From assembly GCA_963627355.1 (NCBI GenBank), contig CAVGBY010000001.1, forward strand, positions 16,469-68,062: a DNA stretch of 51,594 nt, read 5' to 3'. Below, piece after piece: positions 1-51,594 of this stretch (position 1 is the stretch's first letter; the number at the start of each line of letters is the position of its first letter). Both the position numbers and the translations under genes were made by a program. The stretch is from an uncultured Prevotella sp. (GTDB lineage Bacteria > Spirochaetota > Spirochaetia > Treponematales > Treponemataceae). The notes beneath the pieces are model-generated. The model had not been told where the DNA came from. It searched no databases and saw only the letters and a program-made list of their open reading frames with translations.

Positions 1-10
1 AGGTAACAAT

Positions 11-2116
11 ATGGCTTTTGATATTTCAAAGATGAGAAATATCGGTATCAGTGCTCACATTGACTCAGGAAAGACAACAACTTCTGAGCGAATTTTGTTC
101 TATTGTAATAAGATTCACGCTATTCACGAAGTTCGCGGTAAAGACGGTGTTGGTGCTGTTATGGACAACATGGAATTGGAACGTGAGCGTGGTATCACAA
201 TCCAGTCTGCAGCAACTCAGGTTCAGTGGAAAGATTATACAATCAACCTTATCGACACTCCAGGTCACGTAGACTTTACTGTAGAAGTTGAGCGTTCACT
301 CCGCGTTCTTGACGGCGCTATCATGATTCTTTGTGCCGTTGCGGGTGTTCAGTCTCAGTCAATTACTGTAGACCGCCAGTTAAAGCGTTATCATGTACCT
401 CGTGTAGCATTTGTAAACAAGTGTGACCGCCAGGGTGCGAATCCTTTGCGCGTTCGTCTTCAGCTCCGCGAAAAGCTTGGCTTGAACGCATATATGATGG
501 AGCTTCCAATCGGTCTGGAAGACAAACTTGAAGGTGTTGTTGACCTTATCAGCCAGAAGGCTATTTATTTTGACGGACCAAACGGTGAGGATCTTCGTTA
601 CGCTGATGTTCCGGCAAATATGGTTGAAGATGTAAAGAAATACCGCAAGGAGCTTATTGAAGCCGCAATCAACTTTGATGATGCTCTTATGGAAGATGCG
701 ATGATGGACGAGGAGAACGATTACGCTAACCTTGACCAGGACAAGATTATTGCCGCAATCCGCAAGGGAACAATTTCTGAGCAGTTTGTTGGTGTATTCT
801 GCGGTTCTGCCCATGTAAACAAGGGTATCCAGCCGCTTTTGGACGCTGTAGTCCGCTATCTTCCGGCTCCAAATGAAGTAAAGAACGTTGCTCTTGACCT
901 TGACAACAACGAGGCTGAGGTTGAGCTTGAGTCAGTTGACAACAAGCCTTGTGTAGCTTTGGCATTCAAACTTGACGACGGTCAGTACGGTCAGTTGACT
1001 TATACACGTGTATATCAGGGAAAAATCAAGAAGGGCGAGGAACTTTACAACACTCGCACAAAGAAAAGATTTAAGGTTGGCCGTCTTGTACGCATGAACT
1101 CTGCTCAGATGGAAGATATTACAGAAGGCTGCTCTGGCGACATTGTCGCTTTGTTCGGCGTAGACTGCGCTTCTGGTGATACATTTACAAACGGCGGAGT
1201 AAATTACTCAATGGCTTCAATGTTCGTTCCGGAGCCTGTAATTTCTTTGTCAATCACACCAAAAGACAAACAGGCTGCTATGCAGATGTCTAAGGCTTTG
1301 AACAGATTTACAAAAGAAGACCCTACATTCCAGACATACACAGACCCTGAGTCAAATGAAACAATCATCAAGGGGATGGGTGAGCTTCACCTTGCTGTAT
1401 ACGTTGAGCGAATGAAACGTGAATACAACTGTGAGGTTGTTACAGGCCAGCCACAGGTTGCTTACCGTGAATCAATCACTGCACGTGGTGACTTTAACTA
1501 CACACACAAGAAGCAGACTGGTGGTTCTGGTCAGTACGGTCGTGTTGCCGGATTTATGGAGCCAGATTCAGAAAAAGATTATGAATTTATCGACTCTATC
1601 AAGGGTGGCGCTATTCCTAACGAATATATTCCATCTTGCGACAAGGGTTTCCAGAAGGCAATGAAAGAAGGTTCATTGATCGGCGCTCAGATTGTTGGTG
1701 TTAAGATTACAATCAACGATGGTCAGTATCACCCGGTAGACTCTAGCGATAACGCTTTCCAGATTGCGGCTATCGGCGCTTTCCGCGAAGGCTACATGAA
1801 GGCGAAACCGGTTATTCTTGAGCCAATCATGAAAGTTCAGATTGCCGCTCCAAACGAATTCCAGGGCAACGTATTTGGTCTTATCAACCAGCGCCGTGGT
1901 ATCATTGGTGAAACAACTGATGAAAACAACACATCTGTAGTAAACGCAGAAGTTCCACTTTCAGAAATGTTCGGATTCTCAACAATTCTCCGCTCTTCAA
2001 CACAGGGAAAAGGCGAATTCACAATGGAATTCGAAAAATACGGCAAAGTTCCAAACGCAGTAGCAGAAGAACTTATCAAGAAACACCAGGAAGAAAAGGC
2101 AAAAGGTAACAAATAG
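11..2116 (+). CDS. fusA: Elongation factor G (spirochete/mitochondrial EF-G1 type)
   Basis: 701 aa; [16 protein letters not shown]-loop, [43 protein letters not shown]; not followed by tuf. Confidence 0.98.
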
Positions 2117-2128
2117 CAAATCCGTTAA

Positions 2129-2158
2129 AAATCAATGCAACCACAGTTGCATTGATTT
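2129..2158 (+). terminator. Perfect 13-bp hairpin just after the fusA stop
   Basis: AAATCAATGCAAC-caca-GTTGCATTGATTT; only a weak U-tract follows. Confidence 0.55.
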
Positions 2159-2272
2159 AGGATTTACTTATTTGAAGACTAGTTTTCAGAAGGATTTGAA
2201 TCTGCAAGATTTTAGGTTCATCCTTGTTGAAGCCAACCTGCTTTTTCAAGGCAAATTTGATAGACTTTTATT

Positions 2273-2312
2273 AAAAGTGGACTTATAGTTGTTAAGTCCA
2301 CTTTTTGTTTTT
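2273..2312 (+). terminator. Intrinsic terminator-like hairpin immediately upstream of the RBS of the next gene
   Basis: AAAAGTGGACTTA-7nt-TAAGTCCACTTTT followed by TGTTTTT. Confidence 0.7.
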
Positions 2313-2325
2313 CATGGAGGATTTT

Positions 2326-3003
2326 ATGGTAAAACAGGATTTGATAAACTCAAGCCCGGTTCGTTTTTTTGAAGCAGTTTCTTCTGGTGGTCTAAAATCA
2401 GGTCAGATGGGCATAATCACTGCGAAAAAAGGTCTTGGAAAAACTTCTGTTCTTGTTCAGTTTGGAATTGACGCTTTGCTGCACGATAAGCATTTGGTTC
2501 ATGTTTCTTTTGACCAGAAATCTTCCAATGTAATTGCCTGGTACGAAAGTGTTCTTGCTGAAATGGGCAAAAAAAAGAATATTGAGGATATGAATGAGCT
2601 TGGCGAGTCGATTATTCGCGACCGTACAATTTTGAATTTTAATCAGGAAACTTTTACACTTCCTAAGGTTGTGAACACCTTAAAGGCGCTAAAGGAAGGC
2701 GGAATAAAGGTTGAGGCTCTGGTGATTGACGGCGAGGATATGGAAGCGGTTTCAGTTCAGGATGTGGAATCTGTCGCGGAATTTGCAAAGGCAGAGGGAA
2801 TTGTGGTCTGGTTCAGCGGAACAAACGAGAATGCGGAGCTTTCAAAAACTCTAAGACCGGAGCTTCTTCCGTTGTTCGGGATTGTTGCTCATCTTGCTTC
2901 TGATGGAAAAAGCGTCAGACTTTCAGTTTTAAAGTCAGAGGGAAAAGAATCTTCATCAGCGGATGTAAAACTTGATGCGAAAACAATGCTGATGACAAAC
3001 TGA
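2326..3003 (+). CDS. RecA/KaiC-like P-loop ATPase domain protein
   Basis: Walker A-like AKKGLGKT, Walker B-like ALVIDG, GGLKSGQMGII segment typical of the RecA superfamily; GGAGG RBS before ATG 2326. Confidence 0.7.
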   Translation: MVKQDLINSSPVRFFEAVSSGGLKSGQMGIITAKKGLGKTSVLVQFGIDALLHDKHLVHVSFDQKSSNVIAWYESVLAEMGKKKNIEDMNELGESIIRDRTILNFNQETFTLPKVVNTLKALKEGGIKVEALVIDGEDMEAVSVQDVESVAEFAKAEGIVVWFSGTNENAELSKTLRPELLPLFGIVAHLASDGKSVRLSVLKSEGKESSSADVKLDAKTMLMTN

Positions 3004-3026
3004 AAATTGACCGCACTGTCTGTGCG

Positions 3027-3860
3027 CTACTGGTTTTCTTTCCATGGGAAGATGAAAGCTTTAAAGCCACGCGTTGGATTTGCTTCAATGTCGTCTTTTA
3101 AAAGTTCTTTCCACGGAATTCTACGGCGGGCTTTGCTGTGCATAGGCTCGCCTTTTTTGTCTAATTCTTCTATATAATCGTATTTTTTCATTATAAGGCG
3201 GAATGCGTTTGCGCGTGCAAGTTCAAGTCCGCACATTCCCGGGGCAATTCCCAGCATAATTACGGAGATTGCGGAAAGGAACAGGTTGTAGAATCCAAGC
3301 ACAATTGAAACAAAAAGGTTGTCAAAGAAAACGATAAAGCATTTTTTTACTGTTTTAAGGAACGGGTTATGCATATACGCTCGTAGAGCCGGATACCAGA
3401 GAAGGGAAGCCACTATGATCAGCGCCGCCCAGATATAGCAGACTCCGGATAAAAGTCCGGCAAAGGAAATTTGTCCGCCCTGAGGTCTTAGAAAATAAAT
3501 TCCTCCGATTGTGGCGATTGTGATTACCGCGACAAGTGTCAGGCCATATTTTATTCCGTCTTTTACACAACTTTTTATCGACTTAAAGAAATCCTTGAAT
3601 TCAATTGTCTCGTAGTCTGCGATTCCTTTTGATGACTCTGCCCAGGCAAGCGTAAAAATTGAAGAGCCGCACACAAGAACAAGGGCAAGAAAGATCCAGA
3701 TGTAGAGAAAGAAATTCGCATCCTTAAAAACTGTTACTCCAAGGCTGGAAATTCCAGTGCACAAGATAATCAGAGCATCAATCAAAAGGTTTGGCACAAA
3801 GAAAAACATAACGTTGTCCCAACCGTCATAAAAATTCTTTTTGAAAAATAAATTCAGCAT
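3027..3860 (-). CDS. Multi-pass membrane protein, unknown function (YesL/DUF624-like possible)
   Basis: 277 aa with about 5-6 hydrophobic segments. Confidence 0.7.
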   Translation of the reverse strand: MLNLFFKKNFYDGWDNVMFFFVPNLLIDALIILCTGISSLGVTVFKDANFFLYIWIFLALVLVCGSSIFTLAWAESSKGIADYETIEFKDFFKSIKSCVKDGIKYGLTLVAVITIATIGGIYFLRPQGGQISFAGLLSGVCYIWAALIIVASLLWYPALRAYMHNPFLKTVKKCFIVFFDNLFVSIVLGFYNLFLSAISVIMLGIAPGMCGLELARANAFRLIMKKYDYIEELDKKGEPMHSKARRRIPWKELLKDDIEANPTRGFKAFIFPWKENQ

Positions 3861-3905
3861 ACAAAAAATATAGCAAGAAAATATGATTTTTGGTAGATAT
3901 TTATT

Positions 3906-3933
3906 TTGTATATCTTTTTTTTTGGTTTATAAT
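3906..3933 (+). promoter_or_regulatory. Putative sigma70 promoter of the MCP gene
   Basis: TTGTAT-16 nt (contains T9)-TATAAT. Confidence 0.5.
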
Positions 3934-3975
3934 AGGCGCTAGAGAAGAGGGATTCTTTTTAAGGGTTTTAATTTC

Positions 3976-6066
3976 ATGAAACTAAGACGACGTTTTTCTA
4001 TTATTGCTTTTATTTGCGCCATTGAAATGTTCATTCTTGCCACCCTTACGATGATTGGGGCAAGTTTTGTCCAGCGGCTTCAGAATTTTCAATTTTTGGA
4101 GCAGGAATGTCAGTTTGGTGTTGCTGATATGATTAATTATTTAAATCAGACTGTTTCCTGGGCGGTTGACACAAATCAGGTTTCTTCAGTATGGAAAACA
4201 AAACTTGTAAGCACAAACAAGAAATTTCATGAATTTACAGGCTACAGCGGACTGAAATATTTTTCCGGGGAGTTTAGGGGTGAGGTTGATAATGCGAACA
4301 GCATCTGGACAAAAGTTGTAAATCAGGTGAATCCGTTTAATGTTCATTTTCAGAATATACAGAATGCGGCGGTAAGCGAGGAAGAAAGGGATTTTATCGC
4401 CAGAAACGGAATAAAGGCCGCGGTCGAGAATTTTGAGGATTCAGAGGCGGTTCAGTCAATCAGCAATAGTACGCTTTTGATTGAAAACCAGATGAAGGCG
4501 CTTATCCAGAACAGCAATGACCTTCGTGATATTATGGCAAAAATCAATGTTATGCTTGGTAAAAGCGTTGTTCACTATACAAATCTTTATAGAATCGGGG
4601 TTTTTCTGCTTGGCGGAATTTTTTCGGTGATTGTTCTGGTGAGCATTTTTTACGGAACAACGATTGTCATAAAGAATATCGGACGCGTTCGTGATATGTC
4701 CCTGCTTTTGTCTGAAAAAGATTTTACCACAAAAATTGTTCCTCAGGGCAGCGACGAAATGCAGGATCTGATGAACAATATGAACAACATGGTAAAGGAG
4801 ATAAATGATTTCTTTATCGTTGTAAAGAAAACTGCGGCAAAGGCAATTTCTTCCGGATATTCAATAAATGACTCTTCCTCGAGCACAGCGGTCGCTACAA
4901 ATGAAATTAACTTGAACATTGAAAATATTACAGATGAATTTGAAAAAATCACAAAATCGCTTGAACGTTCGGTTGAGGCTGTGAACCAGATTAATGTTCA
5001 GGTAAAGACGCTTGTTCAGGACAACAACGGTCAGGTTCAGGCGATAAATGAAAGCACAAACGCTGTTTCAAATATGATTCACGGAATTGAGCAGATTAAG
5101 GAGAATGCTGTTTCCCGTTCAAAGATTGCTATGGAAATGGGGGGCTTTGTTGCTGATGGAGATGCGAAAATAGCCGCGACAAACAAAATTCTTGGTGAAG
5201 TCATGAATCAGCTTGACCAGATAAAAGAGATTGTGACAATCATTAATTCGGTGAGCGCGCAGACAAATCTTCTTTCTATGAATGCGGCCATTGAGTCTGC
5301 CCATGCAGGCGAATACGGAAAAGGATTTGCGGTTGTTGCGGAGGAAATTCGTTCTCTTGCGGTTTCTACAGCGAACAATGCAAAAAAAATTACTGAATCA
5401 ATAAAGGGAACGATTGAGGCGGTTACAGAGGCGAACCGTTCCAGTATGCTTGCATCGGAGGCGTTTGCAAAAGTTTCAAGCCATTCTCACGAGATGATTT
5501 CCGCTTTTGGCGCGATTACAAAAGAGATTGAGAATATCAACAGCCAGACAAAATATATCACCGAAAAAACAGAAGTGACTGCGTCTACGGCGGATAAAAT
5601 CAATCAGTATTGCGAAAATCTTGCGCAGAATCAGGAAACTGTCGCCTCGGAAATTTCTTCTGTAAATGGGCTTTTTAACAAGGCGTTTGATGAAATCAAG
5701 GAAATCAATGCCGGAACAGAGGAAATTGTAAAACGTATGGCGGCGGTCGGTTCGCTGAGCAAAGAAAGCTACAAAAATATGACGGAACTTGAAAATGTCC
5801 TTGAAGAATTTAAAACCACAAGCGACGGGGCGGAGGAAGTTCAGCAGGAAATAGAAAATTCAATGATAGAAAATATTATTTCCCCGGAATTACAGGCGCA
5901 GCTTGAGGCGGATTTTGGAAACACGGACACCGCCAGTTCTGATGTTGAATTTGATCCATCTGCTGTTACGGACGAAACTTCTGAAGTCGCTGAAAAATCA
6001 GCGGAAAAAACAGAAGATTCAGATTTTGACGAAATGTTCGGGAATATACTGGACGAAAATCTGTAG
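3976..6066 (+). CDS. Methyl-accepting chemotaxis protein
   Basis: Two TM helices around a periplasmic domain, HAMP-like segment, signalling motif QTNLLSMNAAIESAHAGEYGKGFAVVAEEIRSLA. Confidence 0.95.
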   Translation: MKLRRRFSIIAFICAIEMFILATLTMIGASFVQRLQNFQFLEQECQFGVADMINYLNQTVSWAVDTNQVSSVWKTKLVSTNKKFHEFTGYSGLKYFSGEFRGEVDNANSIWTKVVNQVNPFNVHFQNIQNAAVSEEERDFIARNGIKAAVENFEDSEAVQSISNSTLLIENQMKALIQNSNDLRDIMAKINVMLGKSVVHYTNLYRIGVFLLGGIFSVIVLVSIFYGTTIVIKNIGRVRDMSLLLSEKDFTTKIVPQGSDEMQDLMNNMNNMVKEINDFFIVVKKTAAKAISSGYSINDSSSSTAVATNEINLNIENITDEFEKITKSLERSVEAVNQINVQVKTLVQDNNGQVQAINESTNAVSNMIHGIEQIKENAVSRSKIAMEMGGFVADGDAKIAATNKILGEVMNQLDQIKEIVTIINSVSAQTNLLSMNAAIESAHAGEYGKGFAVVAEEIRSLAVSTANNAKKITESIKGTIEAVTEANRSSMLASEAFAKVSSHSHEMISAFGAITKEIENINSQTKYITEKTEVTASTADKINQYCENLAQNQETVASEISSVNGLFNKAFDEIKEINAGTEEIVKRMAAVGSLSKESYKNMTELENVLEEFKTTSDGAEEVQQEIENSMIENIISPELQAQLEADFGNTDTASSDVEFDPSAVTDETSEVAEKSAEKTEDSDFDEMFGNILDENL

Positions 6067-6100
6067 GAATTTTCAGTTTTTTACACAATCTTTTGTGTCG

Positions 6101-6129
6101 TTGAAAAAATACAACGCTTTCAATATAAT
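6101..6129 (+). promoter_or_regulatory. Sigma70 promoter of lysS
   Basis: TTGAAA-17-TATAAT, 11 nt before the ATG, no SD. Confidence 0.65.
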
Positions 6130-6140
6130 GTTTACTTATT

Positions 6141-7757
6141 ATGAGTAACAATAACGAAAAGAATTCACAGTTCAGCCATTGGGCAGACCAGATGGCTGAC
6201 AAAATCATCAAGGAAAAAGGCGACCTTGATTCATATACTTGTGCGTCTGGAATCACTCCTTCTGGAACTGTTCACATTGGAAACTTTCGCGAGATTATAA
6301 CTGTTGATCTTGTTGTCCGTGCTTTGCGTGACCGTGGCAAGAACGTCCGCTTTATTTATTCGTGGGATGATTATGACGTTTTCCGCAAAGTTCCTGCGAA
6401 TATGCCGGATCCGGAAATTCTTACAAAATATCTTAGATACCCGATTACAATGGTTCCTGACACAACCGGCAGAAACGAAAACTATGCGCGCCACCACGAG
6501 GTTGACATTGAAAAGGAACTGCCGCGCGTTGGAATCAATCCAGAATTTTTATACCAGGCGTCGCGCTACAGGGCAAACCGTTATGCGGAAGGAATGAAAA
6601 AAGCGTTGCAGAACCGCGAGCTTATCAAGGAATGTCTTAACGAATACCGTGATGAGCAGCATAAGATGAAACCAGAGGATGTCTACTGGCCTGTCTCTAT
6701 TTTCTGCGGAAAATGCAACAAAGATACAACTGAAATCACCGGTTACGACGGCGAATACGGTGTTTCTTACAAATGCGAATGTGGAAACTGCGAAACCGCC
6801 GATTTGCGTACATTTAAAGGCGCTAAGCTTGGCTGGCGTGTTGACTGGCCTATGCGCTGGAACGAGGAAAAAGTTGTTTTCGAGCCGGGCGGAAAAGACC
6901 ATATTTCTCCGGGTGGGTCTTACGACACTGCAAAACTTGTTTCAAAGAAGATTTATGGCTGGGATGCGCCGATTACAATGCGTTATGACTTTGTTAATCT
7001 TAAAGGCGTTCCGGGAAAGATGTCGTCTTCAAAAGGAAAGGTTATTTCTTTGGTTGACGCGCTTGAAGTTTATCAGCCGGAAGTTCTGCGCTATATTTTT
7101 GCCGGAACAAGACCGAACACAGAATTTGCAATTTCATTTGACCTTGATGTGAATAAAGTTTACGAAGATTACGACAAGACTGAACGGATTGTCTGGGGCG
7201 TTGACAAGGCTAAGTCAGAGGATATTCTTGCAAAAGAAAAGAGAATTTATGTTCTTTCCCAGATTGACAACAAAATGCCTTCTGTAATGCCGTATCAGAT
7301 TGGCTTTAGAATGATGACAACATTGCTCCAGACTTATTCCGGTGATATTGATGCTGTTATTAAATCATTGGGCGATGTAAAACCTGAGCAGGAAGAGGCA
7401 TTGCGTCGCCGCGCCAAGTGCGCATGGTACTGGATTCGTGAATGCGCGCCGACCTGCGCAGAAGATTTCTGCTTTGCGCTTAGGGAAGATGGTTCAAAGG
7501 CTGAGCTTTCCGGCGATATGCTTACAGCTGTAAAACGTGTCCGAGACGAAGTTGTTCCACGCGTAGGAACTTTTGCCATGGACAAAGAATGTCAGCAGGC
7601 GATGTACGATATTGCTACGGAACTTGGACTTGATGCGAAAGCGTTGTTCACCGCGTTGTACCAGGCTTTGATTGGAAAAGAGCAGGGACCGCGTCTGGCT
7701 TCATTTATGAAGATTATCGGAAAAGATAAGCTCCAGAAGATACTTTCCGTGTACTAA
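6141..7757 (+). CDS. lysS: Lysyl-tRNA synthetase, class I
   Basis: GITPSGTVHIGN (HIGH-like), KMSSSKG (KMSKS-like), WRVDWPMRW, EPGGKDH, GPRLASF. Confidence 0.97.
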   Translation: MSNNNEKNSQFSHWADQMADKIIKEKGDLDSYTCASGITPSGTVHIGNFREIITVDLVVRALRDRGKNVRFIYSWDDYDVFRKVPANMPDPEILTKYLRYPITMVPDTTGRNENYARHHEVDIEKELPRVGINPEFLYQASRYRANRYAEGMKKALQNRELIKECLNEYRDEQHKMKPEDVYWPVSIFCGKCNKDTTEITGYDGEYGVSYKCECGNCETADLRTFKGAKLGWRVDWPMRWNEEKVVFEPGGKDHISPGGSYDTAKLVSKKIYGWDAPITMRYDFVNLKGVPGKMSSSKGKVISLVDALEVYQPEVLRYIFAGTRPNTEFAISFDLDVNKVYEDYDKTERIVWGVDKAKSEDILAKEKRIYVLSQIDNKMPSVMPYQIGFRMMTTLLQTYSGDIDAVIKSLGDVKPEQEEALRRRAKCAWYWIRECAPTCAEDFCFALREDGSKAELSGDMLTAVKRVRDEVVPRVGTFAMDKECQQAMYDIATELGLDAKALFTALYQALIGKEQGPRLASFMKIIGKDKLQKILSVY

Positions 7758-7762
7758 AAAAA

Positions 7763-7809
7763 TAATTCCGGGTTTTTCTCTGCTGGTTCAGAGTAAAAAT
7801 CCGGAATTA
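7763..7809. terminator. Bidirectional terminator between convergent lysS and cadA
   Basis: TAATTCCGG...CTCTG-loop-CAGAG...CCGGAATTA long imperfect hairpin. Confidence 0.65.
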
Positions 7810-7820
7810 AATCTTTTGTT

Positions 7821-9878
7821 TTACTTTCGTTTTCTTAGACTTGTGTATCCGAGCGAGCGCATTGAATTAAGCACAGCGAGGAAGCATACTCCCACATCAC
7901 CGAATACAGCGAGCCACATTGATCCGACCCCAATTCCGTTCAAAAGCATAATCAGCGCCTTGATTCCGATTGAAAATACTATGTTCTCCTGGACGATTCT
8001 GATTGTTTTTTTTGAAATCCTTATTGAGTCCGCAACCTTTGAAGGTTCATCTGTCATTATTACAACATCCGCAGATTCTATTGCCGCGTCTGAACCAAGC
8101 GCGCCCATTGCGATTCCGACATCGGCTCTGGCAAGAACCGGCGCGTCATTTATACCGTCACCTGCAAATGCGACTTTTCTTTTGCTGCCCTTTAGTTCCT
8201 CAAGAAGAATTTCAACTTTTAAAACTTTGTCCTGGGGAAGCAGTTCCGCGAAAACATCGGTGATTCCAAGTTCTTCCGCCGCTTTTTCTGCGACTTTCTT
8301 GTTGTCTCCGGTCAGCATTGCAATTTTTGAAACTCCCACTTTCTTCAGGTTTTTTATAGCGTCTTTCGCGTCATCCTTGATTTGGTCAGAAATTACAATG
8401 TATCCAAGATATTTTCCATCTTCCGCAAGATGAATTACCGTTCCGGCTTTTTCTTTTGAGTCAGTTTCATTAAAGTCCGGAATTCTGTTTTCTTGCATAA
8501 GTTTTGCGTTTCCGGCAAGAACTTCTTTTCCGTTCAGGTTTACTTTTATTCCTTGACCTGCAATTTCCTGGGCCTGCGTAAGTTTCTGGTTTTTGCAACA
8601 TTCCCCGGAATGAGCCGCATTTAAGGATTTTGCGACCGGATGGTTCGACTGGGATTCAGCGTGCGCCGCAAGCGCAATCAGCGCATCTTTAGAAATAGAC
8701 TGGTCAGCAGGGCAAATTTCACTTACCGCAAAAATGCCTTTTGTCAGTGTTCCAGTTTTGTCAAAAACCGCGGTTTTTGTTTTTGAAAGCGCTTCGATGG
8801 CAGAGGAACCTTTCATCAGTATTCCGTTGCGGCTTGCGGCTCCGATTCCTCCAAAAAAAGTAAGCGGAACAGAAATCACGATTGCGCACGGGCAGGAAAC
8901 AACAAGGAACGAGATTGCCCTGTAAATCCATGTTGGCCATTGCCATTCACCTTTAGAAAATCCAATCGCCAATGCCGGAATTATTGCGACCGCAACTGCA
9001 AGAGCGCAGACCGCCGGCGTGTAGATTTTGCTGAATCTTGTGATAAAGCGTTCGGTTTTTGTCTTTTTTTCGCTTGAAAATTCAACCATCTTTATGATTC
9101 TAGAAGCGGCTGAATCTGTTGAAAGCCGGGTTGTCTTAATTTCGATTACCGAATTCTTGTTGATTGCTCCGGAAAAAACTTCTGAACCCTCTGAAATTTC
9201 TGCAGGAACTGATTCCCCGGTGATTGCAGAGTTGTCAACAAAAGAAGTTCCCTTTGTGATTATTCCGTCAACAGGAATTCGTTCCCCCGGTTTTACGACA
9301 ATTGTCTCGCCGATTTGAACTTCGTCTGCTTTTACGTTGATTTCTTTTCCTCCGCGTAGCACATTTGCCGTGTCCGGACGTATTTCCATCAGCGCGTCAA
9401 TTGATTTTTCAGACTTGTCAACCGCGTAATCTTCAAAACGTTCGCCAATCTGGTAAAAAAGCATGATGGCAACCGCTTCCGGAAGCTGCCCCACGCACAC
9501 AGCGCCTAAAGATGCGACCGACATAAGAAACTGCTCGCCAAAAAAATCCCCGCGGAACAGATTTTTTATCGCGCTTTTTACAACACTATAGCCAACAAGA
9601 AGATATGCGATAAGGCAGACACCGACAAAAATGTACTGCTGGTATAAATCAATTCCCGGAATACTTTTAATAAAATCCGAAAGTTTTATCCGTTCAAGAA
9701 TTTCCCCGGCAATAAGAAGAATTCCGGCCGCAATTATTCTTGATAAAGAAATTTCCTGTTCCTCGTGTTCATGCTCATGGTTGTGGATTTCTTTTTCATC
9801 ATGCGCTTCATGCCCTGGGCAGCAGGCGCATCCGCAGGAGATTTTTTCTTCCCCATGTTCAATGTGTTCGTGTTCCAT
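7821..9878 (-). CDS. cadA: Heavy-metal (Zn/Cd/Pb) translocating P1B-type ATPase
   Basis: His/Cys-rich N-terminus, TGES, SCPC, DKTGTLT, HP, MLTGD, GDGINDAP. Confidence 0.95.
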   Translation of the reverse strand: MEHEHIEHGEEKISCGCACCPGHEAHDEKEIHNHEHEHEEQEISLSRIIAAGILLIAGEILERIKLSDFIKSIPGIDLYQQYIFVGVCLIAYLLVGYSVVKSAIKNLFRGDFFGEQFLMSVASLGAVCVGQLPEAVAIMLFYQIGERFEDYAVDKSEKSIDALMEIRPDTANVLRGGKEINVKADEVQIGETIVVKPGERIPVDGIITKGTSFVDNSAITGESVPAEISEGSEVFSGAINKNSVIEIKTTRLSTDSAASRIIKMVEFSSEKKTKTERFITRFSKIYTPAVCALAVAVAIIPALAIGFSKGEWQWPTWIYRAISFLVVSCPCAIVISVPLTFFGGIGAASRNGILMKGSSAIEALSKTKTAVFDKTGTLTKGIFAVSEICPADQSISKDALIALAAHAESQSNHPVAKSLNAAHSGECCKNQKLTQAQEIAGQGIKVNLNGKEVLAGNAKLMQENRIPDFNETDSKEKAGTVIHLAEDGKYLGYIVISDQIKDDAKDAIKNLKKVGVSKIAMLTGDNKKVAEKAAEELGITDVFAELLPQDKVLKVEILLEELKGSKRKVAFAGDGINDAPVLARADVGIAMGALGSDAAIESADVVIMTDEPSKVADSIRISKKTIRIVQENIVFSIGIKALIMLLNGIGVGSMWLAVFGDVGVCFLAVLNSMRSLGYTSLRKRK

Positions 9879-9889
9879 AGAAACTCCTT

Positions 9890-10201
9890 TTATTCCCCAA
9901 TGTGGTCTAAGCCCTGCGCAAGAATTGAATGTACGTGCGCGTCGGCAAGCGAATAGATTAACGATTTTCCATCGCGTGAAAATTTTACAAGTCCATTTGT
10001 CTTTAAAATGCGAAGCTGGTGGCTTACGGCAGACTGGGTCATTCCGAGCGCGTCCGCAATCGCGTTTACAGGCATTTCGTTTTCAAGAAGAACAAAAAGA
10101 ATTTTGATTCGTGTTGAATCGCCAAAAATCTTAAAAAGTTCCGCAAGATCGAACAAAGTGTCCTCATCCGGCATTTTTTCTAAAACTTCCTGTTTATCCA
10201 T
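9890..10201 (-). CDS. ArsR/SmtB family metal-sensing repressor
   Basis: LAELFKIFGDSTRIKIL...QSAVSHQLRILK...YSLADAHV; directly upstream of cadA. Confidence 0.93.
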   Translation of the reverse strand: MDKQEVLEKMPDEDTLFDLAELFKIFGDSTRIKILFVLLENEMPVNAIADALGMTQSAVSHQLRILKTNGLVKFSRDGKSLIYSLADAHVHSILAQGLDHIGE

Positions 10202-10230
10202 AAAGTTTTCCTTGTTTTGTATTTGTTATT

Positions 10231-10278
10231 CACTTGAACAACTGTTCATATAATAATATTAAGATATTTTATTGTCAA
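10231..10278 (-). promoter_or_regulatory. Sigma70 promoter with overlapping SmtB/CadC-type operator
   Basis: Minus strand TTGACA(10278-10273)-17-TATTAT(10255-10250), then the palindrome TGAACA-GT-TGTTCA (10248-10235) matching the SmtB 6-2-6 core. Confidence 0.85.
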
Positions 10279-10325
10279 TCAAAACGTGGTGAATTATTTA
10301 CAAGTCAGGAGCAAATTCTTTTTAT

Positions 10326-10398
10326 GCGCGACCCGCTTTTGCTGCAAGTCCTCATTCCGCGGCGGCTCCATTCCGGTCTTTCCGCCACAATCGGGGCT
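10326..10398. repeat. GC-rich interspersed structured element
   Basis: GC-rich island in an AT-rich spacer; reverse complement has GATTGTGGCGGAAAG (13/15 match to 51540-51554) and ATGGAGCCGCCGCGG (similar to the 34.8 kb element). Confidence 0.55.
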
Positions 10399-10423
10399 AA
10401 GTTTCTTCTTTACCGCAGTTTTT

Positions 10424-12337
10424 TCAGCGCGTCTGCTGTTCCTTTAAAATTTCCGGCAGCATATAAACGTCTTTTACGCCGCCCACAAGAATTGCACCCA
10501 TTCCCATTTCCAGCGGCAGCGAAAGATCCATGTCGTAGCGGTCGCCAACAGAAAGACATTCTTCCGCCTTTGCGCCGGTTTCTTCCATCGCAAGTTCAAA
10601 CGGTTCAACCGCCGGCTTAGATTTTCCGCAGGTGTCCAGCCCTATGATTTTTGGAATCAGGTCAGAAATTCCCAGCGCGTCCAGAGTTTTTCTTGCCGGA
10701 AGAACAGGATTGTTTGTGACGCAGATTATTTTATATTTTTGCTTTAAAATCTTGATTGTTTCAATTAGTTTTTCGTCGCGGCTCAGGAAATTTGCCGGTT
10801 CCAGGAGATTTCTTCGCATTTCTACGCTTTCCTGGATTGTTACACCAAAATTTGTAAGTGTATTTCCAAGGCTGATTTTTTTTCCGCTATGCTGTTTTGA
10901 CCAGTTTTTTCTGAATTCGCTTATTTCATTCCGGGCCTGGCGCGCGGTTATTCCACGTTTTTTTGCCCAGTATCTTATCTGGATGTCAACCTGCTCAAAG
11001 GCGTATGCCGGCGATGTGTACAAGGTTGAGTCAATATCAAATATTATTGTCTTTAAATTTTCCGGAACCTTAAAAATTTTTATTTTATTTGTCTGTTTTT
11101 GCGCTGCTGTGATTTTTTTTGTGCGGCGGACAGTTTTTTTTGCCGCCTCCTGCAAATTTTCAAAAAGTCCAAGTCCGTGCAGCGCTACCACAGCGTTTCC
11201 TGTAAGTTCCGCATCCGGTGTGTTGCATATTTCAAGGTTCATATTGCAGTCAAATGCTTTTTTTTCAAGCCAGCGTACATTTTTTGCCTGTCCGCCGGTT
11301 ACGCTCATTTCCGGGAAAAATGCCAGCGAGTTTTCCTGCGCTAGTTTTTTTAGCGCATTAACCGCATTTTTTACAGAATCAGAAAGTCCGCAAAGAATTC
11401 TGTAGCCTTCGCTGTTTTTGTCATCAAGCGAATAGTCGATTATCTCTTCCCAGGAAAGCTCTTTTTTTTCAAGCAGGGAAATTTCGTTTTTGTATTCGCT
11501 TATCGCATTTCCGGAGTCTGGAATCAGTACAGAGATGTTCCACAATCCTGGAACTGCGCTCGGCAGCGTTCTAAAGCCTTCCTTAAAAACTGGTTTTTCC
11601 GCGCAAAGGTTTATTCCTTCGCTGGAGCCGCTTCTGTCGCAAATTTTTCCCGGCTCGACAGTTGCAGTTCCCAAAAGCGCGGTTACAAAATCCGGCCCGC
11701 CGCAAAAAACAGGCACTTCCGGAATTCCAAATTCATTTACCGCCTCTTTTGCCACATTCCCGGCGTTGTGTCCAAGCGTAACAAAATCAGGGATTTTTTC
11801 TGCATCAATTCCAAATTTCTTGAGTTCTGTCTTGTTCCAGTAGGCTGCCTTGAACCGTTCTTCCGGCAGGACAGAAATTGCGTTTCCTGTAAGTTTAAAG
11901 ACAACAAATTCCGGACCGGAAAAAATAAACTTTGAGGAATTCCATTCGTCCGGGAAATTTTTCTTAAAGGTCAAGAACTTAGGAATGTAAAGTGATTTTG
12001 TGTTCTGCGCCGCGTTTTTTATCTCTTCAGAAACTGGAGCGTTCCACAAAACTGTGCGGCCGCTTTCTGAGACAACAGTCGGTCCGTTTCCGGAGATGCA
12101 GATTGCAGTAATTTGAACAGAATCCTTGACCAGTTCCGCGCATCCGGCCTTAAAAGCCAAAAGCCACTGGTTTGCAATAAATGAGTCGTTTTTGTTGCTA
12201 AAAAAATTTTGTACAGAACAAAGAACCTCGCCGTCCTGGGAAATTATTCCCATTTTCAGCGAGGTTGTTCCAATGTCTGCACAAAGAATAAAATTCTTTC
12301 CGCAGATTTTATTTTGCCTCTTTTGCGGCGGCGGCAT
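10424..12337 (-). CDS. FGGY-family carbohydrate kinase fused to a C-terminal HAD-family phosphatase
   Basis: N-term ADIGTTSLK, GGPDF, SGSSEG, VTGGQA; C-term IIFDIDSTLY (DxD), VTNN, KSKP, VGDRYDMD; start uncertain because it overlaps prs. Confidence 0.8.
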   Translation of the reverse strand: MPPPQKRQNKICGKNFILCADIGTTSLKMGIISQDGEVLCSVQNFFSNKNDSFIANQWLLAFKAGCAELVKDSVQITAICISGNGPTVVSESGRTVLWNAPVSEEIKNAAQNTKSLYIPKFLTFKKNFPDEWNSSKFIFSGPEFVVFKLTGNAISVLPEERFKAAYWNKTELKKFGIDAEKIPDFVTLGHNAGNVAKEAVNEFGIPEVPVFCGGPDFVTALLGTATVEPGKICDRSGSSEGINLCAEKPVFKEGFRTLPSAVPGLWNISVLIPDSGNAISEYKNEISLLEKKELSWEEIIDYSLDDKNSEGYRILCGLSDSVKNAVNALKKLAQENSLAFFPEMSVTGGQAKNVRWLEKKAFDCNMNLEICNTPDAELTGNAVVALHGLGLFENLQEAAKKTVRRTKKITAAQKQTNKIKIFKVPENLKTIIFDIDSTLYTSPAYAFEQVDIQIRYWAKKRGITARQARNEISEFRKNWSKQHSGKKISLGNTLTNFGVTIQESVEMRRNLLEPANFLSRDEKLIETIKILKQKYKIICVTNNPVLPARKTLDALGISDLIPKIIGLDTCGKSKPAVEPFELAMEETGAKAEECLSVGDRYDMDLSLPLEMGMGAILVGGVKDVYMLPEILKEQQTR

Positions 12338-13577
12338 CTTGCTGTGTTTTTACAATTTTTTCTATTATATTGCGGTTGTCAAGAAGGTCGCCGATTGACT
12401 GATTGTGATGGATTCTTGTGATTACGTTCGCGAACAGCCCGGAAACATCCGTGCTGATGTACCATTCCTTTGTAAGAAGCTCCTCGTGGTAAACAGCGTT
12501 CGTTCCGATTACGCGGTAGAACAATCCCTGCTTGTACGCCTCGTCAAAAAGCTCAATCGCATTTCCTGTAAAGAACGGCAGACTGATTGCGGCGATTACT
12601 TTTGTGGCTCCGTTGTCCTTCAGGAAAGACATTGCCTTGAGCAAAGTTCCGCCGGTTCCAAGCATATCATCCGCAAGGAATGCGACTTTTCCTTTAACAT
12701 CGCCAAGAAGTTTTACGCTTTTTATGTTTGTGTCTTTTGCGTTCTGTGTTACAACTGAATAATCACGTTCCTTGTAGATCATCGCAAGCGGAAGCTTTAG
12801 TCCTGAAGCATAGAATTTGTTCCGGTCAATTGCGCCTGTATCCGGGGAAACAACAACAAGGTCATCTTCCTTTCCGGTAAGGTCAACAATTTTTCCAAGT
12901 TCACGGATAATCTGGTAACTTGCGTGAAGGTTTTCAAGATTGATTGTGCTGAACGCGTTTACAATCTCGCGGCTGTGGATGTCGAGTGTAATAATCCGCG
13001 AAACACCTAGCATTTCATATACATGACCGAGCATTGCCGCGGCAAGCCCCTCTCGTCCCTTTTTCTTGTGCTGGCGGCTGTACGGATAAACTGGTACAAC
13101 CAGAGTGATATGCGCGGCTCCCGCCTGACGTACAGAATCGATTGTGTTCAAAAGGCACATCAGATGGTCATTTACAGAAAGTGAAAGTTTATTTTTTCCA
13201 CCGTTAAGGCTTATAACCTCATGATTTTCTACATCCTGAAAGATAAAGACATCTTTTCCCCGGATAGACTCATTGATTTCAGTTTTAAATTCTCCGTTCG
13301 CAAAGTAAGTAAACGTTGTGTCAACTTTAAAGATTGGAGCACGGTACTTGTCGATTGCGCCACGGATAACCAGATCAGATGTCTCAAGGTCATTGTCAAG
13401 GTTAATCTTGTTGATAAGTTCTGATTTTTCAAGATTGTAGCGTTTTGAAATAGCATCGTTTTTGAGTGTAAAACGGTGCTTATACATGTGTTTTAAATGT
13501 GTGATTACTGCATCTGCAAAGGCTTCTCCGCCAGGGCATGCAATAACCGCAAGATCAGTTGGTTCTGAATACGGCAT
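12309..13577 (-). CDS. prs: Ribose-phosphate pyrophosphokinase
   Basis: FANGE, PYSRQHKK, TLDIHS, VVVSPDTGA, LADDMLGTGGTL. Confidence 0.95.
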   Translation of the reverse strand: MPYSEPTDLAVIACPGGEAFADAVITHLKHMYKHRFTLKNDAISKRYNLEKSELINKINLDNDLETSDLVIRGAIDKYRAPIFKVDTTFTYFANGEFKTEINESIRGKDVFIFQDVENHEVISLNGGKNKLSLSVNDHLMCLLNTIDSVRQAGAAHITLVVPVYPYSRQHKKKGREGLAAAMLGHVYEMLGVSRIITLDIHSREIVNAFSTINLENLHASYQIIRELGKIVDLTGKEDDLVVVSPDTGAIDRNKFYASGLKLPLAMIYKERDYSVVTQNAKDTNIKSVKLLGDVKGKVAFLADDMLGTGGTLLKAMSFLKDNGATKVIAAISLPFFTGNAIELFDEAYKQGLFYRVIGTNAVYHEELLTKEWYISTDVSGLFANVITRIHHNQSIGDLLDNRNIIEKIVKTQQDAAAAKEAK

Positions 13578-13670
13578 TCTTCAAACCTCTTTTTTATTGT
13601 GGAAGTAGAAAGATAATACCATTTTTCTTTAAGTTAGGAAATAGTAATTTTACTTAACCCGAATTTCAGG

Positions 13671-14636
13671 CTATCTTAGGAAAATGTAGAAATCGTAGGC
13701 CGCGTACAGCAAAACCATGATTATTCCGCAGGCCCGGTTCAGTTTGTATTTAGGGCGGGACATAATCCAGACAAGCGCGCTCAGGGCAATCAGTATAAGT
13801 GTGTCAAAAATGTAGGTTGACTCAACGTTAAGCGGTCGGATTGCCGCGGAAACTCCAAGGATGAACAGTATATTAAAAATATTCGAGCCGATTACATTTC
13901 CCATCGCAATATCGTTTTCGCCTTTTTTTGCCGCAATCACGCTTGTTACAAGTTCAGGAAGGCTAGTTCCAAACGCCACAACGGTAAGTCCAATCAGAGT
14001 GTCGCTGACTCCTGCCGTCTTCGCGATAAAAGTGGCGCTTTTTACAACCATCTGCCCGCCGGCGATTACTCCGGCAAGTCCAAGCGCAGTAAAAAGAATA
14101 CTTTTTGAAACGGAAGATTTTTTTTCATCAGTGGTTTCTTCAGATTCTTCATTTTTGTTCGCCATTGAATACGAAACCGTTGAATACATAAAAATCACAA
14201 AGAACAGAAGAAGCATGATTCCGTCCGCACGCGAGATAAGATTTTCTGCCGCGTCCGGAGTAAAAATTTTATCAGAAATTATTAATAAAAGCGCGATAGT
14301 GATCAGAATAGAAAAAGGAAAGTCTTTTTTCATCAGGGATTTTCCCATTTCTATTGGAGAAATTGCGGCCGCAAGACCTGCCACAAGCATAAGGTTTACA
14401 ATGTTTGAGCCGACAACGTTTCCGATTGCGATTCCGTCGATTCCTTTTATTGCGGAAGTGACGCTGACAGCAAGTTCAGGAAGACTTGTTCCAAAAGAAA
14501 CTATTGTAAGCCCGATGACAATTGAAGGAATGTGGAATGCCTTTGCGATTGCCGAGGCTCCGTCAACAAAAAAGTCTGCGCCTTTTACCAAAAATAAAAA
14601 GCCTGCCAAAAGGATAAGAATCTGAAGAAAAATCAT
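13671..14636 (-). CDS. Calcium/sodium antiporter (YrbG/CaCA family)
   Basis: Duplicated alpha repeats GTSLPEL...GNVVGSN / GTSLPEL...GNVIGSN; about 10 TM. Confidence 0.93.
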   Translation of the reverse strand: MIFLQILILLAGFLFLVKGADFFVDGASAIAKAFHIPSIVIGLTIVSFGTSLPELAVSVTSAIKGIDGIAIGNVVGSNIVNLMLVAGLAAAISPIEMGKSLMKKDFPFSILITIALLLIISDKIFTPDAAENLISRADGIMLLLFFVIFMYSTVSYSMANKNEESEETTDEKKSSVSKSILFTALGLAGVIAGGQMVVKSATFIAKTAGVSDTLIGLTVVAFGTSLPELVTSVIAAKKGENDIAMGNVIGSNIFNILFILGVSAAIRPLNVESTYIFDTLILIALSALVWIMSRPKYKLNRACGIIMVLLYAAYDFYIFLR

Positions 14637-14674
14637 TGCCGCTCCAATAAAAAAATATTAAAGATTATAGCATT

Positions 14675-15049
14675 TTAGGCGTTGATGGAAAAGAGAGCCC
14701 CCGGTTCGGGACGCGCGCCTGCCACTCCGTTTGGAACTGAATCTGCGGCCTGCACCGCCTGTCTTATCTGCGTCTGATAATTAGTGATCAGCGAGTCAAT
14801 CTGTTCCGGCGTTGAATTTTTTACAGCAGCCGGAATTTTTCCGCTTTTTATTGAAGAAAGATGGTCGATAAGAGTGTTCAAGATCTGGATTTTTGAGATA
14901 GAAATGCCGTTCTGCCCGTTTTTTGCGACAAATCCAGAAACATGGTCAAAGTGTGAGTACAGCACAACAGACTTGCTTACAGGCACATAAAGTTTTGCCG
15001 CGTTTGATGAGGAAACATTTGTGTATGCAGAATTGATTGAAAGCGACAT
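14675..15049 (-). CDS. Hypothetical protein with a putative sigma28 promoter
   Basis: 124 aa ORF, GGAGG RBS, fills the gap between co-oriented genes. Confidence 0.7.
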   Translation of the reverse strand: MSLSINSAYTNVSSSNAAKLYVPVSKSVVLYSHFDHVSGFVAKNGQNGISISKIQILNTLIDHLSSIKSGKIPAAVKNSTPEQIDSLITNYQTQIRQAVQAADSVPNGVAGARPEPGALFSINA

Positions 15050-15086
15050 ATCAACCTCCGGAATTCAAAGCATTTCTACACTTTAA

Positions 15087-15113
15087 ACATCGGAAGGTTG
15101 AAGACGAAGTTTA
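15087..15113 (-). promoter_or_regulatory. Sigma28 (FliA)-type promoter
   Basis: TAAA-N15-TCCGATGT versus consensus TAAA-N15-GCCGATAA. Confidence 0.65.
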
Positions 15114-15124
15114 GAAAAATAAGG

Positions 15125-16447
15125 CTAAAGCCCTAGTTTTTTCAGGTCTGAGTAGCGTTCTTCCATTGTTGGAATTTTCTTTCCATCTTCAGCCTGTACC
15201 GCATCAGCAAGATATGGAATTATCACCCGGTATTTTATTTTGTTCCAGATTGTCGGTTTTTTGTCTGAAACTGAAAAAGTTCCCGCCTGCGGAATATTTG
15301 TCAGCATTGCAGGGTAATAGACCGGAAGAATATGCTCGTTCACATCCTTTAAGGAAGAAAATCCGCCTGCGATTCCGAATTGCGTTGTGTCAAGGTTTGA
15401 CTTTATTTTTCGTTCAATAAGAATGTGCTGCGTTTCCGTTGTAAAAAACCATGAGATAAATTCAGAGGCAAGCAAGGTTTTCTTTGTGTCCTTTGCAATT
15501 CCCATGGAAATTATTGAGTCTTCCACAGGAATAAATCCGTTGTGGTTAAGCCATCGGAAGTCCAGTTTTGAAAGCTGGGCCGTGCTCATAGAAAAAAGCG
15601 CGTCCGATGTGACAAAAGAAAAGAGCGTCCTTCCGGAAGTTACCTGCTTGTCCGGTGTTTCGGAAAGATATTTGTAGACAAAATCGCTTTCAACCTGAGG
15701 TGAGGTGTTTTCAGAGGAAATCCATTCCTTCAGATATTTTATTGTTCCATCCACAGAATCCCTGTTCCATGTGAATGAGTTGTTTTTGTCCTCGCGGAAA
15801 TTCGCTCCCAGAAACTGGGCTGTTGTGTAGATAAAATTCGTGTTTCCCTGCGGCGCAAATCCGATTGCGGTGTAGTTTCCTTTTTTGTTCTTCTTGTTGA
15901 AAGCCGAGCCAGATTCCCGCAGTTCTTCCAGCGAGATTGTATAGTTGTTCTTTATAAGATTTTTGTTTTCAGTTGAAAAAATCATCGCCGGAATATTGAA
16001 ATTCACCGGCAAAAGATACTGATGATGCCCGATTGTTCCGTATTTTAGAAGTGTTTTGTAAAAATCATTTGAGGAAAGATACTTTCTGTTAAAAAGAAAG
16101 TCCAGAGCGATAAAATTCTTTTTTACCCTGCTGTTCTTTAAAAGCGAGCCTACGATTATGTCCGGCTGAAGTTCGTCTGGCTCGGGCGGAAGGCTGTCCG
16201 CGATATTTTCCTTGTAGACAAGAACCGCCTTTTGCCTGTGTTCCCTGTTGTAAAGTTCAATGAGCGGCGCGAATTCGCTGTTGTCAGTCCATATTACAAG
16301 CCGTTTTTCCGGCTTTTTTTTGCAGCCCGCCAGCATAAATACCGAAAGGACTGCCACTAACAACAGCAGAATTTTCAGAGGTCTGAATGATTTTTCAGGC
16401 ATAAGTTGTTGAAAAAAACGGTTTTTTTTTGTAACAACATTATGCAC
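15125..16447 (-). CDS. Extracellular solute-binding-like lipoprotein
   Basis: Signal peptide with lipobox LAGC, LVIWTD start typical of sugar-type SBPs; true start may be ATG 16402. Confidence 0.7.
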   Translation of the reverse strand: MHNVVTKKNRFFQQLMPEKSFRPLKILLLLVAVLSVFMLAGCKKKPEKRLVIWTDNSEFAPLIELYNREHRQKAVLVYKENIADSLPPEPDELQPDIIVGSLLKNSRVKKNFIALDFLFNRKYLSSNDFYKTLLKYGTIGHHQYLLPVNFNIPAMIFSTENKNLIKNNYTISLEELRESGSAFNKKNKKGNYTAIGFAPQGNTNFIYTTAQFLGANFREDKNNSFTWNRDSVDGTIKYLKEWISSENTSPQVESDFVYKYLSETPDKQVTSGRTLFSFVTSDALFSMSTAQLSKLDFRWLNHNGFIPVEDSIISMGIAKDTKKTLLASEFISWFFTTETQHILIERKIKSNLDTTQFGIAGGFSSLKDVNEHILPVYYPAMLTNIPQAGTFSVSDKKPTIWNKIKYRVIIPYLADAVQAEDGKKIPTMEERYSDLKKLGL

Positions 16448-17738
16448 GCTTCATTTCCTCGGCTGTATTGTAGATTTCTGCGTAGACTTTTTCTATAAGT
16501 TCTTTTTCAATGCTGCTGAATGCGACGCGCAGGGTATTTTCGTCAATCGAGATTGTTCCGATTCCTTTTTCGTTCAAAAGTTTCTTTCGCAAATCCTCGG
16601 CGTCAATTCCGTTTGTATGGAAGCTCATAAAATAGCCGGAGTTGAACGGAAGCGGCTCGATTGCTTCTGACTTGTGCGAATCTACAAATTTTCTTACTTC
16701 ATCGTAGCGTTCCTTAAGAATCTTTTTGAAAGCGGCTTTTTCCGCGTCATTGTTAGGGTCCTGGAACGACTTTAAGATAAGGTTCTGCGAAGGGGTTGCC
16801 GCGCATGAAACCGAAGAGCGGATAACACCCATAAGTTTTTTTACAAGCGCGTCGTACTGAGCGTCTGTAAAGCCTTTGCATCCAAAAGTAAGGAATCCGC
16901 ATCTTAAGCCCCATGCAAAATCTTCTTTTGTAGGACCGTCTGCTTTTACTGCAAGAATATTCTCGTGAAGATCCGCGATGTGGGCAAAAAGACTTTCCGG
17001 CTCAATATTATCCTCGTAGTTCAATCCGAAGTAGGCGTCGTCGCTTATAACCATGATTTTTGCGCCTGTTTCTGCCGTTTCCTTTAGGATTCTGCAAAGT
17101 TCCTTTACTTCCTCAACAGTCGGGCTGTATCCGGAAGGATTCTGCGGAAAATTCAGGATAAGACGAACTGAGCCATATTTTTTTGCCTCATTTTTTACGG
17201 CTTCTTCAAGTCCTGCTATATTGAATTTTCCATTCTTGAACATTTCAAACTGGTGGAATTCAGCGCCACGGCGCGCATCCGCAATAAGAACGTAGTTGTC
17301 CCAGCTAGGATTCGGGGCAAGCATTGGTTTTTCTGAATCAACAAAAAGATCCATAACATAAGAAAGTCCGGCGGTAAGACCTGGAACTACAACAGGAAGC
17401 GAAGTTTTCTTGTCCTTTAAAGAAGGATTTTTCTGAATCTGCTTCTGTTTCCATGCCTCGCGGATTGCTGGAATTCCTGCGGTCGGCGCATATGCGACCA
17501 GTTCACCGGATGTCATTTCCGGAGCCCACCTGTGGATGGAAGGAAGAATCGCCGGTTTTCCGTTTATCACGGTAGTTCCGACTGTTCCGTTCGCAACAGA
17601 GGCTTTCTGCTTTGCTTCTCCGCCCTGAGAAATGATTCCACGCGGAAAATAAATCCGTTTTCCAAGGTCAGAAAATAATTTTTCTGCCGATGTGCCTTTT
17701 AATAAATCGTTTAATTCTTGTGCTAATGGGTTCAACAT
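16440..17738 (-). CDS. PLP-dependent aminotransferase class I/II
   Basis: NFPQNPSG, ISDDAY, GPTKEDFAWGLRCG; upstream TTTACA-17-TATAAT promoter. Confidence 0.9.
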   Translation of the reverse strand: MLNPLAQELNDLLKGTSAEKLFSDLGKRIYFPRGIISQGGEAKQKASVANGTVGTTVINGKPAILPSIHRWAPEMTSGELVAYAPTAGIPAIREAWKQKQIQKNPSLKDKKTSLPVVVPGLTAGLSYVMDLFVDSEKPMLAPNPSWDNYVLIADARRGAEFHQFEMFKNGKFNIAGLEEAVKNEAKKYGSVRLILNFPQNPSGYSPTVEEVKELCRILKETAETGAKIMVISDDAYFGLNYEDNIEPESLFAHIADLHENILAVKADGPTKEDFAWGLRCGFLTFGCKGFTDAQYDALVKKLMGVIRSSVSCAATPSQNLILKSFQDPNNDAEKAAFKKILKERYDEVRKFVDSHKSEAIEPLPFNSGYFMSFHTNGIDAEDLRKKLLNEKGIGTISIDENTLRVAFSSIEKELIEKVYAEIYNTAEEMKRA

Positions 17739-17813
17739 GATAAATTAAATTATAGTGATTTTATAAATCAATGTAAATCAATATTGTATATTTATGCATT
17801 TTAGGTGTGAAAA

Positions 17814-18803
17814 ATGGAAAAAAATAACATAAATCTTGTTGAACTTGAAAATTGTAGAAAACTTGTTGAAAAGTGCCGGGAAGAGGCAAAAAAACGTCTT
17901 GTTGGTCAGGAATATCTTATCGACGGAATTTTAACGGCTTTTGTTGCCGGCGGTCATGTTCTTGTTGAGGGCGTTCCGGGGCTTGCAAAAACCCTTGCGG
18001 TAAAGACGTTCGCGGAAATCAGCGGACTTGATTTTAAGCGGATTCAGTTTACCCCGGATCTTTTGCCGGCGGATGTAAGCGGAACCCTTATCTATGAGCA
18101 GGGGAAAGGAACGTTCAGCGTGCGGAAAGGTCCTGTTTTTTCAAATGTTGTTCTTGCGGACGAAATTAACCGCGCTCCTGCCAAGGTTCAGTCTGCAATG
18201 CTGGAGGCAATGGAAGAAAAGCAGGTTACAATCGGGGAGGAGACTTTTAGGCTTCCTGAGCCATTCTTTGTTCTTGCAACACAAAACCCGATTGAGCAGG
18301 AAGGAACTTACAATCTTCCGGAAGCAGAGCTTGACCGGTTCCTGTTAAAAATCAATGTTTCTTATCCAACTGCGGAAGAAGAGGTTGAAATTGTAAAAAC
18401 TCAAGGTTCTGCCTCAAAAGTTCCTGTTACCCAGATTCTTACTCCAAAGGATTTGCTTAATTTTAGGGAACTGAATTCCATGATTGCGTGCGACAACAAG
18501 ATTGTTGAATATATTGTTCAGTTGATTTCTGTCACACGCCCGAATTTAAAGAAAAAAACCGAGCATGATATTACACGCTACATAACTTTCGGGGCTTCTC
18601 CGCGTGCTGGAATTGCTCTTCTGCAGTGCGCAAAGGCAACCGCGCTTCTTGCCGGCCGTTCTTTTGTTCTTCCGGAAGATGTAAAAAAAGTCGCTCCGCT
18701 TGTGCTGCGCCACAGGATTGTCCTTTCTTACGAGGCAGCCGCGGACAATATCTCTGCGGATGAGATTATTGAAAAAATCCTGGATTTTATTCCGGTTCCG
18801 TAA
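17814..18803 (+). CDS. moxR: MoxR family AAA+ ATPase
   Basis: EGVPGLAKT, RIQFTPDLLPAD, LADEINRA, ATQNPIEQEGTY.LPEAELDRF. Confidence 0.95.
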   Translation: MEKNNINLVELENCRKLVEKCREEAKKRLVGQEYLIDGILTAFVAGGHVLVEGVPGLAKTLAVKTFAEISGLDFKRIQFTPDLLPADVSGTLIYEQGKGTFSVRKGPVFSNVVLADEINRAPAKVQSAMLEAMEEKQVTIGEETFRLPEPFFVLATQNPIEQEGTYNLPEAELDRFLLKINVSYPTAEEEVEIVKTQGSASKVPVTQILTPKDLLNFRELNSMIACDNKIVEYIVQLISVTRPNLKKKTEHDITRYITFGASPRAGIALLQCAKATALLAGRSFVLPEDVKKVAPLVLRHRIVLSYEAAADNISADEIIEKILDFIPVP

Positions 18804-18812
18804 GGTAAAAAG

Positions 18813-19724
18813 ATGGAACATTTGCTTTCAGGCTCTAAGGATTCTTTGTTTCAAAAAGCCACATACCTGCGCATTGCGGCCCGAAAACTTGCTGACACTA
18901 TGAAAAGCGGAGGATTCCGTTCTCTTTACCGTGGGCAGGGCATAGAATTTGCCGGGGTACGCGAATACCTGCGTGGCGACGATGTGCGTTCAATCGACTG
19001 GAATGTTACGGCGCGCATGGGAAAACCTTTTGTAAAAATGTTTGATGAGGAGCGTGAGCTTGAGATTTTTCTGATAGTTGACCGTTCTGCCTCGATGTTT
19101 ACAGGTTCAAAAGGAAGAGTGAAATACGAGACCGCCGCGGAAGTTGCGGCTCTTTTGGCTTTGGCCGGCGAACTGAACGAAAGTCCTGTAGGGGCAGTTT
19201 TTTTTGACGGAAGAATTCATTTTTCATGCAAGCCTGATTTCGGCAGGGAACGCACGATGCACATTCTTTCAAAACTTGACGAATTCAGCGGTGCGGTAAA
19301 AGGTTCTGTCCTTGGAAATGCGATTACAGGGGCGGTCAAGATGCTGAAACATCATTCCCTTGTGTTTGTGATTTCTGATTTTAGGAATTCCGGCTGGGAA
19401 GAGCCTTTTAAACTTTTGTGTCAGAAAAACGATGTTGCCGCTGTCCGCATTGCCGATTCAACTGACTGGGAATTGCCGGACGCTGGCTCCTTTGAATTTA
19501 CTGACAACGAAACGAACGTCCAGATGGTTTTGCCTACTTCTTCCTTGGATTTTAAGTCCGCATGGCGTGATGCCTACAGAAGAAGGACCGCCCGGATGGA
19601 AGATTTCTGCGCCCGCCGCGGAGCCGGTTTTGTCTCAATCTCGACGGAAGAGGATGTTGTCCGCATTCTTCTGAATTTTTTTGCTTCAAGAAATTCCGGG
19701 AGCTACAGATGGGGAGGCAGATAA
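18813..19724 (+). CDS. DUF58 domain protein
   Basis: GIEFAGVREYLRGDDVRSIDWNVTAR, DRSASM, VISDF. Confidence 0.92.
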   Translation: MEHLLSGSKDSLFQKATYLRIAARKLADTMKSGGFRSLYRGQGIEFAGVREYLRGDDVRSIDWNVTARMGKPFVKMFDEERELEIFLIVDRSASMFTGSKGRVKYETAAEVAALLALAGELNESPVGAVFFDGRIHFSCKPDFGRERTMHILSKLDEFSGAVKGSVLGNAITGAVKMLKHHSLVFVISDFRNSGWEEPFKLLCQKNDVAAVRIADSTDWELPDAGSFEFTDNETNVQMVLPTSSLDFKSAWRDAYRRRTARMEDFCARRGAGFVSISTEEDVVRILLNFFASRNSGSYRWGGR

Positions 19725-20734
19725 TCTTGAAACTTTTAAAACGGATTTTATTTTTCTGCGCGGCATTTTTTGCTTCCTGGAATTTTTTTCCGCAGACTGA
19801 AACCAGACAGATGGTTCTGCCAAAACGGATTTTTGTAGGCGACACGGCGGAACTTCATTATACATTCAACTCAAACGTGGATTTTTTTCCGAATGAGGAA
19901 ACTCTGGATGAAAAGCCGCTGATTTTTGAAAAACTTCCTTTTGATTTTGACAACGAGGATTTTACGCTTCAAAAGGCAATGATTCAAAAAAACGGATTGC
20001 TTTATACGGTTGTGCTGATTTTTACTCCATGGAAAGTCGGGATTCTTGATTTTCCGCAGTTTGACCTTCTTTCCGCTGTTTTTGGAAACTCAAATTCCGT
20101 TCCTTTTTTGATTGATCCCCAGCCGATTGAAATTTCTTCCATAATCACAAAAGACGAGGATTCATCTTTCCGTGGAATAAAAGGCCCTCTTCTTTTTCCC
20201 GGAACGATTTATGTGATTTATGCGGCTGTTGTGCTTTTTGTTGTGATTCTTATATTCGTTCTGCACACGATTTTAAAGTGGCAGGAAATTTCTGCAGGAT
20301 TCAGACAGAAAAAAATCCTTAGGAAGTACGCTAAAAATGCAAGAAATGCGTTGCGTCAGTTCAAAAAACTTGAAAAAAATTCTTTGCGTATAAACGATGT
20401 CGCGTTTTGCCTTGCAGTCCAGCAGATTTTTAGATATTACCTTACGGTTCGTTTTGGAAGAAAATTCGATGCCCTTTCCACGGAGCAGATTTCTTCTGCG
20501 TTCGAGGAGCTTACCGGCGGATCAATGAGCGATTTTTTGCGCGAAAATGTAAGTTCAGTCCAGGAAATTTTTAGGCGCGCGGATTATATTCGTTTTGCGC
20601 ACGGCTCGCTTGACTCAAAAAAAGAGCCGGCCCAGATTTATGCGGCGGAACTTCAGCCGGATGAACGTGTCACAATGATTGCAAATTCCCGGACTATAAT
20701 AAAAGCCTTTGAAACTGGAGGGGAAAATGCCTGA
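19709..20734 (+). CDS. Bat-operon membrane-anchored hypothetical protein
   Basis: Signal-like N-terminus, one central TM, position between DUF58 and batA. Confidence 0.7.
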   Translation: MGRQIILKLLKRILFFCAAFFASWNFFPQTETRQMVLPKRIFVGDTAELHYTFNSNVDFFPNEETLDEKPLIFEKLPFDFDNEDFTLQKAMIQKNGLLYTVVLIFTPWKVGILDFPQFDLLSAVFGNSNSVPFLIDPQPIEISSIITKDEDSSFRGIKGPLLFPGTIYVIYAAVVLFVVILIFVLHTILKWQEISAGFRQKKILRKYAKNARNALRQFKKLEKNSLRINDVAFCLAVQQIFRYYLTVRFGRKFDALSTEQISSAFEELTGGSMSDFLRENVSSVQEIFRRADYIRFAHGSLDSKKEPAQIYAAELQPDERVTMIANSRTIIKAFETGGENA

Positions 20735-21728
20735 TTTTCAGAATCCTGCCGCTTTTCTTTTGCTGCTTCTGATTCCGCTTTTGTATATTTTTAGGAAAAC
20801 CGGAATTTTTTCAAAGCCTTCATTCATTGTTACTCTTTCTGACTGGAATGGAAAAAGTTTTTTGTGGCGGAAACCTGTCAGGAATTTTGGGCAGGCGCTT
20901 TCAAAAATTCTTTTTGCTGTTGCTTTTGTTATTGTTGTAGTCGCTTTTTCTGAGCCGATTCTTTATAAGCAGGAACGGGTCTATACTTCGCGCGGAACGG
21001 ATGTTGTTTTTGTTGTGGATATAAGCCCAAGCATGGCGGCAAAAGATATGGGGAATTTCACGCGCCTTGAGACAGCGAAAACCTCAATAAAAAAACTTGT
21101 TGACTCAAATCCCGGGGCGACTTTTGGAGTTGTTGCGATGGGCGAGGACGCGGCGATTGTGATTCCGCCCACGGTTGACAAAAAGATTTTTATAGAACGG
21201 CTTGACGGAATAACCATCGGCCAGCTTGGAAACGGAACTGCGATTGGAACTGGAGTCGCCACGGCGGTTTTTCATCTTTCTAGCTCTGCGGCCCCAAAAA
21301 AATGCATTGTGCTTTTGACAGACGGAGAAAATAATTCCGGGGCAATTCATCCGGAAACTGCGGCGGAACTTGCAAGGCGCAATAATGCCGTGCTTTACGT
21401 GATGGGAATCGGATCAAACGGTTCTGTTCCGATTGAATACACAGATCCTTTTACCGGAAAAAATTATTCAGGATACTTAAATTCCTCCTACAACGAGGAA
21501 TCTTTGCGGAAACTTGCAGTAACAGGCGACGGAAGGTTTTTTGAGGTAAAGTCATTGAACGATTTTAACCTTGCGCTTTCTATGATTGTTAATAATCAGA
21601 GCGTGGTCCAGACTTACCATTCAAAGACTGTCAGCTGCGATTATTACGACAAGCTTATTTTTGCCGCGGGAATTCTTTTCATCCTAAGCTGGATTATAAA
21701 ACGCATTTTCCTTAAGGAGTCAATCTGA
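20727..21728 (+). CDS. batA: BatA-like VWA domain protein
   Basis: N-terminal TM motif, MIDAS DISPSM, GTAIG, LLTDGENN; GGAGG RBS before ATG 20727. Confidence 0.88.
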   Translation: MPDFQNPAAFLLLLLIPLLYIFRKTGIFSKPSFIVTLSDWNGKSFLWRKPVRNFGQALSKILFAVAFVIVVVAFSEPILYKQERVYTSRGTDVVFVVDISPSMAAKDMGNFTRLETAKTSIKKLVDSNPGATFGVVAMGEDAAIVIPPTVDKKIFIERLDGITIGQLGNGTAIGTGVATAVFHLSSSAAPKKCIVLLTDGENNSGAIHPETAAELARRNNAVLYVMGIGSNGSVPIEYTDPFTGKNYSGYLNSSYNEESLRKLAVTGDGRFFEVKSLNDFNLALSMIVNNQSVVQTYHSKTVSCDYYDKLIFAAGILFILSWIIKRIFLKESI

Positions 21729-23386
21729 TGAATTTTTCTTGCCAACGGCCTTATGCCTTGTATGGACTTGCGCTTTTAGTGCCGGCTCTGATAATTTCAA
21801 TCCTTCACTTTAAGAAAGTCTACAAAAACCTGAATTTTTTTACTGTAAAAGATAAAAGTTCGACTGTTTCCCGAAGAATGAGAAATTTTGGTCTTGTGTA
21901 CGGAATCCGCACTTTTTTTATTTCTGTCGCATGGGCAATGCTTGTTCTTGCGTTCGCTGGATTTTCGTGGGGAACGTATCTTGCGCCTGTCCAGACTTCC
22001 GGCACGGCTGTTTCTCTTGTCTTTGATATTTCCTACAGCATGAATGCCGATGATGCTTCTTCGGGGCTTAGCCGTCTTGAGGCTTCTAAAAAATATGCGA
22101 AAATGCTTCTTTCACATATTCCGGATACGCAGATTTCGGTTGTTCTTGCAAAAGGTGATGGTGTTACGGTTCTGCCTTTGACTGATGACCGGGCCGCCGT
22201 TGAGTCGCTGATTGACTCGCTTTCTTCAAATTTTATGAGTTCGGTTGGAACAAGCCTTGGAAAAGGAATAAAAAGCGCCCAGAAATCGTTTCCTTCAAAT
22301 TTTTCGTTTAAAAATTCAATCTGGGTTTTTACAGACGGTGAGGAAACAGATTCTCTCCTTGAAAGCTCGCTGGTAGGCTGTGTGAATCAGGGAATTTCCG
22401 TAAGTCTTATTGGTTTTGGAACTGAGCGTGAGACAAAAGTCCTTGCCGGGGATGGAAAAACTTATGTGCTTACGGCATTGCGTTCCGAAAAAATGAAGTC
22501 CGCGTGCGCTTCCGCGATGAAAAAAAATTCCGCAAGCAAAGTTTCTGATGTTCAGATTTCATATATTGATGCTACAGAGTCCGGTTCAGCGCTGACCTTG
22601 CTGGACGGCATAAAAAACAGTTCAATTTCCGGTTCTGGCTCTGATTCAGAGGAAAATGACGTGACTTACGAAATTAAGCCTGTTCAGCGTTATTCGCTGT
22701 TTTTGGGGCTTGGAATTCTTTTCACTGTGCTTGGTTATGTGGTCACGGAACTTGACCCGGATGGAATCTCTGAAAAATTCAAAAAAACAGCCGCGTTAAT
22801 GGTTTTTTGTATGCTTTTTGTTTCCTGCAAGGGTGAAAATCCAGTTTTTGGCGCAAAAAAGATTCTTGAAGGCTCGTGGTTCTGGTATCAGAAAAAATAC
22901 AATGATTCTGTGGAAAAATACCTTCAGACAGTTTATGATGCCCAGGAACAAGGGAATCCGCTGCTTGAGCAATATGCGGTCTATGACCTTGCCACAACTT
23001 ATCTTGTCCAGAATGAAAACGACGTTGCCCTTGAACGCTACAGACAACTGGAAAATATCGAGGATAAAAATGTCCGTTATGCGGTTTTCTACAACTGTGG
23101 AATCATTGCAAACCGAAAGGGAAATTATGAGGAAGCCGCAAAGTGTTTTAGAAATGCCTTAAAAGTTGACGGCACAAAAATTGACGCGAAAATCAACCTT
23201 GAGCTTTCTCTTATGAATGCGGAAAAAGAGGCTAAATCAAAGCAGAATGTTCAGAATCAGGTTTCTGAAACAAAAACTTCTTCCACAATGGAAGAGGCAA
23301 TCTTTGCAAGAATCCGGGAGTATGACGAAAAACAATGGAAAAACAGCGAAAAATCAGAGAATTCAAATTCATCCCAGGATTACTAA
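21728..23386 (+). CDS. batB: BatB/BatC-like VWA + TPR protein
   Basis: MIDAS DISYSM, FTDGE, C-terminal TPR (YNCG...YEEAAKCFRNAL...AKINLEL). Confidence 0.8.
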   Translation: MNFSCQRPYALYGLALLVPALIISILHFKKVYKNLNFFTVKDKSSTVSRRMRNFGLVYGIRTFFISVAWAMLVLAFAGFSWGTYLAPVQTSGTAVSLVFDISYSMNADDASSGLSRLEASKKYAKMLLSHIPDTQISVVLAKGDGVTVLPLTDDRAAVESLIDSLSSNFMSSVGTSLGKGIKSAQKSFPSNFSFKNSIWVFTDGEETDSLLESSLVGCVNQGISVSLIGFGTERETKVLAGDGKTYVLTALRSEKMKSACASAMKKNSASKVSDVQISYIDATESGSALTLLDGIKNSSISGSGSDSEENDVTYEIKPVQRYSLFLGLGILFTVLGYVVTELDPDGISEKFKKTAALMVFCMLFVSCKGENPVFGAKKILEGSWFWYQKKYNDSVEKYLQTVYDAQEQGNPLLEQYAVYDLATTYLVQNENDVALERYRQLENIEDKNVRYAVFYNCGIIANRKGNYEEAAKCFRNALKVDGTKIDAKINLELSLMNAEKEAKSKQNVQNQVSETKTSSTMEEAIFARIREYDEKQWKNSEKSENSNSSQDY

Positions 23387-24753
23387 AAAAAATCTGTGTG
23401 GCTGCGGTTTTTGCGCTTTCGGTAAAACCCTGTTTTGCCCAGCAGAAACTTACGTACAGCATAATCCAGAAACTTTTGGTAGAACCTGTGAACAACATAA
23501 ATTTCAGCGCGACAGACTGCGCCTTTGAGCTGAAAATTCCTTACGTAAAATCGGATGTTGTTCAGGCTCAGATTCCGGAACTGCCGGCCGGAGTGAATTT
23601 TGTCTCTCTTCGGCGTTCAGAATATTCTGATGAGAACAAAACCAGCGGAACAAAAATTGAGCTTTGGCTGAATTTTGCGGAGGCAAAGACTTACCGCCTG
23701 CGTTCTCTTCATGTTTACATAAATTCCCGGCTCTATTACATCCAGTTTTCTCCGGTTGTTATTTCTGAAAATCCGCGGAATATTATGCCTCGGCTTGTTG
23801 TGACTTTTGAAAACGGTCAGGAACTTGTAAGCCAGCGGCGTGGAAAATCTGATGACGAGGCAAAATTTTCTGTTGTGGCCGGAAAACCGGTTCATTTTAC
23901 GGTTTCGCTCCAGTATGCGGTTCAGATAATTTCATATGACTGGTCTGTTCCTAAAAACGCGCTTGTGCGGGAACTGGAGCAGTACGACATTACAAAAGGA
24001 ACTCTTAGAAGCTCTGAATTCAGTGATGAGAAAATTCCTGTCGCAGCTTTTGAATGGTTGCCGCTGTACGCCGGAAAACTTTCGCTGCCTGAAATGAAAA
24101 TAATCGCGACTTCATATAACGGGACCAGAATTGAGCTGAAACTCCCGGAAACGCTGATTCCTGTTGCCGAGGGAACTTCCATGGCAGAAAAAACGGACAA
24201 TGCGGAGGCGTATTTTGGATATGCGTTTGCGGCCCAGACAACAAAAAATAAAGTTGCCTCAAACGACAGGCTGACGCAGGAAGACTGCCAGAAACTTGCG
24301 GAACTAAGGGCGGAAGAAAGACATTCAATTCCATTTGCAAAAAAATTCCATGAGCGTAAGGTTTTTGAGCAGCATTTTGGTATTTCAGACGGAGCAATGG
24401 AGCCGACTTATTTTTGGCTTTGGGTTTGTCTTGCACTTTTGTCCGTATGTGTGGTTTTTACAGTTTTTTCAGCATTTTCACGGAAAATTTGGGGAATTCT
24501 TGCGTTTTCCGGGGCAATGTTTATTTTTCTTGTCGGAACAATAATTTCCCTGGTTTTAATTTCACGAACTTATGCAGTCTTTAAAGGCGGAAACGTTAGC
24601 CCTGTTCCAGAAGAAAGCGCGGCGGCGGTTTCTTCAATTGAAAGCGGAAAGCGTGTTCTTGTAGAGCAAAAAGCAGGTGACTGGGTTTTTATCAGTTTCG
24701 GATCTTCTGGTGGCTGGGTAAAAACAGACGGAATAATTATTATTGATAAATAA
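23335..24753 (+). CDS. BatD/BatE-like protein with C-terminal SH3-like domain
   Basis: Signal peptide, beta-rich domains, two TM, C-terminal GDWVFI...GWV; last gene of the bat cluster. Confidence 0.7.
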   Translation: MEKQRKIREFKFIPGLLKKICVAAVFALSVKPCFAQQKLTYSIIQKLLVEPVNNINFSATDCAFELKIPYVKSDVVQAQIPELPAGVNFVSLRRSEYSDENKTSGTKIELWLNFAEAKTYRLRSLHVYINSRLYYIQFSPVVISENPRNIMPRLVVTFENGQELVSQRRGKSDDEAKFSVVAGKPVHFTVSLQYAVQIISYDWSVPKNALVRELEQYDITKGTLRSSEFSDEKIPVAAFEWLPLYAGKLSLPEMKIIATSYNGTRIELKLPETLIPVAEGTSMAEKTDNAEAYFGYAFAAQTTKNKVASNDRLTQEDCQKLAELRAEERHSIPFAKKFHERKVFEQHFGISDGAMEPTYFWLWVCLALLSVCVVFTVFSAFSRKIWGILAFSGAMFIFLVGTIISLVLISRTYAVFKGGNVSPVPEESAAAVSSIESGKRVLVEQKAGDWVFISFGSSGGWVKTDGIIIIDK

Positions 24754-24762
24754 GGTGAAAAT

Positions 24763-25347
24763 ATGGATTTTGGTGATATTTTAGCCCAGTGGGATGTTCA
24801 GCAGAAAAAACAGGCTGAAAAACAGCGGTTAAGCGGAAAAAACGCTGTTTCCCACAAAAAGGCAAACGCTCCCTCTGCGGAAGAAAAAGCGGCTATTGAA
24901 ATGCAAAAAGAGCTTCTGAACGGTTACGACGTTGAAAAAGAAAGCCAGAAACGCATAAACCCTATGGAACTCTGGCTAAGACGCTACGGCACTGTTGATA
25001 AGGATGCTCTTTTTGAGCAGGAAGAGGCAAGGAACAAATATCACAGCAGGTCAAGTCTTGTTGAGATGAGGCCGCAGGCGCGCATTGATTTGCACGGATT
25101 GAAAAAAGAAGAGGCTTGGTCGCGGCTGGAATCTTTTGTGTCGGACTGTGAATCAAGGGGAATAAAAAAGATTATGATTGTCCACGGAAAAGGAGTTCAC
25201 ACCCACGGAACAGATCCGGTTCTTGGTGAACTGGTAAGAAAATTCATCGAACAGGACAAACGCCTCGGCACTTCCGGACATCCAGACTCCAGCGAAGGCG
25301 GAAAAGGCGCGACATGGGTAATTCTAAAGGACAACCTTTTTAAATAA
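24763..25347 (+). CDS. Smr/MutS2 domain protein
   Basis: IDLHG, IVHGKG.H, GGKGAT. Confidence 0.9.
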   Translation: MDFGDILAQWDVQQKKQAEKQRLSGKNAVSHKKANAPSAEEKAAIEMQKELLNGYDVEKESQKRINPMELWLRRYGTVDKDALFEQEEARNKYHSRSSLVEMRPQARIDLHGLKKEEAWSRLESFVSDCESRGIKKIMIVHGKGVHTHGTDPVLGELVRKFIEQDKRLGTSGHPDSSEGGKGATWVILKDNLFK

Positions 25348-25410
25348 AAAACTTGTAACCAACAGGATTTTTCATTATTTTTTTAATAGATTTTAAATGC
25401 GAGGAACACA

Positions 25411-26013
25411 TTGAACGACTACTATTCGGTTTTGGGAATTTCAAAGAATGCGACACAGGAAGAAATAAAAAAAGCGTACAGAAATCTTGCGTTTAAATAT
25501 CACCCTGACAGAAATCCGGACAACAAGGAAGCGGAAGAAAAATTTAAAAAAATCTCAGAAGCCTACGATGTTCTTGGCGATGAAAAAAAACGTGCGGAAT
25601 ATGACAGGTTCGGCTCTTCAAGTTCAAGTTACAGTTCCCGGAATTCATACCAGCAGAATTATTACCAGAATGGCTATCAGAATTATTATCAGCGCCAGAC
25701 GTACTCAGACCCGTTCAGCTCAGAAGATTCGTTCTGGCAGTGGTTCAGTGGCTCGGCAGACCAGAATTCCGGAAAAAATACAAACTATTACTACGAATAT
25801 AATAATTCCAGACAGTCTTATACAAAAAAGAGTTTATGGACAGAGTTTTTTATGAAAATCGGGCAGATACTTATCGGACTTTTCTTCTTTAGATTTTCGT
25901 GGATTATAATTCCATTCGGTCCGCTATTGTGCCTTGGTCTGCTTGTAACAGGATTTACCGGAGCTTTGCGCGCGCTCCGGCTGATATTCAAGCCTAACGC
26001 TGACGGAAAATAA
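25411..26013 (+). CDS. J-domain (DnaJ-like) membrane protein
   Basis: DYYSVLG...KYHPDRN...AYDVLGD; no zinc finger; Y/Q/N-rich linker; two C-terminal TM; TTG start with GAGG RBS. Confidence 0.9.
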
Positions 26014-26212
26014 TACGTCCTTTGTCAAGGTCGTATGGTGAGAGCGCAACTTTTACGCTGTCGCCAGGAACAATTCTGATGTAGTGTTTGCGCATTTTTC
26101 CAGAAAGATGCGCCATAATCATGTGTCCATTCTGCAGTTCAACACGGAACATTGTGTTAGGCAATGCTTCCTTTACAATTCCTTCAACTTCAATAGCTTC
26201 TTCTTTAGCCAC
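25994..26212 (-). CDS. infA: Translation initiation factor IF-1
   Basis: [11 protein letters not shown]...[10 protein letters not shown]...[15 protein letters not shown]...SPYD; GTG start with GGAGG. Confidence 0.98.
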
Positions 26213-26350
26213 GATTCCTCCAAAAAAAAATCGAAAAAGTTTTGCGTTTTTAAGATTTTATAATATATTAGTATGTACCAAAATAAAATGGCTTGTCAAC
26301 AATAGTGGAATTTACTACCGTTCACAAAGTTGGCCCGTGGGAGAATAAAA

Positions 26351-26707
26351 ATGGATGAAAAATTTATTGCCAATATCAAAGAAAAACTTCTTGAGCAAAG
26401 AGCGACTATTTTGTCTGCGCTTGAATCACAGACAAGCGATCTAAAAAATCTTGTAAAACCGATTGAATCTGGCGACGAGGTTGACATTGCCAGCGATGCG
26501 GTTGACAGAACATTGCTTGATTCGCTGAGCGCCCAGGATTCGAACCGCCTTAAAATGATTGACAACGCCCTTGAGCGAATCCGAACAGGAAAATACGGAA
26601 TCTGCCTTGGCTGCGGAAAAGAAATTCCGCAGGCGCGACTGGAGGCGATTCCCTATGCATTTATGTGCGTAAATTGCGCCAGCACCGCCGAACGCAGAAA
26701 TAGATAA
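26351..26707 (+). CDS. dksA: DksA/TraR C4 zinc-finger transcription factor
   Basis: Coiled-coil tip DEVDIA (DxxDxA), YGICLGCG...RLEAIP...CVNC. Confidence 0.85.
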   Translation: MDEKFIANIKEKLLEQRATILSALESQTSDLKNLVKPIESGDEVDIASDAVDRTLLDSLSAQDSNRLKMIDNALERIRTGKYGICLGCGKEIPQARLEAIPYAFMCVNCASTAERRNR

Positions 26708-26720
26708 CTTTACCCATAAA

Positions 26721-26794
26721 CTAAATGCGGAATTTTTATAATTAATTCAGAAAGAAAATGTCTATGCTTTTCTTTCTGAAAATTCCGCATTTAG
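26721..26794. terminator. Long bidirectional hairpin between convergent genes
   Basis: CTAAATGCGGAATTT/AAATTCCGCATTTAG outer stem plus TTCAGAAAGAAAA/TTTTCTTTCTGAA inner stem. Confidence 0.7.
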
Positions 26795-27630
26795 ATTTTC
26801 TGGAACTTTGTCTTTCTGTCTGTATCGATATAGGCGGTTTCCCTGTAGCCTGCTTTTTGAACTGCCAAAAGAGCCTTGTCAAAGGCAAAGTCCAGATTTT
26901 CTGCTGAATGGGAGTCTGAGCTTAGTGTTACAGGAACATTCCGTTCATGCAGAAGCGCAAGAAATTCATCAGAAGGATAGACTCCGTCCATGTAGCCGCG
27001 TGAAATCGCGCCTGTGTTCACTTCCACAATAACGCCGGATTTTTTTATTGCGTCGGCGGTGGCTTTTATTTCTTTTCTGTACCAAAAATCATTTTCATTG
27101 AACATTTTGAGCGCATTGTTATTTTTCCGCACAAGATCCGCGTGTCCGATTATCGAAAAATTCCCTTTAGAAAGCATTTCCCGTTCAAGCGCAAAATATT
27201 CGCAGACAACTTTTTTTGCATTTCCGTTGTAGAGTGTGTCGATTTTTTCTTTTAAAAGATTCGCGCTGTAGTCAACGCATAGCCGCCCTTTTTCTGAAAA
27301 AACATAGTGGACCGAACCGATTAAAAAATCCGGGTCAAGTTTTTTGTACCGTTCAAAGTCCGGTTTTGTGACCAGCGGAATGTAGTCGGCTTCAAAACCA
27401 AGAAGAATTTTTAGTTTTCCGCTGAATTTTTGTTTTGCAGAATTTACCGCCTCAACATAAGCATTGAAATCTTTTGTGGGAATGTGCCACGCCCCGGCAA
27501 AAGGATACATGCTGTGGCTGGAAAAACCAAGAATGTCAAAGCCTTTTTTTACCGCGGCTTCTGCAATTTCCTCGGGGCTTCCCTTTCCGTCGCAAAATGA
27601 AGTGTGTGTATGGTAATTCGTTTTCAGCAT
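26791..27630 (-). CDS. PHP-family histidinol-phosphatase
   Basis: NYHTHTSFCDG, SSH, GFEAD, GSVH, GHAD, EVNT, SDSH. Confidence 0.88.
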   Translation of the reverse strand: MLKTNYHTHTSFCDGKGSPEEIAEAAVKKGFDILGFSSHSMYPFAGAWHIPTKDFNAYVEAVNSAKQKFSGKLKILLGFEADYIPLVTKPDFERYKKLDPDFLIGSVHYVFSEKGRLCVDYSANLLKEKIDTLYNGNAKKVVCEYFALEREMLSKGNFSIIGHADLVRKNNNALKMFNENDFWYRKEIKATADAIKKSGVIVEVNTGAISRGYMDGVYPSDEFLALLHERNVPVTLSSDSHSAENLDFAFDKALLAVQKAGYRETAYIDTDRKTKFQKI

Positions 27631-29627
27631 TTGTGGTCCCATTTGTTTGTTTTCAATAAGAATAGATTGAATTTCTCCTCGAATTCAATAAGATTCAGAA
27701 TCAGCGCTTCGGAATTTTTGTCTTTTGCCGCCTGGTTCATTTTTGCAGAGATATTTGCAAGTTTATTCGCGGAAATAGCCGCCGAACTTCCCTTTAAAGT
27801 GTGCGCAATCCTGTGAAGTTCCTCAAAATTCTTTGTCTCAAGAAGTTTTTTGCTGTAAATCAAAAAATGGTTTGTCTGTTCAATGTAGTCAAGTATAATC
27901 TGGTTTCCTAAATCCCAGTCGTTTCCGATTGTGTCCTCAAAATCCTGAATATCCCAAAGCTCGTCATTTGCGATTGTCTTTTTTTGCTCTGCCGCTGAAA
28001 TTTCTTTTGTCTTGGAAAGTCCAAGGATGATTTTCCATTTGTCGAGCAGCTCAAAAACTTTTTCACGCTTGAACGGTTTTACAAGAATATCGTTGATTCC
28101 TATGTTCCTGTATTTTTCAAAAGTTGAAGGGTCGTTGTTCGCGGTACACGCAATTATGATTCCGGCGTATTTTTTTTGCCGCAGAACTTTTGTCGCCTCC
28201 GTTCCGCTTAGAACCGGCATCTGAATATCCATAAAAATCATCTGGATTTCCGGATTTTTTGAAATCATATTGATTGCCTGCATTCCGTTTTCCGCCTGAA
28301 AAATTGTCGCGCCGAATTTTCCCAGAAATTGAACAAGAATCTCGCGGTTTACCGGATGGTCTTCCGCCACAAGAATTTTCATTCCTTTTGCAAATTCCTT
28401 TTTTTCGTCAGGATTTTCTGTTTTTTTAGGTCCTTCAATTTCATCAAGCAGTTTTATTGAAGGAATTTCGCCGTTCGTGTCGATTAAAAGGGCATCCAGC
28501 TTTTCGTGGCGGATTGGCTTGTACAAATATCCTGCAAACCAGTCCAAAAGTTTCATTTTTGTTTCGCGTCCCATCTGGCCTTCCGGAACGAGCATATAGA
28601 GTTTTGTTTTTGCAAGGTCAGGGGAATTTTTTATCTTTGAGGCAAGATGCCAGCCTTCAACAACCGGCATAATCATATCAATAAAGACGATTTCAAAAGG
28701 ATTTCCAAGCCGCTCGGCGTACTGCATCTTTAAAAACGCGTCATCGCCATTTGAGGAAGATTCAATATACTGAAGCCCTATTGAATTCAGCTGGTTTGTA
28801 AGACTTTTCCGTACAAGATTGCTGTCATCGACAATAAGAATTCTTGTTGTTGCCGGAACCGGAGGAACGTAAGGTGCCGGAAAACGTGGAGTTTCTGTGA
28901 TTTCAATTTTTAATGGAAGAGAAAACCAGAAAATTGAGCCGCCGTACGGATTTTTCTTTACGCCGATTGTTCCGTTCATTTTCTGCACAAGAAGTTTGCA
29001 TATCGCAAGCCCAAGCCCCGAGCCTCCGTATTTGCGCGTAAAAGACGAGTCGCCCTGGTAGTAACTTTTAAAAAGCGAGGACATTTTCTTTTCATCAACG
29101 CCGATTCCGCTGTCTGTAACCTGAAAAAGCAGATTTTCTTCCTGCCTCAAAAGCTCAAGGTGAATGTATCCGCAGTTTGTGAATTTTACCGCGTTTTTCA
29201 GAAGGTTCAGAAGAATCTGCTGGATGCGCGTGGGATCGCCTAAAACTGTGTCCGGAATATTTTTGTAGTCAATGTCTGTTACAACTTCAATTTCTTTGTT
29301 GTACGCCTCGATTCCAATCAGATGCGCCACATTTTCTGTAAGAGTTTTTACGTTGAACGGAATATTTTCGATAAGAAGCTTATGCGACTTTAATTTTGAA
29401 AAATCAAGAATATCGTTTACAAGAGCCAGAAGAACATCCGCTCCGTAACGAATCTGGCGCACGTATTCAATCTGTTCCTTGTCAAGCCGAGTGTCAGAAA
29501 GCAGATCCAGCGTTCCGATTACGGTCTGTACGGGTGTTCGTATTTCGTGTACGGCATTTGCGATAAAAAGCTCGTTTGGAATATCAAAGTCTTCCTGCGC
29601 ATTGCTCTGTTCATTCTTGCTATACAT
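27624..29627 (-). CDS. Cytoplasmic hybrid histidine kinase (HisKA-HATPase-REC-REC-HPt)
   Basis: VHEIRTP, LLNLLKNAVKFT, DSGIG, GGSGLGL, IDMIMP, MDIQMP, AHTLKGSS; no TM or sensor domain. Confidence 0.92.
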   Translation of the reverse strand: MYSKNEQSNAQEDFDIPNELFIANAVHEIRTPVQTVIGTLDLLSDTRLDKEQIEYVRQIRYGADVLLALVNDILDFSKLKSHKLLIENIPFNVKTLTENVAHLIGIEAYNKEIEVVTDIDYKNIPDTVLGDPTRIQQILLNLLKNAVKFTNCGYIHLELLRQEENLLFQVTDSGIGVDEKKMSSLFKSYYQGDSSFTRKYGGSGLGLAICKLLVQKMNGTIGVKKNPYGGSIFWFSLPLKIEITETPRFPAPYVPPVPATTRILIVDDSNLVRKSLTNQLNSIGLQYIESSSNGDDAFLKMQYAERLGNPFEIVFIDMIMPVVEGWHLASKIKNSPDLAKTKLYMLVPEGQMGRETKMKLLDWFAGYLYKPIRHEKLDALLIDTNGEIPSIKLLDEIEGPKKTENPDEKKEFAKGMKILVAEDHPVNREILVQFLGKFGATIFQAENGMQAINMISKNPEIQMIFMDIQMPVLSGTEATKVLRQKKYAGIIIACTANNDPSTFEKYRNIGINDILVKPFKREKVFELLDKWKIILGLSKTKEISAAEQKKTIANDELWDIQDFEDTIGNDWDLGNQIILDYIEQTNHFLIYSKKLLETKNFEELHRIAHTLKGSSAAISANKLANISAKMNQAAKDKNSEALILNLIEFEEKFNLFLLKTNKWDHKC

Positions 29628-30939
29628 CTGATGATAAAATTTCCTGGACTTTGCTTACAAGAACTTCCGGTTTCTGCGGTTTTACAATAAAACTTTTTGC
29701 TCCAAGCGAAAGCGCCTGAATTACAATCTCTTTTCTGATTGCCTGCGAGTAAATCACAATCGGCGGTTTGTTCGCAAGCCCCTGGAGTCTTTTCAGCGTG
29801 TCAAAACCGGAAACTCCCGGCATAAGAATATCCAGGATGATTGCCTTGTATTTCTTTTTCATCATGTTCGCAAGAAAGTCCACTCCGCTTGAAAAAAGGT
29901 CAACCTTGTAGCCTGCCTGGGTAAAACCAGCGTAGCAGAGTTTCAGTGTAATCTGGTCATCGTCAATTACCGCGATTGGCTCGTCTTTTGCATTTTGTGT
30001 TGAAGCCGCATTTGCCGCTGCGGTAGGGATTTTACTTTCTTCCGGAATTTTAGTTTCCTGTGGATTTTCGCCGACGGCTGAATCCACCGCATCGGAAGAA
30101 AAACGCATTTCAATTGACCCTTCTGAATCAGAGTCAGATATTGAAAGTATTCTGTCTGCAATTAAGTCTGAAACGCGAGAGGTGTTCGTGCTTTCAACAA
30201 AAGAATTCAGGACCTGCGAAATGTCTGTGGCAACTTCAATTCCGTCGTACTGAGGATGTCCGTCAATAAGCTGCTGTGTGAATGAGCTGAACGAAAGAAC
30301 CTTTACGTTTTTTGTGTGGACTTTCGGGGCTGAAAGGATATTGTCAAGCAAAAGCTCAAGGTTCAGTCCGTCAACAAAACTGAGCTCAAGGTTTGTCATC
30401 ATAAGAATGATTTTGGGCACTTCAATTTCGTTGTTTTTTATTATTTCTGAAAGTTTGTATTTTAAAAGGGCAAGTTTTTCCCGGTTCAGACCCTGAGCTA
30501 TTTCAATAAAAATAATGTCACCGTTTCTGTGTATGTCTAGGACGCAAGGCGTTGAGTCCATTGAAAAAGCCGTATGCAGAATTTTTCCGATTGATTCAAA
30601 GAAAACATCAAATTTTATTGGTTTGATAAAATATTTGTGGATTCCGAGTTTTGCGTAGTTTCCGATTATGCTTTTATCCATCAGCGGACCTGTCGCGATT
30701 GTCGGAATTCTGGAGGCATTCGGGTCAGCCTTTAGTTTCTGGAAAAACTCCATTATCTCGTCTGGACTGTCAAATTCGTTTATGTCGATAATGACAAGGT
30801 CAGGCAAAACCGACGTGATTTTTACAAGGGCATCGCGTTTTTCCTGCGTTATGACAACGTTGATTTTTTCCTCCAAAAGCTTGTTCTTTAAAAACTCCCG
30901 GAACATCGGAGGCGCGTCGATAATGAGTACGTTTTTCAT
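29620..30939 (-). CDS. Response regulator with two receiver domains and a central STAS-like domain
   Basis: N-term REC (VLIID...IIDINE...KP), C-term REC (VIDDD...LDILMP...KP), no DNA-binding domain; STAS call is tentative. Confidence 0.8.
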   Translation of the reverse strand: MKNVLIIDAPPMFREFLKNKLLEEKINVVITQEKRDALVKITSVLPDLVIIDINEFDSPDEIMEFFQKLKADPNASRIPTIATGPLMDKSIIGNYAKLGIHKYFIKPIKFDVFFESIGKILHTAFSMDSTPCVLDIHRNGDIIFIEIAQGLNREKLALLKYKLSEIIKNNEIEVPKIILMMTNLELSFVDGLNLELLLDNILSAPKVHTKNVKVLSFSSFTQQLIDGHPQYDGIEVATDISQVLNSFVESTNTSRVSDLIADRILSISDSDSEGSIEMRFSSDAVDSAVGENPQETKIPEESKIPTAAANAASTQNAKDEPIAVIDDDQITLKLCYAGFTQAGYKVDLFSSGVDFLANMMKKKYKAIILDILMPGVSGFDTLKRLQGLANKPPIVIYSQAIRKEIVIQALSLGAKSFIVKPQKPEVLVSKVQEILSSDV

Positions 30940-30945
30940 ACATAC

Positions 30946-30974
30946 ATTTTATATCGATTTATAGTGTAATGCAA
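30946..30974 (-). promoter_or_regulatory. Sigma70 promoter, likely leaderless transcript
   Basis: TTGCAT-17-TAAAAT-6 nt-ATG. Confidence 0.65.
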
Positions 30975-30998
30975 GTTTTAGAGATTTCAGCCGCCAGT

Positions 30999-31388
30999 TT
31001 AAGCCTTGTATTTTTCAGGAATTTTTTCAATTCCCATTTCCGCAAGTTTCTTGTAGGAGGCCGGGATTGTCCCGATTTCGGCATTTGAGAAAATTTCCAG
31101 AATCTCGTTGAATTTTCTGTACGCCTCGTTGTATTTTTTCTGCTTAAGGTAAAGATGCCCGAGCTCGTAGGATGCCTCGATATATGTCGCTGTATCCATT
31201 CCGTAGCGCTGGATTACGGCTGTGTAATAATTTTCCGCGACGGAGTATTTTGAGGCCGCAAGGGCATCCTGGCCCATCTGGATAAGCTGTGTGGAAGTCG
31301 CGTCATCCGGAATCTTTGGAACTGTATTGCAGGATGCCGCCAAAAGTGCAATGGCAAAAGCAAAAAAAAGTCTGATAGTTAATTTCAT
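30999..31388 (-). CDS. Small TPR lipoprotein (BamD/YfiO-like fold possible)
   Basis: Lipobox AASC, TPR-like YELGHLYLKQKKYNEA. Confidence 0.75.
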   Translation of the reverse strand: MKLTIRLFFAFAIALLAASCNTVPKIPDDATSTQLIQMGQDALAASKYSVAENYYTAVIQRYGMDTATYIEASYELGHLYLKQKKYNEAYRKFNEILEIFSNAEIGTIPASYKKLAEMGIEKIPEKYKA

Positions 31389-31394
31389 ACGGAT

Positions 31395-31423
31395 ATTTTA
31401 TATTTCAATCAGGAAAAAGGCAA
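31395..31423 (-). promoter_or_regulatory. Sigma70 promoter, likely leaderless transcript
   Basis: TTGCCT-17-TAAAAT-6 nt-ATG. Confidence 0.65.
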
Positions 31424-31507
31424 TATTTTTTATCTGATGAGGCGAATTCGTTCTTGTTTATAGCGGTTTTTGGCTTTATAATGTATGTCATATTTTTGGA
31501 GGATTTA

Positions 31508-32449
31508 ATGATGAAAAAGTTGTTTGCTGCGGCTGCCGCAATTTGCGCGGTTGCTGTCGGATTTTCAGGATGCGCAAAGGATAACAGGATAAAAATTGGC
31601 GTTATTCAGCTTGTTGAACATTCTGCGCTGGATGCGGACTATAAAGGTTTTGTTGACGGACTTGCGGAAGCCGGCTATGTTGACGGAGAGAATATAAAGA
31701 TTGACTACCACAATGCGCAGGGAGAGCAGGTTAACTGCGTTACAATCGCGGAAAAACTTATCAATGACCGCGACAACTTGATTTTTGCCATTGCGACTCC
31801 AGCGGCTCAGGCTGTTGCGAACCTTACAAAAGACATTCCGATTCTTATTTCTTCGGTTACAGACCCTGAGTCTGCTAAACTTGTCCAGAAAAATACGGCT
31901 CCTGGCGGAAACGTTTCAGGAACTTCTGACCTTACACCTTGCGCGGTCCAGATGGAACTTCTTAAAAGAATCGTTCCAGATGCAAAAACTGTGGGAATGC
32001 TTTATTGCTCAAGCGAGCAGAATTCTTATTTTCAGGTTGGTCTTGCAAAGGCCGCGTGTGATAAGCTTGGCTTGAAGTATATTGACGGAACTGTTTCGAA
32101 TGCGAACGAAATTCAGCAGGTTGTTACAAATCTCTGCGGAAAAGTTGATGTGATTTATGCGCCTACAGACAATATGATTGCAGCCGGAATGCCTTTGGTT
32201 TCTAAGGTTGCGAATGAAAATAAGATTCCTGTAATCTGCGGTGAGGAAGGAATGGTGAATGCCGGCGGTCTTGCGACTTACGGAATCAACTACTATGAGC
32301 TTGGAAAACTGACTGCGAAGATGGCAGTGGAAATCCTCCGTGACGGAAAAAATCCTGCGGAAATGCCGATTGAATATCTTCAGAACTTTGACCTTAAAGT
32401 AAACGAGGAAACAGAGAAGGTTCTTGGAATTACAGTTCCTAGAGACTAA
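31508..32449 (+). CDS. ABC transporter substrate-binding lipoprotein (aromatic amino acid, TrpX-like family)
   Basis: Lipobox FSGC, QLVEHSALD, NAQGE, IATPAAQ, SVTDP, SGTSD, PTDN. Confidence 0.88.
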   Translation: MMKKLFAAAAAICAVAVGFSGCAKDNRIKIGVIQLVEHSALDADYKGFVDGLAEAGYVDGENIKIDYHNAQGEQVNCVTIAEKLINDRDNLIFAIATPAAQAVANLTKDIPILISSVTDPESAKLVQKNTAPGGNVSGTSDLTPCAVQMELLKRIVPDAKTVGMLYCSSEQNSYFQVGLAKAACDKLGLKYIDGTVSNANEIQQVVTNLCGKVDVIYAPTDNMIAAGMPLVSKVANENKIPVICGEEGMVNAGGLATYGINYYELGKLTAKMAVEILRDGKNPAEMPIEYLQNFDLKVNEETEKVLGITVPRD

Positions 32450-32473
32450 TATTCAATCTTATTTTTGGAGCGC

Positions 32474-33442
32474 ATGATGGCCGTTTTATTTGCGATGGAA
32501 GGTGCTGTTGCCCAGGGAATTCTTTGGGGACTTATGACACTTGGAGTTTATCTTACTTTTAGAATTTTGAACGTGGCTGATATGACCGTTGATGGAAGTT
32601 TCGCTGCTGGCGGAGCTGTTACAGCTATTCTTATTGTAAAAGGAATGAATCCTGTTTTTACTCTGCTGTTTGTTTTTATAGTAGGAATGTTGTGCGGTCT
32701 TGCAACCGGTTTTATGAATACTAAACTTAAGATAAATATTCTGCTTGCAAGTATTTTGACCCAGATTGCGCTTTATTCTATTAATATCCGCATTATGGGA
32801 AAAGCCAATACTCCTCTTCTGGGAAATTCAACAATGATGAGTATGTTAAAGGATTTTTCCGGCGGATGTCTTACAACAACTTCTGTTTCGCTGATAATAG
32901 GTGTTGTTGTTGTAGGAATTATTATTGCCCTTATGTACTGGTTTTTTGGCACAGAGATTGGAAGCGCCATCCGTGCGACAGGAAGCAACGAGCATATGGT
33001 TCGCGCGATGGGCGTGAATACAGACAATGCTAAGATGCTTGGTCTTATGATTTCCAACGGAATGGTTGCGATGAGCGGCGCGCTTGTTGCACAGAGCCAA
33101 GGTTATGCCGATGTCGGAATGGGAACCGGAACGATTGTAATCGGGCTTGCGAGCATCATTATAGGTGAAGTTATTTTTGGCGCAAGGTTCGGTTTTTGGT
33201 GGACGCTTTTGAGCGCGGTTTTTGGTTCGATTATCTACAGAATTGTAATTGCGGTGGTTCTTCAGATTGGTTTAAAGTCAACGGACTTGAAGCTTTTGAC
33301 CGCCCTTATAGTTGCGGTGGCGTTAAGTGTTCCTGTTGTAAAAGCAAAAATTGACCGAAGACGCCGCAGTTTGCCTGGAATGAATTTAAATGAAGAGGAA
33401 AATACCCGTCATGTTCAAGTAAAAAAACATGATGATAAATAA
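32474..33442 (+). CDS. ABC transporter permease
   Basis: FRILNVADMTVDGSF, LYSINIRIMG, AIRATG, MGTGTIVIGLASIIIGE. Confidence 0.9.
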   Translation: MMAVLFAMEGAVAQGILWGLMTLGVYLTFRILNVADMTVDGSFAAGGAVTAILIVKGMNPVFTLLFVFIVGMLCGLATGFMNTKLKINILLASILTQIALYSINIRIMGKANTPLLGNSTMMSMLKDFSGGCLTTTSVSLIIGVVVVGIIIALMYWFFGTEIGSAIRATGSNEHMVRAMGVNTDNAKMLGLMISNGMVAMSGALVAQSQGYADVGMGTGTIVIGLASIIIGEVIFGARFGFWWTLLSAVFGSIIYRIVIAVVLQIGLKSTDLKLLTALIVAVALSVPVVKAKIDRRRRSLPGMNLNEEENTRHVQVKKHDDK

Positions 33443-33454
33443 TAGAGGTCTGCA

Positions 33455-34240
33455 ATGCTTAAACTTTTTAATATAACAAAGACTTTTAATCCTGGAACAA
33501 TAACAGAAAAAAAAGCAATCCGCGGTGTGGACCTTGAAATTGATGATGGAGATTTTATTACTGTAATCGGTGGTAACGGTGCCGGAAAGTCAACTTTGCT
33601 GAATATTATTGCCGGCGTTCATTACACTGATACTGGCTCGATTGTTTTGGATGGCGTTGATCTGACCGGCCGCCCGGAATATGAGCGCGCGAAATATCTT
33701 GGACGCGTTTTTCAGGACCCGATGATGGGAACAGCCGCAAATATGTCTATAGAAGAAAATCTTGCGATGGCGATGCGGCGCGGAAAACGGCGCGGATTGA
33801 GCTGGTATGTGCAGCCTGCAGAAAAAAAAGTCTACAGGGAAAAACTTGCGCTTTTGGATTTGGGGCTTGAAAACCGTATGAACGCAAAGGTCGGGCTTCT
33901 TTCCGGCGGACAGCGGCAGGCTTTGACTCTTTTGATGTCAACGTTGCAGAAACCGAAACTTTTGCTTTTGGATGAGCATACAGCGGCGCTTGACCCAAAG
34001 ACCGAAAAAAAAGTTCTTGAGCTTACAGAAGAATTTATTACCCGCGATAATCTTACGGCTTTTATGGTAACGCACAATATGAAGGATGCGATCCGTTACG
34101 GAAACCGGCTTATTATGATGATGGACGGAAAAGTTGTCTACGATGTGAAGGGCGAGGAAAAGAAGAATCTTACTGTAGAGGATTTGCTCCAGAAATTCAG
34201 TGTGAACGGTGAAGTGAACGACAAGATGGTCTTGGGCTGA
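33455..34240 (+). CDS. ABC transporter ATP-binding protein
   Basis: GGNGAGKST, LSGGQRQ, LLLLDEHTAALDP, VTH. Confidence 0.95.
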   Translation: MLKLFNITKTFNPGTITEKKAIRGVDLEIDDGDFITVIGGNGAGKSTLLNIIAGVHYTDTGSIVLDGVDLTGRPEYERAKYLGRVFQDPMMGTAANMSIEENLAMAMRRGKRRGLSWYVQPAEKKVYREKLALLDLGLENRMNAKVGLLSGGQRQALTLLMSTLQKPKLLLLDEHTAALDPKTEKKVLELTEEFITRDNLTAFMVTHNMKDAIRYGNRLIMMMDGKVVYDVKGEEKKNLTVEDLLQKFSVNGEVNDKMVLG

Positions 34241-34243
34241 TTT

Positions 34244-34726
34244 ATGAACAAATCGATGCAGAATACAACTCTGATTTACATTGAAAAAGATTTAAAATAT
34301 CTGATGCTGCACCGCACAAAAAAGCAGAATGACTACAACCACGACAAATGGATTGGAATCGGCGGAAAATTTGAGGAAACTGAAAGCCCCGAGGAATGTG
34401 TTGCTCGTGAGGTAAAAGAAGAGACCGGACTTACGCTGAATTCTTTTGAATACCGTGGAATAGTTACTTTTGTAAGCGACGAAAATTTTACAGAATATAT
34501 GCACATTTTCTGGTCGGACGATTTTTCCGGGGAACTGGCGGAATGTGACGAGGGCGAGCTTGAGTGGGTTGAAAAATCCAGGATGAACGACTTGCCCCAC
34601 TGGAAAGGCGATGAGATTTTTCTGGATCTGCTGGAGATGCGCGTTCCGTTTTTTTCACTGAAACTTGTGTACAAAAAAGGAATTCTTTTAAGCGCGGCAT
34701 TGAACGGCAAAAAGCTTGAGATTTAG
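34244..34726 (+). CDS. NUDIX hydrolase (8-oxo-dGTP diphosphatase, MutT/MutX-like)
   Basis: Nudix box GGKFEETESPEECVAREVKEETGL; ECDEGELEW. Confidence 0.9.
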   Translation: MNKSMQNTTLIYIEKDLKYLMLHRTKKQNDYNHDKWIGIGGKFEETESPEECVAREVKEETGLTLNSFEYRGIVTFVSDENFTEYMHIFWSDDFSGELAECDEGELEWVEKSRMNDLPHWKGDEIFLDLLEMRVPFFSLKLVYKKGILLSAALNGKKLEI

Positions 34727-34769
34727 TTTTTTGCCGAACCAAATGATAAATTTGTGATCTGAAAATTAA

Positions 34770-34798
34770 TTGTGTAAAGAGTTCAAAGTTGATAAAAT
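34770..34798 (+). promoter_or_regulatory. Extended -10 sigma70 promoter of gpmI
   Basis: TTGTGT-17-TAAAAT with TGn before the -10. Confidence 0.55.
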
Positions 34799-34819
34799 TA
34801 CAATGAAAAAAATGCGTTA

Positions 34820-34957
34820 GGGTATGGAGCCACGCCGCAGGCGGCCACCGCAACGGGTTTGCAAGGCAAACTTAGTGAGGAGGCTGAGCGTAGCGGAATG
34901 GCGGAACACCCGACCCGAGCGGGCGGAATGTAATGACGCTGGCGAGGGAAACGCCCG
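34820..34957. repeat. GC-rich multi-hairpin element in the predicted gpmI 5' UTR
   Basis: CGCC-GCA-GGCG, CCG-CAA-CGG, GTTTGC-AAG-GCAAAC, GC-GTA-GC; ends GAAACGCCCG like the 41.7 kb and polA elements. Confidence 0.6.
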
Positions 34958-34978
34958 TATAAACTTAAGGAGTTTTAA

Positions 34979-36640
34979 ATGGCAGATACAATGCATGCTT
35001 TGCAGAAAAATCCTAATTGGAAAGGTCGTCGTGGTCCTGTTGTTCTGGTTATTATGGATGGCGTTGGATACGGAAAATATGTTGAGGGCGACGCGGTAAA
35101 GGCTTCTAAGATGAAGTATTTGGACTGGTTTACGGCTAATTGTCCGCACACAAAACTTAAGGCTCATGGAACTGCGGTTGGACTTCCGAGCGATGATGAT
35201 ATGGGAAACAGCGAGGTTGGCCACAATGCGATTGGTTGTGGCCGTGTTTTTGCGCAGGGAGCAAAGCTTGTAGGCGAATCTATAAAGTCGGGGCTGATGT
35301 ATCAGGGTGAAACCTGGAAAAAACTGATTGCCAATGTAAAGGGAAAGAATTCTACGCTTCATTTTATAGGGCTTGTTTCTAACGGAAATGTTCATGGTCA
35401 TATTGACCATCTTAAGGCGATGGTTGAAGAGGCGAATAAGGAAGGAATTAAAAAAATCCGCGTTCATGCGCTGCTTGACGGCCGTGATGTTGACCCTACT
35501 TCTGCGTTGACTTTTGTTACTCCGCTGGAGGAATTTCTTGCGTCGTTCAAGGATGCTGATTACAGAATCGCTTCCGGCGGCGGACGTATGTTTATTACAA
35601 TGGACCGCTACAATGCTGACTGGCCGATGGTTCAGCGCGGATGGTATGCGCACGTTTTGGGCGAGGGCCGGCAGTTTGAGTCTGCTACAAAGGCAATTGA
35701 AACTTACCGTGAGGAGCAGGCTGGTCTTTTGGATCAGGATATGCACGAGTTTGTAATTGCGGAAAACGGTAAGCCTGTTGGAACTATTGAGGACGGTGAT
35801 TCTGTTATTCTGTACAACTTCCGCGGTGACCGTGCCCTTGAGATTACCAATGCTTTTGAGGCTGGAAGCGAATTTAGCCATTTTGACAGAAAGCGTGTTC
35901 CGGCCTGCGAATATGCCGGTATGATGGAATACGACGGTGATGCGCACATTCCGCACCAGTATCTTGTGAATCCGCCGAGCATTGACCGCACTATGGGTGA
36001 ATATCTTACAAAATCCGGCGTTCATCTTATGGCGATTTCTGAAACCCAGAAATATGGTCATGTGACTTACTTCTTTAATGGAAACCGTCAGGGAAAATTT
36101 GATGAAAAACTTGAAGACTATGTTGAAATTCCTTCTGATGTTGTTCCTTTTGAGCAGCGTCCGTGGATGAAGTGCGCGGAAATTACTGATAAGGTTATTG
36201 AGGCGATAAAATCTGGAAAATATGACCACATCCGACTTAATTATCCTAACGGCGATATGGTTGGACATACTGGCGTATTCAATGCGGTTGTATGCTCAAT
36301 GGAAGGAATGGATTTGCAGCTTGGTCGTCTTAAGGCGGCGATTGATGAGGCTGGTGGAATTTTGTGTCTTACAGCTGACCACGGAAACAGCGATGATATG
36401 TACGAGCACGCAAAGGACGGGTCTGTAAAGATGGACAAGAACGGCGAGCCAAAAGCAAAGACTTCTCATTCTTTGAATCCTGTTCCGGGAATTATCTACG
36501 ACCCTGAATATAAAGGTGAATACGATAATACAAAACTGAACGATGGTCTTGGAATTTCTAGCTGGCCTGCAACTTTGATGAATCTTATGGGATTTGTTCC
36601 GCCGGCAGATTACGACAAGTCGCTTATTAACTTAAAGTAG
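34979..36640 (+). CDS. gpmI: 2,3-bisphosphoglycerate-independent phosphoglycerate mutase
   Basis: IMDGVG, MGNSEVGH, DGRD, MDRY, NFRGDR, ETQKYGHVT, NGDMVGHTG, TADHGN. Confidence 0.97.
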   Translation: MADTMHALQKNPNWKGRRGPVVLVIMDGVGYGKYVEGDAVKASKMKYLDWFTANCPHTKLKAHGTAVGLPSDDDMGNSEVGHNAIGCGRVFAQGAKLVGESIKSGLMYQGETWKKLIANVKGKNSTLHFIGLVSNGNVHGHIDHLKAMVEEANKEGIKKIRVHALLDGRDVDPTSALTFVTPLEEFLASFKDADYRIASGGGRMFITMDRYNADWPMVQRGWYAHVLGEGRQFESATKAIETYREEQAGLLDQDMHEFVIAENGKPVGTIEDGDSVILYNFRGDRALEITNAFEAGSEFSHFDRKRVPACEYAGMMEYDGDAHIPHQYLVNPPSIDRTMGEYLTKSGVHLMAISETQKYGHVTYFFNGNRQGKFDEKLEDYVEIPSDVVPFEQRPWMKCAEITDKVIEAIKSGKYDHIRLNYPNGDMVGHTGVFNAVVCSMEGMDLQLGRLKAAIDEAGGILCLTADHGNSDDMYEHAKDGSVKMDKNGEPKAKTSHSLNPVPGIIYDPEYKGEYDNTKLNDGLGISSWPATLMNLMGFVPPADYDKSLINLK

Positions 36641-36664
36641 TTTTGCACGAAGTTTAGGCTAAAT

Positions 36665-36702
36665 AAAAAAACTCCCGCGGTTTTTGTTGCGGGAGTTTTT
36701 TT
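36665..36702. terminator. Bidirectional intrinsic terminator
   Basis: A7-CTCCCGC-loop-GCGGGAG-T-run between convergent genes. Confidence 0.9.
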
Positions 36703-37767
36703 TTAGAAAACCGGGTAACATTCAAATCCGGCGTTTTTTAGGTGGATTCCCATTGTGCCTTCGGCGTTTTCGTCCACAACTACAATAAAATATGTTGTTC
36801 CGCTGCTTTTTGTTTCCGACTGGATATATGAATTAAAGCCTTTTGAATTTACTTTTTCAGAGAAATTCTCTGCGTTCGCCTTGTCGCGGAAAAGTCCTAG
36901 CTGCTGATGTTTTGCTTTTGTTTCGGTTGCGGTTTTTTGTGCGGTGGATTTTTTTTCAGCAGGGGAGGCTGCGTTTTCCTGCGTGGCCGAAGTTTTTTCT
37001 GCTGCTGTTGATTTTTGTTCTGCTGATTTTGGCTCTGCGGTTGCCGGTTTTTCTGATGAAATCCGTGGCGTTGCGGCGGTTTTTCGTGGAAGAAAATACC
37101 AGAATGGGGCCGGGTAAATCTGAATTTTTCCGTTCACGATTCCTGTTTCCATTGAGTCCGGAAATTCTTTGTTCAATGAATCTGCGTAGGAATTTTCCGC
37201 GGTTATGTACCACAAGGTAAGAAGAACTGATGGTTTTACAGATTTCATTGATTCAAGTTTTGCGTAAGTTTTTAGCATTTGGCAAGGTTCGTTCAGGTCT
37301 GAGTCTGTCTGGGCCTTGCACAAAATTGCCCACTGCTCGTAAAGTTTTATTGTCGCCTGAATTTCTGCGCTTTTTGAATTCCGTACCGCGGAGTTAAGGT
37401 AATTTTCTGCGGTTTCCCAGTTTCCGCCGCTTAAGGCGCATCGGATTGCGTCAAGAACAAGCCGTTCGCTGGATTTTTTAGGCATTCCTTCTGCGTTGCC
37501 GGCTGCGATTCCCGCGGCTTTTGCAAAAGATTTCTGCGCCGCGTCATAATCTGCCGTGGATTCCTGAAGCGAGCCTAAGAATGAATAGGCGGCGCGTTTT
37601 TCTGCTGGAACTGTGATTTTTTCTGCTTCGGCGGCGGCATATTGAACCGCTTCCTGCGGTGAATCTTTTTTAATAGCATTGTCTGCCATTTTTTTTGCGG
37701 TGAGCTCCTGGGAAAATGCGGCTGCGCAAAATGCAAGGACTGTCAGCTTTAGTAAAACTTTTTTCAT
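36703..37767 (-). CDS. Exported TPR-like protein with C-terminal SPOR domain
   Basis: Signal peptide, helical repeats, A/E/K/T linker, QQLGLFRDKANA...YFIVVV SPOR. Confidence 0.8.
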   Translation of the reverse strand: MKKVLLKLTVLAFCAAAFSQELTAKKMADNAIKKDSPQEAVQYAAAEAEKITVPAEKRAAYSFLGSLQESTADYDAAQKSFAKAAGIAAGNAEGMPKKSSERLVLDAIRCALSGGNWETAENYLNSAVRNSKSAEIQATIKLYEQWAILCKAQTDSDLNEPCQMLKTYAKLESMKSVKPSVLLTLWYITAENSYADSLNKEFPDSMETGIVNGKIQIYPAPFWYFLPRKTAATPRISSEKPATAEPKSAEQKSTAAEKTSATQENAASPAEKKSTAQKTATETKAKHQQLGLFRDKANAENFSEKVNSKGFNSYIQSETKSSGTTYFIVVVDENAEGTMGIHLKNAGFECYPVF

Positions 37768-38117
37768 CAGTTGTTTCCCGCGGTTTCTGTGGAATTTTCT
37801 GTTTTTGCTTCAGATTCCTGTACGTTTTTTAGTTCTTCTGTTTTTTCCACAGCAAGATTTTTTCTGTCATTTTTCTCATCAGTTTTTTTTTCTTCTTGTT
37901 CTTTTATCTTTTTAGCTTTTTTTTTCCTGTGGATAAGAGCAAACGGCAAGGCGCAGAGCATTCCTACCGCGAATGAAACTAAAATTGTAAAAAAAACAGG
38001 AATATTCTTAAAGGTGTAGAATACAAGGCTTACATCGCACTTGTTGTCAAGGTTGAATCCTGCAAAGAATGCAATAAAAACAATTCCTATAATGATTGAA
38101 ATCAAGTTTGCTACCAT
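37767..38117 (-). CDS. LapA/DUF1049-like small membrane protein
   Basis: TM-FAGFN-short loop-P-TM followed by a charged tail. Confidence 0.7.
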   Translation of the reverse strand: MVANLISIIIGIVFIAFFAGFNLDNKCDVSLVFYTFKNIPVFFTILVSFAVGMLCALPFALIHRKKKAKKIKEQEEKKTDEKNDRKNLAVEKTEELKNVQESEAKTENSTETAGNN

Positions 38118-38150
38118 ATTTTCTCCATTGCCCCATTAAACGTATGCGTC

Positions 38151-38193
38151 GCAACCTTTCGGTTGCTTACGAGTTTACATTCGTAAACTCGCC
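38151..38193. repeat. Twin-hairpin element in the miaB-lapA intercistronic region
   Basis: GCAACC-TTTC-GGTTGC and CGAGTTTAC-ATTC-GTAAACTCG perfect stems. Confidence 0.55.
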
Positions 38194-38200
38194 TAAATAT

Positions 38201-39589
38201 CTAACGCTCTACTATTTCTCCCTTAAACGTGTGGCCATTTAACGCTAGTATTTTAACATAGATAAACGTTCCTATCAAAGATTTGTCTGCGGCAAAGCTT
38301 ACTTTTTCGTCCTGGGCGGTTTTTCCTAGGAGTTCATTTTTGTTGTCGCGGGTTACTCCTTCAACAAGGACTTTTGCGGTCTGGCCTACGCGTTTTTTCA
38401 TCTGCTCGTCTGTGTGAATCATCTGAAGGTCAATCACGCGCTGGAGCCGTTCCTTTCTGATGTTTTCCGGAATCTGTTCCCATTTTGCGGCCGGCGTTCC
38501 TTCCCTTGGATTGTAGTAATACATACAGGCTGATTCAAAACGCACTTGATTCATAAGGTCAAGAGTCAGCTCAACGTCTTCTTCCGTTTCTGTCGGGAAT
38601 CCCATCATAATATCGGTTGTAAGCGAAACATCCGGGATTTTTGACTTTATTCTTTTTACAAGGTCAAGGTATTGCTCGCGTGTGTACTGCCGGTTCATCT
38701 TTTTTAGGACTGCGGAAGAGCCGTGCTGAACCGGAAGCGCGATGTGATGGCAGATAAGTTCATTTTTTGCGATTACGTCAATCAGCTCATCTGAAAAATC
38801 TTTTGGATTGCTAGAAAGAAAACGGACCCAGCCGATTGTTGAATTTATTTCTTTTAGATGGTCAGCAATAAGCTGAAGCAAGGCTGAAAAATTAATCTCT
38901 TTTCCCTGATATGCTGATTTGTAGCTGTTTACATTCTGACCAAGAAGCGTAATGTCTAAAACTTTGTATTTTGTAAGAACATCAAGCTCGTGCAGGATTT
39001 CTTCAACCGGGCGGCTTATTTCCCGTCCGCGGACGTAAGGAACAATGCAGTATGTGCAGAAATTGTTGCAGCCGTGCATAATCGGAACGAAAGTTGATTT
39101 TGAACCCTGCTCGTAAGAGACAGAGGCAAATTTGTATTTTTCTGTATCATCAATCTGAATGTGCTCTTTTTTTTCTTCAACAGCGGTTATTATGTCGCCA
39201 AAGTGATGCTTTGCGTAAGTTCCGACAACGTAATCAATTACCGGCCATTCTTTCTGAAGTGAACCTAAAAGCCGTTCTGCCATGCATCCCATTACAACAA
39301 CAGTGATTGGAACAGGATGTTCCTGCACAAGATTTGCCGCTTTTTCAAAAGACTTGTACTTTGCGAATTCGTTTTTGTCGCGTACGGCTTTTAATCCTGT
39401 GAAATATCCCAGCCGCCCGAAAATTCTGTTTTCGGCGCTCGCACGTACTGAGCAGGTATTGATTATAGCCATATCCGCAGTTTCGGCATCCTCTGATTTT
39501 TCCCATCCGCGGGCAATAAGAAGCTGCTCGACCGCCGCAGATTCGGCAAGATTCATCTGGCATCCATAAGTTTCAAAATAATACTTCAT
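38201..39589 (-). CDS. miaB: tRNA-i6A37 methylthiotransferase
   Basis: TYGCQMN, NTCSVR, MGCMAE, GCNNFCTYCIVP, LGQNVN, C-terminal TRAM. Confidence 0.95.
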   Translation of the reverse strand: MKYYFETYGCQMNLAESAAVEQLLIARGWEKSEDAETADMAIINTCSVRASAENRIFGRLGYFTGLKAVRDKNEFAKYKSFEKAANLVQEHPVPITVVVMGCMAERLLGSLQKEWPVIDYVVGTYAKHHFGDIITAVEEKKEHIQIDDTEKYKFASVSYEQGSKSTFVPIMHGCNNFCTYCIVPYVRGREISRPVEEILHELDVLTKYKVLDITLLGQNVNSYKSAYQGKEINFSALLQLIADHLKEINSTIGWVRFLSSNPKDFSDELIDVIAKNELICHHIALPVQHGSSAVLKKMNRQYTREQYLDLVKRIKSKIPDVSLTTDIMMGFPTETEEDVELTLDLMNQVRFESACMYYYNPREGTPAAKWEQIPENIRKERLQRVIDLQMIHTDEQMKKRVGQTAKVLVEGVTRDNKNELLGKTAQDEKVSFAADKSLIGTFIYVKILALNGHTFKGEIVER

Positions 39590-39658
39590 AAGACATAGAA
39601 TTATATAGAAAAAACATGAATTCGCCTATGCTTTTGCAATTATAACTCCAAGCGGGAT

Positions 39659-40660
39659 TTACATCTTCACTTCGTTTTCGAGCTCTGCGCCTTCCATAAA
39701 TGCCTTTACGTTTCCTAGGGTTACGTCGGCGATGTTTGAAAGCGCTGTTGTTGTAAGGAATGCCTGGTGGCCGGTTATGATTACATTCGGGAATGTCAGA
39801 AGCCTTGCAAGGACATCATCGGTTATTACTTCGCCTGAACAATCCTTGAAGAAGAACGCGCTTTCCTCTTCGTAAACGTCAAGGGCCGCTCCGCCGATAT
39901 ACTTATGCTTTAGGGAATGAACCAGCGCTTTTGTGTCAATCAACGCTCCTCGTCCCGTGTTGATAATAACCGCATCGTTTTTCATTGACTTTAAGTTATC
40001 GTGGTTTACAAGGTGGTAAGTTTCGTCTGTAAGCGGACAGTGAAGGCTAAGAACATCGCTTTCCTTGAATATTGTCGGTGTGTCAACATATTTAAATCCT
40101 TTTTCATCTGCCCACTGGGTGTTTGGATACGGGTCAAAAAGAATCACTTTCATTCCAAGACCGCAAAGAAGTTCCGCCATAATCCGCCCGATTTTTCCGG
40201 TTCCGTAAATTCCTGCTGTAAGACCGTAAAGGTCACGGCCGGTCAGTCCCTCAAGGTTGAAATTTGCGGTTTTTGTACGCACATAAGCCTGTGGAATGTG
40301 CCGTGTGAGCGAAAGAAGAAGCGAAAGCGCGTGCTCGGCAACTGCGTGCGGTGAGTAGGCCGGGACGCGGAGGACTTTTACCCCGTAATTTGCCGCGGCT
40401 TTTAAATCAACATTGTTAAAACCTGCGCATCTTAGGACAATCAGTTTTACATTTTCTTCTGCCAAAGCCTTGATAACAGCCTCATTTGCGACATCATTTA
40501 CAAATATGCAGACAGCGTCAAAACCTTTTGCCGAAAAAACAGTTTTTTCCGTCAGCTTAAAGTCAAAAAAGTCAAATTCAAAGCCAAAATTTTCATTAGA
40601 TTTTAAAAGCGCGCTTTTATCATAAGAGCGTGTATCGTAGACAGCAATTTTTGCATTCAT
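39659..40660 (-). CDS. ldhA: D-lactate dehydrogenase / 2-hydroxyacid dehydrogenase
   Basis: RCAGFNNVD, RVPAYSP.AVAEH, GTGKIG, LHCPL, INTGRG, LDVYEEE, TGHQAF; GGAGG before ATG 40660. Confidence 0.92.
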   Translation of the reverse strand: MNAKIAVYDTRSYDKSALLKSNENFGFEFDFFDFKLTEKTVFSAKGFDAVCIFVNDVANEAVIKALAEENVKLIVLRCAGFNNVDLKAAANYGVKVLRVPAYSPHAVAEHALSLLLSLTRHIPQAYVRTKTANFNLEGLTGRDLYGLTAGIYGTGKIGRIMAELLCGLGMKVILFDPYPNTQWADEKGFKYVDTPTIFKESDVLSLHCPLTDETYHLVNHDNLKSMKNDAVIINTGRGALIDTKALVHSLKHKYIGGAALDVYEEESAFFFKDCSGEVITDDVLARLLTFPNVIITGHQAFLTTTALSNIADVTLGNVKAFMEGAELENEVKM

Positions 40661-40732
40661 AAAAAAGTTCCTCCGCTGAACAAAATCTATATAAAGGATA
40701 ATATCAAAACCTCTTAAACGCAAATTTATTAA

Positions 40733-40841
40733 GGCGAATGTCGAGTTTTATTGGTTTAGCAAAGAAATTGAATGTACTCCCAGTCAATTTCTTCGCGTAC
40801 ACTCAATTTATTCCTTCCGAAGAAAAACCCGACATTCGCCC
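40733..40841. repeat. MITE-like element with terminal inverted repeats
   Basis: GGCGAATGTCG (40733-43)/CGACATTCGCC (40830-40), internal stem AAGAAATTGA/TCAATTTCTT. Confidence 0.55.
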
Positions 40842-40904
40842 TATTGATTTTCATTCTTCACCGCACGAATTCCTTTTTTTCCGCATATTTGCTACTATAC
40901 AGTT

Positions 40905-41684
40905 ATGATTGACGTACAGAATGAAGAGGACACGCGCGAGGTGCCTTTGCAGAAAGTCGGGGTTAAGGGCGTAAAGTATCCGGTTACGGTTTTGGATAAA
41001 AATAACAGGACGCAGAGTACCACGGCCGTTGTTGATTTGTTTGTGAATCTTCCGCATCATTTTAAGGGAACGCACATGAGCCGCTTTATCGAGATTTTTC
41101 ACAAGCACCACGAAAATCTTACAATGAAACATTTTCTTGAGATGCTCGAGGAAATCCGCACCCATCTGAACGCTCAAAAATCCTATGGCGAAATGACATT
41201 CCCGTTTTTTATGGAAAAAAAAGCGCCGGTCAGCGGTCAGGCGGCAATCATGAGCTACACCTGCAAATACGAGGGAGCTGTTTCAGAAAATGAACGTCAG
41301 TTTTTTGTCTCAATCCAAGTTCCTGTAACAACCGTTTGTCCATGCTCAAAGGCAATCAGCGAATACGGCGCGCACAACCAGCGTGGACTAGTTGTTGTAA
41401 AACTGCTTTATTCAGACTTTTTCTGGATTGAAGACATTATCCAGATGGTGGAAAATTGCGCCTCAAACGGATTGTATTCACTTTTAAAGCGCAAGGACGA
41501 AAAATACGTTACCGAGCACGCCTACGAAAATCCGCGGTTTGTGGAGGATGTGGTGCGCGAAGTTTATCTTGGCCTGCGGAATTTTAATATTGAAAAGCCG
41601 TTCAGATGGTTCAGCGTGGAATGTACCAACGCCGAAAGCATCCACAACCACGACGCATACGCCTACACAGAATATCAGGAGTAG
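40905..41684 (+). CDS. folE2: GTP cyclohydrolase I type 2 (FolE2)
   Basis: DVQ...QKVGV, KGTHMSRF, TTVCPCSK, GAHNQR, LKRKDEKYVTE.AYENPRFVED, ESIHNHDA. Confidence 0.95.
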   Translation: MIDVQNEEDTREVPLQKVGVKGVKYPVTVLDKNNRTQSTTAVVDLFVNLPHHFKGTHMSRFIEIFHKHHENLTMKHFLEMLEEIRTHLNAQKSYGEMTFPFFMEKKAPVSGQAAIMSYTCKYEGAVSENERQFFVSIQVPVTTVCPCSKAISEYGAHNQRGLVVVKLLYSDFFWIEDIIQMVENCASNGLYSLLKRKDEKYVTEHAYENPRFVEDVVREVYLGLRNFNIEKPFRWFSVECTNAESIHNHDAYAYTEYQE

Positions 41685-41702
41685 ATTAATTTTTCTTTTG
41701 TC

Positions 41703-41783
41703 GGGGAAAGTCTTCCCCTCGGCACAAACCTGCGGTTTTCGCCTACCCCTTCTAACGGGCTCAAACGCCGCCCGTAACGCCCG
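41703..41783. repeat. Palindromic interspersed element, intergenic copy (homologue of the polA insert)
   Basis: Reverse complement GGGCGTTACGGG..CCCGTTAGAAGGGGTAGGCGAAAA..TTGTGCCGAGGGGAAGACTTTCCCC aligns with 49703-49807. Confidence 0.8.
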
Positions 41784-42650
41784 CTATTTTTCGGCCGCTT
41801 CCAGAGTGTTCTGCATAAGCATTGCTATTGTCATTGGACCGACTCCGCCTGGAACTGGAGTTATGTAACCTGCGGTTTCCTTTAAATCTTCAAAATCGCA
41901 GTCGCCAATTAGCCTGAAACCGGATTTTTTTGTTGCGTCAGGAATTCTGTTTACACCTACATCAATAACGACCGCGCCCGGTTTTATCATATCTTTTGTT
42001 AAGGTGTGCGGTTTTCCGGCGGCGGCAATAATAATGTCAGCCTGCCTTGTTATTTCCGCCATATTTTTTGTTCCTGTGTGGCAGATTGTCACAGTGCAGT
42101 TCGTTTCTTTTCTTGCAAGAAGAAGGGCAACCGGTTTTCCTACAATATTTGAACGCCCGATTACAACGGCGCGCTTTCCGCTTGTTTCTATATTCATTTT
42201 TTGCAGTAAGACAAGGATTCCATGCGGAGTGCATGGCAAGAAACTTTTTTTTCCAATCACAAGGTTTCCAACGTTCACCGGATGGAAGCCATCGACATCT
42301 TTTTCCGGACTGATAGCAAGAATTACTTTTTCTTCATTAATATGTTTTGGAAGCGGCAGCTGGACCAGAATTCCGTGTACAGATTTGTCGTTGTTCAATT
42401 CGCTGATTATTTTTAGAAGCTCTTCTTCCGTTGTTGATTCAGGAAGGTGCAGGCTTCTGTCAGACATTCCGACTTCTGCAAGTGCCTTTTGTTTTCCTGT
42501 CACGTAAGAAACGCTGGCCGGATTTTCGCCTACAAGAATTACAGCAAGGCATGGAGTTATTCCATTTTTTTTCAGTTCCGCAACTTTTTCTGCAACTTCT
42601 TTTCGTACCTGCGCGGCAATTTCTTTTCCGTCAATAATTTTTGCGCTCAT
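41784..42650 (-). CDS. folD: Methylenetetrahydrofolate dehydrogenase/cyclohydrolase
   Basis: [45 protein letters not shown]. Confidence 0.97.
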
Positions 42651-42680
42651 TTGTTACCTTCCGTGTTTTTTTGTGTTTTA

Positions 42681-42709
42681 TTGTAAAAAGTCTATAAAAA
42701 TTGTATACT
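42681..42709 (+). promoter_or_regulatory. Sigma70 promoter of the OMP-lipoprotein pair
   Basis: TTGTAA-17-TATACT. Confidence 0.55.
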
Positions 42710-42743
42710 TTTTGCCTATATTTGTATAGAAATGCGAGGAAAA

Positions 42744-43406
42744 ATGAAACGTATTCTTTCCCTTTTTGGCATATTGCTGTTGTTTTCTGTGCCGATTTTT
42801 GCCCAGGCGGATGCCGGTGATTCAGATTCCGGGCAGACAGACCAAATCCAGAATGAACAGCCCGAAGAAAATGCCACTGATGAAAATCAAGATGAAGAAG
42901 ATATGGTCCGCTTTGAACGTTACGCAAGAAATGGACGCGGAGACCAGTTCCTTAAAATTGGTGTTATGGGGAATTTTCCGCTGAACTTTGGCGACCAGCT
43001 TACAATTGGCGGTTCAGCGCAGCTTGGTTACTACCGCTTTTTGAACGGATGGCTTGCGCTTGGCGGCGAGCTTATGGCCGGCTACAATCCTACAATCGGG
43101 AGCAACGTCTTTACATTTGTGCCGATTACCTTTGGGGCTATGTTCCAGCCTTGCGCGGGGCGTTTTGAATTTCCTGTTACTCTTTCTGTTGGCGCGGCGT
43201 TTGAAACTTGCGCGAACAAAAAATATTTCCCGGGTTTTTCGGCAAAGGCGGAAACAGGGGCGTTTTTTAGAATTACAGATGGATGGTCTGTCGGCTTGAA
43301 TGCCGAATTCCTTTATTTGCCGGAATGGTATACTTCAACAAAAGATGCGGATTCAGATTATGGAATTTTTATGGAAGCTGGTGTTTCTGCCCGCTATCAC
43401 TTTTAG
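42744..43406 (+). CDS. Small outer-membrane beta-barrel (TP0733/OmpW-like)
   Basis: Signal peptide, acidic linker, amphipathic strands, C-terminal AGVSARYHF. Confidence 0.75.
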   Translation: MKRILSLFGILLLFSVPIFAQADAGDSDSGQTDQIQNEQPEENATDENQDEEDMVRFERYARNGRGDQFLKIGVMGNFPLNFGDQLTIGGSAQLGYYRFLNGWLALGGELMAGYNPTIGSNVFTFVPITFGAMFQPCAGRFEFPVTLSVGAAFETCANKKYFPGFSAKAETGAFFRITDGWSVGLNAEFLYLPEWYTSTKDADSDYGIFMEAGVSARYHF

Positions 43407-43410
43407 AGTC

Positions 43411-43419
43411 GGGGGGGGG
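43411..43419 (+). repeat. Poly-G (G9) homopolymer
   Basis: GTC-GGGGGGGGG-CGGAAG-ATG; longest G run I noticed in the window. Confidence 0.9.
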
Positions 43420-43425
43420 CGGAAG

Positions 43426-44874
43426 ATGAAGAAGATTATTCTTGTTGCTGTTACTTTTGCTGTTTCTCTTTTTGGTTTTACCGGCTGCTACGATGCGATT
43501 TATCAGAGCATCCGGAATGAGATAGAGCTTACAACCCAGAAAATGCCTGGTTTTATAAACAATATTGCTCGGTTCAATGCCGGTGAAGACGCTGGGGAGC
43601 AGCAGTTTCTTTTTTTGACGAACGGGGTTATTCAATATAAAAATGCAAAAGATGAAGAGCATGGAAAGTGGACTGCACTTTCTGGAAACGGATTGCCGGA
43701 TTCTGTTCATTATGTTTTTGAAAAAACTGAGTTTGAAGGCGTTTATTTTTCAAAGATAATTGCCGACAAGGACTATGTTTATGCATTGGGTTTTGAGCCG
43801 GACTACGATACCGACAATAGCCGGAACGTTCCTGTAAATTTAAAAGTCTATTACACAAAGCCGACGCTTGCGGATGGAAAGTTGGAGATGACTTGGAAAG
43901 AGATAACAGAGCTTTCTAAGAAAATGAATGAATACCAGAAGGAAATTGACAAAACAGACGATGACAACTACGGAATGGCAATCAGCTGCCATCTTTTTGG
44001 AACAAATTCTGTAAACCCTGAACACCGCGTTGCGTTCCTGCGTGTTGGCGGCGGAAGCCCATATATTGGAAATACTAGAAATGAAACTTCTTCGCTTTAT
44101 AAATTGTCTGGAGAAACAGCTGAAGAGGTTGCGTCAATAACGTCTGGAGAAGGTAGTAATGCCGATTTGGGCGACTTTATTTATTCAGAATTTGATCTGG
44201 ATACGCTTTCTGTGGTTTATTTTGGCGGAAAGTACCATTTTATGAATTATCTGAACTCTGAGACAAATGAAGGAACAACAGGTTCTGATGGAATTGTCCG
44301 CACTGAACCAACTTACGTTTACTTTGGAGATTACGGAGGTAATCTGTATTATTTTTCAGTTGATTCTTATAATGCGGCAACTGATGAATACAAAAAAATG
44401 TTCAAATATCCAAGGGCAGATTACCGTCTGACAGATGAAAAAAAGAAAACTGTGACCGAGCCAACTGCGTTGTTGTCAGAAAAAGGAGAAAATGCCGGAT
44501 ATTTAAAAGTTGTTTCTGACAAAAATGTAATCTGCATTGCCGTTACTTCTGACAGCCTGATTCTTGGAACTGGCTCAAACCGTTCTTATAATACAAGCGC
44601 TTCGCGCGGAAGCGGTGCTGTACAGATAAAAATAGATTCTGAGGCAGGTAAACCGACAGGAACTGGTTCGTTCTCCACAAATGCAGATAAAGTAATGTAT
44701 TCACCATATACAGTAAGGGCATTGCTTGCGGTAGATCCTTCAAAAAAGGAAACAGAAACAAGCATCTACAGCACGATGGATTACATATACACTGCCACAT
44801 CCGCTGGAACAAATTCCACAAACCGCGGCTTGTGGGCGTATTATCCTGCAAAAGGCGAATGGAACCGCGAATAG
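43426..44874 (+). CDS. Lipoprotein, unknown function
   Basis: MKKIILVAVTFAVSLFGFTGC lipoprotein signal; beta-rich body. Confidence 0.8.
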   Translation: MKKIILVAVTFAVSLFGFTGCYDAIYQSIRNEIELTTQKMPGFINNIARFNAGEDAGEQQFLFLTNGVIQYKNAKDEEHGKWTALSGNGLPDSVHYVFEKTEFEGVYFSKIIADKDYVYALGFEPDYDTDNSRNVPVNLKVYYTKPTLADGKLEMTWKEITELSKKMNEYQKEIDKTDDDNYGMAISCHLFGTNSVNPEHRVAFLRVGGGSPYIGNTRNETSSLYKLSGETAEEVASITSGEGSNADLGDFIYSEFDLDTLSVVYFGGKYHFMNYLNSETNEGTTGSDGIVRTEPTYVYFGDYGGNLYYFSVDSYNAATDEYKKMFKYPRADYRLTDEKKKTVTEPTALLSEKGENAGYLKVVSDKNVICIAVTSDSLILGTGSNRSYNTSASRGSGAVQIKIDSEAGKPTGTGSFSTNADKVMYSPYTVRALLAVDPSKKETETSIYSTMDYIYTATSAGTNSTNRGLWAYYPAKGEWNRE

Positions 44875-44883
44875 TTCTGAGCC

Positions 44884-46219
44884 TTAAAAGATATTGAACA
44901 AAAGTCCTGCGTTTGCAGAAACAGAAATATTTTTTGTTTTTGCCTGGCAGGACATTTTTATTTCTGCGGAAAGTTTTTCAAATTCGCTGTTCAGAATGTA
45001 GGAAGTTGCGCCTGCGGAAATGCTCCCTGAATATTTTTTTGCCCTGAAAGAAATTTTTTGTGTGTACCGCAGTTTTAGTTTTTGGTTTTCCGGAGTTACC
45101 GCAAAAGAAAATGTTTCTGAAGGTGTAAGAAAACCGTAATAATAATGGCAGAAACTTCCTGAAATTTTTTCCGCGCGGTCAGTTCCTTGCGCCGAAACGT
45201 TAAGTTTTGCAAAACTCTTTTTTGTGTAAAAATTTATTTGCGCGGCAAGTTTTTTTTCTATTTTTACTGTTTCATCGCTCTGGATTTTTTGCTGCAGAAT
45301 GTACATTGTTCCAAATTGGGTTTTTAATTTGTTCGGAAGTGGAAAAAACGTTACCGTTGGATTTATTTTTATCTGGCATAAAGTCTTTTGCCGTGCCGAT
45401 GCTGCCGTAAAAAGTTCTTTTTCGGAAACGCAGAAAAATGCAAAATTCAGCATAAAATCTTTTAACTTCAGCTGGTTTTCTGTTGAAAAAGTTGCCTGCG
45501 GAAAATCAAAAACTGTTTTGCGGTAAAAAAGATTTGCGCTTTCCTTTGTCTTAAAGTATGGACTTATAAACCAGGCCTTAAAATTCGTCGCAAACAATTC
45601 TCTTTCGGGAAAAAGTTTTGTCGTGCTGAACCATTTTGTAGTTGTGTTTGATTTTATAAATTGACCGGAAGTGGATGAAAATGAAAAATGGGATTTCTTT
45701 CCTGCTCTAAACTGGATGAGCGCGGATTCAAGAAAATCATTTTTTTCATTTGAGTATAAAGTTATGTTTAGTTTTTTAAGGATTGAATTTGACTCAAATT
45801 TTACGGAAGTTCCAAGTCCTATCGGCTTTTCGCAGTTTGAGGCGGCTGGAAGCGGAACGTATAGGGCGGTTGTGTCTAAAAAACTGTTCTGAACCGCATT
45901 TGTTAAGGCTGAAAGCGCAGGATTTTTTAGTTTGGAAATTGCTCCGGATGGCGTAACAGTTCCAAAAACCGCTGAAAAAGGAATCCCGCTGCGTTCAGTT
46001 TTATAAAAATCTGAAAAATCAGCCTTTAGCGCCCATGCAGGCGAATAAAAATCTGGAGTTTCTGAAAATTCAGTTCGAGGAATTTTCCATGCGGTCTTAA
46101 ATTTCAGCGCGGAAAGTGAATATTTTGCGGCAACAGAAGAAACGGAATATTTTCTCGGCAGAAATTCCGTGCGCAAAAACCGATAAAATAAAGGTTAAAA
46201 ACAAAGTGCATTTTTTCAT
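44884..46219 (-). pseudogene. Putative outer-membrane protein gene with a frameshift after the signal peptide
   Basis: ATG 46219 encodes MKKCTLFLTFILSVFAHGISA-EK, then stops out of frame; deleting one A of the run at 46153-46150 joins it to the 430-aa ORF ending in Phe. Confidence 0.55.
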
Positions 46220-46248
46220 ACATAGTTAACGCAGAAAAAATGCACTTT
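46203..46248 (-). terminator. Perfect 15-bp inverted repeat downstream of the SPOR gene
   Basis: AAAGTGCATTTTTTC-16 nt-GAAAAAATGCACTTT, followed by GTTTTT on the minus strand. Confidence 0.6.
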
Positions 46249-46280
46249 CTGAAGTAAATCACAATTTTTTTTGCAAAAAA

Positions 46281-47162
46281 TTATTTTGCAACCGTTGTGC
46301 TTGTTATGTAGCTTGAAGTGTTCTGGAACGAATCAATTTTTGAAATCTTTGTCCGCCAGTATTCCGCCTCGCTTTTTGTTGTATAGGGACCGACACGGAC
46401 GCGGTAAAAAAGCTGCTTTTTATTGTCTGTGTAGGTAAAAACATCAGCAGAAATCTGGTTTTCATCAAGTCTGCTGCGCGCCTCATCCGCGGATTTGCGG
46501 CTTGTCAACGCTGTAACTTGAATCCAATACTGGACAATTTCCGGTTCTTTTGGGGCTGGCTTTGCAGTTGCAGCCATTTTTTGTTCAGTTTTTACAGCCT
46601 TTACTGTGTTTTTTTGCTCAACTTTTGCAGTTATTTTTGGCTTTACAGATTTTTCAGGCGCTGGTGTTTTTTCGGCAATCTTTGACACCGCAGGTTTTGC
46701 GCTTTCTGCGGTCTTCGGAACTGAAGATTCTGTAAGGTCGATTGTTGTTGATGAATCTTTTGCCGCCTTTTCCGGCAAGGTTTCTGAAGTTTTTGTTGAA
46801 ACAACCGCGTTTTCACCTAGCTTATTAAGTTCAGTGTTTTCTGAGTAGACATTTGCTTTTTCTGTATAAATATTCACTTCGTCAGCGCGGAATTCTGTTT
46901 TTGGGGAATTCTGGTTTTCATCCTGAATAAAGTCTGGGGTTTCTTTTTCAGTCTGTTCGATTGGATTTGAATTTTGAGCCGGTGCTGAAGGCGCTAGCGA
47001 AATCCATCCGTTGGATGCTGTGCCGTTATTTATTCTTCTTGAATTGGCGATTGTTGTTGCCGGTCTTGTCTGCGGTGTGTAAAGTATAAGCGCTGCCCCC
47101 AAGACAACAAGCAAAAATACACCGACAGCTGCAACAATCCATAATGTCCTTTTCTGTTCCAT
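46281..47162 (-). CDS. Membrane-anchored SPOR domain protein (FtsN/DedD-like)
   Basis: N-terminal TM, long P/T/E/K linker, YWIQVTAL...FYRVRVGPY..K.EA. Confidence 0.88.
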   Translation of the reverse strand: MEQKRTLWIVAAVGVFLLVVLGAALILYTPQTRPATTIANSRRINNGTASNGWISLAPSAPAQNSNPIEQTEKETPDFIQDENQNSPKTEFRADEVNIYTEKANVYSENTELNKLGENAVVSTKTSETLPEKAAKDSSTTIDLTESSVPKTAESAKPAVSKIAEKTPAPEKSVKPKITAKVEQKNTVKAVKTEQKMAATAKPAPKEPEIVQYWIQVTALTSRKSADEARSRLDENQISADVFTYTDNKKQLFYRVRVGPYTTKSEAEYWRTKISKIDSFQNTSSYITSTTVAK

Positions 47163-47199
47163 ATCGCATTCCTTTGCGGTCTGTCCCGCCCTTACTTTA

Positions 47200-47226
47200 C
47201 TATCGGAGAATGAAACAAAAACTTAA
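47200..47226 (-). promoter_or_regulatory. Sigma28-type promoter
   Basis: TTAA-N15-TCCGATAG. Confidence 0.55.
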
Positions 47227-47261
47227 TGAATTTTTTTCGTTTAATACAGAGTTTTGTGGTT

Positions 47262-47810
47262 TTAGTTGTTATCCACTATTTCAAGTGGGATACCGGTGTT
47301 TTTGTATTCTGAAAAAAGATTTTTTTGAGTCCAGAATCGGCTGAGGATTTGGCGGAGCGACATTCTGTCGCGTTTTATGGCCCGGCTTAGGCGTACAAAA
47401 AAGTTTGCCTTTACAAAGATGATTTTGTCGCACATTTTTAAAAGTTCAGGTGTCTTGTAAAGAACCGTAGCGTTAAGGACAATATTCCGGCCGCTGTTTT
47501 CTTTTATTATTTTTTTAGTTTCTTCTATTATGATAGGATAAACTATTGATTCCTGTTTTTTTAAAAGTTCAGGATGAGGAAAAATAAGTTTTCCCAGGTT
47601 GCGTCTGTTTAAAGTTCCGTCAGGGTTTTTAAGCGTAATGTTTTCTGTGGCGGCTTGTTTTTCAAACTCTTTTAGAATCTGCGGAGATGCCTTTTTTATT
47701 GCGCTGTGGACCTGCTTATCCGCGTCCAGACAGAGCCAGCCTTTTTTTTCATATTGAGAGGTGATGAAATTTTTTCCGGCGGCCATTTGCCCTGTTATGC
47801 AGATTATCAA
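47262..47810 (-). CDS. coaE: Dephospho-CoA kinase
   Basis: ITGQMAAGK, LDAD, LNRRNLGKLIF, IVYP; overlaps the polA stop. Confidence 0.9.
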   Translation of the reverse strand: MIICITGQMAAGKNFITSQYEKKGWLCLDADKQVHSAIKKASPQILKEFEKQAATENITLKNPDGTLNRRNLGKLIFPHPELLKKQESIVYPIIIEETKKIIKENSGRNIVLNATVLYKTPELLKMCDKIIFVKANFFVRLSRAIKRDRMSLRQILSRFWTQKNLFSEYKNTGIPLEIVDNN

Positions 47811-50719
47811 TGGAATTCTCCCCAGTTTTTACCGTACTCAATGCTTACTCTTAGCGGAACTTTTAATTTTACGGCGTTTTCCATTTTGTCTTTTACAAGA
47901 GAAATTGTCTCTTCGATTGTTTTTGGCTCATCTGGACATTCAAGAATCAGCTCATCGTGGACTTGAAGAAGAAGTTTTGCTCCGTTGTCTATTTCTTTTA
48001 GAGCGGAATTAACTCCAATCATCGCTTTTTTTACAATATCAGCGGCGGAACCTTGAACCGGCGTGTTGATTGCCATTCGTTCCGCGCCTGCTTTTTCAAC
48101 TTTGTTCTTGCTGTTGATATTTATAATCGGGCGGCGGCGGCCAAGGATTGTTTCAACATAACCGTTTGTTTCCGCATTTAGGATTGTCTGCGTCTTAAAA
48201 TTTGTGATTCCTGCGTAATGCTGGTCGTAGTTTGAAATAAACTGAGAGGCCTGCGTCCTGGAAATTCCCAGATCGTTTGCGAGCCGGAAAGCGCTCATTC
48301 CGTAGATAACGCCGAAATTTATGGTTTTTGCGGTGCGGCGCATTTCTGGAGTAACTTCTTCCGGTTTTACACCAAAAATAAGGGCGGCAGTTGATTTGTG
48401 GACATCAGTTCCGTCAATAAAAGCCTGGCACATATTCTTGTCTTCTGAAAGGTGGGCAAGCACAACCAGCTCTATCTGCGCATAGTCGGCGGAAATAAGG
48501 ACTTTGCCTTTAGGCGCGGTGAATGAGCTTCTGATTTTTCTGCCGGCTTCGTTTCTTACAGGAATATTCTGAAGGTTCGGCTCGCGGCAGGAAAGGCGTC
48601 CGGTCGCAGTGCCGGTCTGTACAAAATCCGTGTGGATTCTGCCGTTTTTGTCTGTCATTGTGGGTAGCGTTTCCACATAGGTTGACTGGAGTTTTGAAAG
48701 CTCGCGGAATTCCAGAATCATTTTTGGAACGGAATCGTAATGAGCAAGTTCCTCCAGCACAGATGTATCTGTTGAGTAGCCGGTTTTTGTCTTTTTTTCC
48801 GGCTTTAGTTTTCGCTCCTCAAAAAGAACTGTCTGGAGCTGTTTTGGCGATGCGATGTTGAACTGATGGCCGACTTCTTTGTAAATTTCGTTTTCGGTAT
48901 TTTCTATTCCGGCTGTAAGTTCCGCATTGTATTTGTTAAGAGAGCCGCTGTCCAGATGGATTCCTGTAAGCTCCATGTTTGCAAGAATCGGAAGAAGCCG
49001 CATTTCCAGTTCAAAAAGTTTCTGGCGGCGTTCATCCTTGAAACGCTCAGAAAGAAAATTCCACAGCTGAAGCGTAAAATCCGCGTCTTCTGCCGCATAA
49101 GGAACAGCCTGCTCAAGCGGAACATCTGCAAAAGTCTGACCTTTTTTTACAATGTCGGAAAATTCAATTCCTTTTAGGTTCAAAAATGTCTCAGAAAGGC
49201 ATTCAAGGCTGTAGGAATTTTTTCCGTTCCGGTCCGGACTTAAAAGCCACGCTGCAATCATTGTGTCGGCAAGGTTACATTTGTATTCGATTTCGTTGTT
49301 ATTAAAAAATCCGTTTGAAGCCAGCGCTTTTAGGTCGAATTTTCCATTGTGCATGACAACTTTTAAGTCCGGCTCGTTAAAAATGCGTTTTAGTTCCTCG
49401 AATGCTGCTTTTTTTTCTATTTTGTCTGAGTCAAAAAGCGACTGTTCTTGCTGCGCTAAAGGAACGTAGACCGCGCTGCCTTTTTTGTAGCAAAGGCTGA
49501 AACCTTGAATTTTGCAGCTGATTGTGTCAAGGCTGTCTGTCTCGCAGTCAAAAGCGACTGTTTTTGCGGAATTTTCTGCGCCAAGCACTGCGTTGATAAA
49601 TTCTTTTAGTTCAGAAATATTTTGGATTGCGTTGTAGTTGCCCTTGTTCTGCACAGGAGGTTCTGTGGAAGGCTGAAAATCAAAGAAGTCTGCAAGATGC
49701 ACGGGGCGTTGCGGGGTGTCCCCGCTAGAGGGGGTAGGCGAAAATTTGTCAGTTTCGCCTTGCGGAACGTGCAAAGTTGAGCCGAGGGGGAGAACTTGTT
49801 CTTCCCCATCAGATGATGCTGTCTCTCCGGCTTCGAGCGCCAGTTCTGAGTATTGTTTTGCGTCCTGAAATGCGCCGTATTGCTCTAGAAGTTTTGCCGC
49901 GGCTGAAAAGTTGTACTGATTTTTTTGAGCGAGCGCGGAATCGATTTTTTCGCAGGGAACGGTCTCGCAAAGTTTTATAAGTTTTTGTGAAAAATATGCG
50001 TTTTCTTTTCCGTCTGCAAGTTTTTTTTGCATTGCCCCTTTGATTTTTTCAATATTCTGGTAAATTCCGTCCAGATTTTGATATTCGGAAAGAAGTTTTG
50101 ACGCGGTTTTTACGCCGACGCCGGTTACGCCGGGAACATTGTCCGCTGTGTCGCCGTACAACGAAAGCAGGTCCAGAAGCTGCTCAGGTTTTACGCCCCA
50201 TTCTGCCTGAACTGCCGCTGAGTCTGTCACTTTCCACGTTGCGGCCGCGTCCGGTTTTAGAATCTGGATATTTTCGCATACAAGCTGCATTAAATCTTTG
50301 TCGCCGGAAAGGATTCTGCAGGTTCTTCCTGTTTCCGAGCATTTTTTTGCTACGGTTGCGATTATGTCGTCTGCCTCGTAGCCGTCGCACTGAAGGGTAG
50401 GAATTCCGAGTTTTTCCAGAATTTCGCAGATCCATGGAATCTGGGCGTGCAGGTCTTCCGGGGTTTTGTTACGGGTGGCTTTGTATTCCGGGTAGAATTC
50501 GTGGCGGAATGTTTTTGTCTTTGAGTCCATTGCCGCAAAAATGTAGGCTGGCTTGTAATGTCTTATGATTGAATAAAGGTTTCTGAAAAAGCCGAAAAGC
50601 GCGCTTATATTTTCGCCTTTTGAATTTGTAAGCGGCCGGTTGATAAAAGCAAAATAACATCTGAAAATCAGACCGTAGGAATCAATGATATAAACTGTGT
50701 TTTCGTCAAAATTAGCCAT
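47807..50719 (-). CDS. polA: DNA polymerase I
   Basis: 5'-3' exo (YKATR, YEADD, SGDKD), 3'-5' exo (DCET, HNGKFD, YAAEDAD), polymerase (TGRLS, NLQNIP, DYAQIEL, KTINFGVIYG, QVHDEL). Confidence 0.98.
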   Translation of the reverse strand: MANFDENTVYIIDSYGLIFRCYFAFINRPLTNSKGENISALFGFFRNLYSIIRHYKPAYIFAAMDSKTKTFRHEFYPEYKATRNKTPEDLHAQIPWICEILEKLGIPTLQCDGYEADDIIATVAKKCSETGRTCRILSGDKDLMQLVCENIQILKPDAAATWKVTDSAAVQAEWGVKPEQLLDLLSLYGDTADNVPGVTGVGVKTASKLLSEYQNLDGIYQNIEKIKGAMQKKLADGKENAYFSQKLIKLCETVPCEKIDSALAQKNQYNFSAAAKLLEQYGAFQDAKQYSELALEAGETASSDGEEQVLPLGSTLHVPQGETDKFSPTPSSGDTPQRPVHLADFFDFQPSTEPPVQNKGNYNAIQNISELKEFINAVLGAENSAKTVAFDCETDSLDTISCKIQGFSLCYKKGSAVYVPLAQQEQSLFDSDKIEKKAAFEELKRIFNEPDLKVVMHNGKFDLKALASNGFFNNNEIEYKCNLADTMIAAWLLSPDRNGKNSYSLECLSETFLNLKGIEFSDIVKKGQTFADVPLEQAVPYAAEDADFTLQLWNFLSERFKDERRQKLFELEMRLLPILANMELTGIHLDSGSLNKYNAELTAGIENTENEIYKEVGHQFNIASPKQLQTVLFEERKLKPEKKTKTGYSTDTSVLEELAHYDSVPKMILEFRELSKLQSTYVETLPTMTDKNGRIHTDFVQTGTATGRLSCREPNLQNIPVRNEAGRKIRSSFTAPKGKVLISADYAQIELVVLAHLSEDKNMCQAFIDGTDVHKSTAALIFGVKPEEVTPEMRRTAKTINFGVIYGMSAFRLANDLGISRTQASQFISNYDQHYAGITNFKTQTILNAETNGYVETILGRRRPIININSKNKVEKAGAERMAINTPVQGSAADIVKKAMIGVNSALKEIDNGAKLLLQVHDELILECPDEPKTIEETISLVKDKMENAVKLKVPLRVSIEYGKNWGEFH
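49703..49807. repeat. Palindromic element inserted in frame in polA (105 nt, 35 codons)
   Basis: Hairpins GCGGGG-TGT-CCCCGC, AGGCGAAA/TTTCGCCT, GGGGGAGAAC/GTTCTTCCCC; homologous to 41703-41783. Confidence 0.8.
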
Positions 50720-50777
50720 ATGCACAGTCTACAGTATTTTTATTAAAAATTCATTAAAATAAGTTGATAGGAAAATT

Positions 50778-51521
50778 ATGGAAGATATGTTTTTTGAGCC
50801 GCTTGCGCGTGTTCTGATTAATCATGGGTTTTGCTCGCTGCGGAGCGCCCGTAATTTTTTGCGGAAGAACAACGTTTTTGTGAACGGCATACGCATTTTT
50901 GAATGTGGTTTTTCTGTTAGGATTGAAAAGGATGAGATTTCTGTGAACGGAAGTGTCCTTGAAAGACAGAAGAATCTTTACATTTTGCTGAATAAGCCTG
51001 CCGGTTATGTATGTTCGTCTGTGAGCGACAGGCATCCGGTTGTTTATGAGCTGGTTTCTTCCATTAATATTCCAAAAAATCTGGGAAAACTGCACACGGT
51101 GGGGCGGCTTGACTGCGACACTTGCGGACTTTTGCTTTTTACGACGAACGGAAGTTTTTCGCATAGGCTGGCGGCTCCGGATTTTAAGGTTGAAAAAAAA
51201 TATTTTGCGCGGCTGGAAAATCCTGTGGAAAAATCCGGGCAGGAGGCGTACAAAAAGATGTTTGCGGAGGGGGTTGTTCTGCCTGCGGAAAAGAAATCCG
51301 GGGAACAGAAGGCTCTGCCCGCCGCATTGGAATTTTTGAGCGTGCGGGAATGTGTGGTTACTGTGAGCGAGGGGCGGTTCCACCAGATAAAAAGGATGTT
51401 CCTGTCTGTAGGAAACAGTGTTGAGTTTTTAAAGCGGATTCAGTTTGGAAACATAAAACTTGCAGAGGACCTTTTGCCGGGGCAGTTCCGCTTTTTGGAT
51501 GAAGAGGATTTTTTTTGCTGA
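50778..51521 (+). CDS. RsuA-family pseudouridine synthase
   Basis: S4-like N-terminus, LNKPAGYV, VGRLDCDTCGLLLFT, EGRFHQIKRM. Confidence 0.92.
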   Translation: MEDMFFEPLARVLINHGFCSLRSARNFLRKNNVFVNGIRIFECGFSVRIEKDEISVNGSVLERQKNLYILLNKPAGYVCSSVSDRHPVVYELVSSINIPKNLGKLHTVGRLDCDTCGLLLFTTNGSFSHRLAAPDFKVEKKYFARLENPVEKSGQEAYKKMFAEGVVLPAEKKSGEQKALPAALEFLSVRECVVTVSEGRFHQIKRMFLSVGNSVEFLKRIQFGNIKLAEDLLPGQFRFLDEEDFFC

Positions 51522-51536
51522 ACGTTTTTATGCAAG

Positions 51537-51594
51537 AGGGATTGTAGGGGAAAGCCGCAGGCTTTTTGCGAGCGGAGCGAGCAATGAAACCCCG
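51537..51594. repeat. Start of another GC-rich structured element, truncated by the window end
   Basis: GATTGTAGGGGAAAG, AAAGCC-GCA-GGCTTT, GC-GGA-GC. Confidence 0.55.

Follow-up and report, generated by a model that had tools for sequence, protein, structure and literature searches.

Among palindromic repeats that lie within bacterial genes, the closest described parallel to the element studied here is provided by intragenic GTAG-tagged REPs, some of which are in frame and contribute 20–30 aa to the encoded protein (Di Nocera, De Gregorio and Rocco 2013, PMC3733652). DNA polymerase I is itself one of the reported targets, with a CGTC-type dimer at residues 338–367 of the R. palustris enzyme, and linkers have been proposed to tolerate such insertions. 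The parts of that article drawn on here list no GTAG family in Spirochaetes, do not name Treponema, and report neither a reading-frame preference nor silent-site conservation for intragenic REPs; our repeat was compared with its families by description only. Its discussion leaves open whether such intragenic palindromes persist as mere junk or are maintained for a reason. In-frame REPs inside genes were also noted for subclass 2.4 (PMC6006769, PMC8266576). Another precedent is the RPE, an element of ~105 nt that is found in frame in conserved housekeeping genes as well as between genes, is apparently tolerated, and forms a long stem-loop with 12-bp terminal inverted repeats (PMC2229807, reviewing Ogata and Claverie). 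RPEs are said to lose their repeat identity with time (PMC6649704).

In the window, i.e. the whole stretch of 51,594 nt analysed, polA (47807..50719, minus strand) encodes a DNA polymerase I of 970 aa from its ATG, as judged from the Pfam domains 5_3_exonuc_N, 5_3_exonuc, DNA_pol_A_exo1 and DNA_pol_A and from an AlphaFold model (mean pLDDT 89.5). An initial annotation had described a GC-rich, multi-hairpin segment of 105 nt read in the PolA frame (49703..49807, minus strand), and the coordinates, the GC content (60% vs 45% for polA) and the folding of DNA 49695-49815 (z –3.5 and –3.3, one per strand) agree with this description. The 35 encoded residues (PolA 305–339) follow the SAM fold of the 5′-3′ exonuclease, which ends at 259, and precede the 3′-5′ exonuclease, which starts at 363; translation and Pfam limits thus agree with the proposed position in the linker between the two exonuclease domains. 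The segment was also said to start and end on codon boundaries. It is indeed in frame, but its exact boundaries are a matter of convention because the ends of the element can be placed only to within one or two bases. A disordered loop had been anticipated for the AlphaFold model, and residues 303–337 do form its sole low-confidence stretch (pLDDT <50), although a gappy alignment alone would also give such values.

Folding and species comparison resolved the segment into three hairpins. Hairpin 1 (49786..49807, minus strand), a lengthened variant coding for GEEQVLP, is identical in 5/5 species compared. The hairpin 2 region (49737..49783, minus strand) is the variable part of the copy and contains 8 of its 9 variable amino-acid columns; at its foot lies a GTAG tag (49734..49737) on the plus strand, opposite to the mRNA. 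Hairpin 3 with a conserved single-stranded tail (49703..49725, minus strand) codes for SGDTPQRP. The ends of the copy are complementary over 4 nt only, with no terminal repeat beyond 4 bp, and no target-site duplication was seen in the polA flanks. Rfam gave no match at E ≤ 1 over 41000-51594, and ARAGORN detected no tRNA in the window.

The segment had been aligned with an intergenic element (41703..41783, plus strand) between the convergent genes folE2 (40905-41684, plus strand) and folD (41784-42650, minus strand). As a direct pairwise match this likeness is weak (35/47 nt; E = 0.001 in the window, 0.037 in the genome), but common family membership was borne out. A profile seeded with the intergenic copy and grown with the polA region masked found 72 places in the genome at E ≤ 1, 68 of them at E < 0.05, and matched the polA copy at E = 3.4e-8; no place was found in the reversed genome, searched with the same profile as a control. 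The segment 49703-49807 is hence confirmed as a member of a palindromic family dispersed between genes in gut spirochetes. Its copies comprise hairpin 1, hairpin 2 with GTAG at the foot, hairpin 3 and a short tail, altogether ~70–130 nt, and the tags within this unit point in the same direction. GTAG follows hairpin 2 in 55/68 copies, while after hairpin 1 it is exact in 23/64 and degenerate in most others. The stem of hairpin 1 is perfect over 4–8 bp in 64/68 copies, which display 37 stem-loop variants. A C-GNA-G triloop caps hairpin 2 on the GTAG strand in 33 of 49 short copies (other strand, 0/49; shuffles, mean 0.4), a motif reported to be very stable in DNA (PMC3201870) and absent from the polA copy. 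At its own site, the intergenic copy is present in genomes G017, G020 and G080, truncated in G077 and absent in G078.

Eleven copies of this genome were flagged inside ORFs. Seven (one each in C29, C24 and C40, two each in C85 and C68) were set aside as cases of N-terminal read-through or of spurious short ORFs, which leaves four mid-gene copies, a count that omits two further long-frame matches (C21, C68). Apart from polA, these hosts are PyrK-PyrD, NudC and a heptaprenyl-synthase-like gene, the insert being absent from the outgroups of these three. Further in-frame copies in other coding sequences, proposed earlier as a check, were found here and also across the genus, where about 49 of the best 150 matches fall within proteins that represent at least 17 families. 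The family further occurs in frame in a Fibrobacter-like host. PyrK-PyrD fusion as a consequence of the repeat was considered and rejected, since members of the genus generally have the fusion without the repeat.

All four mid-gene copies use one strand and one frame; five frames are often open in 58 other copies. In a frame-blind DNA sample the same frame was used by 10/10 Pfam-supported coding copies and 6/6 host genes, and one metagenome copy sits within a FeoB-like gene in the host frame. These counts demonstrate in-frame presence in many proteins and a strong preference for one frame. The preference is not absolute: eight internal copies use two antisense frames, and the repeat was found in opposite orientations at the same site of DUF763 and within the same linker of MetH. 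The peptide of the host frame consists to 75% of GSTAPEQD (other frames, 45–63%), and coding copies stay open and differ in length by in-frame indels. Similar linkers are also occupied by unrelated repeats. Searching 1.84 billion representatives with the profile contributed little to a census, yielding only 17 matches at E ≤ 0.001, of which two or more resemble translated arrays of a different sort of repeat; plasmids returned only fragments at E about 9, and viral scans gave 0 matches and 1 unrelated match.

Candidate mobilising enzymes were sought in assemblies that are incomplete and in flanks of about 1.5 kb. Neither PF01797 (Y1 transposase) nor DUF559 was found in this 95%-complete genome, none of 30 Y1 loci from the genus was flanked by the repeat (1/30 had a copy, 1.2 kb away), and no Y1 gene was seen near 121 metagenome copies. 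Among 101 genomes, Y1 occurred in 5/23 copy-rich ones vs 27/78 others (p = 0.31). The Y1 proteins of the genus (~250 aa) have another short inverted repeat at their flanks, one of TIRYT type. One hairpin-3 subtype fits a short TIRYT-type consensus, a weak lead only.

Several readings of the polA copy had to be weighed. An assembly artefact or a chance likeness might be suspected from the fragmented assembly (219 contigs) and the weak pairwise match, but the same insert occurs in four other species and in 15/15 listed members of a 31-member 90% cluster drawn from several collections; together with the profile match and the empty reversed control, these independent assemblies have already refuted it. 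A recent, neutral selfish insertion that has not yet decayed, as pictured for RPEs, would make the copies of other species separate insertions at a permissive hot spot. The clean gap of about 35 aa predicted for close relatives was not seen: the hypervariable linker has 80 aa in this genome, compared with 66 and 107 aa in the two sister lineages and with 64 aa in the outgroup that follows, and a sister lineage retains only the end residues EEQV...QRP, as if decayed. Five species with a PolA identity of 91–93% have the repeat in common, and its odd hairpin 1 is the same in them letter for letter despite pairwise differences of 30–35% at silent sites, while the most similar paralogue in this genome reaches only 72% identity. 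The polA copy is thus not a recent clean 35-aa insertion. In 27/30 syntenic comparisons (13/16 sites) both position and orientation of the copy were unchanged; three filled/empty DNA pairs comprised one deletion stub, one case without clear duplication and one that did not align. Copies at fixed sites are vertically inherited, and losses occur by internal deletion. The idea of separate insertions nevertheless draws support from an 854-column PolA tree, on which 15 carriers need 7 gains without loss vs 1 gain and 9 losses (FastTree only, several nodes weak), from hairpin-3 subtypes that alternate among carriers, and from the opposite orientations and unrelated repeats in linkers mentioned above. 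Recent insertion, which we regard as unlikely overall, is contradicted for the window copy, while repeated gain may apply to distant lineages.

Silent sites bear on the remaining alternatives. In the five species, 0/17 fourfold-degenerate sites of the polA element vary vs 189/335 in the rest of polA, and pooled over four genes the counts are 8/72 for the elements vs 463/749. Because copies and species are related, p-values throughout this analysis overstate significance. Orthologous copies are 91% identical, and fourfold sites there 60–70%. Among 235 intergenic stem pairs we counted 6 pair-keeping double changes (0.4 expected), demonstrating covariation of the stems. The claim that a selfish repeat is making new protein sequence is thus partly supported: the polA copy belongs to a dispersed family, lies in frame in a surface linker and is one of many coding copies. 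Its sharing by five species speaks against a recent origin, and its conserved silent sites are left unexplained by pure selfish decay. Conservation could also be mutational and of no benefit to the host, if template switching in stems (proposed for coding palindromes, PMC6649704) or gene conversion from other copies overwrote changes. Such a process would fit the whole-module swaps between orthologous copies and the changes that are coupled between the two arms, among them a non-synonymous and a silent change paired in hairpin 1 of the PyrK-PyrD copy. Stem repair does not, however, predict conservation of unpaired sequence, and linker and tail positions are conserved as well (26/290 differ vs 25/152 in loops); copies moreover retain features peculiar to their sites from one species to another, and the genome offers no close donor for them, which makes this explanation improbable. 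Finally, the hairpins might be skipped by bypassing or excision at the RNA or ribosome level, so that the peptide is never made; the strong structure and silent-site conservation are in favour of this, and bypassed palindromic elements are described from a yeast mitochondrion (PMC6649704). Skipped sequence would escape constraints on frame and peptide, but coding copies show open frames, in-frame indels and a favoured linker-like frame; skipping is accordingly very unlikely.

We consider it probable that the element is a non-autonomous REP-type repeat that is tolerated in linkers and, in polA, constrained at the DNA level. Its spread would be slow: the GTAG strand, folded as single-stranded DNA, would be mobilised by a putative HUH/Y1 (RAYT-like) enzyme outside this assembly. 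Most insertions into genes would be purged, and survivors would be those in inter-domain linkers and in the frame that gives a Gly/Ser/Thr/Ala/Pro peptide, tolerated as disordered loops. The polA copy probably predates the divergence of at least five species. In it the stems, the tag and the tail appear constrained at the DNA level, most likely by selection on folded DNA or RNA and possibly with the help of template-directed stem repair, while the hairpin-2 loop and the peptide would drift. Some lineages may delete the copy and keep stubs as new linker residues. A bolder reading, which we put forward only tentatively, is that the repeat has ceased to be only a parasite and that every copy, even in essential genes such as polA, is selected by the host as a folded DNA (or mRNA) signal; coding copies would then carry a second code, the one frame serving as a ready-made linker cassette that is repeatedly inserted into, exchanged within and lost from the same linkers across Treponema-like spirochetes and Fibrobacter-like gut bacteria.

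The silent-site conservation, the compensatory stem changes between orthologous copies and the opposite orientations in DUF763 and MetH were unexpected. The family offers a test bed, since orthologous housekeeping genes contain dozens of its coding copies, alleles may be filled, empty or decayed, one site has been occupied in both orientations, and the strong silent-site signal lends itself to checking by recoding. It also illustrates how linkers between domains acquire and shed 25–35 residues.

Compared with known systems, the repeat shares with RPEs its in-frame presence in conserved protein genes, but it has three local hairpins instead of a long stem-loop with a ~12-bp terminal inverted repeat, and it keeps its silent sites; these differences set it apart from RPEs as described. 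The initial label of an RPE-like coding insertion was apt for a dispersed family read in frame, yet intragenic GTAG-tagged REPs are the closer parallel. Terminal inverted repeats beyond 4 bp and a target-site duplication, as in MITEs, were not seen. The coding palindromes of nematomorph mitochondria likewise keep hairpins in coding sequence with coupled arm changes, but, as far as described in PMC6649704, they are long perfect repeats derived from the gene's own sequence and not dispersed family copies. As for REP/RAYT (TnpA-REP) and TIRYT systems, the strand-specific GTAG, the mismatches in stems and the DNA-type loops are compatible with a substrate of folded single-stranded DNA (PMC6006769, PMC8266576), although in the genomes and flanks searched no cognate enzyme was located and no linked RAYT/Y1 gene was found. 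Unlike GTAG-tagged REPs, which are units of 20–40 bp mostly arranged as head-to-head dimers, the repeat is a fixed three-hairpin unit of 70–130 nt with same-direction tags, of which only single modules are REP-sized. In common with them, as far as they are described, it has GTAG abutting a short stem-loop, short stems (5–13 bp with loops of 2–20 nt in REPs; perfect hairpin-1 stems of 4–8 bp here) with complementary changes among copies, and tens of copies (tens to thousands for REPs), mostly intergenic and in part in frame. The polA segment is probably of REP type, and in-frame palindromes as such, even in PolA, were already known.

The 105-nt element lies on the minus strand at 49703–49807, inside polA (47807–50719), and translation of this strand confirmed that it encodes, in the polA frame, the 35 residues quoted in the initial annotation. 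These residues (305–339) fall, as proposed there, between the 5′–3′ exonuclease domains, which end at residue 259, and the 3′–5′ exonuclease domain, which starts at residue 363. The element is indeed GC-rich (60% versus 45% for polA), and it folds more strongly than shuffled sequences (z = –3.5 and –3.3). In the AlphaFold model of PolA (mean pLDDT 89.5, built on 76 sequences), the single stretch with pLDDT below 50 comprises residues 303–337, approximately the element, in line with the expected disordered loop. The claimed similarity to the intergenic repeat at 41703–41783, between folE2 and folD, was modest in pairwise comparison (E = 0.001 in the window), and it was the family profile iterated from the intergenic copy that supported it (polA copy, E = 3.4e-8). 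With polA masked, this profile revealed 72 places in the genome at E ≤ 1, and 0 places in the reversed genome searched as a control. Rfam returned no match for the repeat (positions 41000–51594, E ≤ 1). A different GC-rich hairpin repeat, part-similar to the family, was seen at the contig end (51540–51594); contig C100 begins with exactly these final 55 nt.

The 68 copies with E < 0.05 are built alike: a short spacer separates hairpin 1 from hairpin 2, whose length varies, and a conserved CTACCC then leads to hairpin 3, followed by a tail. The stem of hairpin 1 is perfect in 64/68 copies, with 37 stem-loop variants. On the opposite strand, hairpin 2 has a GTAG at its foot in 55/68 copies, and hairpin 1 has an exact one in 23/64. 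Where hairpin 2 is short (49 copies), its apex on the GTAG strand is a C-GNA-G triloop in 33 copies (GAA 21, GGA 6, GCA 5, GTA 1), which are kin to each other and do not represent 33 independent events; on the non-GTAG strand it was found in 0/49, and shuffles gave a mean of 0.4. Since C:G-closed loops of this kind are very stable in DNA (PMC3201870), we infer that the working form of the repeat is folded single-stranded DNA. The GTAG strand is the mRNA strand in 29/38 intergenic copies between co-directional genes.

Further in-frame copies, as anticipated, were found in other genes. Besides polA, this genome carries mid-gene copies in the linker of a PyrK–PyrD fusion, in NudC and in a heptaprenyl-synthase-like membrane protein (Hep), and all four use the identical frame on the strand opposite GTAG, here termed the host frame. 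The inserts are absent from outgroup genomes (PyrK–PyrD, G057 and G081; NudC, G057; Hep, G078 and G079). Among 58 other copies, the six frames were open in 41, 48, 32, 28, 26 and 1 cases, respectively, so that five are often open. The host-frame peptide consists to 75% of GSTAPEQD, versus 45–63% in other frames, and is the most linker-like. The Hep copy on contig C75 holds an extra hairpin insert absent in relatives; the gene also contains a 10-N scaffold gap (L032:1796–1805), and its downstream frame departs from the orthologues.

Across the genus, peptide-profile matches occurred in 64/101 genomes. Of the best 150 of 410 matches, 55 fell within open frames at least 300 aa long, about 49 of them truly internal to genes by hand count. 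Pfam domains were detected in 44 of 46 such proteins scanned, and the insertions were mostly at domain junctions. The hosts comprise at least 17 families, including GltB (two sites), MetH, UvrD, AsnB, MiaB-like proteins, ABC exporters and ABC-F proteins. Control profiles for other frames, with 150 matches listed each, yielded 2 and 5 stop-free frames of ≥300 aa (101 genomes) and 9 and 1 (61 genomes); after inspection, 0, 2, 6 and 0 cases were internal to recognisable genes, two of them judged from position alone. Antisense insertions are therefore real, yet rarer than host-frame ones. A frame-blind DNA scan of metagenomes gave at least 121 stretches with 117 distinct copies; among the matches listed, 61/117 copies came with sufficient flanking sequence, and 12 were situated in long frames. 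The host frame was used in 10/10 copies backed by Pfam or an evident orthologue (6 host genes), with four frames about equally open. For one of the in-frame metagenome copies, a neighbouring gene on the contig belongs to a cluster whose members are named Fibrobacter. A phylum-wide draw gave matches in 7/201 genomes, five of the same genus and two of a distant family. In the latter, the best copies (L277, G281; L278, G123) lie directly upstream of the type I restriction methylase gene hsdM, in L277 preceded by a reverse-transcriptase gene, a context suggesting transfer of the repeat with a defence cassette.

In five species, 0/17 fourfold-degenerate columns of polA varied within the element, versus 189/335 elsewhere (p = 1e-6), and windows of 17 such sites without change occurred only on the element; 9/35 amino-acid columns varied there. 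Variable fourfold sites were likewise scarce in the elements of PyrK–PyrD (2/15 versus 194/259 elsewhere), NudC (4/24 versus 35/84) and Hep (2/16 versus 45/71), giving 8/72 versus 463/749 for the four genes pooled. Orthologously placed copies, both coding and non-coding, were 91% identical over 27 pairs, compared with 60–70% for polA fourfold sites and 75% for random paralogues. In 16 ungapped pairs, chosen from these 27 and one further site, 235 intergenic stem pairs contained 6 pair-keeping double changes (0.4 expected) and 8 single changes. The silent-site, orthologue and stem-covariation data thus indicate that the folded DNA is preserved, not the peptide. Such conservation may arise from repair mechanisms rather than selection, but unpaired positions are conserved too (differing positions, 26/290 in linkers and tails, 25/152 in loops) and a close donor copy is lacking, the nearest paralogue of the polA copy being 72% identical. 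For these reasons, selection keeping the folded element is our preferred reading.

The repeat occupies the polA linker in 12/108 distinct PolA sequences, all of one clade. The clean gap of about 35 aa expected in relatives was not seen because the linker is hypervariable (28–107 aa, one partial record set aside): it measures 80 aa in this genome, 66 and 107 aa in the two sister lineages and 64 aa in the next outgroup. The 66-aa sister retains EEQV and QRP, both ends of the element, and this putative remnant reads best as a decayed copy. At one intergenic site of this genome, all that is left of a copy is its two ends, joined together; G020 has this copy complete. With three carriers from a separate search added, the 15 polA carriers require either 7 gains or 1 gain and 9 losses on a FastTree tree excluding the linker, neither being favoured. 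The repeat stands at one position of DUF763 in opposite orientations and in both orientations within one MetH linker, and hairpin-3 subtypes alternate among orthologues. Opposite orientations may stem from inversion in place; together with the alternating subtypes, they are evidence that some sites were probably struck more than once.

Other inserts were noted as well. A second, distinct repeat-like insert coding PSTGSGT is in frame in the PyrK–PyrD linker of another species (L045, G069) and lies beside the element described here in a linker of MetH (L273, G043). In a different lineage (L128, L131, L136), another hairpin-rich in-frame insert of at least 26 aligned and up to about 40 aa occupies a loop of the PolA 3′–5′ exonuclease domain, opposite residue 479 here. 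IorA (L207, G118) seems to carry a partial in-frame tandem duplication of the insert. In the folE2–folD gap of relatives (L290–L292), additional small hairpin repeats are stacked on the element or replace part of it.

No Y1 transposase (PF01797) was found in this genome; Y1 genes occur in 32/101 genus genomes, unrelated to repeat copy number, and 0 of 30 Y1 loci of the genus are flanked by the repeat. None lay near the metagenome copies (at least 121 stretches), nor was a target duplication found in the polA flanks or in filled/empty site pairs. The genus Y1 proteins (L243–L254) are about 250 aa long and are flanked by short GGGGAC-type inverted repeats, as in TIRYT elements. As no mobiliser was found, the assumption that a RAYT-like enzyme would mobilise the repeat rests on resemblance to the systems of PMC6006769 and PMC8266576.

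Searches of the open-access literature yielded no account of this family for Treponema or Fibrobacter. Intragenic REPs, one of them in a DNA polymerase I, have already been described (PMC3733652), and RPEs are reviewed in PMC2229807; according to PMC6649704, RPEs lose their identity over time. The family differs from REP/RAYT systems in unit size and in the missing transposase link, and is for this reason not classed as a member. The in-frame repeat is real and, in its way of working, resembles an intragenic GTAG-type REP.
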